A stretch of 64,000 nt of DNA from Clostridia bacterium (GTDB taxonomy: Bacteria; Bacillota; Clostridia; Oscillospirales; CAG-272), in NCBI GenBank assembly GCA_017444735.1, contig JAFSWB010000088.1, positions 3,521 through 67,520 of the forward strand. The letters run 5' to 3'. Under the pieces are notes generated by a model. It was not told the DNA's origin. It ran no database searches and saw nothing but the letters and a program-made list of their open reading frames with translations. Positions 1 through 64,000 of this stretch are shown piece after piece (the first letter of the stretch is position 1; each line of letters starts with the position of its first letter). A program made the position numbers and the translations under genes.

Positions 1-702
1 GCGACCGGAGCGAACAGCTACACGACCGACCTGCTCTTTTTCATCACCTGCGTCGACGCCGCGAAGAAAAGGTATGAACGGCTCGGGATCGACCTGTCGA
101 TCTGGCGCGACTCGATGAGCGACCTCGCGGTGAAATACCGCGAATGCGTCGCCGTCTACGGAGTCCCCGGGATCTTCACCGAGGGCTGGCACTGCCGGTT
201 CTTCCACCCCGACCGCTTTCAGCTCGGGAGGATGCAGTACGAGACGGTCACCTGGGACCGGGAGGAGCAGTACAAGTGGTTGAAATACGGCGACACCCTC
301 ATCAATATGCACATTCCGGGGAGCACCGGTCAGCCGTTCGACAGAGCGGCGAGACGCGATTCGTACAAAAGGGCGTACGATTTCTACCGCGATCTCTTCC
401 CGGACGGAAAAATGGCGATCTGCTGCGGAAGCTGGCTCCTTTTCGAGGAGCAGAGAAAGTTCCTCAAGGGATGTCCGAACATTCTCGACTTCATGGACGA
501 TTTCGAGATTATCGAATCGCACAGAAGCGAGAGGCGCGGCGACTTGTGGCGGATCTTCAACACGATGTCCCAGAACGTCGACGAGTTCCCGACGGACACG
601 GCGCTTCAGCGCTCGTACGCCGATTGGCTGCGCGCGGGCAACGACCCCGGCGGCGGCTTCGGACTCATAATGATCGAGGGACCCGAGTTCTTCGAGAGAT
701 AA
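1..702 (+). CDS. acyltransferase-domain (GNAT-like C-terminal domain) protein, 5' end outside window
   Basis: Frame 1 is open from nt 1 into the listed 115..702 ORF, so the gene starts upstream of the window. The family call is from memory of similar clostridial proteins only. Confidence 0.45.
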   Translation, partial: ATGANSYTTDLLFFITCVDAAKKRYERLGIDLSIWRDSMSDLAVKYRECVAVYGVPGIFTEGWHCRFFHPDRFQLGRMQYETVTWDREEQYKWLKYGDTLINMHIPGSTGQPFDRAARRDSYKRAYDFYRDLFPDGKMAICCGSWLLFEEQRKFLKGCPNILDFMDDFEIIESHRSERRGDLWRIFNTMSQNVDEFPTDTALQRSYADWLRAGNDPGGGFGLIMIEGPEFFER

Positions 703-831
703 AGGAAATCCTCCGGGCGATCCCGGAGGATTATCGTTTTTAAGATACCGCGAAAGGAAATGACATTACGGGCGACATCGAATATTTCCGTTTAATTACC
801 CGGAAACGTATGCGGAGAACCTTTCGTAAAA

Positions 832-1329
832 TCAAGAATTCATTTTCCTGCGTATCGTTTCGGCAATCTCTTTTTCGGTTTCTTTGCCGTAATCGAAAAG
901 AGTAAAATCGATTGACGTTCCGTCTTTCGTTTTTACGGAATAGAAAATCGTATCGCGTTGAGCGTTCCCGGTCAAAACGAATGAAATCAGAACCGCCCAG
1001 CCGTGATCTCCCTCTGCGAATTTACTTGAAAAAGAACATATTTCTTCAAACGGAACGGCTCGTCTTTTAAAATGAGTTTTCCCGTTTATACGAGTTGCTC
1101 TCGGAAAAACGATCTTTTCGTCGTCTAACGTCAGATTCCTGCTCGCAACGCCGAAAAAAACAGCTGCAAGTAAAACGGTCAGCGGCGCTCCCATACAGAC
1201 CAACACTGCGGGCACCCCTTCAAACGGCATACCCGAAACAAGCAGGAGAATACCCGCCGCAAGCATCAGAACAAATACGAACAGAGCCGACCCGACCCAA
1301 TTCAGAGAAGAAGATCTGTACGTTCTCAT
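832..1329 (-). CDS. small membrane protein (two N-terminal TM helices plus a soluble, possibly PH-like domain)
   Basis: 165-aa ORF. It has two hydrophobic stretches (ALFVFVLMLAAGILLLV, VLVCMGAPLTVLLAAVFFGV) followed by a ~90-aa hydrophilic domain. It sits just downstream of recG on the same strand. Confidence 0.5.
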   Translation of the reverse strand: MRTYRSSSLNWVGSALFVFVLMLAAGILLLVSGMPFEGVPAVLVCMGAPLTVLLAAVFFGVASRNLTLDDEKIVFPRATRINGKTHFKRRAVPFEEICSFSSKFAEGDHGWAVLISFVLTGNAQRDTIFYSVKTKDGTSIDFTLFDYGKETEKEIAETIRRKMNS

Positions 1330-1344
1330 CCTTTGCCTCTTTTT

Positions 1345-3519
1345 TCAGTTCACCGTTCCCGACGAACGCTTCGCCATCGCGAGGACGCGGTCGCGGAGCT
1401 TTTCGTTCTCCGGCTTTTCGAGCGTCGGATCGTCCCCGAGTATCCTTGTGACGCACTCCGTCACCTTGTCGGTGATCGCGGAATCCGAGAGCGCGCGGAT
1501 CAGCGAGAGCGTAGACTGCCCGTGCTGGCGGACGACGCTGTTTTCGGACAGTATATCACCGGGTCCGCGCTGGCGGAGGTCCGCCTCCGCGATCTTGTAA
1601 CCGTCGCGGGAGCGTTTGAGCGTTTCGATCCTGTCCTTCGCCTTCTCCCCTTTTGAATCGGAGACCATAACGAAATACGATTTCGCCGGGCCGCGTCCCA
1701 CGCGCCCTCTCAGCTGGTGAAGCTGTGAGAGCCCGAAGCGCTCGGCGTTTTCAACGATCATAAGCGTCGCGTTCGGCACGTTGACGCCGACCTCGATGAC
1801 CGTCGTCGAGACGAGGACGTCGATCTCTCCGCGAGCGAATGCCGTCATCACAGCGTCCTTTTCGGCGGGCTTCATCCGCCCGTGGACGAAACTGACGCGG
1901 CAATTTTTCAGTTCGTTTTTCAGCCGCTCGGAATATTCGACCGCCGATTTCATCGGAAGCTCGGGGTCAGGTCCGATAAGATCGAAAAGCGAAATATCAG
2001 CCATCTCGAGGGGATCGTCCCCCTTTTCGGGGACCGGCGATTCCTCGACCGCGGGGCAGACAACGTAGACCTGATGACCTTCTCCGACCTGCTTTTCGAT
2101 AAACGCGTTCAATCGTTTCCTGTAACTCTCGTCGACGGCGAACGTGTCGACGGGCTGACGGCCGGAAGGCAGTTCGTCGAGGCGCGAGACGTCAAGATTA
2201 CCGTACGCGATCAGAGAAAGCGTCCTCGGGATCGGCGTCGCGCTCATAACGAGCGTGTGGACGCCCTCCGTCTTCTCGGCGAGCGCGGCGCGCTGCATTA
2301 CGCCGAACCGGTGCTGTTCGTCGATGATCGCGAGACCGAGACGTGAGAAAGTGACGTCCGGCGAGATCAGCGCGTGAGTTCCGATGAGAAGAACGGGGAC
2401 GGATCCGTCGGCGATTGCCGCGGATATCTCGCGTCTCTTCGCCGCGCCGGTCGAGCCGGTGAGCAGGAAGCACTTATATCCGAGTCTGTCAAAAAGCGCG
2501 GAGAGGTCGGAAAAATGCTGTGTTGCAAGTATTTCCGTCGGAGCCATGAGAGCGACCGAATACCCCGCCTTCATTGTGAAATAAGCCGCCGCCGCCGCGA
2601 CGACGGTCTTGCCCGAGCCGACGTCGCCGACGAGAATGCGGTTCATTACTTTTCCGCCCGAAAGATCGGCGCCGATCTCGGCGATCGCCCTTTTCTGCGA
2701 GGCGGTCAGCGTGAACGGGATCGCTCCCGTGAAAGGCGCGGTATCCGTCTTCGGAACGACGGTTTTCGATAATTCGTTCCTTCTGCCCCCTGATACCGAG
2801 AGAGACAGAGAGGTGAGAAGGAGTTCGTCGAAAGAGAGACGGTCCTTCGCCGCTCCGAGCGCCTCGACGGACTCGGGAAAATGGATATTCCTGACGGCGT
2901 ACGAATGTGTCGGCAGAGACAGACGAGAGAGGACCTCCTCGGGAAGATACTCCCCTCCCCCTCCGGTCATCGAGATCGCCGCCGCCACCGACTGCGCGAC
3001 CGCTTTTTGAGTAAGACCGCGCGTCAGAGGATAGACCGGAACGATCGGAAGAAGATCGCCGCCCTCGACGTACGGCTCCCACACGGGAGAATTGATCGTG
3101 AGACGGCTTTTTTCAAGCTCGAACCGCCCCCATATCCTGAACTGCGCGCCCGTTCTGAAGTTGTCGCGGACGTACGGCTGATTGAAAAACGTCGCCTCGC
3201 ACGTCCCCGTCTCGTCGAAAAGCCTTATCTTCGTTATCGTCATCCCGCGCCGGATCATCCGGCTCATCGGCTCCGACGCGACGGCGAGAACGGAGGACAC
3301 GGGCTCGGATCTTCCCGTGCCGCCGGCGTTTATACTTCCGCGGATCTCCGCGAGCGTCCTGACGTGTTCCCTGTTCTGGTACGCGCGGGGATAATATCTG
3401 AGAAGGTCCCCGACCGTCGTCACGCCGACGCGGGAAAACGCCGCGGCGCGCGCGGGTCCGACGCCCTTGGCCGCCGTCACGGGCATATTGAGTTTTTCGA
3501 CGGCGCTTCCGACTGCCAC
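1345..3519 (-). CDS. recG: ATP-dependent DNA helicase RecG
   Basis: 724-aa ORF with Walker A GDVGSGKT, motif II IIDEQHRFG and the typical RecG N-terminal wedge region. The real start may be the internal Met 11 codons downstream. Confidence 0.9.
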   Translation of the reverse strand: MAVGSAVEKLNMPVTAAKGVGPARAAAFSRVGVTTVGDLLRYYPRAYQNREHVRTLAEIRGSINAGGTGRSEPVSSVLAVASEPMSRMIRRGMTITKIRLFDETGTCEATFFNQPYVRDNFRTGAQFRIWGRFELEKSRLTINSPVWEPYVEGGDLLPIVPVYPLTRGLTQKAVAQSVAAAISMTGGGGEYLPEEVLSRLSLPTHSYAVRNIHFPESVEALGAAKDRLSFDELLLTSLSLSVSGGRRNELSKTVVPKTDTAPFTGAIPFTLTASQKRAIAEIGADLSGGKVMNRILVGDVGSGKTVVAAAAAYFTMKAGYSVALMAPTEILATQHFSDLSALFDRLGYKCFLLTGSTGAAKRREISAAIADGSVPVLLIGTHALISPDVTFSRLGLAIIDEQHRFGVMQRAALAEKTEGVHTLVMSATPIPRTLSLIAYGNLDVSRLDELPSGRQPVDTFAVDESYRKRLNAFIEKQVGEGHQVYVVCPAVEESPVPEKGDDPLEMADISLFDLIGPDPELPMKSAVEYSERLKNELKNCRVSFVHGRMKPAEKDAVMTAFARGEIDVLVSTTVIEVGVNVPNATLMIVENAERFGLSQLHQLRGRVGRGPAKSYFVMVSDSKGEKAKDRIETLKRSRDGYKIAEADLRQRGPGDILSENSVVRQHGQSTLSLIRALSDSAITDKVTECVTRILGDDPTLEKPENEKLRDRVLAMAKRSSGTVN

Positions 3520-3584
3520 GGCGACACCTCCCTTCCCTGATTGATACCGCTTTTATTCTATCACAGTTTCCCGCCGTTTACAAC

Positions 3585-3620
3585 AAAAAAGGATCCGTTC
3601 GCTCGGAACGGATCCTTTTC
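3585..3620. terminator. bidirectional rho-independent terminator after rplL
   Basis: Hairpin GGATCCGTTC-GCTCG-GAACGGATCC, flanked by an A-run on one side and a T-run on the other. Confidence 0.75.
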
Positions 3621-3638
3621 GTCTTTTGTTTTGTGAAC

Positions 3639-4019
3639 TTATTTGAGTTCGACGGTGGCGCCGGCAGCTTCGAGCTGAGCCTTGAGGGCGTCGGCGTCCT
3701 CTTTGGTAGCGCCTTCCTTGATGGCCTTCGGAGCGCTCTCGACGAGCTCTTTGGCTTCCTTCAGGCCGAGACCGGTGATCTCGCGGACGACCTTGATAAC
3801 GTCGAGCTTCTTAGCGCCGAAGTTGGCGAGAATGACGTCAAACTCGGTCTTTTCCTCAGCGGCGGCGGCTGCGGGAGCAGCGCCTGCGCCGGCGGCGACG
3901 GCGACGGGAGCGGCGGAAACGCCGAACTCTTCCTCGACAGCCTTAACGAGCTCGGAGAGCTCAAGAATGGTGAGACCCTTGATCTCATCAAGAATAGCGG
4001 TGATCTTTTCAGATGCCAT
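3639..4019 (-). CDS. rplL: 50S ribosomal protein L7/L12
   Basis: 126 aa. Typical N-terminal dimerisation helix, Ala-rich hinge, and C-terminal domain [24 protein letters not shown]. Confidence 0.97.
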
Positions 4020-4063
4020 TTTAATTTTCCTCCGTTAATTATTTCAGTTGATTTGTTTTTTGA

Positions 4064-4687
4064 TTACTCTTCGGGTTTCTCTTCGGTGGGAGCTTCCTCG
4101 GCCGGAGCTTCCTCGGCCGGAGCTTCCTCGGCCGGAGCTTCCTCAGCCGGAGCTTCCTCGGCGGGAGCTTCCTCAGCCTTTTCGGCGGGAGTCATATCGC
4201 CCTTGTCAACGACTGCCTGAAGACCGACCGCAAGGCCGTAAAGAGGCGACATCAGGCTGCCCATGAGCTTAGCGATAAGAACTTCCTTCGGCGGGATGTC
4301 GGCGAGTTCTCCGACGACGGCGGCGTCGACGACGGCTCCGTCAAGAAAGCCCGCTCTGATCTCAAAGGTCTCGATCTTGTCCGCGTACTTCTTAAGTATC
4401 TTCGCGGGCGCGACGGGGTCCTCAAAGCTGACCGCGACGGCGTTCATACCCTCGAGATGGGGCTTCAGTCCGTCAAAGCCGACCTTTTCGCACGCGAGAT
4501 TGATAAGACTGTTCTTGATGACAGAATAATCAACGCCCGCCGCGCGGAGCTCGGCGCGGAGCTTCGTATCGTCCTCGACCGTGATTCCCTGATATTTCAC
4601 AAGCACTCCGGAAACCGCTTTGCCGAACTTGTCGGCAAGCTCGTTCACGACCGCCTGCTTCTGCTCCAGGATCTTTGCGCTTGGCAT
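4064..4687 (-). CDS. rplJ: 50S ribosomal protein L10 with a repeat-containing acidic C-terminal tail
   Basis: 207 aa with an L10-like body, located immediately upstream of rplL. The C-terminus carries six AEEAP units. Confidence 0.93.
   Translation of the reverse strand: MPSAKILEQKQAVVNELADKFGKAVSGVLVKYQGITVEDDTKLRAELRAAGVDYSVIKNSLINLACEKVGFDGLKPHLEGMNAVAVSFEDPVAPAKILKKYADKIETFEIRAGFLDGAVVDAAVVGELADIPPKEVLIAKLMGSLMSPLYGLAVGLQAVVDKGDMTPAEKAEEAPAEEAPAEEAPAEEAPAEEAPAEEAPTEEKPEE
4088..4177 (-). repeat. 6 x 15-bp in-frame tandem repeat (AEEAP) inside rplJ
   Basis: Plus-strand units sGGAGCTTCCTCrGC are repeated six times head to tail. On the minus strand they read gcc gag gaa gct ccg. Confidence 0.9.
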
Positions 4688-4842
4688 GTTTTCGTTCCTC
4701 CTTCTTGAGATTTACAGGAAACAAAAAAGTCTTTTTCCGCTCTCCGCGAAAAAAGACGCACAGGGAAACCCCTCCGTGTAGTCTCTCCTCGGCAGGAAAG
4801 CGAATCGCTTTTACCGTAACCTGCTGTCTTTGGTTCAACAAC
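4688..4842 (-). promoter_or_regulatory. rplJ 5' leader (L10-leader-like) with attenuator hairpin
   Basis: A ~155-nt untranslated leader lies between the predicted promoter and the rplJ ATG. It contains the terminator-like hairpin GTCTTTTTTCGC-GGAGA-GCGGAAAAAGAC followed by U6 (plus 4723..4757). Autoregulatory L10 leaders are established in Firmicutes. Confidence 0.6.
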
Positions 4843-4848
4843 AAGAGC

Positions 4849-4877
4849 ATTATACACGAGGAGACGGCGGTTGTCAA
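4849..4877 (-). promoter_or_regulatory. sigma-A type promoter of rplJL
   Basis: The minus strand reads TTGACA, a 17-nt spacer, then TATAAT (-35 at 4872..4877, -10 at 4849..4854). Confidence 0.75.
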
Positions 4878-5014
4878 CACTTTTTTGAAAATTTTTTCGG
4901 CTAACGGCGGCGCGGCCGCCGCCCGCGCCCGTCAAATCTTGACAAAAACAGCGTTTTACATTAAAATATTATAAAATCGGATTTCAGTCATCAAAGGAAA
5001 GAGAGGCGAGGGGA

Positions 5015-6253
5015 ATGGAAGAAAAGAAGAGGCCCGCCGCGGAGCGGCTTCGCCCGAGGTCCTTCGACGAGATGGCGGGTCAGGAAAAGCTCGTCGGAAA
5101 AAACGGAACGCTGCGGCGTCTCGTCGAGCACGGCGTCCTTCCCTCCGTGATCTTCTTCGGCCCTCCGGGGACGGGAAAGACGACGGCGGCGACGATCCTC
5201 GCGGAGCAGTCGGGGCGCGAGATCTTCTACCTCAACGCGACGACGGCGACACTCGCCGACGTCAAGACGGTCGCCATGGCGTCCGGCTCGATCACCGGCG
5301 CGGGCGGAGTCGTCCTCTACCTCGACGAGATCCAGTATTTCAACAAAAAGCAGCAGCAGTCGCTCCTCTCGTATATCGAGGACGGCAGTATCACGCTGAT
5401 CGCCTCCACGACCGAAAATCCGTACTACTACGTTTACGACGCGCTTCTATCCCGATGCTCCGTGTTCGAATTCCGTCCCGTATCCGCCGCGGATATCGAA
5501 AAAAGGCTGCGCGAGGCGGCGGCGATAATCGCACCCGACCGTTCTCTCACCGACGGCGCGTTCCGCGCCGCCGCGGCGTCCGGCGCCGGAGACGTGAGAC
5601 GGGCGATCAATACGCTCGAACTCGTTCTCTCCGTCGCGGACGGAAAAGTGATCTCGGAGGACGACGTCCTCGCCGTTCTCCCCGAAGCGTCGATCGGCGC
5701 GTTCGACAGAGACGGCGACGTCCATTACGACCTTCTCTCGTGTCTTCAGAAGTCGATAAGGGGCTCCGACCCGGACGCGGCCGTCTTCTACCTCGCCCGC
5801 CTTCTCGAGGGGGGCGACATAATCTCCCCGTGCAGACGGCTTCAGGTGATCGCCAGCGAGGATATCGGTCAGGCGTATCCCCTCGCCGCGGTCATAACGC
5901 GGGCGTGCTGTGAGTCGGCGAAGGAGCTCGGTCTACCCGAGGCGGCGATCCCGCTCTCGAACGCCGCCGTCATGCTCGCGACGGCTCCGAAATCGAACAC
6001 GTCGAACGTCGCGTATCAGAAGGCGTCCGCCGACGTCAGAGCCGGACTCGGAAGAGAGATCCCCTCTCACCTGAGAAGCCCGCTTTTCAAGGGATATAAG
6101 TATCCGCACGACTTCCCGAACAGATACGTAAAACAGCAGTATCTTCCCGACGATCTGTGCGGGAAAAAGTATTATTCGTTCGGCGAAAACAAGACGGAGC
6201 AGGCGGCGAGGGCGCACATGGATAAGATAAAAGGAGTTAAAAACGACGGTTGA
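5015..6253 (+). CDS. rarA: replication-associated recombination protein A (AAA+ ATPase)
   Basis: 412 aa. Walker A FFGPPGTGKTT, Walker B VLYLDEIQ, and a MgsA/RarA-type C-terminal domain. Confidence 0.9.
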   Translation: MEEKKRPAAERLRPRSFDEMAGQEKLVGKNGTLRRLVEHGVLPSVIFFGPPGTGKTTAATILAEQSGREIFYLNATTATLADVKTVAMASGSITGAGGVVLYLDEIQYFNKKQQQSLLSYIEDGSITLIASTTENPYYYVYDALLSRCSVFEFRPVSAADIEKRLREAAAIIAPDRSLTDGAFRAAAASGAGDVRRAINTLELVLSVADGKVISEDDVLAVLPEASIGAFDRDGDVHYDLLSCLQKSIRGSDPDAAVFYLARLLEGGDIISPCRRLQVIASEDIGQAYPLAAVITRACCESAKELGLPEAAIPLSNAAVMLATAPKSNTSNVAYQKASADVRAGLGREIPSHLRSPLFKGYKYPHDFPNRYVKQQYLPDDLCGKKYYSFGENKTEQAARAHMDKIKGVKNDG

Positions 6254-6387
6254 CCGCGTTTCGGAAAACCGGGAATTGTAAATTTTCTGTTAACATACTT
6301 TGTTTCTACTTATGACAGAAGCATAATATGATATAATTTATAAGATTTATTACGCTTTTAAGATCCGACGCGGAAAGGAGGAACGGG

Positions 6388-7089
6388 ATGACTCTTATCG
6401 GTATGCGCGGACGACGCGGAATAAGCCGCCTCATTTTCATTCTCATCATCATCGCGGTCGTGCTCGCCATTCTCGTGACGATCCCTCTCGTTCTGTACTA
6501 CCGCTCGCAGTCCGAAAAGATCGGATGCGTCGCGGCGCTCGACACCGCGACAAGACAAATGGCGGACAAATTCCTCATCGACGGTTTCAAGGACGCGTCG
6601 GAGGTCAAGGCGTGGGTCACGCTCGTCATGAACGGTTGGGACGACCTCTGCCCGGGCGGAGGCAACGTATACATAATTCACGATGAAAGCGCGGAAATGC
6701 CGTGGCGTCTCGTTTGCGGGATGCACGGCGAAGACAAAAAGGAATGCTGCCGCCTCAACGCCTCGTGGGCGCTCGGTCAGGTCAGGGAGGCCGTCAAAAA
6801 GGCCGCTGACGACGGAAAAGATCCGCCGGAGAAGATCGAGATCCCGCTGAACGGCAAAACGCTCGAAGTGAAGTTGACTGATAAAAGGATGACCGACGTC
6901 ACCCGCGGGACGGGGACGATGATGGATTACGACGGCACCGTCGCGTTTTACGCCGTCGCCGGGTACGGCGACGAGTGGAGATCGACGGGCGCTTCCTCCG
7001 GCACGGTATGTTATTTCTGTTTCGCCGACCCGAACTACTGTGCGAGCTGGCTCGTCGGAAAAGGCTGGACCGGCGACGCCTACAGTTAA
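6388..7089 (+). CDS. membrane-anchored Cys-rich hypothetical protein
   Basis: 233 aa. AAGGAGG RBS, a single N-terminal TM segment (LIFILIIIAVVLAILVTIPLVLY), and several Cys in the exported part. No G/FxxxE prepilin motif. Confidence 0.55.
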   Translation: MTLIGMRGRRGISRLIFILIIIAVVLAILVTIPLVLYYRSQSEKIGCVAALDTATRQMADKFLIDGFKDASEVKAWVTLVMNGWDDLCPGGGNVYIIHDESAEMPWRLVCGMHGEDKKECCRLNASWALGQVREAVKKAADDGKDPPEKIEIPLNGKTLEVKLTDKRMTDVTRGTGTMMDYDGTVAFYAVAGYGDEWRSTGASSGTVCYFCFADPNYCASWLVGKGWTGDAYS

Positions 7090-7106
7090 GATCGGAGGCC
7101 GCGGAT

Positions 7107-7898
7107 TTGATCGTTTACTCCTATACTCCCCTTCTCGTCTTCTCGGTCGTTATCGCCGCCGTTCTCGGAGCGGTGTCCGGTTCGTTTCTCAACTGCGCCG
7201 GATGGCGGATCGCTCACGGAGAGTCGTTCGTCAAAGGAAAAAGCCGGTGTCCCTCGTGCTCTCACGAGCTCGGCGCTCTCGACCTCATTCCCGTTTTCAG
7301 TTACGTTTTTCTCGGCGGAAAATGCCGGTACTGCAAAAAGAAGATATCGCCGCGGTATCTCGTCGCCGAGCTGATAATGGCGGCGCTCGCGGTCATGTGC
7401 GTCCTCTTTTTCGATCTGTCTTTTCTGTGCCTGCGCAATTTTCTCTTCATCTCGTGCCTGTTCTGCCTGTCGGTCGCCGACCTTGAGGCGTTCATCATTC
7501 CGAACGGAACGCTGATCGCCGCCGTCGCCGTCTGGCTCGCGTGGCTCCCGTTCTCCGGTTACGGATGGGCGGAAATCGGTCTTCACGTTCTCTCCGCCGC
7601 GGTTTACGGGGCGGGCGTCCTCGTCCTCTCGCTCATTATGGACAAACTTCTCAAAAAGGAAAGCCTGGGCGGGGGCGACGTCAAGCTCTTTTTCGTGATG
7701 GGTCTTTATCTCGGTCTCGTCGCTTCCCTTTTCTCCGTGATGCTCTCGTGCGTCATCGGATTGCTCTTCGTCCTGTTCGCAAGAAAAAAGGCGGGAGAGC
7801 ATTTCCCGTTCGGTCCTTCGATCGCCGCGGCGACGACGGTCATGCTGTTCTGCGGCGACCTCCTCACAAACGCTTATCTCGGCCTCTTCGGGGGTTAA
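7107..7898 (+). CDS. pilD: prepilin peptidase (A24 family)
   Basis: Cys box CPSCSHEL...CRYC, a GGGDVKLF aspartyl motif, and a multi-TM body. I chose the TTG at 7107, which has a GGAGG 8 nt upstream. The track ORF starting at 6975 would overlap the previous gene by 115 nt. Confidence 0.8.
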   Translation: MIVYSYTPLLVFSVVIAAVLGAVSGSFLNCAGWRIAHGESFVKGKSRCPSCSHELGALDLIPVFSYVFLGGKCRYCKKKISPRYLVAELIMAALAVMCVLFFDLSFLCLRNFLFISCLFCLSVADLEAFIIPNGTLIAAVAVWLAWLPFSGYGWAEIGLHVLSAAVYGAGVLVLSLIMDKLLKKESLGGGDVKLFFVMGLYLGLVASLFSVMLSCVIGLLFVLFARKKAGEHFPFGPSIAAATTVMLFCGDLLTNAYLGLFGG

Positions 7899-7940
7899 AG
7901 ATATTTCTTGAAGTTAATTTAAGAGAAAGGCATTTCGGCT

Positions 7941-8969
7941 ATGGCTAAAAACATTCTGGGCATAGACATCGGCTACGACAGCCTGAAGCTTGCTCTCGTC
8001 AACGGAACGACGGTCAAAAAGACGTACAGCGTTCCGATGCCGAAGAAGCTCCTTCAGGAGGGGCGCGTCGTCTCAACCGAGACGATGGGCGAGCTCATCC
8101 GCGGATCAATGAGAAAAGGCGGCATCAGCGCGAACTACGCCGCGCTGTCGCTCTCCGGAGAGTCGGTTTTCATCAGGACTCTCACCGTTCCGCAGATGAC
8201 GCCCGATCAACTGAACTATAACATCGGATATGAGTTCCGGGACTACATAACGACGGAACTGAAAGACTGCGTTTTCGATTACGCGATGATCTCGACTCCG
8301 GAGCAGCTCAGATCGCAGACGGAGACGGTAGACGAATCGGGCAATCGCGTCGCTCCGACGATGGACATCCTCGCGGTCGCCGCGCCCGTCAAGCTGATCG
8401 AGGACTCGAAGGCGATGCTCCGCAAGGCGGGACTCCGGCTCGCGAAAGCCGCTCCGTCCGAATGCGCCTATATCGCGCTCATCAGAGAAGCCGAAAAGCG
8501 CGGCGCGGAGAAGGATCGGGAATACTGTATCCTCGATCTCGGATACAACGCGATCCGTATGCATATGTTCCGCGGCGAGCGCCACATGGTAACGCGTCAG
8601 CTTGAGGTCGGCCTTTCGAGCATCGACGACGTCATCGCCGACACTTACAACGTCGACGTTCATCTCGCACACACCTATCTTCTGTCAAACCATGACGGAT
8701 GTCAGGACAAGGACGTCTGCGTATCGGCGTTCGGCAACATTTCCGTCGAGCTGATGAGAGCGATCAACTTCTACCGCTTCAACAACCCGGAAAGCAGCCT
8801 TTCCGACATATGGCTCTGCGGCGGCGGCGTCGCGATCCCTTCTTTACGCAATTCGATCGCCGAGTCGCTTGATCTGAACCTTCACCCCGCGGAAGAGCTC
8901 GTTTCAGGCGGAGACCGGATAGCCGACTGCTTCGAGTTCGTTCAGGCTATCGGGATAGCGCAGTATTGA
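7941..8969 (+). CDS. pilM: type IV pilus assembly protein PilM (actin-like ATPase fold)
   Basis: 342 aa with N-terminal LGIDIGYDSLKLAL. Position between pilD and the pilN/O-like genes. Confidence 0.8.
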   Translation: MAKNILGIDIGYDSLKLALVNGTTVKKTYSVPMPKKLLQEGRVVSTETMGELIRGSMRKGGISANYAALSLSGESVFIRTLTVPQMTPDQLNYNIGYEFRDYITTELKDCVFDYAMISTPEQLRSQTETVDESGNRVAPTMDILAVAAPVKLIEDSKAMLRKAGLRLAKAAPSECAYIALIREAEKRGAEKDREYCILDLGYNAIRMHMFRGERHMVTRQLEVGLSSIDDVIADTYNVDVHLAHTYLLSNHDGCQDKDVCVSAFGNISVELMRAINFYRFNNPESSLSDIWLCGGGVAIPSLRNSIAESLDLNLHPAEELVSGGDRIADCFEFVQAIGIAQY

Positions 8970-8987
8970 GAGAGGGGGAAACAGATA

Positions 8988-9629
8988 GTGGCATTTAATG
9001 CAAAAGCGGCTTCGGGACGGGCCCCGTCAAAGATAACGCTTCCCACTAAAAGAACGGTCAACTTCGCCGAGGTAGGCAAAAAGAAAACGAAGCTCGGCAT
9101 CGCGATCCCCGGGATCATCCTGATCGTCGTCGCGGCGTTCCTCTTCAGCAAATTCGCCGTTATCGACAGACTCGTCAAGGTCTCGGAGGCGGAGCGCGCC
9201 GTCAGCGAAGTGCGCGCGAAGATCGTCGCCGGGAATCAGAAGATCGACAGCTTCGGCGAGCTGACCGATATTTACGCTCACTACACCTTTTCGGGAATGA
9301 CCGAGGAAGAACTCAACCGCACCGGACGTGTGAAAATAATCGATCTCGTCCGGAACGTCATCCTTCCCGAGGCGTACGTTGAGAGCTTCAGCATCTCCGG
9401 CAACGTAATGACCGTTTCCGTCACCGACGACACGCTCCGGTCGATCAACCTTATAGCGGAAAAGCTCGAAAAAGAACCGATCGTCAGCTTCTGCACCGTG
9501 ACGACCGCCGCGACGAACGACAGGGATCTGGATCTCAGAAGAGCCATAGAAGAAAAGGGGCTCGTCACCGCGAATCTCAACATCTATCTTGTCGGCGAAC
9601 TTGAAACCGAGGAGGAGGAGACGAACTGA
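8988..9629 (+). CDS. PilN-like bitopic pilus assembly protein
   Basis: GTG start. Basic N-terminus, one TM segment (IAIPGIILIVVAAFLF), then a coiled-coil. Synteny after pilM. Confidence 0.6.
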   Translation: MAFNAKAASGRAPSKITLPTKRTVNFAEVGKKKTKLGIAIPGIILIVVAAFLFSKFAVIDRLVKVSEAERAVSEVRAKIVAGNQKIDSFGELTDIYAHYTFSGMTEEELNRTGRVKIIDLVRNVILPEAYVESFSISGNVMTVSVTDDTLRSINLIAEKLEKEPIVSFCTVTTAATNDRDLDLRRAIEEKGLVTANLNIYLVGELETEEEETN

Positions 9630-10252
9630 TGAAAATCCTGTCGCGTGATTTTACGCTTTTTGAAAAAATACTCATAGCGATCCTTCTCCTCGTGATCGTC
9701 GGACTCGCATACTACCAGTTCGTCGACAAGCCGGTGCGTTCCGCCATAGAATCCGCGGAAGCGGAAAAGGAAGCGCTCAACATCGAGCTCTCCGGGATCA
9801 ACGCAAAGATCGCGGAGCTCGAAAAAATGCAGAACGACCTCGACAGGATCCTCGCCGATCCCACAATAAATCCGATGCCGAGTTATAACGCGATCGGCGA
9901 GATAAGAAACGTTCTCAACAACCTGCTCGGAGATCTCGGATACCGGATAACTTTTTCCAACGTCACCAAAGACAACGACCAGATCCGGCAGAACATCTCG
10001 ATGTCGTTCACCGCTCCCGATTACGACTCGGTCGATGCGCTCCTCGTCGGTCTTGAAACCAACGATATCCGCTGCAAGATCGCGGACGTCAAAGGGTCGA
10101 GGGTTTACGGATACAACTACTTCACCGGCGAAGTCATCGGAGCCGATTTCCCCGACGCGATGAACGTTTCCCTGTCCCTCACGTTTTACGAGACCATGCA
10201 CGGGGGAACTCCGGACGCCGGTCTTCCCGCCGAAACAAGCGCCGCGAACTGA
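9629..10252 (+). CDS. PilO-like bitopic pilus assembly protein
   Basis: The start overlaps the previous stop (TGATG). One TM segment followed by a coiled-coil (AEAEKEALNIELSGINAKIAELEKMQ). Synteny. Confidence 0.6.
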   Translation: MKILSRDFTLFEKILIAILLLVIVGLAYYQFVDKPVRSAIESAEAEKEALNIELSGINAKIAELEKMQNDLDRILADPTINPMPSYNAIGEIRNVLNNLLGDLGYRITFSNVTKDNDQIRQNISMSFTAPDYDSVDALLVGLETNDIRCKIADVKGSRVYGYNYFTGEVIGADFPDAMNVSLSLTFYETMHGGTPDAGLPAETSAAN

Positions 10253-10269
10253 ACCGAAAATTAAGAGAG

Positions 10270-10302
10270 GGGACAAGGGTCGAAACTGTTCTTGTCCCTT
10301 TC
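10270..10302 (+). terminator. putative terminator after the pil block
   Basis: GGGACAAG-13 nt-CTTGTCCC followed by TTTC. The T-tract is weak. Confidence 0.4.
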
Positions 10303-10320
10303 AAGAAGGAGAGATAAGCA

Positions 10321-10620
10321 ATGCTCAATATCACCAAAAACATTGAAAACGGAGAAGCGATCATTTCGCTTGAAGGACGTCTCGACACCGTGACCGCTCC
10401 GGAGCTCGAAGCGGTCGTCAAAGAGGTCGTCACGGAGGTTCACGGACTCACTCTCGATTTTTCGGGCCTCGAGTACGTCTCTTCCGCGGGGCTCAGAGTT
10501 TTGCTCTCCGCCCACAAAGCGATGAGTACGAAGAGCGGAATGAAAATCCGTCACGTGAACGATTCGATCTCCGAGATTTTTGAAGTCACCGGTTTTTCGG
10601 ATTTTCTGAACGTCGAGTAA
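10321..10620 (+). CDS. STAS-domain anti-sigma-factor antagonist
   Basis: 99 aa. LDFSGLEYVSSAGLRVLL phosphoserine context, with SpoIIAA/RsbV-like length and pattern. Confidence 0.85.
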   Translation: MLNITKNIENGEAIISLEGRLDTVTAPELEAVVKEVVTEVHGLTLDFSGLEYVSSAGLRVLLSAHKAMSTKSGMKIRHVNDSISEIFEVTGFSDFLNVE

Positions 10621-10659
10621 AAAACGGCGCCCGGCGAAGGGCGGTCCGGGGGAGTTACC

Positions 10660-11865
10660 ATGGCTGATTGCAATAAAGAAAAACTAATCCTGAAATTATC
10701 GGGAAGGATCGACTCAGGCAACGCCGCCGCGGTCGAGAAAGACCTTCTCGACCGTCTTTCCGGCGCGGGCGACGTCCGCGTCGTCATCGACGCGTCGGAC
10801 CTCGAATATATTTCGAGCGCCGGACTGCGCGTTATTCTCCGTATCCGGAAAGCGTACCCCGATCTCAAGATCACCGGCGTTTCGTCCGAGATCTACGAAA
10901 TTCTCGAAATGACCGGATTCACCGAGATGATCTCCGTTGAAAAGGCTTACAGAACGGTATCCGTCGAGGGATGCGAGGTGATCGGAGAGGGCTTCAACGG
11001 AAAAGTCTACCGCATAGATAAGGATAACGTTGTAAAGACGTATAAAAACGCCGACGCTCTCGCCGAGATACAACACGAGCGCGAGGTCGCGCGTCTCGCG
11101 CTTATCCTCGGCGTTCCCACGGCGATCTCGTACGACGTCGTCAAAGTGGGCGACAGTTACGGCTCCGTATTCGAGCTTCTCAACGCACGCTCGTTTTCAA
11201 AGATCCTTGCAAACGAGCCCGAGCTTTACGGATGGTGCGTCAGCGAATACGTTAAAATGCTGAAGAAGATCCACTCCATCGAGGTCCCGGAGGGGAAGCT
11301 CCCTCACGCAAAGGACGCCGTCGTCGCCGCGATCGGGAGGATCGGTCATCTGCTGCCGGACGGACTCGGCGACAAGCTCCTCGGAATGGCGGAGGCGATC
11401 CCCGACAGCGATCACATGATCCACGGCGATTTCCACACGAAGAATATCGTGCTCGCCGGAGACGAAGTGCTCGTTATCGATATGGACACCCTGTCCGTCG
11501 GTCATCCGATTTTCGATCTCGTCAGTATTTACAACGCTTACGTCGGGTATTCCGAGTACAACCCCGATATCGTCCTCAATTTCCAGGGCTTTGACGCCGA
11601 CCTGTCCCGCCGGTTCTGGCACGACGCCCTCGGCGCGTATCTCGGAACGGCCGACGAGGAGAGAATAAAAGAAACGGACGAGAAGGTCCGCTGTCTCTCT
11701 TACGCGAGACTGATCGATTGGAGCCTCCGCCACCACGGCGACGGAACGGAAGAAGAAAAAGCGACGAGAGCCCTCTGGACGGAGAGGCTGATCGGGCTTC
11801 TCGGCAGGGTCGATTCGCTTGATTTCGATCCTGCGCCCGCGGCGAGAGCGATCCCGACGAACTGA
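10660..11865 (+). CDS. STAS domain fused to an aminoglycoside-phosphotransferase/protein-kinase-like domain
   Basis: The N-terminal ~95 aa are STAS (IDASDLEYISSAGLRVILRI). The remainder has a kinase-like fold with GEGFNGKVYRIDKDNVVK, HGDFHTKNIVL and VLVIDMD motifs. Confidence 0.75.
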   Translation: MADCNKEKLILKLSGRIDSGNAAAVEKDLLDRLSGAGDVRVVIDASDLEYISSAGLRVILRIRKAYPDLKITGVSSEIYEILEMTGFTEMISVEKAYRTVSVEGCEVIGEGFNGKVYRIDKDNVVKTYKNADALAEIQHEREVARLALILGVPTAISYDVVKVGDSYGSVFELLNARSFSKILANEPELYGWCVSEYVKMLKKIHSIEVPEGKLPHAKDAVVAAIGRIGHLLPDGLGDKLLGMAEAIPDSDHMIHGDFHTKNIVLAGDEVLVIDMDTLSVGHPIFDLVSIYNAYVGYSEYNPDIVLNFQGFDADLSRRFWHDALGAYLGTADEERIKETDEKVRCLSYARLIDWSLRHHGDGTEEEKATRALWTERLIGLLGRVDSLDFDPAPAARAIPTN

Positions 11866-12046
11866 CGATCACCTTCGCAGACAGAGAAGTCACTTACGAC
11901 CCGAAAACCCCGACGTCACCCTCCCCGCGGAAGAACGCCGTATCGGAGGACTCGGGGTCTTTATGACGAAAGCCGTTATGGACGACATCCGGTACGAATA
12001 CAAGGACGGCCGGAATATCCCGACTCTTATCAAAGAAATCAAATGA
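11823..12046 (+). pseudogene. remnant of an RsbW/SpoIIAB-type GHKL anti-sigma kinase (N-terminal half missing, 1-nt frameshift)
   Basis: Frame 3 reads ...ARGESDPDELTITFADREVTYDP. Frame 2 continues with ENPDVTLPAEERRIGGLGVFMTKAVMDDIRYEYKDGRNIPTLIKEIK*. Together these make the C-terminal ~70 aa of the small ATP-binding-protein family. The frames switch near 11900..11903, and no upstream frame encodes the N-terminal half. Confidence 0.6.
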
Positions 12047-12062
12047 GGTTTTCTTCCGGGTT

Positions 12063-13283
12063 ATGAAGCTGCCTGAATTCGACACAAGAGAAAAAAAGCC
12101 GAAGCTGTACGCGCTGATCGCCCTGACGGCGGTCGCTCTGGCTGTCGTCTCCGTCCTGATCGCCGTCGATCGGGACGGATGCGCGGGAGCCGTCGCCGTC
12201 TTTGCGGCGGCGTACTGCTTTTTTTCCGTTCTCATTCTGCTTTATTCGTTCAGAGAACAGATACGGTATAATCCGTATTCGTATAACACCATATTCTATT
12301 TCGGCTTTTCCGTTTTCGCGTTTTTCGTGATGATAACGTTCATCGTTCTCTCCGTGCGGATATTCCGCTCGCCGGGCGTCTATCCGACGGACGCGATCGT
12401 CGGGATCCTTCTCTCCTCGGCGAAGAACTACACGGTCCTCACGCTCCCGTTCCTTCTCGTTTTTTCCGTCGCCCTGTGCGTCTCGAACGTATCGCTTATC
12501 AGGCACGAGGGCAAACGGCCCGTAAATCTGCTCGGGATCGTCCTCTCCGTCCTCATTATCGGAGGGGAGGTCTTCATCCTCACGTTCGATTTCTACGTCT
12601 CCGGCAGTCAGACGGAGGTTATGATCCACGATATCGTCGCAAACGTCTCCTCCGCGATCTTCCTGTACTTTGAATGTATGCTCATCGGAACGATCGTCGC
12701 CGACGCGATCGCCGCGAAGCACGAGCCGACGTACGGCCGCGGCTTCATCATCATCCTCGGATGCGGGCTGAAAAAAGACGGCGCGCCCTCTCCCCTTCTC
12801 CGCGGAAGGATCGAGCGCGCGCTTGAATTCAGCAAAAAGCAGGAAGAGGCGACCGGTCAGACCGCGATCTTCGTCGCGTCCGGCGGCCGCGGCCCGAACG
12901 AGCCCGTATCGGAAGCCGCCGCCATAAAGCGATATCTCATCGAACGCGGCGTGCCCGAGGAAAGGATCGTCGAGGAGGATCTCTCGACCGATACTTATGA
13001 GAATATGAAGTTCTCGAAAGAGAAGATCGACGCTATCGATCCGTCGGCGTCCGTCGCGTTCTCCACGACCAATTACCACGTCTTCCGCGGGGGCGTCTTC
13101 GCCCGCCGCGTCAAGATGCGCGCGGTCGGAATGGGAGCGAAAACGAAGTGGTATTTCTGGCCGAACGCCGCGGTGCGCGAGTTCGTCGGTCTTCTGACGA
13201 AGCACGTCGTCAAGCAAGCGGTGATCCTCGGCGCAATGATCGCCTTTTACGTCGCGATCACCGTTATCGCGTATTCCGTGTGA
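12063..13283 (+). CDS. multi-TM protein with a C-terminal DUF218/YdcF-like domain
   Basis: 406 aa. About 6 TM helices followed by IIILGCGL...VASGGRGPNEPVSEAAAIKRYL...STDTYENM, typical of DUF218. Confidence 0.75.
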   Translation: MKLPEFDTREKKPKLYALIALTAVALAVVSVLIAVDRDGCAGAVAVFAAAYCFFSVLILLYSFREQIRYNPYSYNTIFYFGFSVFAFFVMITFIVLSVRIFRSPGVYPTDAIVGILLSSAKNYTVLTLPFLLVFSVALCVSNVSLIRHEGKRPVNLLGIVLSVLIIGGEVFILTFDFYVSGSQTEVMIHDIVANVSSAIFLYFECMLIGTIVADAIAAKHEPTYGRGFIIILGCGLKKDGAPSPLLRGRIERALEFSKKQEEATGQTAIFVASGGRGPNEPVSEAAAIKRYLIERGVPEERIVEEDLSTDTYENMKFSKEKIDAIDPSASVAFSTTNYHVFRGGVFARRVKMRAVGMGAKTKWYFWPNAAVREFVGLLTKHVVKQAVILGAMIAFYVAITVIAYSV

Positions 13284-13284
13284 A

Positions 13285-14193
13285 TCATCTCTTTTTTCCG
13301 CTCCTCTGCGGGACCCGCGCCGACGGAACGAGCTTTGACGCCGGGTCGGTGTGGACCGTCTGGTCGTCGAAGAAAATGTGAGCTCCGAACGAGCGGAGGA
13401 CCTCGCTTTTTTCGATCCCTCCGAGGAAAAACGCCTCGTCGATGTTCACGTCCCACGCGCGGAGCGTCCTTATGACCCTCTCGTGAGCGGGGGCGTTTCG
13501 GGCGGTGACGAGCGCCGTCCTTATCGGCATATTGTCCTCGCTGAACTGCTTCTGAACGAGCGAGATCGTCTTGAGAAGCTTTGCAAACGGCCCCTCCGGG
13601 AGGGGTTTTTTTGCGTTTTCGCGCTCGTGCTCGGAAAAGGCGTTGAGCCCTTCCCTTTTGTAGATCGTCTCCGACTCGTCGGAGAAAATGACGGCGTCGC
13701 CGTCGAACGCGATCCTGATCTGCTCGACGGGGCGGTCCGGGTCGATCGGCTGTTCGGTCGGAGCGCAGATGATACCGGCGGCGAATCCGGCGCTTATCGC
13801 CTCCTCGACGTCCTCCTCGTCGGCGGACAGGAAAAGATCGGTCTTGAACGACGAGAGATAGGGCGCGAGGGAGGCGCCGCTGACGAGTGCGGCGCGGCTG
13901 ATGTCGAGCCCGTAGCTTTCGATCGAGTTGAAGATGCGGAGCGACGTGTCCGCGCTGTTTTTCGACATTACGATGACTTCGGTCAGCCGTCTGTCGCCCA
14001 GATTCAGATTGTGAAGCGCCTTTACGAGAGGAAACGCCGTGCCGGGCTTCAGCGTTTCGTTTTCATGCGCGCGCTGATATTCGCGGTACGCTTCGAGTCC
14101 GTCCTCTTCGAAGACGCGGTTGGCTTCTTCAAGATCGAAAAGAGCGCGCGAGGAGATGCCGACGACGAGCCGGTCGTTGAGATCAAACGCCAT
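13285..14193 (-). CDS. 5'-nucleotidase family protein (cytosolic-IA-like family)
   Basis: 302 aa. N-terminal LVVGISSRALFDLEEAN...LKPGTAFPLVKAL and NSADTSLRIFNSIESYGLDISRAA match my recollection of this family. Confidence 0.7.
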   Translation of the reverse strand: MAFDLNDRLVVGISSRALFDLEEANRVFEEDGLEAYREYQRAHENETLKPGTAFPLVKALHNLNLGDRRLTEVIVMSKNSADTSLRIFNSIESYGLDISRAALVSGASLAPYLSSFKTDLFLSADEEDVEEAISAGFAAGIICAPTEQPIDPDRPVEQIRIAFDGDAVIFSDESETIYKREGLNAFSEHERENAKKPLPEGPFAKLLKTISLVQKQFSEDNMPIRTALVTARNAPAHERVIRTLRAWDVNIDEAFFLGGIEKSEVLRSFGAHIFFDDQTVHTDPASKLVPSARVPQRSGKKR

Positions 14194-14266
14194 ATTTCAC
14201 TCCGATCGTTATCGTTATGACAATATGATATCACATCCGGCAAAGATAATCAACCGCTCGCCGGAG

Positions 14267-14295
14267 TTGCAAAAAAACAAAAAACGTAGTATAAT
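14267..14295 (+). promoter_or_regulatory. sigma-A type promoter of the G3E GTPase pair
   Basis: TTGCAA (14267..14272), a 17-nt spacer, then TATAAT (14290..14295). Confidence 0.65.
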
Positions 14296-14333
14296 ATTAT
14301 GTTGTGAAAAAAGAAAAACCGGAGGCGGAAAAA

Positions 14334-15434
14334 ATGACAAAAGTCGATATTTTTTCGGGATTTTTAGGCGCCGGAAAGACGACGCTTATCAAAAAGCTCA
14401 TAAAAGAGGCGTACCGGGGCGAGATGCTCGTCGTAATCGAAAACGAATTCGGCAAGATCGGGATCGACGGCGGATTTCTTAAGGAAGCGGGGATCGAGAT
14501 AACCGAGATGAACTCGGGCTGTATCTGCTGTTCCCTCGTCGGCGATTTCGGAAAGGCGCTGAAAAAAGTCAAGGACGAGTACGACCCCGACCGCATACTC
14601 ATCGAGCCGTCGGGCGTCGGAAAGCTCTCCGACGTCATCCGCGCCGTTCAGAACGCCCACGTTGACGGAATGGAGCTGAACGCGTTCACTACGGTCATCG
14701 ACGCCACGAAGTGCAAAATGTATATGAAGAACTTCGCGGAATTCTACCGCAATCAGATCGAATTCGCGTCGTCCGTCGTTTTCTCGCGGACGGACGGGAT
14801 CAGGAAGGAAAAGCTCGCCGAGGCGGAGGAGATCGTCCGCTCGCTGAACGGCACGGCGTCGCTCATTACCACGCCGTGGGATCAGCTCGACGGCAGGATC
14901 ATTCTCGAAACGATGGAAAAGAGGAACACGCTCGAGGCGGAGCTCCTTCACCTGCTCGAAGAGCAGAAGGAGAAGGAAGCGGGCGAGCATCATCACCACC
15001 ACCATCATCACGACGACGACGATGACGACGAGCACGAGCATCATCATCACCATCATCACGAGGACGGCGAGGAGTGCGACGATCCCGAGTGCGAGTGCCA
15101 TCATCACCACGACGACGAGCATGAGCATGAGCATCATCATCACGATCACGACGCCGACGAGGTCTTCACGAGCTGGGGGATCGAGACGTCGGACAAATTC
15201 ACGGAAAGCGCGATCGAGGACAGGCTCGACGAGCTCATGACGGGAAGATACGGCATGATACTGCGCGCGAAGGGGATCGTTCCCGCGGAGACGGGCGAGT
15301 GGATCCACTTCGACTACGTTCCCGGAGAGAAGGAGGTCCGCACCGGTTCCGCCGACGTCATCGGCAAGCTGTGCGTGATCGGGACCGGACTCGACCGGAG
15401 CGGACTCGCCGGGCTCTTCCGCGCCGATAACTGA
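14334..15434 (+). CDS. CobW/G3E-family metallochaperone GTPase with a long His/Asp/Cys-rich insert
   Basis: P-loop GFLGAGKTT, a CICCS metal motif, and a His-rich stretch (nt ~14985..15162). I chose the ATG at 14334, which has a GGAGG 8 nt upstream. The track ORF starts at a GTG at 14304. Confidence 0.85.
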   Translation: MTKVDIFSGFLGAGKTTLIKKLIKEAYRGEMLVVIENEFGKIGIDGGFLKEAGIEITEMNSGCICCSLVGDFGKALKKVKDEYDPDRILIEPSGVGKLSDVIRAVQNAHVDGMELNAFTTVIDATKCKMYMKNFAEFYRNQIEFASSVVFSRTDGIRKEKLAEAEEIVRSLNGTASLITTPWDQLDGRIILETMEKRNTLEAELLHLLEEQKEKEAGEHHHHHHHHDDDDDDEHEHHHHHHHEDGEECDDPECECHHHHDDEHEHEHHHHDHDADEVFTSWGIETSDKFTESAIEDRLDELMTGRYGMILRAKGIVPAETGEWIHFDYVPGEKEVRTGSADVIGKLCVIGTGLDRSGLAGLFRADN

Positions 15435-15444
15435 GGAGTGAGAT

Positions 15445-16389
15445 ATGGATATTCCCGTTTATCTTTTCACGGGGTTTCTCGAATCGGGAAAGACTTCGTT
15501 CATTCAGGAAACGCTGTCCCGACCCGATTTTTACGAAAACGGGAACGAGCGTCCGCTCGTGATCCTCTGCGAGGAGGGCGAGGAAGCGCTCGACCCCGGG
15601 GGGTTCCCGTCGGCGGAGGTCTGCGCCGAAACGATAGAGAATGAACGCCAGCTAAACCCCGACAAGCTGTCCGCGCTCTGCCGCAAGCATCGCGCGACGT
15701 GCGTCCTTATCGAGTATAACGGTATGTGGCAGATGAATCTTCTCTACGGGGCGCTCCCGGAGAACTGGTTCATCTTTCAGGAGGTAACGGTCGCCGACGC
15801 CGGTATGATCGGCGTCTATAACGCGAATATGCGGAATCTCGTCGTCGACAAGCTCTCGGGGTGCGATCTCGTTCTCTTCAACAGGTGCGACTCCGACACC
15901 AATTACGACGCTCTGCACAAGCTCGTCCGCGGCGTGAGCCGCCGCCCCGATATCATTTACGAGAACGTAAACGGTCAGGCGGCGTACGACGACATCGAGG
16001 ACCCGCTTCCCTTCGACATGGACGCGCCCGTCGTCGAGGTCGCCGACCGCGACTACGCGCTCTTCTACCGCGATCTCGCGGAGAACTCGCCGGCGTGGGA
16101 CGGCAAGGTCGTCCGGTTCCTCGGCCAGGTGAACGGAATGAAGGATCTGCCGAAGGGCGGATTCGTCATCGGGCGTCCCGTTATGACGTGCTGCGTCGAG
16201 GATATCGCGTTCAGCGGCCTTTTCTCGGAAAACGGCGTCGAACAGGTCGAAAACGGGTCGTGGTACCGCGTCGTCGGTCGGCTGACGGTGAAGAACTGCT
16301 CCGTCTACGGACGCGTCGGCCCCGTCATGCGCCTCGTCTCCTCGGAAAAATGCGACGCGCCGGCGGAACCCGTTTCAACGTTTTATTGA
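15445..16389 (+). CDS. G3E-like GTP-binding protein fused to a DUF1980-like C-terminal domain
   Basis: N-terminal FTGFLESGKTS P-loop. The C-terminus (GKVVRFLGQV...RPVMTCCVEDIAFSGL...WYRVVGRL...PAEPVSTFY) resembles the TIGR03943/DUF1980 C-terminal domain, from memory. Confidence 0.65.
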   Translation: MDIPVYLFTGFLESGKTSFIQETLSRPDFYENGNERPLVILCEEGEEALDPGGFPSAEVCAETIENERQLNPDKLSALCRKHRATCVLIEYNGMWQMNLLYGALPENWFIFQEVTVADAGMIGVYNANMRNLVVDKLSGCDLVLFNRCDSDTNYDALHKLVRGVSRRPDIIYENVNGQAAYDDIEDPLPFDMDAPVVEVADRDYALFYRDLAENSPAWDGKVVRFLGQVNGMKDLPKGGFVIGRPVMTCCVEDIAFSGLFSENGVEQVENGSWYRVVGRLTVKNCSVYGRVGPVMRLVSSEKCDAPAEPVSTFY

Positions 16390-16411
16390 CGAGACGGCGG
16401 GAGGGCCTTAT

Positions 16412-17077
16412 ATGGACAGAATAACGTACGAAGACATAAAAAACAGCGAAAACGTCAACACTTATATCCGTCTGGCGGATCTCTCGCTCAACGCTCTCGG
16501 CTACACCGAGCACAGCTTCGCCCACGTGACGGTCGTTGCGGAGAAGACGGGATATATCCTTGAAACGCTCGGCTACGACGACCGGACCGTCGAGCTCGGA
16601 AAGATCGCCGGATATCTTCACGATATCGGCAACCTCGTCAACCGGGACGATCACAGCCAGTCCGGCGCGATAATGGCGTTCAGGATCCTCGATCACCTGA
16701 AATTCCCGCCGGAGGAGACGGGAATGATCGTCACCGCGATCGGGAATCACGACGAGGGTACCGGCACGCCCGTCAGTCCGCTCGCCGCCGCCCTGATCCT
16801 CGCGGACAAAAGCGACGTGAGGCGCAACCGCGTGAGAAATCAGGACGTGTCGACGTTCGACATCCACGACCGCGTGAACTACTCGGTCAAAAAGGCGGAG
16901 CTGAAGATCAACGAGGCTCATACGCTCATCAAGCTGAAGCTGTCCGTCGATACGCGCTACGGTTCGGTGATGGACTATTTCGAGATCTTCTTACAGAGGA
17001 TGATCCTCTGCAGGAAGGCGGCGGAATTCCTCGGGCTTGAATTCAAGCTGATGATAAACGAACAACAACTAATATAA
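16412..17077 (+). CDS. HD-domain phosphohydrolase
   Basis: 221 aa with H...HDIGN (GYLHDIGNLV) and a later HD. Confidence 0.8.
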   Translation: MDRITYEDIKNSENVNTYIRLADLSLNALGYTEHSFAHVTVVAEKTGYILETLGYDDRTVELGKIAGYLHDIGNLVNRDDHSQSGAIMAFRILDHLKFPPEETGMIVTAIGNHDEGTGTPVSPLAAALILADKSDVRRNRVRNQDVSTFDIHDRVNYSVKKAELKINEAHTLIKLKLSVDTRYGSVMDYFEIFLQRMILCRKAAEFLGLEFKLMINEQQLI

Positions 17078-17171
17078 AACCGAAAATGTGCTCATAATAA
17101 CCGAAAAATGTGATAAATACTTGACACCCCCCTTTTTTTTAGTATACTATAAATAAAGTAACAATAATGAG

Positions 17172-17801
17172 TTGATTACTATTCCGGTGAAGATCAGCAG
17201 GCAGTACTACGCATATATTTTCAGTGTAAATCAAACCTCCAGCTCGAATCAATACTTTTTTAGGGCAAAAGAATATGTTTTTGATTTACTAGGAAAATCC
17301 TTGTCAGGTGGAATAAACAATAGAACATACTACATAGGAATGGGGTCTACGTCTTATATTAGTCCTTGCTTGGAAGCAATATCCGATTGGAACTCGCTGT
17401 TAAGTCCAAGTAATGGATACGGTGTTAATTTTAACTTCTCAAGGGTGTACTTGCCAACAAACGCTACATTCAATTTTTGGGGAGAAAATCAACCAGATGA
17501 ACCGTGGGTAGGGCTTACAAGATTTTTTGATTCTTCAGGGAACTCACTTAATAATTTGAATGCTCTCCCCAACTATACAACCACTAATTGGAGTCGAGCA
17601 TCAATAATCATTAATAGTTATTTTGCATCTGATCTGACATATAATAAAAAAAAGAGCGTTTTTAATCATGAAATCGGTCACGCATTGGGGTTGGCGCATG
17701 TAGATCCCACTAATCTCATTATGCGTCAAGGTGTTTTTGACAGAACCGTTATTATACCAAAAGTTGGTGATTTAAAAGGAGCAGAATATATTTATTCTTG
17801 A
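17172..17801 (+). CDS. metzincin-type zinc metalloprotease-like protein (no signal peptide visible)
   Basis: HEIGHALGLAH is the HExxHxxGxxH motif. The gene lies in a low-G+C stretch. The start is uncertain: TTG at 17172, with in-frame stops just upstream. Confidence 0.55.
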   Translation: MITIPVKISRQYYAYIFSVNQTSSSNQYFFRAKEYVFDLLGKSLSGGINNRTYYIGMGSTSYISPCLEAISDWNSLLSPSNGYGVNFNFSRVYLPTNATFNFWGENQPDEPWVGLTRFFDSSGNSLNNLNALPNYTTTNWSRASIIINSYFASDLTYNKKKSVFNHEIGHALGLAHVDPTNLIMRQGVFDRTVIIPKVGDLKGAEYIYS

Positions 17802-17860
17802 ACTATTTACGGTAATATTATAAAGGGATATTATTCTAAAGAAATCATTAGGAGGTAGAT

Positions 17861-18541
17861 ATGGTGTTTAAAAGAATCATTTCCACGCTTACGGTAGTCG
17901 CCTTGTTGTCCTTGCCCGCCGCTATGGTATCTTGCGGAGTGAGCGCTCTGAATAACGGTTATGGTGCGGATACGGGAGACGGTATCTCCGATCAAATGGA
18001 AAAAGAGGGAACGGGAATTTTATTCCCCGAAAAGGGATCGAGCGGCGCCCTCGGAATTTTTGAATTTATCACCGATGAGTTCGCGCACACCCTCAGTGAA
18101 CTTTACGACGCGTCAGACGCTGTCGTTCTGGGGACCGTTGTTAAAGACGACGAACAGTATAAAAACGAGGGGAGCGAACTTGAAAACGCGCTGTCGGAAC
18201 TTGAAATCGAAAGAGTATGGAAGGGCGATATAAAAGACGGCGAAACTGTTTCGATCCATGAAACAGGATGGAGATATGACGACGGGAAAAGCGCCTCGGT
18301 CGGGGGAGAGCCCGTGTTAAGGAAAGGAATGAAAGTCGTCCTGTTCCTCGGCCCTTCGAGAGAGGGAGAGAGATGGATCAAAAACTCTTTTCAGGGGAAG
18401 TTCATAGTCGACGGACAGGGGATAGTTCATTCCTATGAATATTTTTCGGACGATAACGAATTCAGTTATCTTGATGACGTAGGCGAGACGGTTCTCCTTA
18501 CGGATCTCGCGGCGACGCTCGACGGGCTCGCGGAAAAGTAA
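17861..18541 (+). CDS. lipoprotein, unknown function
   Basis: GGAGG RBS and a signal peptide with lipobox-like AAMVSC. Confidence 0.6.
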   Translation: MVFKRIISTLTVVALLSLPAAMVSCGVSALNNGYGADTGDGISDQMEKEGTGILFPEKGSSGALGIFEFITDEFAHTLSELYDASDAVVLGTVVKDDEQYKNEGSELENALSELEIERVWKGDIKDGETVSIHETGWRYDDGKSASVGGEPVLRKGMKVVLFLGPSREGERWIKNSFQGKFIVDGQGIVHSYEYFSDDNEFSYLDDVGETVLLTDLAATLDGLAEK

Positions 18542-18556
18542 TCGAATAAAAAACGT

Positions 18557-18586
18557 CGGCGGCGGGTTTTTTTGGGCCCGCCGCCG
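18557..18586. terminator. hairpin between convergent genes
   Basis: CGGCGGCGGG and CCCGCCGCCG flank a T-rich loop, with an A-run upstream. Confidence 0.5.
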
Positions 18587-18591
18587 ATCTG

Positions 18592-21183
18592 TTATTTGTT
18601 TCTGTATAGGAACGTGACTATCTGCGCACGCGTGCAGGTGTCGCCCGGCGAGAACGTCCTTTCGCCCGTTCCGAGCGTTATCCCCTTTTCCACCGCCCAG
18701 AGGACCGCTTTGTAAAAGTAATCGCCGCCGTCCACGTCGCGGAAGGGGTTCGACCGAGCCGTCGGCTCCGGCTCGCCCGCCGAACGCCACAGGAAAGTCA
18801 CGATCTGTCCTCTCGTGCAGTAATCGTCCGGTGAGAAGGTATTCCCGCCCGTCCCCTGCGTGACGCCGTTTTCGACCGCCCAGAGGACCGCCTTGTAAAA
18901 GTAATCGCCGCTTTTCACGTCCCGGAACGGATTCGTCGACGCCGTCGGCTCCGGCTCGCCCGCGGCGCGCCACAGGAACGTGACGACCTGACCGCGCGTG
19001 CAGCCGTCCTCGGGCGAGAACGTCGTCTTGCCGGTCCCGGCGGTTATCCCGTTGACCACCGCCCACGTCACGGGCTCCTCGTAGTAAGCGCCCCTCACGA
19101 CGTCGGCGAAGACGTCGGACGCCCTCTTCGCGGTGACGGAGGAATAAGCGTTTTTCACGTCCTCCGCCTTCATCGCGCCCTCGTAAAGACGGACGAGAGC
19201 GACCTGACCGGAGAACGGATATCTGATATCCGAGCCCGAGGACGAGAACGCGCCGACGTAGAACGCCGGATCGCCGAAGTCGGGCGCGTCGAGTCCTCCG
19301 GACACGGCGCCGGAGTCGACGAGCTCGCCGTTGAGGTAGAGGTCGACCTTCGCGCCGTCGTAGACCGCGACGGCGTGATACCACTTTTTCGCCTCTATCG
19401 GCGTTTCGGCGATCATTCGGGCGCTCACCTGTCCCGCGTCGATCGAGCGGAAGCATCCCCACAGGCGGAGCGTCCCGCCCTCAACGCGCAAGCCGCAGGA
19501 CGCCGAGTCCTGGCCGCCCGCGACGAACTGCGGGTACTCGGTATCGTTCGCGCAGAAATACGCTTCAAGCGTAAATCCGAACCTGATACGGGCGAAATCG
19601 TCCTCGCCGAAGGAATATCCGATCCCTCCGAGTCCGAGGAAGTTCGCCGCCTTTCCGCCCGTCGCCGCGACGTCCTGGATTTTCAGCCGCGCCGGCTCCT
19701 CCGTCTTCGCGTGACCGTACCGTTCGGCCGTACCGACCGACGCGTCGAATCCGAGGATGGGTTCGGCCGGGTATTTAGTCTCAACGTGACCGACATTGAC
19801 GCCGGTCAGCTCGAGCCGCGGCGAGTTGACTCTGTAACCCGTCATCGCGATGACGCGGACGGTGTAGTCGACGTCAGGTTTCAGCCCCGTGATCGGAACG
19901 TGCCACTCGGATCGCTGCTCCTTCAGCTGAGAATCGTTGAGGACGATACCCTGAATATACTCTCCGTCCGGGTCGATGACGCGGATCCTGTATCTCCAGA
20001 TATAGTCGACCATCCCGTCGGACGCGGGGATCGCGGACGGGAAATGAACGACGATCGTGTCGTGATTGTCCTCGTAGGTGACGGAAAGCTCCGCGCCGTC
20101 CGGGAACGAAGGCGCCCGGGACGCCGCGCCGAACGTCCCCTCCTCGGTCGTCGTCTTATAGATCAGATTGCCGGGATCCACGACGATCTCGTCGTCCGGA
20201 AAGACGTATTCGCCCTTCGAGACGTCCATGCGGCGGATTTTCGCCGTGCCGTCCTTCATCACGTCGACGAGGCAAAGACCGCAGGAGTTCTCTATGTTGT
20301 CGGTGAGCGGGTCGCCGACGCGCCCGGTCTCGGGATTGATCGGACTCTGCGAGCCGCCCCAGAAATGACCGAGGACGCCCGAGCGGATTATCGTGTAGCC
20401 GTTATCCTGATTTATGAACTCGCTCGGATTGTAGAAGAAAGTATGGCTGTGCCCGGTGAAAAGGATGAAATTGGGATGCGCCGAGAACGCGGCGAGCTCC
20501 GCCTCGCTCCACGTTTCGTCCGCCTCCGACCCGGGACGGTGGTGCGCCATTCCGATTATGATCCCCTTGTAACCGGACTCGTCGATCTCACGGAAGGCTT
20601 CGAGAACGAAATCCTCGATAACGTGATAGTTGCCCGAGTCGTTCTCGTCGCCCGGACTCATTTTGATAACGGGAACGCCGGATATCATGTAAAGACCGCA
20701 CGCCTTCTGCCCCGTCTCGGCTTCAAAACGCGGGATATACGAGTCCCCCGTGTGATATTCGTGATTGCCCATCGACAAAAGAGTCGTTCCGACGGCGGAA
20801 CCGGTCGCGGTCCCGGCGTAATCGTTTTCGACGGTGAGCTCTTTCGTATACTCCCTGACGATGCCCATAACCTGACGGTACGAGTTTTCCGAGCCGTCGT
20901 CCGTCACGTCGCCGGCGATCCCGAACATATCGACACCGCCGACCGCGGCGAGAGCGTCGAAGACAGCGCGGAGCTTTTCGGCGGGACGGTACTGCCCTCC
21001 GCCGAAGTGAGAATCGGCTCCGATCGCGAAACGCGCCAGAACGTCGTCCCCTTTTTCAAGCGGTTCCCAGGCGGCGCCGTCGGGATACCACGTATCCGAT
21101 TCGATATATCCCGCGCCGGCGGGAACGACGAATACGGAGAGGAGCATCAGAAGAGAGATTGACAGTGACAGAAGCTTTTTCAT
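18592..21183 (-). CDS. secreted SLH-anchored metallophosphoesterase / LamG-domain protein (paralog A)
   Basis: Signal peptide MKKLLSLSISLLMLLSVFVVPAGA. Calcineurin-like motifs (GADSHFG, GDVTDDG, GNHEYH, TGHSHT), a LamG-like region, and three C-terminal SLH repeats. The start at 21183 is RBS-supported; the track starts at 21216. Confidence 0.8.
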   Translation of the reverse strand: MKKLLSLSISLLMLLSVFVVPAGAGYIESDTWYPDGAAWEPLEKGDDVLARFAIGADSHFGGGQYRPAEKLRAVFDALAAVGGVDMFGIAGDVTDDGSENSYRQVMGIVREYTKELTVENDYAGTATGSAVGTTLLSMGNHEYHTGDSYIPRFEAETGQKACGLYMISGVPVIKMSPGDENDSGNYHVIEDFVLEAFREIDESGYKGIIIGMAHHRPGSEADETWSEAELAAFSAHPNFILFTGHSHTFFYNPSEFINQDNGYTIIRSGVLGHFWGGSQSPINPETGRVGDPLTDNIENSCGLCLVDVMKDGTAKIRRMDVSKGEYVFPDDEIVVDPGNLIYKTTTEEGTFGAASRAPSFPDGAELSVTYEDNHDTIVVHFPSAIPASDGMVDYIWRYRIRVIDPDGEYIQGIVLNDSQLKEQRSEWHVPITGLKPDVDYTVRVIAMTGYRVNSPRLELTGVNVGHVETKYPAEPILGFDASVGTAERYGHAKTEEPARLKIQDVAATGGKAANFLGLGGIGYSFGEDDFARIRFGFTLEAYFCANDTEYPQFVAGGQDSASCGLRVEGGTLRLWGCFRSIDAGQVSARMIAETPIEAKKWYHAVAVYDGAKVDLYLNGELVDSGAVSGGLDAPDFGDPAFYVGAFSSSGSDIRYPFSGQVALVRLYEGAMKAEDVKNAYSSVTAKRASDVFADVVRGAYYEEPVTWAVVNGITAGTGKTTFSPEDGCTRGQVVTFLWRAAGEPEPTASTNPFRDVKSGDYFYKAVLWAVENGVTQGTGGNTFSPDDYCTRGQIVTFLWRSAGEPEPTARSNPFRDVDGGDYFYKAVLWAVEKGITLGTGERTFSPGDTCTRAQIVTFLYRNK
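18595..19110 (-). repeat. three tandem SLH-domain coding repeats (paralog A)
   Basis: Three ~57-aa units ending in TFSPxDxCTRGQ(I/V)VTFL(W/Y)R. Confidence 0.8.
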
Positions 21184-21242
21184 TTTTTGACCCCTTATCG
21201 GTTTATCTTCTGTCATTATTCTAATCTTTTCGGGGCGTCAAG

Positions 21243-21848
21243 TCAATATTCAAAGCCGAATAACGACGCGAATATCTCGAGAATCCTGAATCTGACGCGG
21301 TATTTCGTCCCGGAGCCGTTGTCGACGACGCCGTACTGATCCCTTGTGAATCCCGACGAGAGAAAATCGTCCTCCGCTTTCTCCGCGCACGCCGTGCAGA
21401 ACGACGGGAAGACGATACACCACCAGTTCTTCCCCTCCCCGCTTCCGATCGTGACGCGGAGCGACGCGTATTCTCCGCCCGGGAGCGAGAAAGCGCCGTA
21501 ATACCGCGCCGGGTACTCTTCGCGCGACAAGGCGACGGCGACGGCGTCTTCCGATCCCGCGGCGCGGAGCGTCCTCTCCGCCGCTCTTCTCACGTCGTCG
21601 AGCGAGTCCGTTATCGCCGCTTCAGCCCCGTCGGCGTCCCGGACGTCCGAAAGCGGTCCGCGGAGCGCGTCGAGGACTCCGTCGCGAACGGCGAGCTTCA
21701 GCGACTGATCCTCCTCGCCGTCGGAGGCGGCGATAACGTGCAGACGGACGACTCCGCCGTAGATCTTCTCCTCCCCTCGCACTGGAAAGAAGACGAGCGC
21801 GAGCGCGCAAAGGATGACCGAAACGGCCGATATCACAAGTTTTTTCAT
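21243..21848 (-). CDS. spoIIR: stage II sporulation protein R
   Basis: RLHVIAASDGEEDQSLKLAVRDGVL and GEGKNWWCIVFPSFC are SpoIIR signatures. The start at MKKLVISAV (21848) is preferred. Confidence 0.85.
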   Translation of the reverse strand: MKKLVISAVSVILCALALVFFPVRGEEKIYGGVVRLHVIAASDGEEDQSLKLAVRDGVLDALRGPLSDVRDADGAEAAITDSLDDVRRAAERTLRAAGSEDAVAVALSREEYPARYYGAFSLPGGEYASLRVTIGSGEGKNWWCIVFPSFCTACAEKAEDDFLSSGFTRDQYGVVDNGSGTKYRVRFRILEIFASLFGFEY

Positions 21849-21921
21849 AATCGTTCCCTCAAAGCAAAAAAAATCCGTCGGGCACAATCACCCGACGGAT
21901 CATTTCCCTTTATTCGTTTTT

Positions 21922-22995
21922 TTATGCGCGCGAAAGGCCGGACAGCTTCAGATCGTCCTTCTTTATCCAACCGATCTTCCGCAGAACGAGACCGAAAGCC
22001 CACGTCAGCACGGCGGGGAGGATGAAGCAAATAAGCGCGAAGCCGACCCATTCGAAGACGCCCGGCGCGACGGGCGCCGCACCCGCGGCGACGGCGGCTT
22101 CCGACGGATTGTACCAGCCGGTTATGACGCCGATCTGACCGACGAAGCCGCACGTTCCCATACCAGCCGAAACGGGAGTCCCGTTCATCGTCATCCTGAA
22201 AACGCACGTCGCGAGCGGTCCCGTGATCGCCGACGTGAGGATCGGAGGAAGCCATATCCTCGGATTCTTCACGATGTTCCCCATCTGAAGCATCGACGTT
22301 CCGACTCCCTGCGAGATCAGTCCGCCCCATTTGTTCTCGCGGAACGACATGACCGCGAAGCCGACCATCTGCGCGCAGCAGCCGGCGACGGCGGCGCCCC
22401 CCGCGAGCCCGGTCAGTCCGAGCGCGGCGCAGATCGCCGCGGACGAGATCGGGAGCGTCAGAGCGACGCCGACGAGGACGGAGACGACGATACCCATAAA
22501 GAACGGCTGAAGATCGGTCGCCCACATTATCGCGTTGCCGATCCAGCTTGCCGCGGTCCCTATCGGTTTTGCGATGAGAGCGGCGAGCCCGACGCCGGAC
22601 GCGATCGTCACGAGCGGCGTCAGGAGAATGTCGATCTTTGTCTTTTTCGAGACGAGCCGACCGAGTTCGGCGGCGACGATCGCGATTATGAGGACCGCGA
22701 GCGGTCCGCCAGCCCCTCCGAGCTCGTTCGCGGACGCGCCGACCGCGGTCAGCGAAAACAGGACGAGCGGATCGGCGCCGAGCGCGTACCCGATGGCGAC
22801 CGCCATCGCGGGACCCGCCATTTTGACGGCGAAGCCGCCGATCTCCGTTATGAAAGCGACGCCGGAGAGATCTCCGACCGTCTTGATTATCGTACCGATC
22901 AGAAGACTGCAGAACAGTCCCTGCGCCATGGCTCCCATGGCGTCGACAAAATACCGTTTCGCGGCCTTTTTCAGGACACCCCCCGCTTTTGCCAT
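21922..22995 (-). CDS. PTS EIIC-like polytopic membrane protein (orphan)
   Basis: 357 aa and highly hydrophobic. It resembles the clostridial family annotated as PTS subunit IIC. No EIIA or EIIB gene is nearby. Confidence 0.55.
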   Translation of the reverse strand: MAKAGGVLKKAAKRYFVDAMGAMAQGLFCSLLIGTIIKTVGDLSGVAFITEIGGFAVKMAGPAMAVAIGYALGADPLVLFSLTAVGASANELGGAGGPLAVLIIAIVAAELGRLVSKKTKIDILLTPLVTIASGVGLAALIAKPIGTAASWIGNAIMWATDLQPFFMGIVVSVLVGVALTLPISSAAICAALGLTGLAGGAAVAGCCAQMVGFAVMSFRENKWGGLISQGVGTSMLQMGNIVKNPRIWLPPILTSAITGPLATCVFRMTMNGTPVSAGMGTCGFVGQIGVITGWYNPSEAAVAAGAAPVAPGVFEWVGFALICFILPAVLTWAFGLVLRKIGWIKKDDLKLSGLSRA

Positions 22996-23190
22996 TGTTA
23001 ACCTCCCGGAACGGCGCGCCGCGCGCGCCTCCTTTTAGATATGAACATTATAGACTATTTTTCACCGATATTCAATGTTCCTTTTTTACATAAATACCGT
23101 TGTAAAAAAGGCGTTTTTATGGTATATTAAGGATAATGTATGAAAAACGGCGGATCCCGGACCGGACGCCGCCTGAAATGGAGATTTTGT

Positions 23191-24378
23191 ATGGATTACA
23201 ACAAGAAAACAGTAGAAGACATCGACGTAAAAGGCAAAAGAGTCCTCGTCAGATGCGATTTCAACGTGCCTCTCAAGGACGGCGTCATCACCGATGAAAA
23301 CCGCATTGTCGGCGCGCTTCCCACGATCAATTATCTGATCGAACACGGAGCGAAGCTCATCCTCTGCTCCCACATGGGAAGGCCGAAAGGCGAATTCAAT
23401 ATGAAATATTCCCTTGCTCCCGTCGCGGAGCGTCTCTCCGAGAAGCTCGGCAGGACGGTCACGCTCGCGAAGGACGTCATCGGTCCCGACGCGAAGGCGA
23501 AAGCCGCCGCGCTCGGCGAGGGCGACGTTCTCCTTCTTGAAAACGTCCGCTTCCACGCCGAGGAGGAAAAGAACGATCCCGCGTTTGCGAAGGAACTCGC
23601 CTCGATGGCGGAGATCTTCGTCAACGACGCGTTCGGAACGGCTCACAGAGCTCACGCCTCCACCGCCGGCGTCGCCGATTATCTGCCCGCCGTCTGCGGC
23701 TTCCTTATTCAGAAAGAGATCTCGATCATGGGCAAGGCGCTCGCCGATCCCGCCCGTCCGTTCGTGGCGATCCTCGGCGGAGCGAAGGTCTCCGACAAGA
23801 TCGGCGTCATCAACAACCTCATCGACAAGGTCGACACCCTCATTATCGGCGGCGGAATGGCGTACACCTTCTTCCGCGCTCTCGGAAGCACGACGGGAAC
23901 GTCGATCTGCGAGGAAGACAAGCTCGACCTCGCCCGCGGGATGGTCGAAAAGGCGAGAGCCCGCGGCGTCGCCTTCCTGCTCCCCGTCGACAACATCATC
24001 GGCCGCGAGTACAAGGAAGACACGACCTATATGAGGATCTACTCAGACTCCATTCCCGACGGCTGGATGGGTCTCGACATCGGAGAGAAGACGCAGGAGC
24101 TCTTCGCAAAGACGATCGAGGGCGCGGGGACCGTCGTCTGGAACGGCCCGATGGGCGTCTCGGAGTGGGAGAACTTCGCGTCCGGCACACGCTCGGTCGC
24201 CCGCGCGGTCGCTGAATCCGGCGCGGTCTCGATCATCGGCGGAGGCGACTCCGCGGCGGCTGTCGAACACCTCGGATTCGCCGACAAGATGACGCACATC
24301 TCCACCGGCGGCGGCGCGTCGCTCGAATTCCTCGAAGGACTCGAGCTTCCCGGTATCGCCTGCCTGATGGATAAATAA
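23191..24378 (+). CDS. pgk: phosphoglycerate kinase
   Basis: [28 protein letters not shown]... is a canonical PGK. The ATG at 23191 has a GGAG 7 nt upstream. Confidence 0.97.
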
Positions 24379-24420
24379 AAAAATCCGGGGGACCTCACGG
24401 TCCCCCGTTATACGGAGCGA

Positions 24421-25191
24421 ATGATGAAAAAAGAAGTCAGAAAAACTGTTATCGCCGGCAACTGGAAAATGAATATGACGCCTTCCGAGGCGGTCGCCGC
24501 GGTCAAAGAAACGGCGTCTCTGACGGCGGGCAAGGACGGATGCGATATCGTCCTCTGCGTCCCGTTCGTCGATATCGCGCCCGCGGTCGAGGCGGCGAAG
24601 GGCACGAACGTGAAGATCGGCGCGCAGAACGTCCACTTTGAGAAAAAGGGCGCGTTCACCGGCGAAGTATCCGCCGATATGCTCACCGAAACCGGCGTCG
24701 GATACGTCATCGTCGGTCACAGCGAGAGAAGACAGTATTTCGGAGAGACGGACGAGACGGTCAACAAGCGCGCGAAAGCCGCGCTCGACGCCGGTCTCAC
24801 CGTTATCCTCTGTCTCGGCGAAGTTCTCGAACAGAGGCAGGCGGGCATCACCCGCGAGATCGTGTCGATGCAGACGAAGCTCGACCTCGCCGGATTCACC
24901 GCCGAGGAAATGAAGCGCGTCATCATCGCTTACGAGCCGGTCTGGGCGATCGGGACCGGTCTCACCGCGACCCCCGATCAGGCGGAGGAAGTGTGCGCGA
25001 TCATCCGCGGCGTCGTCGCGGAGCTCTACGGCGGCGAAGTCGCCGAGGCGACGACGATCCAGTACGGCGGCTCGATGAACGACGGCAACGCGAAGGAACT
25101 GCTCGCGAAGACCGACGTCGACGGCGGCCTCATCGGCGGCGCGTCGCTCGTCCCCGAAAAGTTCGCCCGCATAGTCGAGGCGGCGCAGTAA
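24421..25191 (+). CDS. tpiA: triose-phosphate isomerase
   Basis: AGNWKMN, VGHSERR and AYEPVWAIGTG motifs. Confidence 0.97.
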   Translation: MMKKEVRKTVIAGNWKMNMTPSEAVAAVKETASLTAGKDGCDIVLCVPFVDIAPAVEAAKGTNVKIGAQNVHFEKKGAFTGEVSADMLTETGVGYVIVGHSERRQYFGETDETVNKRAKAALDAGLTVILCLGEVLEQRQAGITREIVSMQTKLDLAGFTAEEMKRVIIAYEPVWAIGTGLTATPDQAEEVCAIIRGVVAELYGGEVAEATTIQYGGSMNDGNAKELLAKTDVDGGLIGGASLVPEKFARIVEAAQ

Positions 25192-25204
25192 ATCCGAACA
25201 ATCG

Positions 25205-25237
25205 AAAAAACGCCGGCGGACGCGCCGGCGTTTTTTT
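25205..25237. terminator. bidirectional rho-independent terminator
   Basis: AAAAAACGCCGGCG-GACG-CGCCGGCGTTTTTTT, located between convergent tpiA and the acyltransferase gene. Confidence 0.85.
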
Positions 25238-25240
25238 CGT

Positions 25241-26512
25241 TTACGCGAGTCCGGGAGGACACGGTCTCCCGATCTCGCGGCGGTGCTTGAAGTAGAGTTC
25301 CTCGGTCGCGAGCGCCATTTTTGTAACTGCGAAGTCGCAGTCGTGCGGGTAAATGTACCACGTGTCGTCGAGCGTGTTGAGGTCGACGCAGTCGCCGTGC
25401 TTGCCGAGATATTCGTACTCTATGTGGCATGAGTAAAGCGTCGGCACGGGCTTTATCATCTCGAACGGGTCGCCGTCGACGTCCGTCCCGCGGACGGTGA
25501 AGCCGTTCATATCGTGGATCATGACGCCCTCCCCGAGTCGGATGAACTTTTTGGCGTTCGGGAGGGAGTCGACCGTGACGGGCATCTCTCCCGTCGAGTA
25601 CGTCCCCGCCTCGATTTCCTTTTTCACTTCCCCGCGCTCCCACTCGTACCAGTCGGGAATGTGGGAGAACTCGGTCTCTCCGCTGTCGGCCGAAAGCTCG
25701 TTGAGGGGAGAAAGCGTCCACGATTTGCCGCACTCGCGGCAGAAGAGGCGGTCGCCCTCCGAGCTCATCCGGAACTCGGTCCCGCAGGCGGGACAGCGGT
25801 AGAGTACCTTATGGAGCCCCTCCGCGCGGCGCCCGTATTTCGTCACGATGCCGCGCTCCTTCTGCCACGCGTAGTCGTCGTACCGGAACATTTCGACGAT
25901 CTTTTCGTTTATCTCGTCCACGGACGCGTTTTCAAGCTCCTCCGGGGTGAAGATAAGCGTCATCTCCGCCTCGGTCGGCTTGATCCCCCTGTCGTGAAGG
26001 TTCCAGAACGGAGAGTTGACGTGGTGGCCGTGACAGATGAACGTCACGACCGGGACGCGGAGCATCTTCGCGAGCCGTCCGAGCGAGGACGGGAGCGGAG
26101 CCGTAGTTCCGCAGAGGGAATAACGCGCCTCGGGGTAAAGGACGATGACGTCGCCGTTCTTCACGACGCGAGCGAGCTGTTTTACGAGGATAAGATCGTT
26201 CGTGAACTTGCGCTTGCAGATGCCGCCGACGTCGCGGAGAAGTTTCTCCCTGCCGATGAATCCGTCGATGGCGATAACGTAATTGGCGCGGTGCGGGAAG
26301 ATCGCCGCCGTCGCCGCCTTGAAGTCCATGAACGCGTTGTGATTGCAGAGCAGAAGATACGGCGGTCTGAGTCCCTCGCATCCTGTTTTCGTGATCTTAA
26401 GACGGTGCTTTTTAACGTCCGGCAGGCTGAAAAGATACGTCAGCGGGCGCAGGAACCATTTCGTCCTGACGGGCGGTTTTTTCATATCGAAGCGCTCGAA
26501 TTCCTTTTTCAA
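25241..26512 (-). CDS. lysophospholipid (PlsC-type) acyltransferase family protein with an internal zinc ribbon
   Basis: HX4D motif CNHNAFMD, and CPACG...CRECG downstream of the acyltransferase core. Confidence 0.7.
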   Translation of the reverse strand: MKKEFERFDMKKPPVRTKWFLRPLTYLFSLPDVKKHRLKITKTGCEGLRPPYLLLCNHNAFMDFKAATAAIFPHRANYVIAIDGFIGREKLLRDVGGICKRKFTNDLILVKQLARVVKNGDVIVLYPEARYSLCGTTAPLPSSLGRLAKMLRVPVVTFICHGHHVNSPFWNLHDRGIKPTEAEMTLIFTPEELENASVDEINEKIVEMFRYDDYAWQKERGIVTKYGRRAEGLHKVLYRCPACGTEFRMSSEGDRLFCRECGKSWTLSPLNELSADSGETEFSHIPDWYEWERGEVKKEIEAGTYSTGEMPVTVDSLPNAKKFIRLGEGVMIHDMNGFTVRGTDVDGDPFEMIKPVPTLYSCHIEYEYLGKHGDCVDLNTLDDTWYIYPHDCDFAVTKMALATEELYFKHRREIGRPCPPGLA

Positions 26513-26592
26513 TTCTTCCGTCTCCTTGCGAAGTTTTTAATATTATAGCACAGATGAAGCCCAAAAAACAACAGAACGAAAAAACCGCGCTG

Positions 26593-26621
26593 TTGACATT
26601 ATCGCGGCGGCAAGATATAAT
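26593..26621 (+). promoter_or_regulatory. sigma-A type promoter of the GT2 gene
   Basis: TTGACA (26593..26598), a 17-nt spacer, then TATAAT (26616..26621). Confidence 0.7.
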
Positions 26622-26662
26622 ATGCTGTGAACAATTACCGTCGTTTACCCGAGGATCCTTAT

Positions 26663-27988
26663 ATGACTTATTTTCGTATAATCAAGCTCATCATAGATAT
26701 TCTTTTCGGCCTGCTCGGAGCCGTCTACTTTCATTTTATCGTTTTCTCGATCATCGGCCTTTTCAAAAAAAGAACGTACCCGAAGACGGACAAACGGTAC
26801 AGATACGGGCTCATAATCCCCGCGCGCAACGAGGAGTCGGTCGTCCCGCTCCTCATTGAGAGTATTCAGAAAAACGATTACCCGCAGGACAAGCTGCAGA
26901 TCTTCGTGATCGCCCACAACTGCACGGACAGAACGGCGGAGATCGCGCGCCGGTACGACGGCGTCGCCGTTTACGAGTATAATAACCCGGAAGAGAATAC
27001 GATGGGCTACGCGTTCCGCCATCTCTTCAAATGCATTGAACGCGATTACGGGACCGCGTCGTTCGACGGGTTCTTCCTCTTCAACGCTGACAACATCCTT
27101 GACAAAGACTACATAGCGAGGATGAACGACGCGTACGATTTCTACGGAAAAGAGTGCGTCATCACCTCGTTCAGGAATTCGAAGAACTTCGGCGCGAACC
27201 TTATGTCGGGTCTGTACGGGATGTATTTCACCGTCGGATGCCGCCTTGAAAGCAGAGGAAGAACGTACAAGGGCTGTTCAACGCGCGTTCAGGGGACCGG
27301 ATATCTGATCAATCCGGAGATCGTCAAGGACGGCTGGAAGTACGTCTCCCTCGCGGAGGACTGGGAATTCACCGCCGATCAGGTCCTCGCCGAGGACCGG
27401 ATCAGATACTGCGACGACGCGATCTTCTACGACGAACAGCCGACGACGTTCCGGATCATGTGGAGACAGCGCATCCGCTGGTCGCGCGGCCACCTGCTCG
27501 TCTTTTATTCGAGATTCCGTGATATGATAAGAGAGCTGTTCAGCCGGAAGACGAAATACAGAGGTTCCGTCTACGATATTACGGCGAACATCCTGCCGAT
27601 CGGTCTTTTCATCGTCACCCTTCAGGTCCTTCAGCTCGCGCTTTATTTCACCGCACCGCTGATCGACAAAACGGTGACGCTTTACGACGTTTTCATCGGG
27701 TCGGGGCCGTTTTCCTTCCTGACCGGCGCTTTTCTGCCGACGTGGATCATTTCGACCGGGTTCTCGACCGTTATGACGTTCCTCTCCGCGATCATCATTT
27801 TCGCGGTCGAAAAAGAGAGGATAAAGGGCGTATCGTTCGGGATGAAGGCGCTGATCTCGGTCTTCTGGCCGCTTTTCCTGGCGATACAGATCCCGATCGA
27901 CGTCGTGGCGTTCTTCTCGCGCAACCTCGGTTGGAAACCGATACCTCACAGCGATAAAACGACGTTTGAAAATGTAAATGAGAGATAA
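26663..27988 (+). CDS. membrane-integrated family-2 glycosyltransferase (processive synthase type)
   Basis: IIPARNEE, a DxD region and the QRIRWSRG (QxxRW) motif, with TM helices at both ends. The ATG at 26663 lies downstream of the predicted promoter and has a GAGGA RBS. The track GTG at 26627 would fall at or before the transcription start. Confidence 0.8.
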   Translation: MTYFRIIKLIIDILFGLLGAVYFHFIVFSIIGLFKKRTYPKTDKRYRYGLIIPARNEESVVPLLIESIQKNDYPQDKLQIFVIAHNCTDRTAEIARRYDGVAVYEYNNPEENTMGYAFRHLFKCIERDYGTASFDGFFLFNADNILDKDYIARMNDAYDFYGKECVITSFRNSKNFGANLMSGLYGMYFTVGCRLESRGRTYKGCSTRVQGTGYLINPEIVKDGWKYVSLAEDWEFTADQVLAEDRIRYCDDAIFYDEQPTTFRIMWRQRIRWSRGHLLVFYSRFRDMIRELFSRKTKYRGSVYDITANILPIGLFIVTLQVLQLALYFTAPLIDKTVTLYDVFIGSGPFSFLTGAFLPTWIISTGFSTVMTFLSAIIIFAVEKERIKGVSFGMKALISVFWPLFLAIQIPIDVVAFFSRNLGWKPIPHSDKTTFENVNER

Positions 27989-28007
27989 TCCCGTCATCGG
28001 ATGAAAA

Positions 28008-28055
28008 GGGCGCCCTGTTGCCGAGTGTTCCAAAGGACACTCGGCAACGGGGCGC
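28008..28055 (+). terminator. long nested hairpin after the GT2 gene
   Basis: GGGCGCCCTGTTGCCGAGTGT-TCCAAAGG-ACACTCGGCAACGGGGCGC, a ~19-bp stem with one mismatch. The downstream T-tract is weak. Confidence 0.5.
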
Positions 28056-28242
28056 GCGCTTTCGTTGAGGTCTCCGTCTTCAAACACTTCGCGCCTGCGG
28101 CGATTATGGTTCATTTGGGAGTTTTGCGCTTTTGCGCAAAACTCGGGCGAACAGCGGTTACGAGCGATCTCGCTTTTTTTATCTGTTCGCGCCGGACTGT
28201 TTGCTTACACGCGGCGGTTCGAATCCCGAATATAATCAGCTG

Positions 28243-28270
28243 AAAAGGGCGCCCTGTCGGGCGCCCTTTA
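28243..28270 (-). terminator. terminator of tRNA-Thr
   Basis: The minus strand reads AAAGGGCGCCC-GACA-GGGCGCCCTTTT immediately after the tRNA 3' end. Confidence 0.85.
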
Positions 28271-28271
28271 C

Positions 28272-28344
28272 AGCTGATGACGGGATTCGAACCCGTGACC
28301 TCGTCATTACCAATGACGTGCGCTACCTACTGCGCTACATCAGC
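28272..28344 (-). tRNA. tRNA-Thr (anticodon GGU)
   Basis: 73 nt, hand-folded. Acceptor GCTGATG/CATCAGC, D arm GCGC-AGTAGGTA-GCGC, anticodon arm CGTCA-TTGGTAA-TGACG, T arm ACGGG-TTCGAAT-CCCGT. No encoded CCA. Confidence 0.9.
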
Positions 28345-28356
28345 GTCAACGTGACT

Positions 28357-28385
28357 ATTATAGCAGACGAAGGGGGCGATGTCAA
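28357..28385 (-). promoter_or_regulatory. sigma-A type promoter of tRNA-Thr
   Basis: The minus strand reads TTGACA, a 17-nt spacer, then TATAAT, ending 12 nt upstream of the tRNA 5' end. Confidence 0.75.
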
Positions 28386-28500
28386 CATTTTTTTACGAAT
28401 TTTTTAAGGAGCGCCGCGACCCGCTTTTTCTTGACAAAACGGGCCCCCGCAGATTATAATAAAGACGAAAAATCCCCGACCCGAAAGGACTTTTCCGGGA

Positions 28501-31182
28501 ATGAAAACGAGAAGGATATTATCGCTTATAATAGCCGCCGTCATGCTCGCCGCTTCCCTGCCCGCGGCGGTGTCGGGCGGATACGTCGACGAGAACGTCG
28601 TCTGGCATCCCTACGTCTTCGACTGGGAGCCGATCGAACGCGGAGACGACGTCGTCCTCCGCCTTGCGATAGGAGGCGACTCCCATATTGGGAACTACTA
28701 TTACAAAGGAAAGCTCTCGACCGCTTACTCGGCGCTTGAGGTCATCGGAGGCGTCGACGCGCTGATCATCGCGGGAGACGTCACCGACGGAGGTCTGCCG
28801 GAGCAGTACGACGCCCTGATGGAGATCGTCAACGCGAACTCGCGGGAGGCGACGGTCGATATCGACGGGGTCGATATCACGGCGACAGGCTCGGCGGTCG
28901 GCACGACGATCCTCTCGATGGGCAACCACGACGGACGGACGACGCTCGACGGGAAAGGCTCTCAGGCGCTCTTTGAAAGCCGCACCGGGCAGGCGTTCAA
29001 TAAGCTCTACCGGCTCGCCGGTATCCCGATCATCAAGATGAGCCCCGGCGAGAACATCTGGGACGAGGGAACGTATCACGAATACGAGGACTTCATCCTC
29101 GGCGCGTTCGACGAGATCGACAGATCCGGGTACACGGGTCCGATCATCGGTATCGCGCATCACCCGATCCCGACCCCGTTTGAAGGGAAGTCGGAATTTT
29201 ACTCCGACGCGGAGCTCGCCGCCTTCGCGGCGCACCCGAATTTCATTATGTTCACCGGTCACAGCCATACGATGCTTTACGACACCGCGCGCGTCATCAA
29301 TCAGAGCGCCGGATTCACGCAGGTGAGGACCGGCACGCTCGGAAACGGTTACGGCGCGACGAACGGCGGCTCGGCGAGGAATCCGGATACGGGACGCATC
29401 AACACCCCGTACACTGACTCTCCGCTCCACTCCTGCCAGTGTCTTCTTGTCGACGTTCTCGCGGACGGCAGAGTCGTCGTGAAACGTCTCGATATCAACA
29501 AGGGCACGATCATCTTCGGCGACGAGGACTTCGTGATCGACCCGGCGACTCAGATCGATCCCTCCGGAGAGAAAGCCAACTGGTACGCGACCGGCCGCGC
29601 GAAGGGCACGTTCGGCGCGGGCTCGCGCGCTCCGTCCTTCCCGGACGGCGCTTCGGTCTCGATCGCCGACGAGGGCAATCACGACACGATAATCGTCACC
29701 TTCCCGAAGGCGACGCCCGCGTCGGACTCCGCTCGCGACTATCTCTGGAGATACCGCGTCAGGATCACCGATCCCGACGGCGAGAGCGTATTCTATAACT
29801 TCATGAACGATATTCACCTCATGCCTCAGCGCGACGTCTGGCAAGTGGCTGTGATCGGGCTTCTGCCCGGCGTCGACTACAAGGTCGCCGTCTGCGCGCA
29901 GACCGCTTACGGCGCGACGAGCGACTTCATCGAGTACGACGGCGTCGCAAACGTCGGCGTTCTCGAAACGACGTATCCTCCGGTTACTGTCGTCGATTTC
30001 AACGGCAAGGCGGAGGAGACGCACGGGAGGGAGGCGCTCGAGATCCCCGGCCGCTCGAAGATCGTCGAAAACTCCGCTACCGGAGGCGACGCGGTCCAGT
30101 TCATGGGCTTCGGCGGGTACGGATTCGCGTTCGGTCCCGACGATTTCGCCCGGATCAAATACTCCTACACTCTCGAATGTTATTTCAAAACGCCCGACGT
30201 GACCTCCGCCCAGTGTCTGCTCGGCTCGATAAACTCGGCGAACACCGCGCTCCGCATCGACGGCGGCGAGCTCTTCCTGTGGGGGATGTTCCGGTCCATG
30301 GCAAACAAGACTTCCGCCGACAGAATCGTAGCGAAAGCGCCGATAAAAGCGCGCGAATGGGTCCACGCGGTCGCCGTCTACAACGGGACCGAGGTCCGTC
30401 TCTTCATCAACGGCGAGCTCGCCGCGACGGGCAAGGTCTCCGGCGGTCTTGACGAACCCACGTACGTCGAGGATCCCGGCGACGGCGCGTTCTGGATCGG
30501 TTCGATGGCGTCGAAAAACGAGTCGAGCCCCGATATACGTCTCAACGTCGTGACGAAGACCGAGATCGGTATCGCGCGCGTTTACGAGGGCGCGATGACG
30601 GACGACGACGTGAAGGAAGCGTACCGCGGCGCGGCGGCGAAGAAGGCGTCCGCCGTCTTCCGCGACGTCGAAAAGGGCGCGTTCTACGAGGATCCCGTCA
30701 GTTGGGCGGTCGCCCGCGGCGTCACCGCCGGGACCGGTCCCGACACGTTCTCGCCGGAGGACGGCTGCACGAGAGGACAGGTCGTCACGTTCCTGTGGCG
30801 CGCCGCCGGATCGCCGGAACCCGCCGGAAAGACGAATCCGTTCCGCGATGTCGGAGAATCCGACTATTACTTCAAGCCGGTCCTGTGGGCGGTCGAAAAC
30901 GGGATCACCGCGGGGACGGGCAAAACGACCTTCTCCCCCTCCGACACCTGCACGAGAGGACAGATAGTCACGTTCCTGTGGCGTTCGTCCGGCAACCCGG
31001 CGCCGTCGAGCTCAAGCAATCCGTTCTCCGACGTAAAATCAGGCGACTATTTCGCCGACGCCGTTCTCTGGGCGGTCGGACGGTCGATCACCCTCGGCAC
31101 GGGCAAGACGACCTTCTCGCCATCCGACACCTGCACGAGAGGTCAGGTCGTCACGTTCCTTTACAGAAATTCATCAAAATAA
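28501..31182 (+). CDS. secreted SLH-anchored metallophosphoesterase / LamG-domain protein (paralog B)
   Basis: Signal peptide MKTRRILSLIIAAVMLAASLPAAVS. Same domain order as paralog A (GGDSHIG, GDVTDGG, GNHDGR, TGHSHT, LamG-like region, three SLH repeats). Confidence 0.8.
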   Translation: MKTRRILSLIIAAVMLAASLPAAVSGGYVDENVVWHPYVFDWEPIERGDDVVLRLAIGGDSHIGNYYYKGKLSTAYSALEVIGGVDALIIAGDVTDGGLPEQYDALMEIVNANSREATVDIDGVDITATGSAVGTTILSMGNHDGRTTLDGKGSQALFESRTGQAFNKLYRLAGIPIIKMSPGENIWDEGTYHEYEDFILGAFDEIDRSGYTGPIIGIAHHPIPTPFEGKSEFYSDAELAAFAAHPNFIMFTGHSHTMLYDTARVINQSAGFTQVRTGTLGNGYGATNGGSARNPDTGRINTPYTDSPLHSCQCLLVDVLADGRVVVKRLDINKGTIIFGDEDFVIDPATQIDPSGEKANWYATGRAKGTFGAGSRAPSFPDGASVSIADEGNHDTIIVTFPKATPASDSARDYLWRYRVRITDPDGESVFYNFMNDIHLMPQRDVWQVAVIGLLPGVDYKVAVCAQTAYGATSDFIEYDGVANVGVLETTYPPVTVVDFNGKAEETHGREALEIPGRSKIVENSATGGDAVQFMGFGGYGFAFGPDDFARIKYSYTLECYFKTPDVTSAQCLLGSINSANTALRIDGGELFLWGMFRSMANKTSADRIVAKAPIKAREWVHAVAVYNGTEVRLFINGELAATGKVSGGLDEPTYVEDPGDGAFWIGSMASKNESSPDIRLNVVTKTEIGIARVYEGAMTDDDVKEAYRGAAAKKASAVFRDVEKGAFYEDPVSWAVARGVTAGTGPDTFSPEDGCTRGQVVTFLWRAAGSPEPAGKTNPFRDVGESDYYFKPVLWAVENGITAGTGKTTFSPSDTCTRGQIVTFLWRSSGNPAPSSSSNPFSDVKSGDYFADAVLWAVGRSITLGTGKTTFSPSDTCTRGQVVTFLYRNSSK
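30658..31179 (+). repeat. three tandem SLH-domain coding repeats (paralog B)
   Basis: Three units ending in TFSPxDxCTRGQ(V/I)VTFL(W/Y)R. Confidence 0.8.
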
Positions 31183-31319
31183 AAAGAGACTGTTTTTCAT
31201 CCGATCCTGAAGATTTCATTTATGAGACATTGGATCGGAATCTTCCCGTATTGATGAAGAACGATATGCAAAAGACAGGGCTTACGGCGGATTATCTACC
31301 GTAAGCCCTGATTTATTGT

Positions 31320-31430
31320 TCAAATACCGAACGACCTGAACAGGAACGTCACTATCTGAGCTCTCGTACACGTCGCATCCGGTGAAAAATGAGTGGAGTC
31401 GGTCCCCTTTGTGACGCCGTTCTCATACGC
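31320..31430 (-). pseudogene. orphan 3' fragment of an SLH-domain gene
   Basis: The minus strand reads AYENGVTKGTDSTHFSPDATCTRAQIVTFLFRSFGI*. That is 36 codons, the last half of an SLH repeat. It is bounded upstream by an in-frame TGA and has no start codon. Confidence 0.55.
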
Positions 31431-31696
31431 TCATATTACCTTGATCGATACCCTCTAATACATTTCCGTACCAGTCTACTTTTCATTTTGAGTTATCTTC
31501 CGATAGATATTGAATTTGTCCTATGAATTCAATCATTCCGGCTGATTACAATAGCCGAAGGGAGAAGCTACTTCCTTACGCAGCCTCTCCCTCCCGTCCG
31601 TTTTTTTTGCTTTTCATGTTTTCCGTACGTGTTGAAGTTTCGGCTTCGGTATGGTATTATATAATTGATAAAAAACATCCGAAAGGAATTACTGTC

Positions 31697-32938
31697 ATGA
31701 TACCGACGCCCGAAAAAAGAATCGCTGAATTCGAGAAAAAAGGATTCGGAATGTTCATCCACTACGGTCTTTACTCCCAGATGGGAAAAGGCGAGTGGAT
31801 AATGTGCAACGGCCATATCCCCGAGGAGAAATACAGAGAGGAGCTTTTCAACTCGTTCACCGCGTCCGGCTTCGACGCGCGCGCGATCGCGCGCCTCGCG
31901 AAGAGAGCGGGGATGAAATACATCACCCTGACGACGCGCCATCACGAGGGCTTCTCCCTCTACGACACCTGCGGACTCTCCGACTACGACGCGCCGCACG
32001 CGCCCGGATGCCGCCGCGACCTGATCCGCGAATTCGTCGACGCCTGCGGCGAAGAGGGGATCATGCCGATGTTCTACCACACTACGCTCGACTGGCACGT
32101 CAAGTCATTCGACGAGGACTTTCCCGCCTATCTCAAATATCTGCGCGACAGCGTCGAGATCCTCTGCACGAACTACGGCAAGATCGGCGGTCTCTGGTTC
32201 GACGGAAACTGGTCGAAGCAGGACGCCGACTGGGAGGAGGACGCGCTTTACGCAACGATCCGCCGCCATCAGCCGGACGCCCTCATAATCAACAACACCG
32301 GGATCGGCGCGCAGGGCAGGCTCGGCAACCCCGAGATCGACAGCGTTACGTTCGAGCAGGCGCGGCCCGAGCCGATGAACCGCGAGGGAATGGAAAAATA
32401 CGTCGCTACCGAGATGTGCGGCACGATCAACGACCACTGGGGCGTCGGAGCGAACGATTTCAACTATAAATCCCTGCCCGAGCTTATCGAGACGCTCTGC
32501 GCGTGCCGCAGGATCGGCGCGAACTTCCTTCTGAACGTGGGACCCGCGGGCGACGGCTCTATCCTTCCGATACAGAAATGTCTGCTCGAGGGGATCGGCG
32601 ACTGGATCAGAGCTTGCGGCGGGTGCATCTACGACGCGAAGCCGACGGAGATCAGGGGCGACGGCAAGAACTTCGCCGTAAAGGCGGGAGGAAAGACGTA
32701 TTTCTTCATCCACGACCTCGGCATCTTCGGCCAGGCGCACGTCACCGTCGCCGGGAACGGCGAGGGGATCAAGTATTTCGAGAACGTCAAGGGTAAGGTC
32801 AGATCGATCCGCTACGTCGACAACGGCGAGGAGCTTTCCTTCATACAGAAGTGGAACGATCTCTTCATCTACGCGCCCGCCTGCCCGTACGGGTCGAACT
32901 ACGTCGTCAGAGTCGCCGAGGCGGAGATCGAAGAATGA
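31697..32938 (+). CDS. alpha-L-fucosidase (GH29)
   Basis: FGMFIHYGLYS...GEW..., TLTTRHHEGFSLYDT and GGLWFDGNW are GH29 hallmarks. The ATG at 31697 has a GAAAGGAA RBS. Confidence 0.85.
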   Translation: MIPTPEKRIAEFEKKGFGMFIHYGLYSQMGKGEWIMCNGHIPEEKYREELFNSFTASGFDARAIARLAKRAGMKYITLTTRHHEGFSLYDTCGLSDYDAPHAPGCRRDLIREFVDACGEEGIMPMFYHTTLDWHVKSFDEDFPAYLKYLRDSVEILCTNYGKIGGLWFDGNWSKQDADWEEDALYATIRRHQPDALIINNTGIGAQGRLGNPEIDSVTFEQARPEPMNREGMEKYVATEMCGTINDHWGVGANDFNYKSLPELIETLCACRRIGANFLLNVGPAGDGSILPIQKCLLEGIGDWIRACGGCIYDAKPTEIRGDGKNFAVKAGGKTYFFIHDLGIFGQAHVTVAGNGEGIKYFENVKGKVRSIRYVDNGEELSFIQKWNDLFIYAPACPYGSNYVVRVAEAEIEE

Positions 32939-33882
32939 AAACGGTGATCCTTGACGCGGGAACGCTCGGCGGCGACGTCGATCTCTCCCTTTTCGAGCGG
33001 TTCGGAGAAGTCGGGATCTTTGAAAAAACGGCCCCCGACGAGGTCGCGGAACGCCTTCGCGACGCCGATTTCGCCGTTCTCAATAAAGTGAAGCTGAACG
33101 AAAAAACGGTCGGCGACGCGCCCTCTCTGAAGCTCGTGCTCATCGCCGCCACGGGGTACGACAACGTCGACACGGCGTTTATGAAGTCCCGCGGCGTCGG
33201 CGTCTGCAACGTCGCCGGATATTCGACGGACAGCGTCTCACAGCTCACCGTGTCGATGGCTCTCGCCCTCCTCACGAACCTTTACGAGTTCAACTCGTTC
33301 GTCCGCGACGGATCGTACACGAAGAGCGGTGCGGCGAACCGACTCACGCCCGTCTATCACGAGATCGCGGGGATGACGTGGGGGATCGTCGGATACGGGA
33401 ACATCGGACGGCGCGTCGCCGACGCGGCGCGCGCTCTCGGATGCCGCGTCGTCGCGGTGAAACGGACGCCGGAGGACGGCGTCGAGCGCGTCACGATCGA
33501 CGAGCTGTGCGAGACGGCGGATATAATCTCCCTCCACGTTCCGCTGAACGACGGGACGCGCGGGATGATAAGCCGCGAGCGGATCGCGAAAATGAAAAAA
33601 AGCGCCGTCGTCATAAACGTGGCGCGCGGGGCGGTCGCCGACGAGGCGGCGCTCTGCGAGGCGGTGTCGGAGCGGCGGATCGGCGGTATCGGCGTCGACG
33701 TCTACTCGTCCGAGCCCTTCGGAGAGGATTCGCCCTATTACGCGGTGAAGGACGATCCGCGCGTCCTCCTGACGCCGCACATGGCGTGGGGATCGTACGA
33801 GGCGCGGGTGCGCTGCGTCGACGAAATGGTGAAGAACGCCGAATCATTCCTCGAGGGTGGAAAAAGATCGAGAATTGTATAA
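32935..33882 (+). CDS. D-isomer-specific 2-hydroxyacid dehydrogenase
   Basis: The start overlaps the fucosidase stop (ATGA). NAD-binding GIVGYGNIGRRVA, and a catalytic region NVARG...TPHMAW. Confidence 0.85.
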   Translation: MKTVILDAGTLGGDVDLSLFERFGEVGIFEKTAPDEVAERLRDADFAVLNKVKLNEKTVGDAPSLKLVLIAATGYDNVDTAFMKSRGVGVCNVAGYSTDSVSQLTVSMALALLTNLYEFNSFVRDGSYTKSGAANRLTPVYHEIAGMTWGIVGYGNIGRRVADAARALGCRVVAVKRTPEDGVERVTIDELCETADIISLHVPLNDGTRGMISRERIAKMKKSAVVINVARGAVADEAALCEAVSERRIGGIGVDVYSSEPFGEDSPYYAVKDDPRVLLTPHMAWGSYEARVRCVDEMVKNAESFLEGGKRSRIV

Positions 33883-33889
33883 TAAACCG

Positions 33890-33915
33890 GGCGGGGCTGT
33901 CGAAACAGCCCCGCC
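33890..33915. terminator. bidirectional hairpin between convergent genes
   Basis: GGCGGGGCTGT-CGAA-ACAGCCCCGCC. Confidence 0.7.
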
Positions 33916-33919
33916 GCGT

Positions 33920-34780
33920 TTATGCGTTTTTAATATCCCTGAATCTGACGGCCCGGCGGAACGCCTCGCCGACGTACTCCTCGTCCGTTAAGGAGGAATA
34001 GGGCGCCTCGCCGTTCCTGCCGCGCGAGGAGCTCTTTTTCAGCTCGAACGTGAGCGGGCCCTCAAATCCCGCGCCGTTGAGGCGGCGGGCGATCCCCTCC
34101 CAGTCGGCGACGCCGTCGAACGGGAGCAGATGCAGGTCGTCGCGCCACGTTATGACGCCGTCCGGCGAGCTGATCCCGAGGTTGTCGTTGAGGTGCGTCG
34201 AGAAAAGGCGGTCTCCGTAAACGCCGATCATATCCCGCCCCCGGTTGTAGCACATTTCGTGGCCGACGTCGACGCAGAAGCCGACGTGACCGTCGCGGGA
34301 AAATTCGTTCATCAGGGCGGCGAGATATTCCTCGCCCTCCGTGTTCTCGAAGGCGACGCGGACGCCGCGCTCCCCCGCCCTGTCGACGACCCGGCGGAAG
34401 AGGCCGATCCCCTCCCTTGTGATCGGGTGTTTTACCTCGAAGCCGATATACGCGTGACAGATCATAAGATCGACGCCCGCGTCCGCCGTCGCGTCGACGC
34501 ACGCGAGAAGCTCGGAAACGGTCTCCTCCGCGCCGTCGCCGCTCCATATACGGTCGAGCTTGTGAAACGGCGCGTGGACGGACTGAAAAAACGCCGAGCA
34601 TTTTTCCGCCGTCTCGCGCAGCTCGCACAGATCGTCGCCGTACCCGGCGAAAAAGCCGTCGAACCCCGCCTCGCGGAAAAGGCGTATCTGCTCCGTCCGC
34701 GAGAGCGAAAGATCGCCCGACAGATTGAGACACAAGAGATCCCTCCCGCGGCGGGAGGGATCCTTTACGTTATTCGTCAT
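33920..34780 (-). CDS. sugar phosphate isomerase/epimerase (xylose-isomerase-like TIM barrel)
   Basis: 287 aa from the ATG at 34780, which overlaps the upstream stop (ATGA). It has the VHAPF...AFENTEG...DVGHE pattern. The longer 409-aa track ORF is an upstream out-of-gene extension. Confidence 0.75.
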   Translation of the reverse strand: MTNNVKDPSRRGRDLLCLNLSGDLSLSRTEQIRLFREAGFDGFFAGYGDDLCELRETAEKCSAFFQSVHAPFHKLDRIWSGDGAEETVSELLACVDATADAGVDLMICHAYIGFEVKHPITREGIGLFRRVVDRAGERGVRVAFENTEGEEYLAALMNEFSRDGHVGFCVDVGHEMCYNRGRDMIGVYGDRLFSTHLNDNLGISSPDGVITWRDDLHLLPFDGVADWEGIARRLNGAGFEGPLTFELKKSSSRGRNGEAPYSSLTDEEYVGEAFRRAVRFRDIKNA

Positions 34781-35400
34781 TTCGCGATTTTTTCGATAAC
34801 GGGAGACAGGGCCTCCGCGAGCAGACCGCCGATGAAGCGCGATCCGTTGTCGTTCGGATGGACGCCGTCGTCGGACCAGTGGTACATATCGCGCTCGACG
34901 CTCGCCGCGGCGAAAAGCCCGTCGAGCGGCACGAAAGCGTCCGCGTACTCTCTCGCAAGACGGCGGGTGATGAGGATCTTTTCGTCGATATCGGGATGGA
35001 AAATCCGTTTGTCGGGGACGTCCATCACGAACTGTTCGAGGAGGACGATCCTCGCCTTCGTGTCTCTCTTTATCATCTCGAGGAGAAAACGGTAATTCGC
35101 CGCGAAGACGGTTGTGGGGATAAACGTCTTCGCCTCGGCGTGATGCCACGTGTCGTTGACGCCGATGAGGATAGTGACGATATCGGGCTGAAGGGCGATG
35201 CAGTCCTCGCGCCAGCGCGCCATAAGGTCCTTCGTCTGGTCGCCGGAGATGCCGAGATTGATGAACTCGAAGTCGACGCCGGGATGCTCTTCCCTTATGA
35301 ATTCAGCCGCGTATTTCGGGTAACCGGGACCCATATCGTGCGGGTCTTCCCTGTTTCTGCCGGCGTCCGTGATGCTGTCGCCCTGAAAAAGAATCTTCAT
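34777..35400 (-). CDS. SGNH/GDSL hydrolase
   Basis: MKILFQGDSITD (block I), GISGD, IGVNDTWH, and a C-terminal DGVHPN. The ATG at 35400 has an AAGGAG RBS. Confidence 0.8.
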   Translation of the reverse strand: MKILFQGDSITDAGRNREDPHDMGPGYPKYAAEFIREEHPGVDFEFINLGISGDQTKDLMARWREDCIALQPDIVTILIGVNDTWHHAEAKTFIPTTVFAANYRFLLEMIKRDTKARIVLLEQFVMDVPDKRIFHPDIDEKILITRRLAREYADAFVPLDGLFAAASVERDMYHWSDDGVHPNDNGSRFIGGLLAEALSPVIEKIAK

Positions 35401-35579
35401 CGTGAAACTCCTTATTGTTTTATTATGTCGGCGGGTCGGGACCCGCCTCATTTATCTTACCATATTTCCCGACCGTTTTCAACACGGAGCGCAAAAAATA
35501 ACTTGTGTCCGGGCCGGTTTTATGGTAAAATAATCGGGGACAAAATCCGCGCGCGCCGCGTGACATCCGGAGGTAAAAT

Positions 35580-37271
35580 ATGATACCGAGACCCGAGCAT
35601 CCGAGACCTCAGTTCATGAGGGAAAACTGGCGCTGTCTCAACGGCGTATGGGATTTTGAATACGATCAGGGAAAGAGCGGCGAGGCGCGCGGGATGCACC
35701 TGCCCGACGCGGAGTATTCGCTCAGGATAAACGTCCCGTTCTGCCCGGAGTCGAAGCTGTCCGGGATCGGGAACACCGATTTCATCAACTCCGTCTGGTA
35801 CAAAAGGACGGTCGAGATATCGGAAGACGAGCTGAAAGGACGCGTCATCCTCCGCTTCGGAGCCGTCGACTACGAGGCGACCGTCTTCGTGAACGGCAAA
35901 GAGGCGTTCTCTCACAAGGGCGGATACGTCGGCTTCGGCGGCGATATCACCGATTTTCTCACCCCGGGAGAAAACGTCCTGACCGTGCGCGCGGTCGACG
36001 ACACGAGAAGCCGGATGATCCCGTCGGGAAAACAGTGCCCGTGGTACCGTTCGACGGGGTGCTCCTACACCCGCACGACCGGGATATGGCAGACGGTGTG
36101 GCTCGAATTCGTCCCCGCCGTCCGGATCATAAACGTGAAATACGATACCGACCCGGAGAGCGCGGTCGTCATCGTCAGAGCCGCGGTAAACGGCGCCGGA
36201 ACGTTCCGCGCCGAGGCGTTCTACGAGGGACGCCCCGTCGGCGAGGCGGAAACGGCGACGGACGGCGGCGAAGCCGTCCTCCCGATAAAGCTCTCGGAGC
36301 GCCGCCTTTGGGAAGTCGGACACGGCCGTCTTTACGACGTCGTCCTCACGTTCGGAGAGGACACGGTGAAGAGCTATTTCGGCCTGCGCTCCGTCGCGCT
36401 CGACGGTCATCGCTTCCTCCTCAACGGAAAGAGCGTCTTTCAGCGGACGATCCTCGATCAAGGCTTTTACCCGGACGGGATCTACACCGCCCCGACCGAC
36501 GCCGAGCTCGAGGCGGATATCGACCGCTCGACGGCGCTCGGCTTCAACGGCGCGAGACTTCATCAGAAGATATTCGAGGAGCGTTTTCTCTACCACTGCG
36601 ACAGAAAGGGGTATATCGTGTGGGGAGAGTTCCCGAGCTGGGGACTCGAGGACAAACAGCCCGACACGATCTACGCGATCCTCCCCGAATGGCTCGAGGA
36701 GATCGCCCGCGACCGCAACCACCCGGCGATAATCGGCTGGTGTCCGTTCAACGAGACGGGCGACGGTCAGTACCGCGATCTGATCCGCGCCGTGTACCTT
36801 TTGACGAAGGCCGCCGATCCGACGCGCCCCGTGATCGACACGTCGGGATACGTCCACGTACAGACCGATATTTTCGACGTGCACGATTACGAACAGGACC
36901 CGGAGAAGTTCCGCGCTCATTTCGAGCGGTTCGCCGACGATGGAAAATTCACGTACAACCACGAATACACGCAGGAGTACCGCAAGGGACAGCCCGTCTT
37001 CGTCAGCGAGTTCGGCGGGATGACCCTCTCGACGGGCGACCGCGTCTGGGGTTACAGTCTGCTCCGGGACGAGGAGCAGTTTTACCGCAACTACGAGGCG
37101 CTCGTCAACGTCATGCTTGACAATCCGCGTATCATGGGCTTCTGCTATACCCAGCTGACGGACGTCGAGCAGGAGGTCAACGGCCTTTACCGCTACGACA
37201 GGACGCCGAAATTCGACGCGGACAGAATAAGGAAGATCAACGAACGCCCCGCGGCGATCGAGGACCGATAA
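35580..37271 (+). CDS. glycoside hydrolase family 2
   Basis: The sugar-binding N-terminal domain (LRFGAVDYEATVFVNGKE...HKGGY) and the TIM-barrel region NHPAIIGWCPFNE are typical of GH2. Confidence 0.8.
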   Translation: MIPRPEHPRPQFMRENWRCLNGVWDFEYDQGKSGEARGMHLPDAEYSLRINVPFCPESKLSGIGNTDFINSVWYKRTVEISEDELKGRVILRFGAVDYEATVFVNGKEAFSHKGGYVGFGGDITDFLTPGENVLTVRAVDDTRSRMIPSGKQCPWYRSTGCSYTRTTGIWQTVWLEFVPAVRIINVKYDTDPESAVVIVRAAVNGAGTFRAEAFYEGRPVGEAETATDGGEAVLPIKLSERRLWEVGHGRLYDVVLTFGEDTVKSYFGLRSVALDGHRFLLNGKSVFQRTILDQGFYPDGIYTAPTDAELEADIDRSTALGFNGARLHQKIFEERFLYHCDRKGYIVWGEFPSWGLEDKQPDTIYAILPEWLEEIARDRNHPAIIGWCPFNETGDGQYRDLIRAVYLLTKAADPTRPVIDTSGYVHVQTDIFDVHDYEQDPEKFRAHFERFADDGKFTYNHEYTQEYRKGQPVFVSEFGGMTLSTGDRVWGYSLLRDEEQFYRNYEALVNVMLDNPRIMGFCYTQLTDVEQEVNGLYRYDRTPKFDADRIRKINERPAAIEDR

Positions 37272-37299
37272 ACAAATATCCGAAAGGAGAAATAATAGA

Positions 37300-38619
37300 A
37301 TGAAACTCACATTTATGGGCGCGGGAAGCACCGTCTTCGCCCGCAACGTGGTGGGAGACACCATGATGGCAGAACCCTTTCACGACATGGAGGTCGCTCT
37401 CTACGACATCGACGCGCAGCGTCTCGAGGAGTCGTACGCGATCATCTCCTCTATGAACAACACCGTGAACGAAGGGCGCGCCACGATCAAAAAGTATCTC
37501 GGCGTCGGCGAAAGGCGCGAGGCGCTCCGCGGAGCCGACTTCGTCGTAAACGCGATCCAGGTCGGTCTTTACGACCCCTGCACGATCATCGACTTCGAGG
37601 TCCCGAAAAAATACGGCCTCCGTCAGACGATCGGCGACACGCTCGGGATCGGCGGAATTTTCAGAGGTCTGCGCACGATCCACGTGCTGAAGGGCTTTGC
37701 GGAGGACATGGAATCCGTCTGCCCGAACGCGTGGTTCCTCAACTACACGAACCCGATGGCGATCCTTTCCGGCTTTATGCAGAGATTCACCAAGGTCAAG
37801 ACGGTCGGTCTCTGCCACTCCGTTCAGGTCTGCTCGCGCGATCTTCTCGAGGAGCTCGGGATGGACGACAGGATCGAGGGACGCGTCGACAAGATCGCCG
37901 GTATCAACCACATGGCATGGCTCCTTGAGATCCGCGACCGCGACGGCGTCGACCTCTACACCGAGATCAGAAGACGCGCCGCGGAGAAGAACGCGAGCGG
38001 GAAGCATCACGATATGGTCAGATTCGACTACATCGCAAAGCTCGGCTATTTCTGCACCGAGAGCAGCGAACACAACTCCGAATACAATCCCTTCTTCATC
38101 AAGCCGGGCCGCGACGACCTCATCGAGAAATTCAACATTCCTCTCGACGAGTACCCGCGCCGCTGTATCGAACAGATCGAGGGATGGAAGAAGGAATACG
38201 AAGAGATCACGAAGACGGGAAGGATCGAACACGAGAGATCCCGCGAATACGCTTCATATATTATGGAAGCGATCACGACGGGCGTTCCGTACAAGATCGG
38301 CGGCAACGTCATCAATCACGGAATGATCCCGAACCTGCCTGCCGACGCGTGCGTCGAGGTCCCCTGCATCGTCGACAAGAACGGCGTGACGCCGACGTAC
38401 GTCGGTCCGCTCCCGCTCCAGCTCGCGGCGATGAACTCCTCGAACATCTACCCTCAGATGCTGACGATCGAAGCGGCGGTCACCTGCGACCGCTCGAAGA
38501 TCTATCAGGCGGCAATGATGGATCCTCACACCGGAGCCGAGCTCTCGACCGACGAGATCGTCGCCATGTGCGACGAGCTCATCGCGGCTCACGAGGGCGC
38601 GGGATATCCGATATTCTGA
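37300..38619 (+). CDS. GH4 alpha-galactosidase/alpha-glucosidase (NAD/Mn-dependent)
   Basis: N-terminal MKLTFMGAGSTVF, plus NYTNPM and GLCHSVQ motifs. Confidence 0.85.
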   Translation: MKLTFMGAGSTVFARNVVGDTMMAEPFHDMEVALYDIDAQRLEESYAIISSMNNTVNEGRATIKKYLGVGERREALRGADFVVNAIQVGLYDPCTIIDFEVPKKYGLRQTIGDTLGIGGIFRGLRTIHVLKGFAEDMESVCPNAWFLNYTNPMAILSGFMQRFTKVKTVGLCHSVQVCSRDLLEELGMDDRIEGRVDKIAGINHMAWLLEIRDRDGVDLYTEIRRRAAEKNASGKHHDMVRFDYIAKLGYFCTESSEHNSEYNPFFIKPGRDDLIEKFNIPLDEYPRRCIEQIEGWKKEYEEITKTGRIEHERSREYASYIMEAITTGVPYKIGGNVINHGMIPNLPADACVEVPCIVDKNGVTPTYVGPLPLQLAAMNSSNIYPQMLTIEAAVTCDRSKIYQAAMMDPHTGAELSTDEIVAMCDELIAAHEGAGYPIF

Positions 38620-38657
38620 CGGCTTCCGCGGCAAAAAACAGATATTTCCCTTCTCAC

Positions 38658-38692
38658 AGTTCCCCGGCGACCGCCGGGGAACTCCTTTTTTT
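38658..38692 (+). terminator. rho-independent terminator after the GH4 gene
   Basis: AGTTCCCCGG-CGACCG-CCGGGGAACT followed by CCTTTTTTT. Confidence 0.8.
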
Positions 38693-38730
38693 ATCGCGTC
38701 CGCGCGAAAAAATATTTTTTCAAAAAACCG

Positions 38731-38759
38731 TTGACAAACGGAAAAATATGGTGTATTAT
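38731..38759 (+). promoter_or_regulatory. sigma-A type promoter of the GntR-ABC operon
   Basis: TTGACA (38731..38736), a 17-nt spacer, then TATTAT (38754..38759). Confidence 0.65.
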
Positions 38760-38778
38760 TGTATTAACACAATAATAC
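38753..38778. promoter_or_regulatory. perfect 10-bp inverted repeat (candidate GntR/YtrA operator)
   Basis: GTATTATTGT-ATTAAC-ACAATAATAC. It overlaps the -10 box and the predicted transcription start. Confidence 0.55.
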
Positions 38779-38795
38779 AAAGCGGAGGTCACAGC

Positions 38796-39182
38796 TTGAA
38801 CAAATGGATATTCGACCCCGATAAGCCGATCTTCCGTCAGATTTGCGAGAAGTTCCGCGACGAGATCGCCCGGGGCAACTTCCCGCCGGGCGCGAAGGTC
38901 CCTTCCGTCAGAGACCTCGCCGTTTTTGCGGGGGTCAATCCGAACACGGTACAGCGCGCCCTGTCCGATCTCGAGGACGAGGGGATCCTCGTCTCGAGGC
39001 GCGGGGACGGAAGATACGTGGCGGACGACGCGACGGTAAGGGATAAGCTCCTCGCGGCGCGCATAAGATCGGCGTGCGACGATTTCATCGGCGCGATGCG
39101 GGTCCTCGGACTCGACGACCGTGAGATCGAGCGGTCTCTCGGCGAGGCGTTGAGAGAAAAATCCGACGGAAAGGAAGGATAA
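38796..39182 (+). CDS. GntR-family (YtrA-like, short) transcriptional regulator
   Basis: wHTH PSVRDLAVFAGVNPNTVQRALSDLEDEGILVSRRG. TTG start at 38796 with a GGAGG 7 nt upstream. The long 332-aa track ORF overlaps the GH4 gene and is rejected. Confidence 0.8.
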   Translation: MNKWIFDPDKPIFRQICEKFRDEIARGNFPPGAKVPSVRDLAVFAGVNPNTVQRALSDLEDEGILVSRRGDGRYVADDATVRDKLLAARIRSACDDFIGAMRVLGLDDREIERSLGEALREKSDGKEG

Positions 39183-39188
39183 CGCGTT

Positions 39189-39893
39189 ATGGAAAGCGAA
39201 TATATTCTTGAATGTATCAATTTAAGCAAGTCCTACGGGACGATCCCGGCGCTGAGAGGAGTCAATCTCAGGCTCTGCCGGGGACGGATCGTCGGTCTTC
39301 TCGGACCGAACGGATCGGGCAAAACGACGCTCATCAAGCTCGCGAACGGGCTTCTGACGCCGACGGACGGCGAGATCCTCATCAACGGGATGAAGCCGGG
39401 GGTCGAGACGAAAAAAATCGTTTCGTTCCTTCCCGACCGCGATTTTCTCCCCGCGTGGATGACGATCGAAAAGGCGATGCGCTACGTCCGGGACTTCTTC
39501 CCCGACTTCCGGCTCGACGCCGCCTCGGAGATGATCGCGCGGCTCGGACTCGATCCGAAGCAGAAGATAAGGACGCTGTCGAAGGGCAACCGCGAAAAGG
39601 TGTCCCTTATCTCCGCGATGAGCCGCGACGCGAAGCTCTACCTGCTCGACGAGCCGATCGCCGGCGTCGACCCCGCGACCCGCGACTACATCCTCGAAAC
39701 GATCCTTCAGAACTACGCCGAAAACTCGACGGTCGTCATCTCGACCCATCTCATCGCCGACGTCGAGAAGATCCTGAACGACGTCGTGTTCATAAAGAAC
39801 GGAAGCGTCGATCTTTACAGAAGCGCGGACGAGATACGGGAGACCGAAGGAATGAGCGTCGACGCTCTGTTCAGGGAGGTATACAGATGGTAG
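39189..39893 (+). CDS. ABC transporter ATP-binding protein
   Basis: Walker A GPNGSGKTT, signature LSKGNREK, Walker B LYLLDEP. Confidence 0.9.
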   Translation: MESEYILECINLSKSYGTIPALRGVNLRLCRGRIVGLLGPNGSGKTTLIKLANGLLTPTDGEILINGMKPGVETKKIVSFLPDRDFLPAWMTIEKAMRYVRDFFPDFRLDAASEMIARLGLDPKQKIRTLSKGNREKVSLISAMSRDAKLYLLDEPIAGVDPATRDYILETILQNYAENSTVVISTHLIADVEKILNDVVFIKNGSVDLYRSADEIRETEGMSVDALFREVYRW

Positions 39894-40687
39894 GCAAGCT
39901 TTTCAAATACGAATTCAAATATTATCTGCGCTGGCTGATCCCGATCATGTCCGGCTGCGTCGTGCTCGCGCTCACGAGCAAGCTCTTCTATCTCGTAAGA
40001 GACGTACAGGAGCTCTACCTCATCACACAGATGGTTTATTCGACCTATACGATGCTGATCGGCGCCGCGGTCGTCCTCGGATACGTGATCGTCGCCCTGC
40101 GGTTCCTGAAGAGCACGTTCACGCAGGAGGCGTATTTCACGCACACGATTCCGGTGAAGCCGTCGACGCTCCTCAACGTCAAGTTCGCCTCCGGCGCTCT
40201 CTTTATGATCGTTATCATCGCCGGAGCGGTGGGTTCGTTCATCATGATGTTCACCGGAAGCGTCTTTTCGACGGTGACAAAGGGCGTCGCCGACATGATA
40301 AGCTCGGCGTTCAGGGAAAACGCTCTCGGGAACTTTATCCTCGGCGTATTTGAGGTGATCCTTCTCTCCCTGCTCGTTATCTTCGTCGAGATCCTTCACC
40401 CGTACGCGGCGTGCGCCATCGGTCAGCGGATGAAGAGCAAGACCGGCGGCGCGATCATGTGGTATTTCATCATCTTCGCCATCATCCGCGCCGGGTCTAC
40501 CCTTTTTATGATCGGTAATCTTTCATGGATATCGGCGCTTGAGTCGATCGAGGAAAGCGGACGGGTCGTTCCGACGGTATCGCCCCACCTGATCATGTGG
40601 ATCTATATCTCCGTCGTCCTCGCCGTCGATCTTACGTTCTACTTCATCACCCGCCACAGGCTGAAAAAGAAGCTGAATATCACGTAA
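39887..40687 (+). CDS. polytopic membrane protein (presumed ABC permease partner)
   Basis: 266 aa from the ATG at 39887, which overlaps the ATPase stop. About 6 hydrophobic helices. This is the usual third gene of YtrA-type operons. Confidence 0.65.
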   Translation: MVGKLFKYEFKYYLRWLIPIMSGCVVLALTSKLFYLVRDVQELYLITQMVYSTYTMLIGAAVVLGYVIVALRFLKSTFTQEAYFTHTIPVKPSTLLNVKFASGALFMIVIIAGAVGSFIMMFTGSVFSTVTKGVADMISSAFRENALGNFILGVFEVILLSLLVIFVEILHPYAACAIGQRMKSKTGGAIMWYFIIFAIIRAGSTLFMIGNLSWISALESIEESGRVVPTVSPHLIMWIYISVVLAVDLTFYFITRHRLKKKLNIT

Positions 40688-40738
40688 GAAAGATCAACTG
40701 AAGAAAAGCTGTTATTACACAAAAAAGGACGTGACTGT

Positions 40739-41725
40739 ATGAAACGACCGATCGCGCTTTTCACGGCGATCGTTATGATCTCCGGACTTTTTTGCTCGTG
40801 CGCAAGGATAAAAGGAAGCGACCTCAAGTATTATAACGAGTTTCTGGAACACGCAAAAAGTCGGCGGGATTACTATTTCGACGTCGTTCAATTTCTTCCG
40901 GAATTCCCGCAGGAGAATACAGACGATATGAAAATGCTCTTCGCCGAGGTCGACGTCGACGAAATGCGCGGCGATTACGCCGTAGCCGCAAGGATCGGAT
41001 TTACCCCCGAAAAGTTCGACGGGGAACTCGATCGGCTGAGGAGATTCAGCGAGTACTCCGATTACGACGACGGAACGGAGGACGGCGATTATATTTTCTG
41101 GTTCGCGACGTATGATGAAAGCGTCGCCGACTTTATGTACGCAAAGCGGTTTGACGATTGTTCGATTTTCTATGCGTGCTCACGTTCCGAACGTCCCGAA
41201 GAAGTCAGAAAAATGATCCCCGATGATTGCTGGTACCCGCTTCTCGATCACTTTTCAGACGATTCGGATCGGATAGACGCTTCATCATACAAGCTGCTGC
41301 TGCACGCATGTCTGGAAAAAGACGCGGACGCGCTCAGGGCGATGTTTTCAAAGAAATCCGTCTCTTCCGAAGGATTTGAGGAAAATCTGGAACGATTGAT
41401 CGAATACGCGGGAGGAGAGGATTATCATTATTCGTCTGTCGATTTCATTGAACTGCCTGTTGAAGAAAAAGACGGTAAAAGGATCTTATCGTATTCCGTC
41501 AGATTCGGGAGGTGGCAAAACAAAGTGATCGACGTCTGCCTGACAGACGACACAAACGATCCGGACGACAGCGGCATTTACGCGATCACCGTCGGGGATT
41601 ACAACCATGAAAAAAGGCTCGGGGATTTCTGGAAAACGGACGATGAGACAGGCGCTCTGCTCCCGAAGTCGCGCGGGATAATCTTTATCTACGATCGCCC
41701 GTATAAAACAGCGATCGAGACGTAA
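40739..41725 (+). CDS. lipoprotein (C-terminal half DUF5104-like)
   Basis: Signal peptide MKRPIALFTAIVMISGLFCSC. The C-terminal LEKDADALRAMFSKK...GIYAITV pattern recalls DUF5104. Confidence 0.55.
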   Translation: MKRPIALFTAIVMISGLFCSCARIKGSDLKYYNEFLEHAKSRRDYYFDVVQFLPEFPQENTDDMKMLFAEVDVDEMRGDYAVAARIGFTPEKFDGELDRLRRFSEYSDYDDGTEDGDYIFWFATYDESVADFMYAKRFDDCSIFYACSRSERPEEVRKMIPDDCWYPLLDHFSDDSDRIDASSYKLLLHACLEKDADALRAMFSKKSVSSEGFEENLERLIEYAGGEDYHYSSVDFIELPVEEKDGKRILSYSVRFGRWQNKVIDVCLTDDTNDPDDSGIYAITVGDYNHEKRLGDFWKTDDETGALLPKSRGIIFIYDRPYKTAIET

Positions 41726-41745
41726 CGGCGAAAGGACGTGACGGT

Positions 41746-42225
41746 ATGAAAAGAATAATCGCGCTTTTCCCGGTGATCGTTATGATTTCCGCGCTTATAT
41801 GCTCGTGTACTTTTTCACTGAACGATTTTATCGAAAGGTCTGTGGAAACAAAAGCGCCCGACGGAGCGATACCCGACGGTTACACGGATCATTCGGCGGT
41901 AGTCGACGAGTACGGTATCGACCCGTGTGCGTTTGAGATTTATCGCTACAAAGATTCCTCCCTTTTCGAAAAAAACGACCTGTACTCCAAAGCGTCTGAC
42001 GCCGACGTGGAGGAATTGAGACTCTATTTCTCAAATTTCAGAAGTTGGTATCAGAAAGATCTCGACGCGGAATTCGACGATTTCTCCATAACCCCCGGCG
42101 ACTGGTTCTGCATCCGGGACGAGTCTTCGGACCCGAGCCGGATGACGGAAAAATACGATAATTATCGCGTTTACTTTTTCGATACGGAGACCTCGACGCT
42201 TTATTACATATTTATGACGATGTAA
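41746..42225 (+). CDS. lipoprotein, unknown function
   Basis: The signal peptide MKRIIALFPVIVMISALICSC is nearly identical to that of the preceding gene. Confidence 0.55.
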   Translation: MKRIIALFPVIVMISALICSCTFSLNDFIERSVETKAPDGAIPDGYTDHSAVVDEYGIDPCAFEIYRYKDSSLFEKNDLYSKASDADVEELRLYFSNFRSWYQKDLDAEFDDFSITPGDWFCIRDESSDPSRMTEKYDNYRVYFFDTETSTLYYIFMTM

Positions 42226-42331
42226 GAAGGCGCCTGATCCCGTCGGGTCGGGAATCATTGATCTCAGAAAAGGTTATTCTGACAGCAAGCGGCACATCGA
42301 TGGTTATAAGGAAAGGAGCAAAAAACTAAAG

Positions 42332-42685
42332 ATGAAAAACAGAATTTTAACAGTTTTTATTGTTGTATTATCGCTTATTACATTTCTGACTTCATGTTCA
42401 ATTATATCGTATGAAAGCAGAATCAGTTACCTTTTGTTTGATCATATTGTGTATAATGGGGATTCATATTATCCGGTGGTTGATCCGTCAGAAATTCCAT
42501 ACTCTCATCGGAACGGAAAGATAACGGTTCAGATAGTTGACAAAAACGGTATTCCGTACGACAAGGACAGATTTGAAGAGGCGTATCTATATGATGGCGA
42601 TACAGAAGCGATCTACATTGATGTTTCAAGTACGTCCAGTCAATATATGAAGCGTTCTTCAAATCAGTTACCGTCCGGTAAATGA
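42332..42685 (+). CDS. small lipoprotein, unknown function (low G+C)
   Basis: AAAGGAG RBS and signal peptide MKNRILTVFIVVLSLITFLTSC. Confidence 0.5.
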   Translation: MKNRILTVFIVVLSLITFLTSCSIISYESRISYLLFDHIVYNGDSYYPVVDPSEIPYSHRNGKITVQIVDKNGIPYDKDRFEEAYLYDGDTEAIYIDVSSTSSQYMKRSSNQLPSGK

Positions 42686-42694
42686 GATGAAACC

Positions 42695-43087
42695 ATGAAA
42701 AAAGTATGCTGCGTTATTTTTTCTCTCGTCATTCTTTCCGCCGTTCTGTGCTCTTGCGCGGGACGGATCGCGGACGCGGCGGCGTCCGCCGTTGAGGAAA
42801 AATTGACTTATGAGCAGATTCGCGATCTCGCGCGTTACAAAACGATCGTCTGCGACGGGGAGACGTTCCGCTTCATCGAATCAGATCAGGACGCGGAGGA
42901 CGAATTCACGCGCGACGGAAATATCCTTTTTGGGGACGAAGCGGAATACAAGCTCGCAGATGAAAACGGAGTCCCGTACGACGAAACGAGAAGTGAAAAA
43001 GGGTTCTTTTTCGAGGGCGATGAAGAGAGAAAGTATATCTTCATTCCCGACACCGCCGCGGTGTGGACGAGGGACGGGGGAAAATGA
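42695..43087 (+). CDS. small lipoprotein, paralog of 42332..42685
   Basis: Signal peptide MKKVCCVIFSLVILSAVLCSC. Shares the (V/A)DxNG(I/V)PYD(K/E) block and a following acidic (D/E)GD(T/E)E block with the preceding gene. Confidence 0.55.
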   Translation: MKKVCCVIFSLVILSAVLCSCAGRIADAAASAVEEKLTYEQIRDLARYKTIVCDGETFRFIESDQDAEDEFTRDGNILFGDEAEYKLADENGVPYDETRSEKGFFFEGDEERKYIFIPDTAAVWTRDGGK

Positions 43088-43132
43088 TATACGATTTTGC
43101 CGTATAAAAATCGCGGGGCCGACCCACGGGGG

Positions 43133-44002
43133 TCAGCCCTGCGAATTTTTATTTACTTCGGGAAGGACGTGAGAGACGTCCTCGCCGGACAGGAAGCGGA
43201 AGAAGTTATCTTTATATATCTTCTCTCTCGTCGCCGCGGGGACGCCGAGCTCGTCGTAAATCGCGTTGTCGCGGGCGATCCATCCCGCGACCCAGTCGCG
43301 GTCGTAGTCGTTCGCCATCGAGTCGGTCCCGAACATTATATTGTTCTCCACGTCGTAACCGACGGTGAAGAGCTTCGTGAGAAGGTCCCGCCTGTAGATG
43401 ACCGGCGTGCCGGGGGTGACGTCGAAGAACATCTCCGAGGACTGCCTCTCGAGGTACGAGTTGAGGAATTTGCCATAGACGGCGATACACTCGTCGTGCC
43501 ACGGCCACGAGCAGTGACCCATCGAGAACTTGACGCCGCGGGAAAGGCGAAGAAGCGCCTCCCACTCGGCGGGGCGGTTGAAGCGCGACGTGTCGGTCCC
43601 GCTCCAGAGGATCCCGGAGTGAAAGATCACGGGCAGTTTCGTCTCCTCGATCGTTTCGAGCATCCTCATGCTCTCCGGACAGCCGACGGAAAACGTGTCG
43701 CAGATAACCTTGAAGCCGCGGATCCCGGACAGGGCGGCGTCCTTTATCTGATCCCCGACGTCCGCCTCGAACGGGTGGACCCAGAGGATCGGGAAAAGGC
43801 GGCCGTCCACGCCGCGGCACCAGTCGAGAACGTTTTTCAGCCGTTCTCGGTACGGCAGCTTCTGAAGCGGAGCGGAAGAAGGCTCCGGCTCCGCGGAAAA
43901 GACCGCGCCTCCGTAAACGCCGGCGTCCTCCATCTTTGAAAGAAGTCCCGCGGGCTCGGGCTCGCCGCCGTTCACGTGGACGTGCATATCGTATATCTTC
44001 AT
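43133..44002 (-). CDS. amidohydrolase-2 type metal-dependent hydrolase
   Basis: N-terminal MKIYDMHVHV with later H and D ligands (VIFHSG, MGHCSWPW). Confidence 0.75.
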   Translation of the reverse strand: MKIYDMHVHVNGGEPEPAGLLSKMEDAGVYGGAVFSAEPEPSSAPLQKLPYRERLKNVLDWCRGVDGRLFPILWVHPFEADVGDQIKDAALSGIRGFKVICDTFSVGCPESMRMLETIEETKLPVIFHSGILWSGTDTSRFNRPAEWEALLRLSRGVKFSMGHCSWPWHDECIAVYGKFLNSYLERQSSEMFFDVTPGTPVIYRRDLLTKLFTVGYDVENNIMFGTDSMANDYDRDWVAGWIARDNAIYDELGVPAATREKIYKDNFFRFLSGEDVSHVLPEVNKNSQG

Positions 44003-44008
44003 CCCCTG

Positions 44009-44167
44009 TCACCCCGCGAGAGAAGATATGATGTACTGGACGAGATAATACGCGCCGCCGCCTACCATGAGCAGAGCGAGGATTATGCACATTATCCTGA
44101 CCGCCATTTTTGCCGGGGGAGTCTTCTGCTTTTTCGGAGTATTGTTTACGCTCTTTTTCTTTCCCAT
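44009..44167 (-). CDS. possible 52-aa membrane protein (below the ORF-track cutoff)
   Basis: Hand translation gives MGKKKSVNNTPKKQKTPPAKMAVRIICIILALLMVGGGAYYLVQYIISSLAG*. That is a basic N-terminus plus one TM helix. It fills the gap between the parC-like and amidohydrolase genes. The RBS is weak. Confidence 0.35.
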   Translation of the reverse strand: MGKKKSVNNTPKKQKTPPAKMAVRIMCIILALLMVGGGAYYLVQYIISSLAG

Positions 44168-44183
44168 TGTCGATTTCTGTCCT

Positions 44184-46406
44184 TTACCCTAAAGTTATCT
44201 GTTCCCCGGCCGGTTCCACAGGGACTCCGGTCGCGGGAATTTTGATTTTTCTGATCTTAGGCACGTCGGCGAACTTCGCCGCTTCCTCGCCGAAATACGC
44301 CGCGGTGACCTTTTGGTTCTTTTTCAGCGCCATCAGCGTGACGCCCGCCGAAGTGCGGGTCGTCTTTTTCGGGATGAGAGCGGAGGAGATGAGGATCCCC
44401 CTGCCGTCGGACGACGTGAGGACGACCTCGGCCGGTTTCGACTCGTAGAACGCCGCGACGATCGGCGACGTCTCGGAATACGCGCCGACGAGACGTCTTC
44501 TGTTCCCCTTCGTCTCGTATGCGGAAACGGGTATTCTGACGCCCTTCCCGTTTTCGAAGATGAAGACGACGTTTTCCTTTTCGGGGTACTCCTTCAGCGC
44601 CTTCATCATTATGACGCCCTCTCCCTCGTCAAAGCCGAGCTTCGCGGGGACGAAGTCGCCGAGCGAGGACGCCTTGACGGAGGCGAAGTCGGCGGCGCGG
44701 CTCTTATAGGCGCGCCCCTTGTCCGAGAAGAACAGAAGCTCCGCGACGTTTTCCGTGTCCTCGCTCCACCGGAGCGAGTCGCCCTCCTTGTACTTCTGCT
44801 CGTCGGCGCCCCTGAGGGACTGATACGTTATCTTCTTGAAATACCCCTCTTTTGTGAGAAGGACGAGGACCCCGTAGTTCTCGGTGACATCGACGGCGGG
44901 CGCCTCGACGATGTCCTCGGGATAGATGAGGAGCGTCTTTCTCGGCTTGCCGTATTTCTTTTTTACTTCCTTGAGCTGTTCGACGATCCGCGCCTTGAGC
45001 CGCAGTTCGTCCGATATCGTCGCCTCGAGGTCGGCGATCTCGCTCTGGAGTCCCTCGATCTCGCGGATGCGTTCGATGATATATTCGCGGTTCAGGTGAC
45101 GGAGCTTGATCTCGGCGATATATTCCGCCTGGATCTGGTCGATCCCGAATCCCTCCATGAGGCGCGGGACGACGTCCGCCTCCTTTTCCGTGCCGCGGAC
45201 GATCGCGATAGCGCGGTCGATGTCGAGCAGGATCTTGCCGAGCGCGCGAAGAAGATGGAGCTTGTCGCGCTTCTTGCCGAGCTCGAAGGTGAGCTCGCGG
45301 CGGAGGCACCCGATGCGGAACGCGATCCACTCGCGGATTATCCCGCCGACGCCGAGCGTCCGCGGAGAGCCGTTTATAAGAACGTTGAAGTTGCAGGAGA
45401 AGCTGTCTTCGAGCGTCGTGAGGCGGAAGAGCTTCGCCATGAGCTGATCGGGGTCCGTTCCGCGGCGGACGTCAAGCGTGAGCTTGAAGCCGTTTTTGTC
45501 GATCGCGTCCCTGAAGTCGGTGACGTCCTTCAGCTTGCCGTCCTTCATAAGATCGGCGATCTTTTTGAGGATCGCTTCTATCGTGGTGGAATACGGTATC
45601 TCGAGGATCTCGATCACGTTCTCCTTTTTGTCGAACGTATAGCGCGCGCGGAGCTTGAAGCTCCCGACGCCCGTCTCGTAGATCGTCCGCATCTGTTCTC
45701 TGTCGTAGATGACGTTCGCGCCGCCCGGAAAATCGGGGGCTTTGATTATATCGAGGAGGCGGTCGGTCGTCGTCTTCGGGTTCTTCAGAACGGCGATCGT
45801 ACCGTCGCATATCTCCGCGAGATTGAAGGAGCAGATATTCGACGCCATCGAGACGCCGATCCCCTTGTTGTTCGACACGAGAACGTTCGGGAACGACGTC
45901 GGGAGGAGCGTCGGCTCCGTCGTCGTGTTGTCGTAGTTCGGGACCATATCGACGGCGTCCTTGTCGATGCCGCCGAAGATCTCCGCGCAGATCGGCGCGA
46001 GCTTGACCTCCGTATACCTCGACGCGGCGAACGCCATATCGGAGCTGTACTGCTTTCCGAAGCTCCCTTTCGACTCGACGAACGGGTGAAGGAGCGATTC
46101 GTTGCCGCGGGTCAGACGGACGAGCGTCTCGTAGATCGCCGCGTCGCCGTGCGGGTTGAGGTGCATCGTCTGGCCGACGACGTTCGCGCTCTTCGTGAGG
46201 TCGCCCTTGAGCAGACCCATCTTGTACATGGTGTAAAGGAGCTTTCTGTGGGAGGGCTTGAAGCCGTCGATCTCCGGAATGGCGCGCGAGACGATGACCG
46301 TCATGGCGTACGGCATATAGTTCTTCTCTATCGTCTCCGTTATCGGCTGGTCCGTGATGTGTTCCTCGACGATCCTTGCGGGCTCTTCCCTCTTCTTTCT
46401 TGCCAT
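44184..46406 (-). CDS. type IIA topoisomerase subunit A (GyrA/ParC family)
   Basis: 740 aa with the active-site context AASRYTE, DGFKPSHRKLLY, and a C-terminal beta-pinwheel-length region. No subunit B gene is adjacent. Confidence 0.85.
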   Translation of the reverse strand: MARKKREEPARIVEEHITDQPITETIEKNYMPYAMTVIVSRAIPEIDGFKPSHRKLLYTMYKMGLLKGDLTKSANVVGQTMHLNPHGDAAIYETLVRLTRGNESLLHPFVESKGSFGKQYSSDMAFAASRYTEVKLAPICAEIFGGIDKDAVDMVPNYDNTTTEPTLLPTSFPNVLVSNNKGIGVSMASNICSFNLAEICDGTIAVLKNPKTTTDRLLDIIKAPDFPGGANVIYDREQMRTIYETGVGSFKLRARYTFDKKENVIEILEIPYSTTIEAILKKIADLMKDGKLKDVTDFRDAIDKNGFKLTLDVRRGTDPDQLMAKLFRLTTLEDSFSCNFNVLINGSPRTLGVGGIIREWIAFRIGCLRRELTFELGKKRDKLHLLRALGKILLDIDRAIAIVRGTEKEADVVPRLMEGFGIDQIQAEYIAEIKLRHLNREYIIERIREIEGLQSEIADLEATISDELRLKARIVEQLKEVKKKYGKPRKTLLIYPEDIVEAPAVDVTENYGVLVLLTKEGYFKKITYQSLRGADEQKYKEGDSLRWSEDTENVAELLFFSDKGRAYKSRAADFASVKASSLGDFVPAKLGFDEGEGVIMMKALKEYPEKENVVFIFENGKGVRIPVSAYETKGNRRRLVGAYSETSPIVAAFYESKPAEVVLTSSDGRGILISSALIPKKTTRTSAGVTLMALKKNQKVTAAYFGEEAAKFADVPKIRKIKIPATGVPVEPAGEQITLG

Positions 46407-46410
46407 ATCC

Positions 46411-47454
46411 TCAGCTCTCTTTCGCTTTAGTGATTTTGCCGCCCGACGCCCTTATGAGGCGATTGTAGAGGGCGAGATATTTTCCGGTCTTCGGCGGCAG
46501 TCTGACGTAAACGACGCCGAGTCCCTCCTCGTCCGCCCGTCTCAGAAGGGAGAAGAACGCGTGACAGAAAGCGTCCTCGCTGTCCTCGCCGACGGAGAGA
46601 AGCGCGCGCCGGAGCGCGCCGGCGTTTTTATCGGAGGTGATGACTCCGACCGATTCGCGCGGGTCGGAATTCGCCGCGTCGATCATCTCGCCGTCCGTGC
46701 CGTCGAACGCTACGACGGTCGCCTTCGGCGAGTAGTGTTTATATTTCATTCCCGGAGACAGCGGCTTGTCGCCGCACAGCGCGGGATCGGTCACGGCTCC
46801 CGCCACGCGGACCGCTCCGACGGCGCGCGCGAGCATTTCAGCCGTCACGCCGCCCGGCCGGAGGACCGTGCATCCGCCGTCGCCGTCGAGAGAGATAACG
46901 GTGGATTCGACGCCTATCCGGCACTCGCCGCCGTCGATCACGGCGTCGATCCTGCCCGAAAGGTCCGCCATTACGTGCGCGGCGCACGTGGGGGACGGAG
47001 ACCCCGATCTGTTCGCGGACGGCGCCGCTATCGGGCACCCCGCCGCTTTTATGAGGGCGCGCGCCGCCGGATGATCCGGACAGCGCACCGCCACAGTGTC
47101 GAGTCCCCCCGTGACGGATCGGTCTATGACGTCTTTTTTTTCGAGGACGACGGTGAGAGGTCCCGGCATGAACCGCTCGGCGAGACGGCGGTACGCGTCG
47201 GGAACGACGGCGAAATCCTCCGCCTCACGGGGATCCGAGACGTGGACGATCAGAGGGTTGTCGGACGGTCTTCCCTTCGCCGCGTAGATCTTCGCCGCCG
47301 CGCCGGGAAAGTACGCCGATCCGCCGAGGCCGTAAACGGTCTCCGTCGGAAACGCCACGAGTCCGCCTTCTCTGATTATCCGCCCCGCCTCCCCGATCTT
47401 AACGTCGTCCCCCTCGCCCGTCAGGGTGAAAAGGACCGTTTTCTTCTCATTCAA
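46411..47454 (-). CDS. L-threonylcarbamoyladenylate synthase (Sua5/YwlC type, with C-terminal Sua5 domain)
   Basis: VAFPTETVYGLG, KGRPSDNPLIVHV and SANRSGSPSPT motifs. Confidence 0.88.
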   Translation of the reverse strand: MNEKKTVLFTLTGEGDDVKIGEAGRIIREGGLVAFPTETVYGLGGSAYFPGAAAKIYAAKGRPSDNPLIVHVSDPREAEDFAVVPDAYRRLAERFMPGPLTVVLEKKDVIDRSVTGGLDTVAVRCPDHPAARALIKAAGCPIAAPSANRSGSPSPTCAAHVMADLSGRIDAVIDGGECRIGVESTVISLDGDGGCTVLRPGGVTAEMLARAVGAVRVAGAVTDPALCGDKPLSPGMKYKHYSPKATVVAFDGTDGEMIDAANSDPRESVGVITSDKNAGALRRALLSVGEDSEDAFCHAFFSLLRRADEEGLGVVYVRLPPKTGKYLALYNRLIRASGGKITKAKES

Positions 47455-47458
47455 CTTC

Positions 47459-48526
47459 TTATATTCCTTCTTTCAGCTTCTCGGCTGTATCGGCGGCGAT
47501 CAGTTTGTCTATCACCGGGTCCATTTCGCCGTTGACGAACGCTTCGAGCGAGTAGAGCGTAAGACCTATCCGATGGTCCGTCACCCTTCCCTGCGGGAAA
47601 TTGTACGTCCTGATCCGCTCGCTCCTGTCGCCGCTCCCCACCTGGGAGCGGCGCGCGCCGGCTATCTTTTCCGTCTGCTCGCGCACCTTCATATCGTAGA
47701 GCTTCGCGCGGAGGATCTTCATCGCCCGGTCGCGGTTCTTGAACTGGCTCCGCTCGTCCTGACATTCGATAACGATACCCGTCGGTTTGTGGAGAAGTCT
47801 GATCGCCGACTCGGTCTTGTTGATGTGCTGACCGCCCGCGCCGGACGATTTGATCGTCTCGATCTCGACGTCGCCGGGGTCGATCTCTATCTCGACGTCC
47901 TCCGCCTCGGGAAGCGTCGCGACCGTCGCCGCCGACGTGTGGATCCTGCCCGCCGTCTCCGTCTCGGGGACACGCTGGACTCTGTGGACGCCGCCCTCAA
48001 ACTTGAAGCGCGACCACGCGCCCTCGCCCGATACGATGAAAGAGATCTCCTTATACCCGCCGAGCTCCGTCTCGTTCGCGTTGACGACCTCGACGCGGAA
48101 GCCCCTTTTCGCCGCGTACATCGAATACATACGGTAGAGGACGCCCGCGAAGAGCGCCGCCTCCTCCCCGCCCGTTCCGGCGCGGATCTCGACGACGACG
48201 TTCTTGTCGTCGTCCGGATCGCGCGGCAGAAGAAGCACCCGGAGCTCGTCCTCGATCGCCGGCAAGCGTCGCTTCAGCTCGTGGTACTCGGAGAGCGCGA
48301 AATCCTTCATCTCGCGGTCTTCTTCCTCCTCCGACAAGGCGAGCGCCTCCTCCGCGGAGCGGAGAACGCTCTCGTACTCGCGGTATTTTTCGACCGTGGG
48401 AAGAAGATTCTTCCTCTCCCGCATCAATCGCTTGTATTTTTCAATATCGCTCGCCGCCGCCGGATCGGAAAGCTCCGCCTCGATCCGGTCGAACCGCTCC
48501 GAGACGGCTTTCAGTTTGTCGATCAT
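47459..48526 (-). CDS. prfA: peptide chain release factor 1
   Basis: GGQ motif SGAGGQHINKTESA and a PxT-type recognition loop (RVPETE). 355 aa. Confidence 0.95.
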   Translation of the reverse strand: MIDKLKAVSERFDRIEAELSDPAAASDIEKYKRLMRERKNLLPTVEKYREYESVLRSAEEALALSEEEEDREMKDFALSEYHELKRRLPAIEDELRVLLLPRDPDDDKNVVVEIRAGTGGEEAALFAGVLYRMYSMYAAKRGFRVEVVNANETELGGYKEISFIVSGEGAWSRFKFEGGVHRVQRVPETETAGRIHTSAATVATLPEAEDVEIEIDPGDVEIETIKSSGAGGQHINKTESAIRLLHKPTGIVIECQDERSQFKNRDRAMKILRAKLYDMKVREQTEKIAGARRSQVGSGDRSERIRTYNFPQGRVTDHRIGLTLYSLEAFVNGEMDPVIDKLIAADTAEKLKEGI

Positions 48527-48532
48527 ACCGGA

Positions 48533-49933
48533 TCACTCGGCGTTGAACGCCGAGAACGCCTTGTGCGCCTCGTAGAGGTCGCCCTTCGATATTATCTCGA
48601 ACGGCGAGTGCATCGCTATGACGGGAACTCCTATGTCGATCGTGTCGATATTGAGCGTCGAGATAAACATCGCGACCGTTCCGCCGCCGCCCTGATCGAC
48701 CTTGCCGAGCTCAGCCATCTGCCAGACGACGCCCGCGCGGTCGAGAAGCGACCTCATTTTCGCCGAAAATTCAGCTCCGGCGTCGTTGGTGCTGACCTTG
48801 CCGCCGTGACCCGTGTACTTGCAGAAGCCGACGCCGCAGTGAAGGATCGCCGAGTTCCTCTTCTCGAACGCCTCGGGGTAGTTCGGATCGTAAGCCGCGG
48901 CGACGTCCGCTGACAGGCACGCCGAATGAGCGCGCACGACCGCGGGATCGGCGCCGAGATCGCGGGAGATCTTGTCGACGAGATCCGAGAAGAGCTTGCC
49001 CTTCATTCCCGTCGGGCCGTCGCTCCCGACCTCTTCCTTGTCGGCGAAGATAGCGATAAGCGTGTGATTCGGAGACGCCGCGTTGTCGAGAAGCGCGGTG
49101 AGCATCGGATACGCGCAGACTCTGTCGTCGTGGCCGTAAGCGCCGATCAGCCATCTGTCAAATCCGACGTCGGCGGCCTTTGTCGCGGGAACGGCGCAGA
49201 GATCGGCGCTGAGGAAATCCTCCTCCGTGATCCCGTATTTTTCTTTGAGAATGGAGAGGATATTGATTTTTACGGCGTCGTTCTCGACGGGTTTCCCCTC
49301 GTCGAGGGCGGGGGAGGAACAGATCATAATATTAAGCCCCTCGCCGGTAAACGCCTTGTTGAGCGGCTTGGTGCCCTGCTCGCCCGCGAGGTGCGGAAGA
49401 AGGTCCGAGATGCAGAAGACGGGATCGCCCTCGTCCTCGCCGACGACGATGTCGACGGTCGATCCGTCCTTCTTCACGACGACGCCGTGAAGGGAGAGCG
49501 GGATCGTCGGCCACTGGTACTTCCTGACGCCGCCGTAGTAGTGCGTCTTGAAATATCCGACGCCGTCCGACTCGAAGACCGGGAGTGGCTTCAGGTCGAG
49601 GCGCGGGGAGTCGATGTGAGAGGCGGAAATGCGGATCCCGATCTCTTCGATATCGCCGGAACCGACGACCGCCGCCATCACGTTCTTTCCTCTGTTGTTG
49701 ATGAAGAATCTGTCTCCCGTGCGGAGCGTCTTCTTCGGATCGTATTCCTCAAAGCCCGCCTCTCTGAGCGCCGCGATGATGTTGCGCGACGCCTCGCGCT
49801 CGGTCTTGCTCTTGTCGAGCCACTTCATATAGCGGGCGCCGTATTCCTTCATCTTCGAGATCTCTTCCTCGCTCTCTCTTTCAAAGACGGTCTTTTTCTT
49901 GTAAATCAGATCTTCAAATTTGTTCTCGCTCAT
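48533..49933 (-). CDS. M18-family aminopeptidase
   Basis: 466 aa with SASHIDSPRLDLKP, HDDRVC and EEVGS motifs. Confidence 0.85.
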   Translation of the reverse strand: MSENKFEDLIYKKKTVFERESEEEISKMKEYGARYMKWLDKSKTEREASRNIIAALREAGFEEYDPKKTLRTGDRFFINNRGKNVMAAVVGSGDIEEIGIRISASHIDSPRLDLKPLPVFESDGVGYFKTHYYGGVRKYQWPTIPLSLHGVVVKKDGSTVDIVVGEDEGDPVFCISDLLPHLAGEQGTKPLNKAFTGEGLNIMICSSPALDEGKPVENDAVKINILSILKEKYGITEEDFLSADLCAVPATKAADVGFDRWLIGAYGHDDRVCAYPMLTALLDNAASPNHTLIAIFADKEEVGSDGPTGMKGKLFSDLVDKISRDLGADPAVVRAHSACLSADVAAAYDPNYPEAFEKRNSAILHCGVGFCKYTGHGGKVSTNDAGAEFSAKMRSLLDRAGVVWQMAELGKVDQGGGGTVAMFISTLNIDTIDIGVPVIAMHSPFEIISKGDLYEAHKAFSAFNAE

Positions 49934-49954
49934 GATATATGCTTCCTTTCGGTT

Positions 49955-50527
49955 TTATTGATCAGCGTAAAGAGATTTGTATTTGTCGGCGATCTCCTCG
50001 AGCTTCCTGACCTCCGAGAGAACGTCGGCGTCGGGTATTTCGAGCTTTCCCATTTCTCCGAGAAGCTCGGGGTCCTCCCGCCACAGGTCGACTTTCTCGC
50101 TGCCGCAGACGACCGCGGCGTAGACCTGTTCCCACCTGCCGTACGAGCTGTAAAGCGTCGAGAGCCAGAAAGTCCCGTATTTGACGTTCGTCTCGGGATC
50201 GTACAGGATGCCGTCGGTCAGGTCCTCGCGCGTCAGCGTCAGAAGGCGGGCGAAAACGACGGGCTTAACGCCCATCAGTCCCACTCCCGTGTCGCTCGCG
50301 ACGAAGTTCGACTGAAAATTGCTTTTATACTTTATCACCGAGAAGACGACCTCCTCGGGAACGCCGTATTCGCCGGAATATCTGACGACGTATTCGCGGA
50401 AATCCCGCGGGTAGTTTTTGAGGTCGGACCGCCTCGCTATCGACTGGAAGATCAGTCCGACGCCGACCGACAGAAGAATGATCGCGGTTATGACCGCCGA
50501 CCGTATGAGCGCTTTTTTATATCTCAT
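49955..50527 (-). CDS. membrane-anchored SLT (lytic transglycosylase)-like domain protein, catalytic Glu not conserved
   Basis: An N-terminal TM segment followed by YGVPEEVVFSVIKYKSNFQSNFVASDTGVGLMGV. This aligns with the SLT ES...GLMQ block but reads KS...GLMG. Confidence 0.65.
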   Translation of the reverse strand: MRYKKALIRSAVITAIILLSVGVGLIFQSIARRSDLKNYPRDFREYVVRYSGEYGVPEEVVFSVIKYKSNFQSNFVASDTGVGLMGVKPVVFARLLTLTREDLTDGILYDPETNVKYGTFWLSTLYSSYGRWEQVYAAVVCGSEKVDLWREDPELLGEMGKLEIPDADVLSEVRKLEEIADKYKSLYADQ

Positions 50528-51165
50528 TTCCCGTATTTTTCCTTTATGATCTCCGACAGCCTTCCGACGTCCTTTCTGATCGACGCGAAGGAGCGGTGAG
50601 TGTCGATTATCAGGTCGACCGGAAGGGTCTCGGGTCTCGGCTGCGTTTTAAGACGCGCCGCCGCGTCCTCCTCCGGTATCCCGTCGCGCGCCGCTATCCG
50701 TCGGACGAGCGTCTCGTCCGGCGCGTCCGTCGCGATGACGAGGGCGCATTTCTTGTCAAATCCGCTCTCGAAAAGGAGCGGCGCGTCGATAATGACGATC
50801 GGGAACCCGTCGTCGAAAAGCGCCGCCGCGCGTCTTTCCGCCTCGTCGAGGACGGCGCCGTGCGTCGTCCTGTTGAGGAGCTCTCTGTCGCGGTCCCCGC
50901 CCTCGCGGAAGACGATCGAGGAGAGCTTTCGCCTGTCGAGCGAGCCGTCGGGAAGGACGATATCATCCCCGAAGGCGTCCGCCAGCGCCGCCGTCAGCGG
51001 CGCGGGTCTTCCCGATCCGTCCTCGGGAGCGGTCAGCTCACGGTATATTCTGTCCGTGTCGAGCGACGGTATCCCGAATTCCGAAAAGAACGAGGCGACG
51101 GTCCCCTTGCCGGACCCGCTTCTGCCGCAGAGACCTATAAAAACCGGTAGAGATCCGCTTTTCAT
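50524..51165 (-). CDS. coaE: dephospho-CoA kinase
   Basis: P-loop GLCGRSGSGKGT and DTDRIYREL. The stop overlaps the SLT-like gene's start (ATGA). The start is uncertain (51165, 51219 or 51249). Confidence 0.8.
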   Translation of the reverse strand: MKSGSLPVFIGLCGRSGSGKGTVASFFSEFGIPSLDTDRIYRELTAPEDGSGRPAPLTAALADAFGDDIVLPDGSLDRRKLSSIVFREGGDRDRELLNRTTHGAVLDEAERRAAALFDDGFPIVIIDAPLLFESGFDKKCALVIATDAPDETLVRRIAARDGIPEEDAAARLKTQPRPETLPVDLIIDTHRSFASIRKDVGRLSEIIKEKYGK

Positions 51166-51329
51166 CCGACCGAAGCACCCCGTTTCATCACATAATTCTT
51201 CAATTATATATGATACCATAAAACATTTTTTTTTGCAAGCGAATACCATTGTATTCGGGGCGCGTTTATGCTACAATAGTGATGAAAAAAACCGGATGCG
51301 TCACATCCGGAAAAACGGGAGGATATGCA

Positions 51330-52451
51330 ATGCTGAAGGTAGGTATAGTCGGAGGAAGAGCGATGTCGTTCGTGAACGCCATCAACTCGCGGGACGACGC
51401 GAAGGTCACGGCGATCTGCGACCTCGACGAGGAGATCCTGAACATCCAGGCTGAAAATATCGGGCTCGACAAGAGCGTGCGGTTCAGGATCTACGAGGAT
51501 ATGCTCGACCGCGCCGATATCGACGCCGTGCTGATCGCGACTCCGATGCAGTGCCACGTTCCGCAGGCGATCAAGGCTCTTCAGTCCGGTCGTCACGTGA
51601 TGAGCGAGGTGACCGCCGCCGTAACGATGGACGAGCTCTGGTGGCTCATTGAAGCGGTCGAAAAATCGGGAAAGATCTATATGTACTCCGAGAATTACTG
51701 CTACACTCCGGAGATGCAGACCGTAAAGGCGATGGCGGACGCCGGACTCTTCGGAAAGATCTACTACGCCGAGGGCGAGTACACGCACGACTGCACGGAG
51801 CTCCGGAACTGGCACGGGCAGGTCGGCTGGCGCTCTTACTGGCAGATGGGCACGCGCGGCGCGTTCTATCCGACTCATTCGCTCGGTCCGATCATGCAGT
51901 GTATCCCGGACGATAAGATCGCCGAGATCTCGTGCTTCAGCTCCGGCAATCACAACCCGTACGGGCTCCGCAACGACGACACCAATATCGTCATGTGCCG
52001 TCTGAGGAGCGGCGGACTCGTCAAGATCCGCGTCGATACGGTCTCCCCGCGTCCGCACAATTTGATGTATTACCAGATCCAGGGTACGGGCGGCTGCTTC
52101 GAGGCCCCGAGGACGGGCGGCGAGCACAAGGTCGCCGTCGACACGAAGGAAAACCCCGAGGGACACAAAAGCTGGCGTCCGCTCTCCGATTTCTCCCATC
52201 TGCTCCCCGAGAGATTCAGATCCGGAGCCGGAGAAGGCGCCGGTCACGGCGGCGGCGACTTCTACATCGTCGAGGACTTTGTGAACGCCGTCAATACTAA
52301 CACGCAGCCGTTCCTGAACGTCTATCGCGCCGCCGAGTGGACCGCGGTCGCGCTCCTCAGTCAGCTCTCCGTCACGAACAACGGCAGAACGATGGAAATG
52401 CCCGATTTCAGGCCGGGAATGAGCTGGGACGAGAAGAGGATCAAGCTGTAA
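51330..52451 (+). CDS. Gfo/Idh/MocA-family oxidoreductase
   Basis: MLKVGIVGG Rossmann N-terminus. The ATG at 51330 has a GGGAGG 7 nt upstream. Confidence 0.8.
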   Translation: MLKVGIVGGRAMSFVNAINSRDDAKVTAICDLDEEILNIQAENIGLDKSVRFRIYEDMLDRADIDAVLIATPMQCHVPQAIKALQSGRHVMSEVTAAVTMDELWWLIEAVEKSGKIYMYSENYCYTPEMQTVKAMADAGLFGKIYYAEGEYTHDCTELRNWHGQVGWRSYWQMGTRGAFYPTHSLGPIMQCIPDDKIAEISCFSSGNHNPYGLRNDDTNIVMCRLRSGGLVKIRVDTVSPRPHNLMYYQIQGTGGCFEAPRTGGEHKVAVDTKENPEGHKSWRPLSDFSHLLPERFRSGAGEGAGHGGGDFYIVEDFVNAVNTNTQPFLNVYRAAEWTAVALLSQLSVTNNGRTMEMPDFRPGMSWDEKRIKL

Positions 52452-52477
52452 AGCGAAGCGCGCTTACCAAAAAAAAT

Positions 52478-52530
52478 GATCCCTGCGATTTCCGAGTGTT
52501 CCGAAAGACACTCGGCGAATCGCAGGGATC
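52478..52530. terminator. bidirectional long nested hairpin terminator
   Basis: GATCCCTGCGATTTCCGAGTGT-TCCGAAAG-ACACTCGGCGAATCGCAGGGATC, flanked by an A8 run and a T-rich run. Confidence 0.8.
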
Positions 52531-52539
52531 TTCTTTTTC

Positions 52540-53448
52540 TTACATTTTGGACGTGAAGTACTGTCTTGCGCCGCACTTCGTGCAGAAGACCGCCTGCGCG
52601 CTGATCTCGGCGCCGCAAGCCGTGCAGTACCTTACGCTCTTTGCCTGCTCCTGACGGGGAGCCGACAGCTTGGTCCCGCATCCGGTGCAGAAGATCGACC
52701 CCGGACGGCATTTAGCCCCGCATTTCGGGCAGACCGGCGAATCGTCGGCGATCGGCGGCGGGTTGGGGGCGGCGGGAGCGGGTTCGCTGAAGGTGTTCGG
52801 GTCAAACGCGGGCTGTTCGACGGCCGGAGCTTCGACGATCGGCGCCTCGACGACCGGAGCCTCGACGGCCGGGGCTTCGACGACCGGAGCTTCAACGACC
52901 GGAGCTTCAACGACCGGAGCTTCGACGACCGGAGCTTCGACGACCGGAGCCTCGACGACCGGAGCCTCGACGACCGGCGCTTCGACGACCGGAGCTTCGA
53001 CGACCGGAGCTTCGACGACCGGAGCTTCGACGACCGGAGCTTCGACGACCGGGGCCTCGACGACCGGGGCCTCGACGACCGGAGCTTCGATTATCGGTTC
53101 CTCCGCGGGAGTTTCATCAACAACCGGTTCTTCGTCCGCGGTCTCTTCCGCGGGCGCCCCGATCTTCGCTCCGCACGTCGTGCAGAACATCGCGTCCGGC
53201 TCGAGAGCCGCGCCGCAGACGGGACATTTCGGCCCGTTCTCGAGCTGTTCGAGTTTCTTTTTCGCCTCTTCGATCTTTTCTTTCGATTCGCGGACCTTCG
53301 CGACGAGCGCCTCGAGTTCGGGGTCGGGCTCGCCGCCGCCGGATGCGTATCTCTCGCCTATTTCGCCGTACGCCTCGACGACCGCGCTCTCCGCGCGTGA
53401 TATCAGATCGCGGAGAGATTCTTTTTCACGTTCCACGTCAAAAGCCAT
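52540..53448 (-). CDS. triple zinc-ribbon protein with a 19-unit APVVE repeat
   Basis: Coiled-coil N-terminus, CPVCG...CTTCG, the repeat region, then CPKCG...CTGCG and CTACG...CTKCG. Confidence 0.75.
   Translation of the reverse strand: MAFDVEREKESLRDLISRAESAVVEAYGEIGERYASGGGEPDPELEALVAKVRESKEKIEEAKKKLEQLENGPKCPVCGAALEPDAMFCTTCGAKIGAPAEETADEEPVVDETPAEEPIIEAPVVEAPVVEAPVVEAPVVEAPVVEAPVVEAPVVEAPVVEAPVVEAPVVEAPVVEAPVVEAPVVEAPVVEAPAVEAPVVEAPIVEAPAVEQPAFDPNTFSEPAPAAPNPPPIADDSPVCPKCGAKCRPGSIFCTGCGTKLSAPRQEQAKSVRYCTACGAEISAQAVFCTKCGARQYFTSKM
52816..53100 (-). repeat. 19 x 15-bp in-frame tandem repeat (A-P-V-V-E)
   Basis: Plus-strand units yTCGACGACCGGrGC were counted line by line. Variants are mostly synonymous (GAA/GAG, GTC/GTT, CCG/CCC). 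Confidence 0.9.
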
Positions 53449-53483
53449 CGTATATCTCCTTTTCTGTTTTATTTTCTTTTTTT

Positions 53484-53512
53484 ATTCTATCACTAAGCAG
53501 GGGCGATATCAA
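53484..53512 (-). promoter_or_regulatory. putative promoter of the zinc-ribbon repeat gene
   Basis: The minus strand reads TTGATA, a 17-nt spacer, then TAGAAT. Confidence 0.5.
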
Positions 53513-53769
53513 TCCCCGCGCGCCTCGTCGCGGGCTTTCAGAACGGCGCGGGCGAGCTGATCGGCGCACGACGTCGGTTTCCCGCCGCACGTGTTTCCGA
53601 GCACTTTTCCGGCGATCTCGTCGACGGTCCAGCCGTCGAGGATCTTCGAGATCGCCTTGAGGTTGCCGTTGCACCCTCCGATGAATTCGATATTCGTCAC
53701 GACGTCCCCGTCGATGTCGAAAAGGATCTCGCTCGAGCACGTCATGGAGGTTTTGTATCTGTATCTCAT
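53509..53769 (-). CDS. TSCPD-domain (TIGR03905-like) small protein
   Basis: 86 aa from the RBS-supported ATG at 53769. It has MRYRYKTSMTCSSEILFDIDGDVVTNIEFIGGCNGNLKAI...TSCADQLA. Confidence 0.7.
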   Translation of the reverse strand: MRYRYKTSMTCSSEILFDIDGDVVTNIEFIGGCNGNLKAISKILDGWTVDEIAGKVLGNTCGGKPTSCADQLARAVLKARDEARGD

Positions 53770-53934
53770 TTTTTCGTCCCCCGTTCGGGTATTATCAATT
53801 TTATTATATCCGCTCATTTTTTCCGTGTCAACATCGCCGTGTCAAAAAATTAACTTTTGCGCCCTTTTTCCCCGTTGACCCGCCGGGAATATAATGGTAG
53901 AATAAAAAAAAAAGAAGAAAGCGGGTGTTCCCAT

Positions 53935-55041
53935 ATGTTCGGAGAAAAAAAGAATTTCGGATTCGGCTGTATGCGTCTTCCTCAGAAGGACGGCGTCCCC
54001 GACGTCGGGACCTTTTCCCGCATGGTCGACCGCTTTATGGAGGCGGGCTTCAATTATTTCGACACGGCGCACGGATATCACAGGGGAAAATCGGAGACCG
54101 CGCTCAGGGAATCCCTGACGTCCCGCTATCCGCGCGACTCGTATATCCTCGTCGACAAGCTCTCCGACAACTATTTCTCAAGCGAAGAGGAGATAAGACC
54201 GTTTTTCGAAAGCCAGCTCAAGGCGCTCGGGGTCGATTATCTCGATCTCTACCTCATGCACGCGCAGGACGAGAGGAACTACGCGAAGTACAAGGAATGC
54301 CGCGCATACGAGACGGCGCTCGAACTGAAAAAAGAGGGCGCGATCCGTCATTTCGGCATCTCGTTCCACGACCGCGCGGAAGTCCTCGACCGCATCCTGA
54401 CCGAGTATCCCGAGATCGAGGCGGTCCAGATCCAGTTCAACTATCTCGATTACGACTCACCGTCCGTTCAGTCGCGCCTCTGCTACGAGACGTGCCGGAA
54501 GCACGGGAAGCCGGTCATCGTTATGGAGCCGGTCAAGGGCGGATCGCTCGCCAGGGTTCCCGACGACGTCGCCGCGATCATCTCGCCGCTCGGGATATCT
54601 CCCGCGGAGCTCGCGATCCGTTACGCGGCGTCGTTCGAGGGCGTTTTTATGGTCCTCTCGGGGATGAGCGATCTTTCCATGGTAGAGGAGAACGTGTCGT
54701 TCATGAGCGATTTCCGTCCGCTCGGCGACGAAGAAAAGGCAGTTGTCGAAAAAGCGCGCGAGGCGTTTTCCGCCCGCCGGTCGATCCCCTGCACCGGGTG
54801 CAGATACTGTACGGAGAGATGCCCCGCCGGGATACCGATCCCGGAGATATTCTCCTGTCTCAACACGAAGGACGAGTTCGGCACGTGGAACGCGAATTTT
54901 TACTACGAGCAGTTCACGGCGAGCGGTCCGAAAGCGTCCGACTGCCTCGAATGCGGCGCGTGCGAGGACGGCTGTCCCCAGCATCTCGGGATCAGAGCGC
55001 TTCTGAAGCGGGCGGCGGAGACGTTTGAGAAAGAACAATGA
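53935..55041 (+). CDS. aldo/keto reductase with a C-terminal 4Fe-4S ferredoxin-like domain
   Basis: FGFGCMRLP...FDTAHGY AKR core, followed by the Cys clusters CTGCRYCTERCP and CLECGACEDGCP. Confidence 0.85.
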   Translation: MFGEKKNFGFGCMRLPQKDGVPDVGTFSRMVDRFMEAGFNYFDTAHGYHRGKSETALRESLTSRYPRDSYILVDKLSDNYFSSEEEIRPFFESQLKALGVDYLDLYLMHAQDERNYAKYKECRAYETALELKKEGAIRHFGISFHDRAEVLDRILTEYPEIEAVQIQFNYLDYDSPSVQSRLCYETCRKHGKPVIVMEPVKGGSLARVPDDVAAIISPLGISPAELAIRYAASFEGVFMVLSGMSDLSMVEENVSFMSDFRPLGDEEKAVVEKAREAFSARRSIPCTGCRYCTERCPAGIPIPEIFSCLNTKDEFGTWNANFYYEQFTASGPKASDCLECGACEDGCPQHLGIRALLKRAAETFEKEQ

Positions 55042-55046
55042 AAACA

Positions 55047-55069
55047 ACGCTCCGGTCAATCCGGAGCGT
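55047..55069. terminator. bidirectional hairpin between the AKR and RT genes
   Basis: ACGCTCCGG-TCAAT-CCGGAGCGT with T-rich flanks on both strands. The RT stop codon lies in the loop. Confidence 0.65.
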
Positions 55070-56261
55070 CTTTCGTTTTATAATACTCGTTTACGAGATT
55101 TCTGTACCCCAGCGCCTTTATATCCCCGTATCTGACGGAAAACCGCGCCTTCGTGTGCGTCCCGCTGACAAGATAACGGACGCAGTCCTGCGCGTAACGG
55201 TCGATCTCTTCAAGAGATTCCGTCGTATTTATGACCGGGAAGAACCAGCGGCTCCACGAGAGCTCGTTTTCCCGTCCGCTCTCGAACATTTTCCGGTTGA
55301 AAACGCGGAGGAAAGCCATCGCCGCCCTCTCGCCGTCCGATCCCGTTCTCTTTTCCCATCTCATCAGAGCGTCGCGTTTGCGGCGCATTTTCATTTTCAG
55401 CTTTCTGAGCGTCGCAGGGGCGATATCCACTTTCTCCTCCGAGCAGATGAATCCGAGATAGGTAAACGGCTCGCCGGGCGAGCGGTATTCTTCTTTTTTT
55501 TCGTTTATCGAGAGCGACCGCTCAGCGAGATAATCGCGGATGAAGCCGGCGCGGTCTTTCACCTCTTCCTCCGTCGGCGAGAAAAGGATCACGTCGTCGG
55601 AATAACGCGAGTAGACGACCCCCTCTCCCTCAAAACGGCGGTCCATGCCTGAGAGGAACAGATTCGCGTAAAACGACGACTGCGGCGTCCCCGCCATTAT
55701 CCCTTTTTTCTCCGTCGTCTCGCGCCCTCTGTCGATCATGCGCTCCTCCGTGAGGAGAGACGACAGGAACGAGAAAAGCCCGCCGTCGTCAGAGATCGCC
55801 TCGCGCAGGAGCGGGAGAAGCCGATCGACCGGGATCGAGTTGAAATAGTCGTGAATGTCCGCCTTGTACGAATACATCGAGAATATCCCGGGGACGCGGA
55901 GCAGTTTTCTCACGGCGTCCTTCGCAGTCCTGCCGGGGCGGAACGAATAAAGCGAGCGGCAAAAAAGCCCGTCGTACTTCCTTAAAATCTGATGAGTGAG
56001 CATCTTGAGAACGGTGTTCTCCGGCTCGGGATACGTGTAGACGACGCGCTTTTTCTCCGCCCCCTGCTTGCTTATCACCGATTTCACCGGCAGGGGAAAC
56101 GGATCGCCGCGCCGCACCCTCTCGGCGACGGGACGGTATTCCCCGCCGTCGATGAAGAGACGCAGCCTTTTCACGAACGCCCCGGGGCGCGAGAGCGAGG
56201 ATTTGTAATCGAAAAAGTCCTCCCACGCGTCCCGGTCGTCAATCAGATCGAGAATCGACAT
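55056..56261 (-). CDS. free-standing reverse transcriptase (RNA-directed DNA polymerase), class unresolved
   Basis: RT motifs read from the translation: KKRVVYTYPEPEN, YSFRPGRTAKDA, YKADIHDYFNSI, GIMAGTPQSSFYANLFL, YSRYSDDVILF (YSDD at nt 55593..55604), LSINEKK and FTYLGF. The ATG at 56261 has a GGAG 5 nt upstream. The track ORF starts at 56309, inside the structured spacer. Confidence 0.85.
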   Translation of the reverse strand: MSILDLIDDRDAWEDFFDYKSSLSRPGAFVKRLRLFIDGGEYRPVAERVRRGDPFPLPVKSVISKQGAEKKRVVYTYPEPENTVLKMLTHQILRKYDGLFCRSLYSFRPGRTAKDAVRKLLRVPGIFSMYSYKADIHDYFNSIPVDRLLPLLREAISDDGGLFSFLSSLLTEERMIDRGRETTEKKGIMAGTPQSSFYANLFLSGMDRRFEGEGVVYSRYSDDVILFSPTEEEVKDRAGFIRDYLAERSLSINEKKEEYRSPGEPFTYLGFICSEEKVDIAPATLRKLKMKMRRKRDALMRWEKRTGSDGERAAMAFLRVFNRKMFESGRENELSWSRWFFPVINTTESLEEIDRYAQDCVRYLVSGTHTKARFSVRYGDIKALGYRNLVNEYYKTKDAPD

Positions 56262-56282
56262 CTTTACTCCGGAAATAAAAAA

Positions 56283-56410
56283 GCGGAAAGAGAAAACGTT
56301 AAATCCCATAAGTTATGGGATGTACAAGGTCGTACACGGGACGGCTGCCTGCGAAGCCGCGAAAAATCCCGTGCCGGACCCGCCGCAGGCGCTGAGCGTT
56401 CTCTTTCCGC
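56283..56410 (-). ncRNA. candidate structured RNA upstream of the RT (long-range stem enclosing three hairpins)
   Basis: The 5' arm GCGGAAAGAGAACG (plus 56397..56410) pairs with the 3' arm CGTTTTCTCTTTCCGC (plus 56283..56298): 12 continuous bp, then 2 more after a 2-nt bulge. Internal hairpins are listed in the findings. A U6 tract follows the 3' arm. Hand-folded only. Confidence 0.4.
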
Positions 56411-56424
56411 AATTTTACGTTTTA

Positions 56425-56913
56425 TTATTTCAGGTATTCGCCTATCCTGCCGACGACGTACGAGCGGGTATTCCACCACCCGGCGTGGTCGTAGTAGAAT
56501 CTGAGATAAGGGACTCCGTCGCGGCGGCAGTCGTTTCTCACCTTATAGGCGGAACATCTCTCAGACATAAGCTCGACGACGAGCGCGCGAGAGGAGCCGT
56601 AGAAAGTGTAAACGAGTCGCCCCGACCCTCCGACCGGCGTTTTCTCGAAACGATATGCGGGAAATTCCGATCTGAAAAGAGACTCGAAGTACTCGGAGTA
56701 CGTACCTCCGAAATTGTACTGGTTCTCCTCCGCGGGCATACGGTCCCATACGGAGTCGCCGCCGTACGTGTCCTCCCTGACGGGAGCCGCCGTCTCTGCG
56801 GGACGCTCGTTCGCGTTTCCGCCGTTGTTCTGTCCGAGGATCCCTCCGAGGATATCCTTCGCCGCCTTTTCGACCGCTTTTTCTCCTCCGAAAAGCTTCG
56901 ATAAAAGACCCAT
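56425..56913 (-). CDS. 162-aa protein: amphipathic N-terminus, Gly/Asn-rich linker, endonuclease-fold-like (DUF2726-like) C-terminal domain
   Basis: AGGAG RBS 7 nt upstream. N-terminal MGLLSKLFGG... The C-terminal pattern YFESLF..F..Y.F....GRLVYTF....ALVVELMSE....K.RNDCRRDGVPYLRFY resembles the PD-(D/E)xK-like DUF2726 layout, from memory. Confidence 0.6.
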   Translation of the reverse strand: MGLLSKLFGGEKAVEKAAKDILGGILGQNNGGNANERPAETAAPVREDTYGGDSVWDRMPAEENQYNFGGTYSEYFESLFRSEFPAYRFEKTPVGGSGRLVYTFYGSSRALVVELMSERCSAYKVRNDCRRDGVPYLRFYYDHAGWWNTRSYVVGRIGEYLK

Positions 56914-56945
56914 TTCCGCTCTCCTTTTTTTATGAAGGATAAAGG

Positions 56946-58058
56946 TCAGCCCTCAAAAACGTACGCTTTTCCGCTCTTCGCCGACTCGTAGATCCCCTCG
57001 AGGATGCGGGTGACGGTGTACGCCTGTTCCGGCAGGACGCAGGGCTTCTTTCCCGCGACGAGAGCTTCGATCCACTGCTTCGCATCGGCGACGCATTCGA
57101 TCTCTTCCTCGGGGTCGTCCGTGTGATCGAGCGTCGACTTCATCGCGGCGACGTATTCGTCGTACGGATAGACGTCGACGTACCACTCGCCGTTCCTGAC
57201 TCCGTAAATGCGGACTCCGCCGCGCATATCCGCGCCCGCCTTGGTGCCGGAGAACTGCGTGAACGCCTCGATCGATTCGGGAAGGTTGATCGCCCACGAC
57301 GCCTCGACGGAGATCGTCGCGCCGTTCTTCATCTTAACGAGACCGAACGCGCTGTCCTCGACGGTGAACGCCTTCGTGTCCCACTTGCCGTTCGTATACA
57401 TCTCCTCTTCCCTGTTCATCTTATTGAAAGTGGAGCCGAGGCAGATGGCGGGCTCGTAGTTGTTCATCATCCAGAGCGTGAGGTCGAGAGAGTGGGTGCC
57501 GATGTCGATCAGCGGACCGCCGCCCTGCTCGTACTCGTTGAGGAACACGCCCCAGTTCGGTACGCCGCGGCGGCGAATGGCGATGGCGCGGGCATAGTAG
57601 ATATCGCCGAAGACGCCCTCGTCGACCTTCTGCTTGAGGAGCTGGACCTCGGGACGCATTCTGTTCTGGTATCCGATAGAGAGAGTCTTGCCCGTTCTGT
57701 TCGCGGCGTCGATCATCTTTTTCGCCTCGGCGGAGTTGATCGCCATCGGCTTCTCGCACATTACGTGGCATCCCGCCTCGAGAGCGTCGACCGTTATGAA
57801 CGAGTGCGAACGGTTGGGCGTGCAGACGTGAACGACGTCAAGCCGCTCTTTTTCGAGCATCTCTTTGTAGTCCTTATATACGTTCGCTCCCGGCGCGCCG
57901 TATTTCGCCTTCGCCTCCTCCGCTCTCTCGACAATGATGTCGCAGAAAGCGACGAGCGACACGTTTTTCAGAAGACGCAGGGACGGCATATGCTTCTGAT
58001 TTGCGATAAAGCCGCATCCCACGATACCTATTCTTATTTTGTCGTTTGCTCCGATCAT
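56946..58058 (-). CDS. Gfo/Idh/MocA-family oxidoreductase
   Basis: IRIGIVGCGFIANQKH Rossmann N-terminus and an EKPMA motif. Confidence 0.85.
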   Translation of the reverse strand: MIGANDKIRIGIVGCGFIANQKHMPSLRLLKNVSLVAFCDIIVERAEEAKAKYGAPGANVYKDYKEMLEKERLDVVHVCTPNRSHSFITVDALEAGCHVMCEKPMAINSAEAKKMIDAANRTGKTLSIGYQNRMRPEVQLLKQKVDEGVFGDIYYARAIAIRRRGVPNWGVFLNEYEQGGGPLIDIGTHSLDLTLWMMNNYEPAICLGSTFNKMNREEEMYTNGKWDTKAFTVEDSAFGLVKMKNGATISVEASWAINLPESIEAFTQFSGTKAGADMRGGVRIYGVRNGEWYVDVYPYDEYVAAMKSTLDHTDDPEEEIECVADAKQWIEALVAGKKPCVLPEQAYTVTRILEGIYESAKSGKAYVFEG

Positions 58059-58152
58059 TCCGATCCACCTTCCGGTCCCCGCCGGGGACCGTCCTTTCTT
58101 ATGTATTCCGATATTATTCTACCATTTCCACCGAGCGCGTGTCAACGGTTTT

Positions 58153-60321
58153 TTATCCGAAGACAGCGGTTTCTCCCGCGCTCATGACGAGCGTTCCGTC
58201 GTCAGACACGGGCAGGGACGCCGTAAGATGCGAGAGATCGTCGAGGATACGGACTTTCACGTCGTTCTCGGCGCTGATCCTGACCGAGGATATCGCGCCG
58301 TTTTTCATCACGGCGTCGACGATGATCCCTCCGAACCCGCGGAAGCCCTCGAACGACGCGTCGCGCCATCCCGACGGGATCGCCGGGAACAGACGCGTCC
58401 CGTCGCACTCGCTGTAAAGGAGCATATCCTGGATCGCGTCCGTCGCTATGAAGTTGCCCTCGAGGGTGAAGAGACGGTATTTCCAGTGGTAATCGGACCG
58501 GAGCAGATAGTCTCCGTTGGCGTGGAAACCGTTCTTCGTGCAGTTGTCGGAGAAAAACGAGTGAAGAAGCCGGGAGGCGTCGTCGCCCCTTCCCTGCGTC
58601 ACGTAGAACTGCGCCATCCAGACGACGGAATATCCGACCCACATACTCGTCCCGTTCTTCTCGATGTCGCGGACGGTCGCGTCGATTATCCGCCTGTGCT
58701 CGGCGGTGTCGTAGCGGACCGTTTTCAGCGGATAGATGCTCATGCAGTGGGAGTGATGGCGGTGAGACTCGGTCGTCGGCTCGTCGGGGCTTATCATGAA
58801 AACGCCGCGCTCGTCGACCGGGACCGGCTCGAGGCGCGAGAGGGCGTCCTCCCATTTTTTCGTTTCCTCCGGCTCGCCCGCCTCGCGGGAAAAGCCGATC
58901 ATGTCCTCCGCGAAAGCGCGCATCAGCGTCTGATCGTACGCGGAGTTGGGCGTGACCCACGCCTCGGGAAGATTGTCGTGAAGCTCGGGGGACGACGAGA
59001 GCGGCAGCTTCAGGACTCCGTCCTTCTCCTCTAATATGTCGAGAAGAAATTCGCCGCACTCCTTCATATACGGGTAGATCCTGTCGAAATAAACGGGATC
59101 GCGGGTAAAATGAAGATATCTCGCCATTATCTCGCAGAGCCAGATCTGGTTCGTCGGCGAATAGGAATACTGCACCCATCCGCCGAGGGCGTGACCCTCG
59201 ATATCGATGATCGACGGGAGGCAGAGCCCCTTCGCGCCGAAGAATCGGCGCGCGAACTCGCGTCCGACGTCCGAAAGGGACAAAAGGAAGTCGATGAAGC
59301 ACTCGCCCTGCTCGAGGCGGTTCGCCTTGAGGTAGCTCGTGTACGACATCTGCGTGTTGAGGTCGGAGTGATAGTCTCCCTTCCACGGCGGCAGCAGTCC
59401 GTTGTCCGCGGTCCAAACGCCCTGGAGCGGCATCGGATAACATCCCTTCCGCGAACACCCGGCGAGAAGATAATTGTTGAAATACCACTGGCGTTCGAGC
59501 TCGGTATCGGGGATCGAGATCGAGCTCTTTTCCCAGTATTCAGCCCACCACGCGCGGTGAGACACGGCCGCCGCGTCGTATCCGGTCCGGACGGCGTCCG
59601 TCACGGCGATGAGAGAGTCCCCGAGGAAGTCCCGGGTCTTCCCGTCGCCGACCGTATACGCGATAAGCGTCTTACCGTCCCGGACGACGGTCGCGGTGAC
59701 GATGCCGTAGAAGCGGTCGTTCGTCTCCTGGACGAAATACTTGTACCTTATCCCGTCCTTTTCCTCGTCGACGAAGCGGGCGGGAGGATAGTGCAGATTC
59801 TTGACCGAGTCCGAGTCCGCTCCGGGAGGAGCCGGCGGGTCGCCCGGCTTGCCGAACTCGGGATTTTCGATTTTCATGCCGACGCCCTCTCTGTCGATCT
59901 CGATGAGACCGTAAGGCTTCGTCGCGTGGAGGAGCGAGCGGAGAGAGACGCCTCCCGCCCTGACGGTCGCCTCCGCGGCGATATAGTCGAGGTCGGAGAC
60001 GACGTTTTCCCTGACGCCGAGATTGAGGATGAGCTTCCCCGCGGGGAGCTTCGTCGGCGTCGTCCTGCCGTAGCAGTCCTCGAAAATGCGCGCGATCTCC
60101 TTCTGATCGCCCGCGGCGACGAGCTCCTTCAGGTGCGCGAACGTGAAGCCCTCCTGAAGCTCCGGGCTGTCGGAGCAGTCCCAGATGCCGCCTTTGTCGA
60201 GCGAAAAGCGGAGCTTGTCGGAGGAATTCCAGATGAGACAGCCCATATCGCCGTTGCCGAGCGGAAGGCCGTCGTCCCAGAATTCGATCGTCTCGTCGAA
60301 GTGAAGTCCTTTAGTGTTCAT
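58153..60321 (-). CDS. GH95-like glycoside hydrolase (alpha-L-fucosidase family)
   Basis: N-terminal W...GLPLGNGDMG and overall length are typical of GH95. The ATG at 60321 has a GGAGG 5 nt upstream. Confidence 0.75.
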   Translation of the reverse strand: MNTKGLHFDETIEFWDDGLPLGNGDMGCLIWNSSDKLRFSLDKGGIWDCSDSPELQEGFTFAHLKELVAAGDQKEIARIFEDCYGRTTPTKLPAGKLILNLGVRENVVSDLDYIAAEATVRAGGVSLRSLLHATKPYGLIEIDREGVGMKIENPEFGKPGDPPAPPGADSDSVKNLHYPPARFVDEEKDGIRYKYFVQETNDRFYGIVTATVVRDGKTLIAYTVGDGKTRDFLGDSLIAVTDAVRTGYDAAAVSHRAWWAEYWEKSSISIPDTELERQWYFNNYLLAGCSRKGCYPMPLQGVWTADNGLLPPWKGDYHSDLNTQMSYTSYLKANRLEQGECFIDFLLSLSDVGREFARRFFGAKGLCLPSIIDIEGHALGGWVQYSYSPTNQIWLCEIMARYLHFTRDPVYFDRIYPYMKECGEFLLDILEEKDGVLKLPLSSSPELHDNLPEAWVTPNSAYDQTLMRAFAEDMIGFSREAGEPEETKKWEDALSRLEPVPVDERGVFMISPDEPTTESHRHHSHCMSIYPLKTVRYDTAEHRRIIDATVRDIEKNGTSMWVGYSVVWMAQFYVTQGRGDDASRLLHSFFSDNCTKNGFHANGDYLLRSDYHWKYRLFTLEGNFIATDAIQDMLLYSECDGTRLFPAIPSGWRDASFEGFRGFGGIIVDAVMKNGAISSVRISAENDVKVRILDDLSHLTASLPVSDDGTLVMSAGETAVFG

Positions 60322-63300
60322 TTTTGCCTCCGGTTTTGTTTCTTTCAAGATATTTCGGAAGAAGCCCGAAGAGAAGCGCGTAAGTCGACGACGGCGCGAA
60401 CGCGCCGGGGTCGTCGTGCATCGCGCGGGCGAAATACTCGCGCGACGATTCCGCGTCGCCCTGCCCGTAGAGGCCGAGCGCCTTCATAAAGGAGCAGTGG
60501 ACCCGGTTTTTCTTCACCGGATCGTCGTCGAGGACGAGAAGGTCCGGGAGCGACACCGCGAAATAGTCGGGCGTCGGGCGGTCGTCCATGTGGAGATCGG
60601 CGAATTTTATGAGCCGGCGGAATTTCTCGTTCGCCTTTCCGGTCTCTCCGAGGGCGAGATGCGCCATTCCCTGATAGAAGACCGTCTCCGGCGGCTGATC
60701 GTTGTAATAAACGGCGGACGCGGGCTCCGCCTTCCCCTCGGTCGCGAGGCGGAAACGCGCGGCCGCTCCGGCGGCGTCGCCCGAGGCGGCCGCAATCACG
60801 CCGAGAAAATAGTTCTGCTCGTTCTCACGCGCCCCGAAGAGCTTCCCCTCTCCGAGGTTTTCGGGATAATCGAACGTCCCGCCGATATACGACGGATCGC
60901 CGGTTTTGAGCGAGAGCGCGACGTTTGAGAAGATGAACTGTCCGGGGACCTTTCCTTCGCCGCCCTCCCACGGGTGAAACCGTCTTTTGCCGATCAGGGA
61001 GAGCGCCTTTTCGTACTCTCCCGTCAGATTGAGCAGCGTCACGTATTCGAGGAACAGATCGTCGCGGGCGGCGACCGTCCCGAACGAGTCCTCGAGGATC
61101 TTTTTTCTCGTCTTGGGCGAGATCGAAAGGCGGCGGCGCAGAAGGTCCGCCTCGAGGAGGACGCGCGCGTCGCTCCTGTCGAGGGAGACCGCCATATCCA
61201 TCGCCCTCCTCGCGCCCTTTTTGTCGCCGAAACAGTTGAAGCGCAGAAGCGCGAGCGTTCTGAACGGCGTGGCGAAGTCGGCGCCGCGGGAGATCGATTC
61301 TTCCAGAGCGCGCGCGGCGTCGGCGTGGCGCTCCCTGTCGTAATAGAGCAGACCGAGATAGTAAGGCGCCTTGAAATCGGACGGATTCTCCTCCGCCGCG
61401 TATCGCAGGACCGCGATATCGAAAAGACGGTTCGGGAAACAGCAGTAGGGATCGGCGTCGGCGGCGCGTATGAGATATCTGCGCCCGTTCCGCCCCGCCT
61501 TTGCGGCGAAATACGCCCGGTAATAGTCGGTCATCGGGAAGCCGCTCCCGTCGAGCGAGAGGAGCTTCAGGGCGTCCTCGTAAAAGCCCGGGACGGCGAG
61601 CTCTATCGCGAGATCTATGAGCATATTCGGGCTGACGATATGACGTCTCACGTCCTCGCCGTTGAGGTAAAGCCCGAGCACGTCGAGCGGATCGTCGCTG
61701 AGGTCGCGCGGCGCGCCGCGGAGCTTCGCGACGAGGTTTTTCGCCATGAAATTGCGCCCGTTGAAGTTGAGCGCGCGGAGCGCGAAATCGCACGCCTCCT
61801 CCGTCCTCCCGCGGCGCGAGGCGATCGCGGCGAGGAAATACCAGGCGGGACCGGCGGCGTCGGCGTTCCACGTCGCCTTGTAAAACGCGTCGAAAGCCCC
61901 GTCCTCGTCGCCGAGGTAAAAGAGCGCGACGCCGAGTCCGTAGTGGTACTTCCCCGTCGGGGGATTCGGATTTGAGCGGGTCGCCTTTTCGATCGCGCGG
62001 CGATAGTGTTCCGCCGCCTCCTCAAACTCGCCGCTCCTCAGAAGAAGATCGCCAAACGCGGCGTTCAGTCTCATATCGGTAGGATCGCGGCGAAGTCCTT
62101 CGCGGTAATAGTCGCCGGCGCGTCTGGTCGCGTGGCGGTACTGCTCGACGTGGAGGCCGTAAAGGTAGAGGTCCTCAAGCGTTTCGCACTCCTCGGGAAG
62201 CGGCGCGGGCTTCGCCGGAGACGGGATTTCCTGTCCCTTTACGCCGCCGAAGAACGAGATCGCCTCTTTCCCGTCCGCGACAAGCGAGACGCGCACGTCC
62301 TCTTTCCTCCTGCCCCGGGCGGGACACGAGAAGACCGACGTTTTCCCCGTCTCGAGGGCGATCGTTCCCTCTTTCTTCCCGTTGACCGTGACGTCGTATT
62401 CGCAGGGCCGTCCCGGGCAGTACGCCGTCAGTCTGATATCGTCGTCAACGTCAAGACGCAAAACGACGTCGCGCGTCGCGTTGTGAACGGTCCCGACGTC
62501 GTGGTACGGCATGAAATACTGCGTAAAATCGCGCGTCTCGTACGGCTCAATGAACGAGAAGTCGGGCTGATTGTCGGTAAAGCACCCCGTCATCAGCTCG
62601 AAGTACGGTCCGTCCGAATCGGTGAGGTTGCGGTCCCACGCGCGTCCGAAGTCGCCGCATCCCCACGTCCACTGCTTTTTTCCGGGGGAAATATGGTGGT
62701 CCGCAACGTGGAGAAGCCCCGCGCCGACGCCGTCGTCGTAGCCGCCGACGAAGTCAAAATCGCTCTTCGCCGCCATATACGAGGTCGGGACCGGGAGATT
62801 TTCGTAGCGGGAGATGTCGACGCCGCGCGAGTAATCCACCTTGTAATACGTTCCCGTCGCTATCGGGAAGGTCGACACGTCGCGCTTGCCGTGATCCATG
62901 ACGGCGGTCACGTCGGGCGGAAAGATGCTTCTGTAATTCTCATTGACCGCGACCGCGGGATTCGCCCACCAGAGAAACGTCTGACGAAGCGGCGTTCTGT
63001 TGAAAAGATGGTTCCTCATCTCCAGATACGCGCGGTCCGGGTACAGGACGAACTCCGTCTCGCCCTTCGTGTGGAACATATTTTCGATCTCGGACACGAC
63101 GACCGACGCCGACCCGTCGGGATGCTCCGCCGTTCTCCACGAAACGCGGTCGAACGTCGACGGCCTGTGGTGCTGAGGCCAGTTGAACTCGATGCCGCCC
63201 GAGATCCACGGACCCGCGAGACCGACGAGAGCCGGCTTTATCACGCTGTTGTAATATATGAAATCGTAGCCGCGCGTCTTGTCGTACGCGCGCTGGACCC

Positions 63301-63541
63301 TCCCGCCGAGCTCCGGCAGGATCATTATCTTCAGATAGTCGTTTTCAAGAAAAACGGCGCGGTAGACGGCGGGGACCGGCTTGTCCGATATTTTGTCCGT
63401 CACCGGGTGGGGATAGACCTTCCCCGAGCTTCCCTGATACACGCGCTTTTCGAGAAAAAGAGGATTGCGGTCGGGACGGGCGGGACGATACGTCGGTATC
63501 GTTATCTTCTCCTCCCAAACGCTGACTTTTGACGTTTCCAT
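60311..63541 (-). CDS. DUF5107-domain / TPR-repeat protein
   Basis: The N-terminal IPTY...NP.F...VYQGSSGKVYP...LPELGGR...GGIEFNWPQHHRP pattern matches DUF5107. The central and C-terminal parts are TPR-like. Start at the METSK ATG (63541). Confidence 0.7.
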   Translation of the reverse strand: METSKVSVWEEKITIPTYRPARPDRNPLFLEKRVYQGSSGKVYPHPVTDKISDKPVPAVYRAVFLENDYLKIMILPELGGRVQRAYDKTRGYDFIYYNSVIKPALVGLAGPWISGGIEFNWPQHHRPSTFDRVSWRTAEHPDGSASVVVSEIENMFHTKGETEFVLYPDRAYLEMRNHLFNRTPLRQTFLWWANPAVAVNENYRSIFPPDVTAVMDHGKRDVSTFPIATGTYYKVDYSRGVDISRYENLPVPTSYMAAKSDFDFVGGYDDGVGAGLLHVADHHISPGKKQWTWGCGDFGRAWDRNLTDSDGPYFELMTGCFTDNQPDFSFIEPYETRDFTQYFMPYHDVGTVHNATRDVVLRLDVDDDIRLTAYCPGRPCEYDVTVNGKKEGTIALETGKTSVFSCPARGRRKEDVRVSLVADGKEAISFFGGVKGQEIPSPAKPAPLPEECETLEDLYLYGLHVEQYRHATRRAGDYYREGLRRDPTDMRLNAAFGDLLLRSGEFEEAAEHYRRAIEKATRSNPNPPTGKYHYGLGVALFYLGDEDGAFDAFYKATWNADAAGPAWYFLAAIASRRGRTEEACDFALRALNFNGRNFMAKNLVAKLRGAPRDLSDDPLDVLGLYLNGEDVRRHIVSPNMLIDLAIELAVPGFYEDALKLLSLDGSGFPMTDYYRAYFAAKAGRNGRRYLIRAADADPYCCFPNRLFDIAVLRYAAEENPSDFKAPYYLGLLYYDRERHADAARALEESISRGADFATPFRTLALLRFNCFGDKKGARRAMDMAVSLDRSDARVLLEADLLRRRLSISPKTRKKILEDSFGTVAARDDLFLEYVTLLNLTGEYEKALSLIGKRRFHPWEGGEGKVPGQFIFSNVALSLKTGDPSYIGGTFDYPENLGEGKLFGARENEQNYFLGVIAAASGDAAGAAARFRLATEGKAEPASAVYYNDQPPETVFYQGMAHLALGETGKANEKFRRLIKFADLHMDDRPTPDYFAVSLPDLLVLDDDPVKKNRVHCSFMKALGLYGQGDAESSREYFARAMHDDPGAFAPSSTYALLFGLLPKYLERNKTGGKNEH

Positions 63542-63658
63542 AATTCGCCTCTGTTTTTGAACGGTTCGTTTTACTTGACAATCTTTATAGTCTATTGTAA
63601 TATAAAAAGTAACATAAAACAAGAAGTTTTTGAGATTTCCGTTTTTGAGGTGTTCCTT

Positions 63659-64000
63659 ATGATTCTTGAAGTCAGAAGCCTTAAAAAATCGTTCAGGGGA
63701 AAGAAAGTCCTACGCGACGTCTCGTTTTCCGCCGGGTCCGGCTCCGTTGTCGGTATCCTCGGCGAGAACGGAAGCGGCAAATCGACGCTCCTCTCGATCC
63801 TCGCGGGAGTCCTCGCGGCGGACGGAGGAACGTGTACGCTCGACGGCGAGGATATCCTCGGTGTGCGCTCCGCCGTCAGACGGAGCATCGGCTACGCTCC
63901 GCAGGGGACCCCTCTTCTCGAGGAGCTCACCGCCCGGGACAACCTGCTCCTCCACTACGACCGCGCGGAGATGGAAAAGGAGCTGAAGGACGGCGTGCTC
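63659..64000 (+). CDS. ABC transporter ATP-binding protein, 3' end outside window
   Basis: Hand translation gives MILEVRSLKKSFRGKKVLRDVSFSAGSGSVVGILGENGSGKSTLLS.... Walker A is present, and the frame stays open to the end of the window. It is absent from the ORF track because no stop is reached. Confidence 0.85.
   Translation, partial: MILEVRSLKKSFRGKKVLRDVSFSAGSGSVVGILGENGSGKSTLLSILAGVLAADGGTCTLDGEDILGVRSAVRRSIGYAPQGTPLLEELTARDNLLLHYDRAEMEKELKDGVL

Follow-up and report, generated by a model that had tools for sequence, protein, structure and literature searches.

Organization of the locus

The locus lies on the plus strand of a 64-kb stretch of clostridial DNA (the window) and comprises a gene for a free STAS protein, a gene for a STAS–APH fusion and the remnant of a GHKL kinase domain, followed after 17 bp by the start of a DUF218 gene. 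Its features, numbered along the window, are as follows.

10321..10620, + strand: free single-domain STAS protein, 99 aa (Pfam STAS 2.7e-13; NCBIfam anti-sigma factor antagonist 7.6e-18)
10660..10959, + strand: N-terminal STAS domain of the 401-aa protein, aa 1-100 (Pfam STAS 5.7e-15, match aa 5-100)
10975..11829, + strand: APH/protein-kinase-like phosphotransferase domain of the same protein, aa 106-390 (Pfam APH, AF2, Foldseek)
11830..11865, + strand: out-of-frame tail PAPAARAIPTN and stop codon, lesion a (the linker motif SDPDEL continues in another frame)
11844..11903, + strand: GHKL remnant fragment 1, ESDPDEL joined to TITFADREVTYDP (tblastn against homologues P0002 and P0006)
11903..12046, + strand: GHKL remnant fragment 2, ENPDVTLPAEERRIGGLGVFMTKAVMDDIRYEYKDGRNIPTLIKEIK and stop codon, carrying the G2 box and C-terminus in a third frame (Pfam HATPase_c_2; P0006 aa 486-532)
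12063..13283, + strand: DUF218 membrane protein, 406 aa (Pfam DUF218 1.2e-24; 68% identity to the DUF218 protein of related locus L011)

Both intact genes had been described in a first-pass annotation of this DNA, as a 99-aa STAS protein with an SSAGLRVLL motif and a 401-aa fusion (ORF 10660-11865) of a second STAS domain to an APH-like fold, and the Pfam matches above bear these descriptions out. The phospho-acceptor context of the free protein reads VSSAGLRVLL; the protein contains LEYVSSAGLRVLL and shares 61% identity with the free STAS protein encoded upstream of a SpoIIE phosphatase in a related locus (L009). With one free and one fused STAS domain, the window retains the phosphorylatable-Ser antagonist feature of partner switches. 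A terminator scan found no plus-strand intrinsic terminator in the gap between the STAS and STAS–APH genes or in that between the remnant and DUF218.

The flanking genes encode PilM-type pilus proteins, DUF218 and a 5'-nucleotidase, and the Pfam annotation of these neighbors upholds the earlier statement that no sigma factor gene adjoins the locus. Searches of the whole 64-kb window by tblastn and HMM detected no PP2C/SpoIIE, PHP, HD_4 or other GHKL gene, and no MatE–GHKL fusion, M15 peptidase or 'c5' protein. The PHP gene that is usual between the module and its downstream neighbor is missing from the 17-bp gap.

The STAS and APH-like domains

Within the N-terminal STAS domain of the 401-aa protein, Ser53 occupies the position of SpoIIAA Ser58. 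This residue is invariant across 143 family members and present at 172 of 174 loci, and it is kept also where GHKL is not encoded locally. When the 401-aa protein was used to search PDB sequences, SpoIIAA-type STAS proteins were recovered, and the APH part found no match.

The APH-like domain matches Pfam APH (PF01636) at 1.4e-15 over aa 106-294, scoring 58.1 bits against a cut-off of 23.2 bits. The three motifs cited in the first-pass annotation (GEGFNGKVYR..K, HGDFHTKNIVL and VIDMD) are all present, and alignment, which could have exposed missing catalytic residues, found every one of them kept: the G109/G111 loop, K126, E140, H255-G-D257-x4-N262 and I273-D274-M-D. Each of G109, G111, K126, E140, H255, D257, N262 and D274 is invariant or at least 90% conserved in the family. 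A bilobal kinase fold is predicted with high confidence (AF2 pLDDT 95.2), and the model of STAS plus APH has a pTM of 0.88, indicating a fixed interface and rigid packing of the two predicted domains.

In terms of structural relatives, Foldseek aligned the domain with the capreomycin phosphotransferase Cph001, APH(2''), APH(3') and MTR kinase at E values of 3e-11 to 1e-8, with an identity of only 13-21%. The nearest solved folds are not those of protein kinases but of small-molecule kinases, which have a helical substrate lobe, and the APH-like enzyme is probably a small-molecule kinase, to judge from sequence and model. These enzymes, together with MtnK and TIGR02172, share the fold, the Gly-rich loop, the Lys, the Glu, HxDxxxxN and IDxD; the antibiotic phosphotransferases and MTR kinase differ in having no STAS domain. 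Membership in TIGR02172 (NCBIfam) was considered and rejected, as the score of 101.4 bits against a cut-off of 228.2 marks the domain as related but not a member. Literature searches found no paper on TIGR02172 and nothing on the STAS–APH architecture.

A decayed third domain

The first-pass annotation had placed the C-terminal part of an RsbW/SpoIIAB-type kinase, frameshifted and lacking its N-terminal half, directly after the stop codon of the fusion gene. A frameshifted C-terminal piece of an RsbW-type kinase is indeed there, but it is not a following gene: the remnant begins 22 nt upstream of the stop codon of the 401-aa ORF. Moreover, 112 of the 120 closest homologues (57-76% identity) are single proteins of about 530 aa with the order STAS–APH–HATPase_c_2. 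The remnant is therefore, on sequence grounds, the decayed third domain of the STAS–APH gene itself and not a separate canonical RsbW/SpoIIAB gene.

By Pfam, the ORF at 11819-12046 matches HATPase_c_2 over no more than the last third of the profile (positions 85-127 of 127), with an E value of 3e-5 and 24.5 bits, under the cut-off of 27.4. Despite this sub-threshold score the remnant is real, as indicated by its match to the C-terminus of homologue P0006 (74% identity over 47 aa, tblastn E 1.6e-19) and to a family-specific HMM (E 6.5e-22). Because the remnant is still 74% identical to its homologues, the loss of the GHKL domain in the window lineage is, by this alignment, recent.

Three lesions separate the remnant from an intact domain. 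Lesion a is a frameshift in the APH–GHKL linker that yields the out-of-frame tail, for which AF2 gives a pLDDT of 41-68. Lesion b is an in-frame deletion of about 69 aa (207 bp; P0006 aa 404-472) with its junction at 11864/11865, and it removes the ATP-binding N-box helix. Lesion c is a 10-nt deficit or scar at 11903-11906. Sister contigs carry an 89-bp inverted-repeat, MITE-like insert at exactly this site; the insert has no meaningful match in Rfam, and its inverted repeat is absent from the window. In 100 intact three-domain homologues the GHKL residues E442 and N446 (N-box), D478, G480 and G503-G506 are invariant. The earlier conclusion that the STAS kinase has been lost consequently stands for the window lineage, where the N-box is gone and the pieces lie in three frames; an intact HATPase_c_2 serine kinase is present in relatives.

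Independent assemblies and allele comparison

An identical 401-aa protein is encoded on seven contigs. Five sequences assembled independently of one another (the window, L001, L002, L004 and L006) show the lesions; the sixth contig compared, L003, stops inside the MITE-like insert. Lesions a and b are also found in a second allele, which has the insert at site c. Comparison of the window with L002 revealed 1 synonymous change in the 1506 bp of the two intact genes, as against 5 substitutions and an indel (2.8%) in the 181-bp remnant and 0.53% divergence over the upstream 6.8 kb. The free STAS and STAS–APH genes are intact and unusually conserved between alleles that share GHKL lesions.

Architectures and gene neighborhoods in the family

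The STAS–APH fusion is conserved in relatives, in three-domain form among the closest homologues and as two-domain STAS–APH in 141 of the 150 best-scoring cluster representatives; most of the more distant relatives have two domains. As this two-domain protein is the majority form in the wider family, the enzyme is viable without a fused GHKL domain. The three-domain query P0006 matches 876 clusters (50% identity) at E<=1e-30; metagenomes yielded more than 580 hits and species-representative genomes more than 590, both being lower bounds. Nearly all members found to date are from Clostridia of the rumen and gut.

Other fusions within the family include GHKL–STAS–APH and STAS–APH–PHP, and fusions of the APH-like gene with PHP, HD or nucleotidyltransferase domains occur occasionally. 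The GHKL kinase itself is found fused to the STAS–APH protein at either end, to SpoIIE phosphatase or to a MatE transporter. SpoIIE–GHKL fusions accompany many two-domain members, and L011 has a clean two-domain STAS–APH gene alongside a separate STAS–SpoIIE–MatE/GHKL cluster. Fusion variants of this kind (GHKL at either end, SpoIIE–GHKL, MatE–GHKL, STAS–APH–PHP) link the components to one another without recourse to experiment. Where GHKL is fused to STAS–APH, AF2 predicts a flexible tether (pTM 0.64, linker pLDDT <50).

Gene context was surveyed at 76 loci whose flanks reach 2.5 kb or more in both directions, using our own ORF calling, in which domain-bearing ORFs were preferred, and family-derived HMMs. 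The GHKL kinase is fused at 47 of these loci, adjacent at 16 and absent at 13. Constant coexistence of STAS–APH with an intact GHKL kinase had been named in the first-pass annotation as grounds for rejecting a kinase replacement, the two then being unrelated neighbors; in essence such coexistence is what the loci show (63 of 76), except that GHKL is here a partner and not an unrelated neighbor. At about 11 of the 76 loci, STAS–APH with the conserved Ser53 has no GHKL within four genes, and GHKL is accordingly not always encoded locally.

A free STAS gene is found at 53 of the 76 loci, PP2C at 38 and DUF218, a recurrent downstream neighbor of the module, at 12; PHP or HD_4 occurs at 37, in each case directly beside the STAS–APH gene. 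The presence of free STAS follows that of GHKL (counts 51/12/2/11, Fisher p 1.3e-5, with kinship among loci ignored). Only at the window and L013 does a free STAS gene occur without an intact GHKL domain, and a GHKL wreck is visible in both; at least one lineage besides that of the window has lost the domain independently and recently. The best NCBIfam resemblance of the neighboring PHP phosphatase is to 3',5'-nucleoside bisphosphate phosphatase and RNase RNM, and the HD_4 neighbor is a RelA/SpoT-type hydrolase gene. No sigma factor was found among the recurrent neighbor clusters that were annotated. Recurrent clusters checked as sigma factors proved to be QueT, BirA-like, GH31, U32 peptidase, aminotransferase and ABC transporter genes of one syntenic genome group.

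Comparison with known partner switches

Sigma factor control is the textbook role of partner switches. With the SpoIIAA/SpoIIAB/SpoIIE and RsbV/RsbW/RsbU modules of Bacillus subtilis, the present family shares a STAS domain with a phospho-Ser, an HATPase_c_2 kinase and, in relatives of the window gene, a co-encoded SpoIIE/PP2C phosphatase. It departs from them in that no sigma factor is found in the window or recurrently in relatives, and in that the kinase forms fusions with STAS–APH, with the phosphatase or with a MatE transporter; the window itself has only a wrecked kinase and lacks the phosphatase. Non-sigma outputs are known from SypE/SypA of Vibrio fischeri, HsbR/HsbA of Pseudomonas and SiaABCD. 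In switches of this type the kinase and phosphatase for the small switch protein are sometimes one polypeptide, like the SpoIIE–GHKL fusions seen here, and SiaA was a weak match in our profile search. Their switch protein binds a separate output protein, whereas the family described here carries the switch domain within the polypeptide of the presumed output enzyme.

The architecture of the window gene most resembles a case from Anabaena PCC 7120, where All4160, a STAS-fused glycosyltransferase, is controlled through phosphorylation by an RsbW-like kinase and a SpoIIE-like phosphatase in the All4160/HenR/Alr3423 system (PMC13555669). The N-terminal STAS domain of All4160 carries a phosphorylatable Ser, and the output is enzyme activity, not transcription; such direct control by a fused STAS domain has been shown only very recently, for this one cyanobacterial glycosyltransferase (PMC13555669). 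The likeness, known here from sequences, extends to the STAS–enzyme architecture in the window and to the kinase and phosphatase partners in relatives, but not in the window. Unlike All4160, the enzyme is an APH/kinase-fold phosphotransferase and not a sugar transferase, its kinase is in many cases part of a fusion protein, the module usually includes a free STAS competitor and the lineage is Clostridia rather than cyanobacteria.

Proposed mechanism and alternatives

Overall, the best explanation of the locus is that STAS–APH is a regulated output enzyme whose regulatory kinase domain has been lost in the window lineage, a reading to which we assign a probability of about 0.6. The window gene is probably a recently degraded member of a large, uncharacterized family of partner-switching-like modules of rumen and gut Clostridia. 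The ancestral protein of its clade would have been a three-domain one, with a STAS domain, an APH domain and a GHKL serine kinase of RsbW type, and genes for a free STAS protein, a SpoIIE/PP2C phosphatase and either a PHP or an HD_4 phosphohydrolase would usually have accompanied it. Where the system is complete, the conserved Ser of the STAS domains would be phosphorylated by the GHKL kinase and dephosphorylated by the PP2C phosphatase, and the free STAS protein would compete for the kinase. The phosphorylation state of this Ser may then toggle the APH-like enzyme on or off. That enzyme would stand as output in place of a sigma factor, for which All4160 offers a precedent, and a regulated output enzyme is most likely what the APH domain is. 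Without its regulatory kinase, the STAS–APH protein of the window lineage would be either locked in the unphosphorylated state or reliant on a kinase encoded elsewhere.

A different reading had been given in the first-pass annotation, namely that, once the GHKL kinase was lost, phosphorylation of the free STAS protein or of the attached STAS domain fell to the APH-like domain, a non-orthologous kinase replacement. The intact catalytic set, the predicted rigid packing of STAS on APH, the invariance of Ser53 even at loci without local GHKL and the conservation of both genes after the loss all speak for it. The fusion, however, is older than the loss, and the APH fold usually coexists with the STAS kinase (63/76 loci, mostly within one polypeptide); it therefore did not replace that kinase. 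Free STAS, moreover, is found only where GHKL is, or recently was, present. The structural neighbors with their helical substrate lobe are not protein kinases, and the dedicated PHP or HD_4 phosphohydrolase adjoining the gene in half of the loci suggests a small-molecule substrate. We consider such a replacement unlikely; the observations are better explained by a STAS-regulated enzyme that has lost its regulatory kinase domain. That the frameshifts and deletion are sequencing or assembly artefacts hiding an intact three-domain gene is far less probable still. Indel errors do occur in metagenome assemblies, but the same lesions recur in separate assemblies that stem from different projects and samples, the second allele shares lesions a and b and differs at site c, and a 207-bp in-frame deletion is atypical of sequencing error.

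The remaining alternatives concern what is left of the module. The whole of it could be dying, with the free STAS and STAS–APH genes as non-functional leftovers in which lesions have yet to accumulate. A wrecked GHKL domain, the recency of its loss and the absence from the 64 kb of the PP2C, PHP and HD_4 partners of relatives would suit such an end. Both ORFs are nevertheless full length with all conserved residues kept, a single synonymous change separates the lesion-sharing alleles where remnant and flanks have diverged by 2.8% and 0.53%, and two-domain STAS–APH predominates among the best-scoring cluster representatives; we find this reading doubtful. A possibility with a somewhat better claim, although one we would not favor, is that the partner switch is complete, its GHKL kinase and PP2C phosphatase acting in trans from elsewhere in the genome. 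The arrangement in L011, the SpoIIE–GHKL fusions that accompany many two-domain members and the conservation of Ser53 at loci without local GHKL argue for it, and the failure to find such a kinase or phosphatase within the window argues against; a trans-acting pair could be encoded beyond the 64 kb. Its candidates may be the MatE–GHKL or SpoIIE–GHKL fusions of relatives, and the APH enzyme may be the output in this case as well.

Implications for the family

A more speculative extension, which we rate as rather improbable on present sequence comparisons, is that STAS–APH proteins serve as output in a partner switch of a new kind, one that governs a small-molecule kinase and not transcription, with a perhaps nucleotide-like substrate whose phosphorylation is reversed by the hydrolase. 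If so, the APH domain would phosphorylate and the adjoining PHP or HD_4 hydrolase dephosphorylate, giving a switchable cycle of a signalling metabolite, and the window strain would be a natural mutant without the kinase that controls the switch and without the hydrolase. The window locus does not argue for a new STAS kinase; as a natural kinase-less allele it offers a useful comparison, and the family would extend STAS control of a fused enzyme to an enzyme of the kinase fold.

The degraded GHKL domain belongs to the STAS–APH gene

ORF and Pfam analysis of the window locus recovers the three elements that the first-pass annotation had reported: a free STAS protein, a STAS protein fused to an APH (phosphotransferase-like) domain, and a remnant of an RsbW-type GHKL kinase domain (HATPase_c_2).

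Elements of the window locus (plus strand)
10321–10620: free STAS protein, 99 aa (…LEYVSSAGLRVLL…); Pfam STAS, 2.7e-13
10660–11865: STAS–APH protein, 401 aa; Pfam STAS, 5.7e-15 (aa 5–100), and APH/PF01636, 1.4e-15 (aa 106–294)
11819–12046: GHKL remnant ORF, ending …IGGLGVFMTKAVMDDIRYEYKDGRNIPTLIKEIK; Pfam HATPase_c_2 positions 85–127 of 127 only, E 3e-5, slightly under the curated cut-off

The remnant had been taken for a separate, wrecked kinase gene, a reading that gives way to one in which it forms the third domain of the STAS–APH gene. Specifically, the 401-aa protein, used as a search query, matched an identical protein (P0001) and then homologues at 57–76% identity, nearly all of 516–550 aa, whose precomputed Pfam domains are STAS, APH and HATPase_c_2. 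A domain scan of 120 homologues gave STAS–APH–GHKL in 112 and STAS–APH in eight. When the window DNA was aligned in three frames against two intact homologues, P0006 (534 aa) and P0002 (532 aa), the gene proved colinear with both through the APH domain, after which it carries three lesions.

Lesions in the third domain of the window gene
Lesion a, linker frameshift: out-of-frame tail PAPAARAIPTN(stop) at 11830–11865; linker motif SDPDEL in another frame from 11844
Lesion b, deletion: about 69 aa (P0006 aa 404–472) lost; junction of DPDEL and TITFADREVTYDP at 11864/11865
Lesion c, second frame change: 10-nt deficit at 11903–11906, between YDP and (K)ENPDVTL

The ancestral gene was thus STAS–APH–GHKL. 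The segment removed by lesion b includes the N-box helix. In 100 intact homologues no variation is seen at Glu442 or Asn446 of this helix, nor at the G1 residues D478 and G480 or the G2 residues G503, G504 and G506. Judged from these alignments, the remaining GHKL fragment should be unable to bind ATP. Loss of the STAS kinase in the window lineage, as originally proposed, is borne out by the deleted N-box and the frameshifted remnant.

The upstream neighbors are PilM and two small pilus-cluster ORFs, the downstream neighbors a DUF218 membrane protein and a 5′-nucleotidase; no sigma factor gene adjoins the locus, in agreement with the first reading. The 64-kb window contains no PP2C, PHP, HD_4, MatE–GHKL or second GHKL gene, and the locus is a stripped-down STAS / STAS–APH / DUF218 arrangement. 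A terminator scan found no intrinsic plus-strand terminator in either gap flanking the 401-aa gene.

The type IV pilus assembly cluster directly upstream (7941–10252; prepilin peptidase, PilM and two small Pfam-less ORFs) adjoins STAS genes in the window lineage only and was not seen in other loci. Between it and the free STAS gene, at 10266–10303, lies an 8-bp G+C-rich inverted repeat (GGGACAAG…CTTGTCCC) followed by TTTC, not flagged by the terminator scan, which may be a terminator or attenuator parting the pilus and STAS units. Elsewhere in the window, a 376-aa ORF (14304–15434) combines an N-terminal GTPase P-loop motif, GFLGAGKTT, with a very long His/Asp/Glu-rich run (HHHHHHHHDDDDDDEHEHHHHHHH…); from the motif, recognized by eye, we take it to resemble CobW/metallochaperone-type proteins.

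The lesions are polymorphic among sister strains

The identical 401-aa protein occurs on seven contigs from different samples and projects. Alignment of the lesion region from the window and four sister contigs (L001, L002, L004 and L006) showed the remnant in L001 and L004 to be exactly as in the window; a further contig, L005, matches the window at 100% identity from end to end. Lesions a and b are common to L002 and L006, but site c in these two contigs is occupied by an 89-bp MITE-like element that is bounded by perfectly matching terminal inverted repeats of 12 bp (GGGTAACAGGAG…CTCCTGTTACCC) and accompanied by a TA target duplication.

MITE-like 89-bp element
L002 6791–6879, also in L006 and L003; equivalent window site 11903–11906

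The L003 contig ends inside this insert, and its lesions are readable only in part. Removing the element yields an in-frame …YDPLKKEDPDVTL… that agrees with the family consensus. At exactly this site the window has the 10-nt deficit and two substitutions, which an imprecise excision may have left as a scar. Rfam gave no match to the element, and neither the window nor the 175 fetched loci contain a further copy. The lesions are real and polymorphic among sister strains. Between the window and L002, the free STAS and STAS–APH genes (1506 bp) differ by one synonymous substitution, the remnant (181 bp) by five substitutions and an indel, and the upstream 6.8 kb by 36 substitutions (0.53%). This pattern, albeit of small numbers, fits a pseudogenized third domain beside two genes under continued purifying selection after the loss.

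GHKL loss is recurrent among related loci

For genomic context we retrieved 80 loci each from species-representative genomes and from metagenomes, nearly all from rumen or gut Clostridia MAGs, and annotated them with HMMs built from recurrent neighbors, whose identities were confirmed by Pfam. Counts refer to the 76 loci, duplicates excluded, that are flanked by at least 2.5 kb in both directions. GHKL is fused to STAS–APH in 47 of these, lies within four genes in 16 (as a stand-alone protein of 135–170 aa, SpoIIE–GHKL of ~620 aa or MatE–GHKL of ~590 aa) and is absent from 13. Free STAS genes occur in 53/76 loci and SpoIIE/PP2C phosphatases in 38/76. A PHP or HD_4 phosphohydrolase occurs in 37/76, in all 37 as the immediate neighbor of the STAS–APH gene, and the two types occupy interchangeable positions (e.g., PHP at L009 9621–10484, HD_4 at L022 7276–7857). 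No sigma factor was found among the annotated recurrent neighbor clusters. The STAS–APH family thus sits within modules of STAS, GHKL and PP2C components that have no recurrent sigma factor.

Free STAS tracks GHKL (51/12/2/11 for both, GHKL only, free STAS only and neither; Fisher p 1.3e-5, uncorrected for phylogeny). Free STAS without an intact GHKL occurs only in the window and in L013, a 70%-identical relative whose STAS–APH and free STAS genes are intact and whose otherwise complete GHKL domain (3941–4360) has a linker frameshift and an internal stop (…NCAYSP(stop)HGSAW…). The L013 wreck is independent of that in the window, and clean two-domain genes also occur within the three-domain clade (e.g., L011, where PHP starts 9 bp past the stop codon); GHKL loss is therefore recurrent.

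Two fusions recur around the modules: a MATE-family transporter with RsbW-like HATPase_c_2 (~590 aa; L011 3104–4864) and a membrane SpoIIE phosphatase with HATPase_c_2 (~620 aa; L096 3035–4906). In addition, a conserved ~200-aa protein with no Pfam or NCBIfam match, absent from the window, adjoins the free STAS gene in 11/76 loci (L007 7201–7815; L017 5903–6508).

The wider family and its predicted structure

P0006 was searched exhaustively against cluster representatives with HMMER, giving 876 clusters at E≤1e-30. Among the best 150, 141 are two-domain STAS–APH proteins of ~390 aa with 34–50% identity to P0006, and a C-terminal GHKL is confined to one clade.

Other family architectures
P0124: GHKL–STAS–APH
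P0122: STAS–APH–PHP
P0174: STAS–APH–PolyA_pol head
P0199: HD-CE–STAS–APH
P0246: Na/H exchanger–STAS–APH

Ser53, N262 and D274 do not vary among 143 diverse members, in which G109, G111, K126, E140, H255 and D257 are at least 90% conserved; the HxDxxxxN motif is found in 174/174 loci and the Ser motif in 172/174. Ser53 would correspond to SpoIIAA Ser58 in our alignment of motifs. The catalytic competence that the first-pass annotation had ascribed to the kinase-like fold is thereby upheld at the level of conserved residues. A lack of catalytic residues had been named as grounds for refuting the first reading, and on this count it is not refuted. NCBI labels members "phosphotransferase", "anti-sigma factor antagonist" or "ATP-binding protein", and no paper on a STAS–APH or STAS–APH–GHKL protein was found in the literature searched.

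AlphaFold2 modeled the 401-aa protein from a 143-sequence alignment with mean pLDDT 95.2 and pTM 0.88, the out-of-frame tail being the only low-confidence part; so high a pTM implies that STAS and APH meet at a defined interface in the model. Foldseek matches in the PDB (capreomycin phosphotransferase Cph001, APH(2″), APH(3′) and 5-methylthioribose kinase; E 3e-11 to 1e-8, 13–21% identity) are all small-molecule kinases. For intact P0006, the values were pLDDT 88 and pTM 0.64, with linker residues 395–398 below pLDDT 50, indicating that the GHKL domain is flexibly tethered. Taken together, residues and models portray an APH domain with an intact catalytic set and a resemblance to small-molecule kinases.

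Role of the APH domain

That the APH domain took over as STAS kinase once GHKL was lost, as first proposed, draws some support from the conservation of Ser53 even where no GHKL gene is nearby and from the tight STAS/APH packing in the predicted model. We nonetheless consider such a replacement unlikely, as the STAS–APH fusion is older than the GHKL loss and normally coexists with GHKL, free STAS co-varies with GHKL, and the fold neighbors are small-molecule kinases. Constant coexistence with an intact GHKL kinase had been named as an observation that would refute the replacement, the fusion then being an unrelated neighbor; coexistence is indeed the norm, but GHKL is an integral partner.

More likely is a partner-switching-like module that has the STAS-fused enzyme as its output. 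In such a module, the GHKL kinase and PP2C phosphatase would together determine whether the STAS Ser is phosphorylated, competition for the kinase between free and fused STAS would form the partner-switch step, and the state of the fused STAS would gate the APH-like enzyme. The closest experimental precedent for this proposed gating of a fused enzyme by STAS is Anabaena All4160 (PMC13555669). With respect to substrate, the best NCBIfam resemblances of PHP are to 3′,5′-nucleoside bisphosphate phosphatase and RNase RNM, and HD_4 has a RelA/SpoT hydrolase fold. A cycle, controlled by the partner switch, in which APH phosphorylates a nucleotide-like metabolite and the adjacent PHP or HD_4 dephosphorylates it is a guilt-by-association suggestion, and an unlikely one.

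The window locus would then be a degraded member of this partner-switching-like family. Its lineage has neither kinase domain, phosphatase nor hydrolase at the locus, and its enzyme presumably stays unphosphorylated, unless partners that act in trans are encoded elsewhere in the genome.
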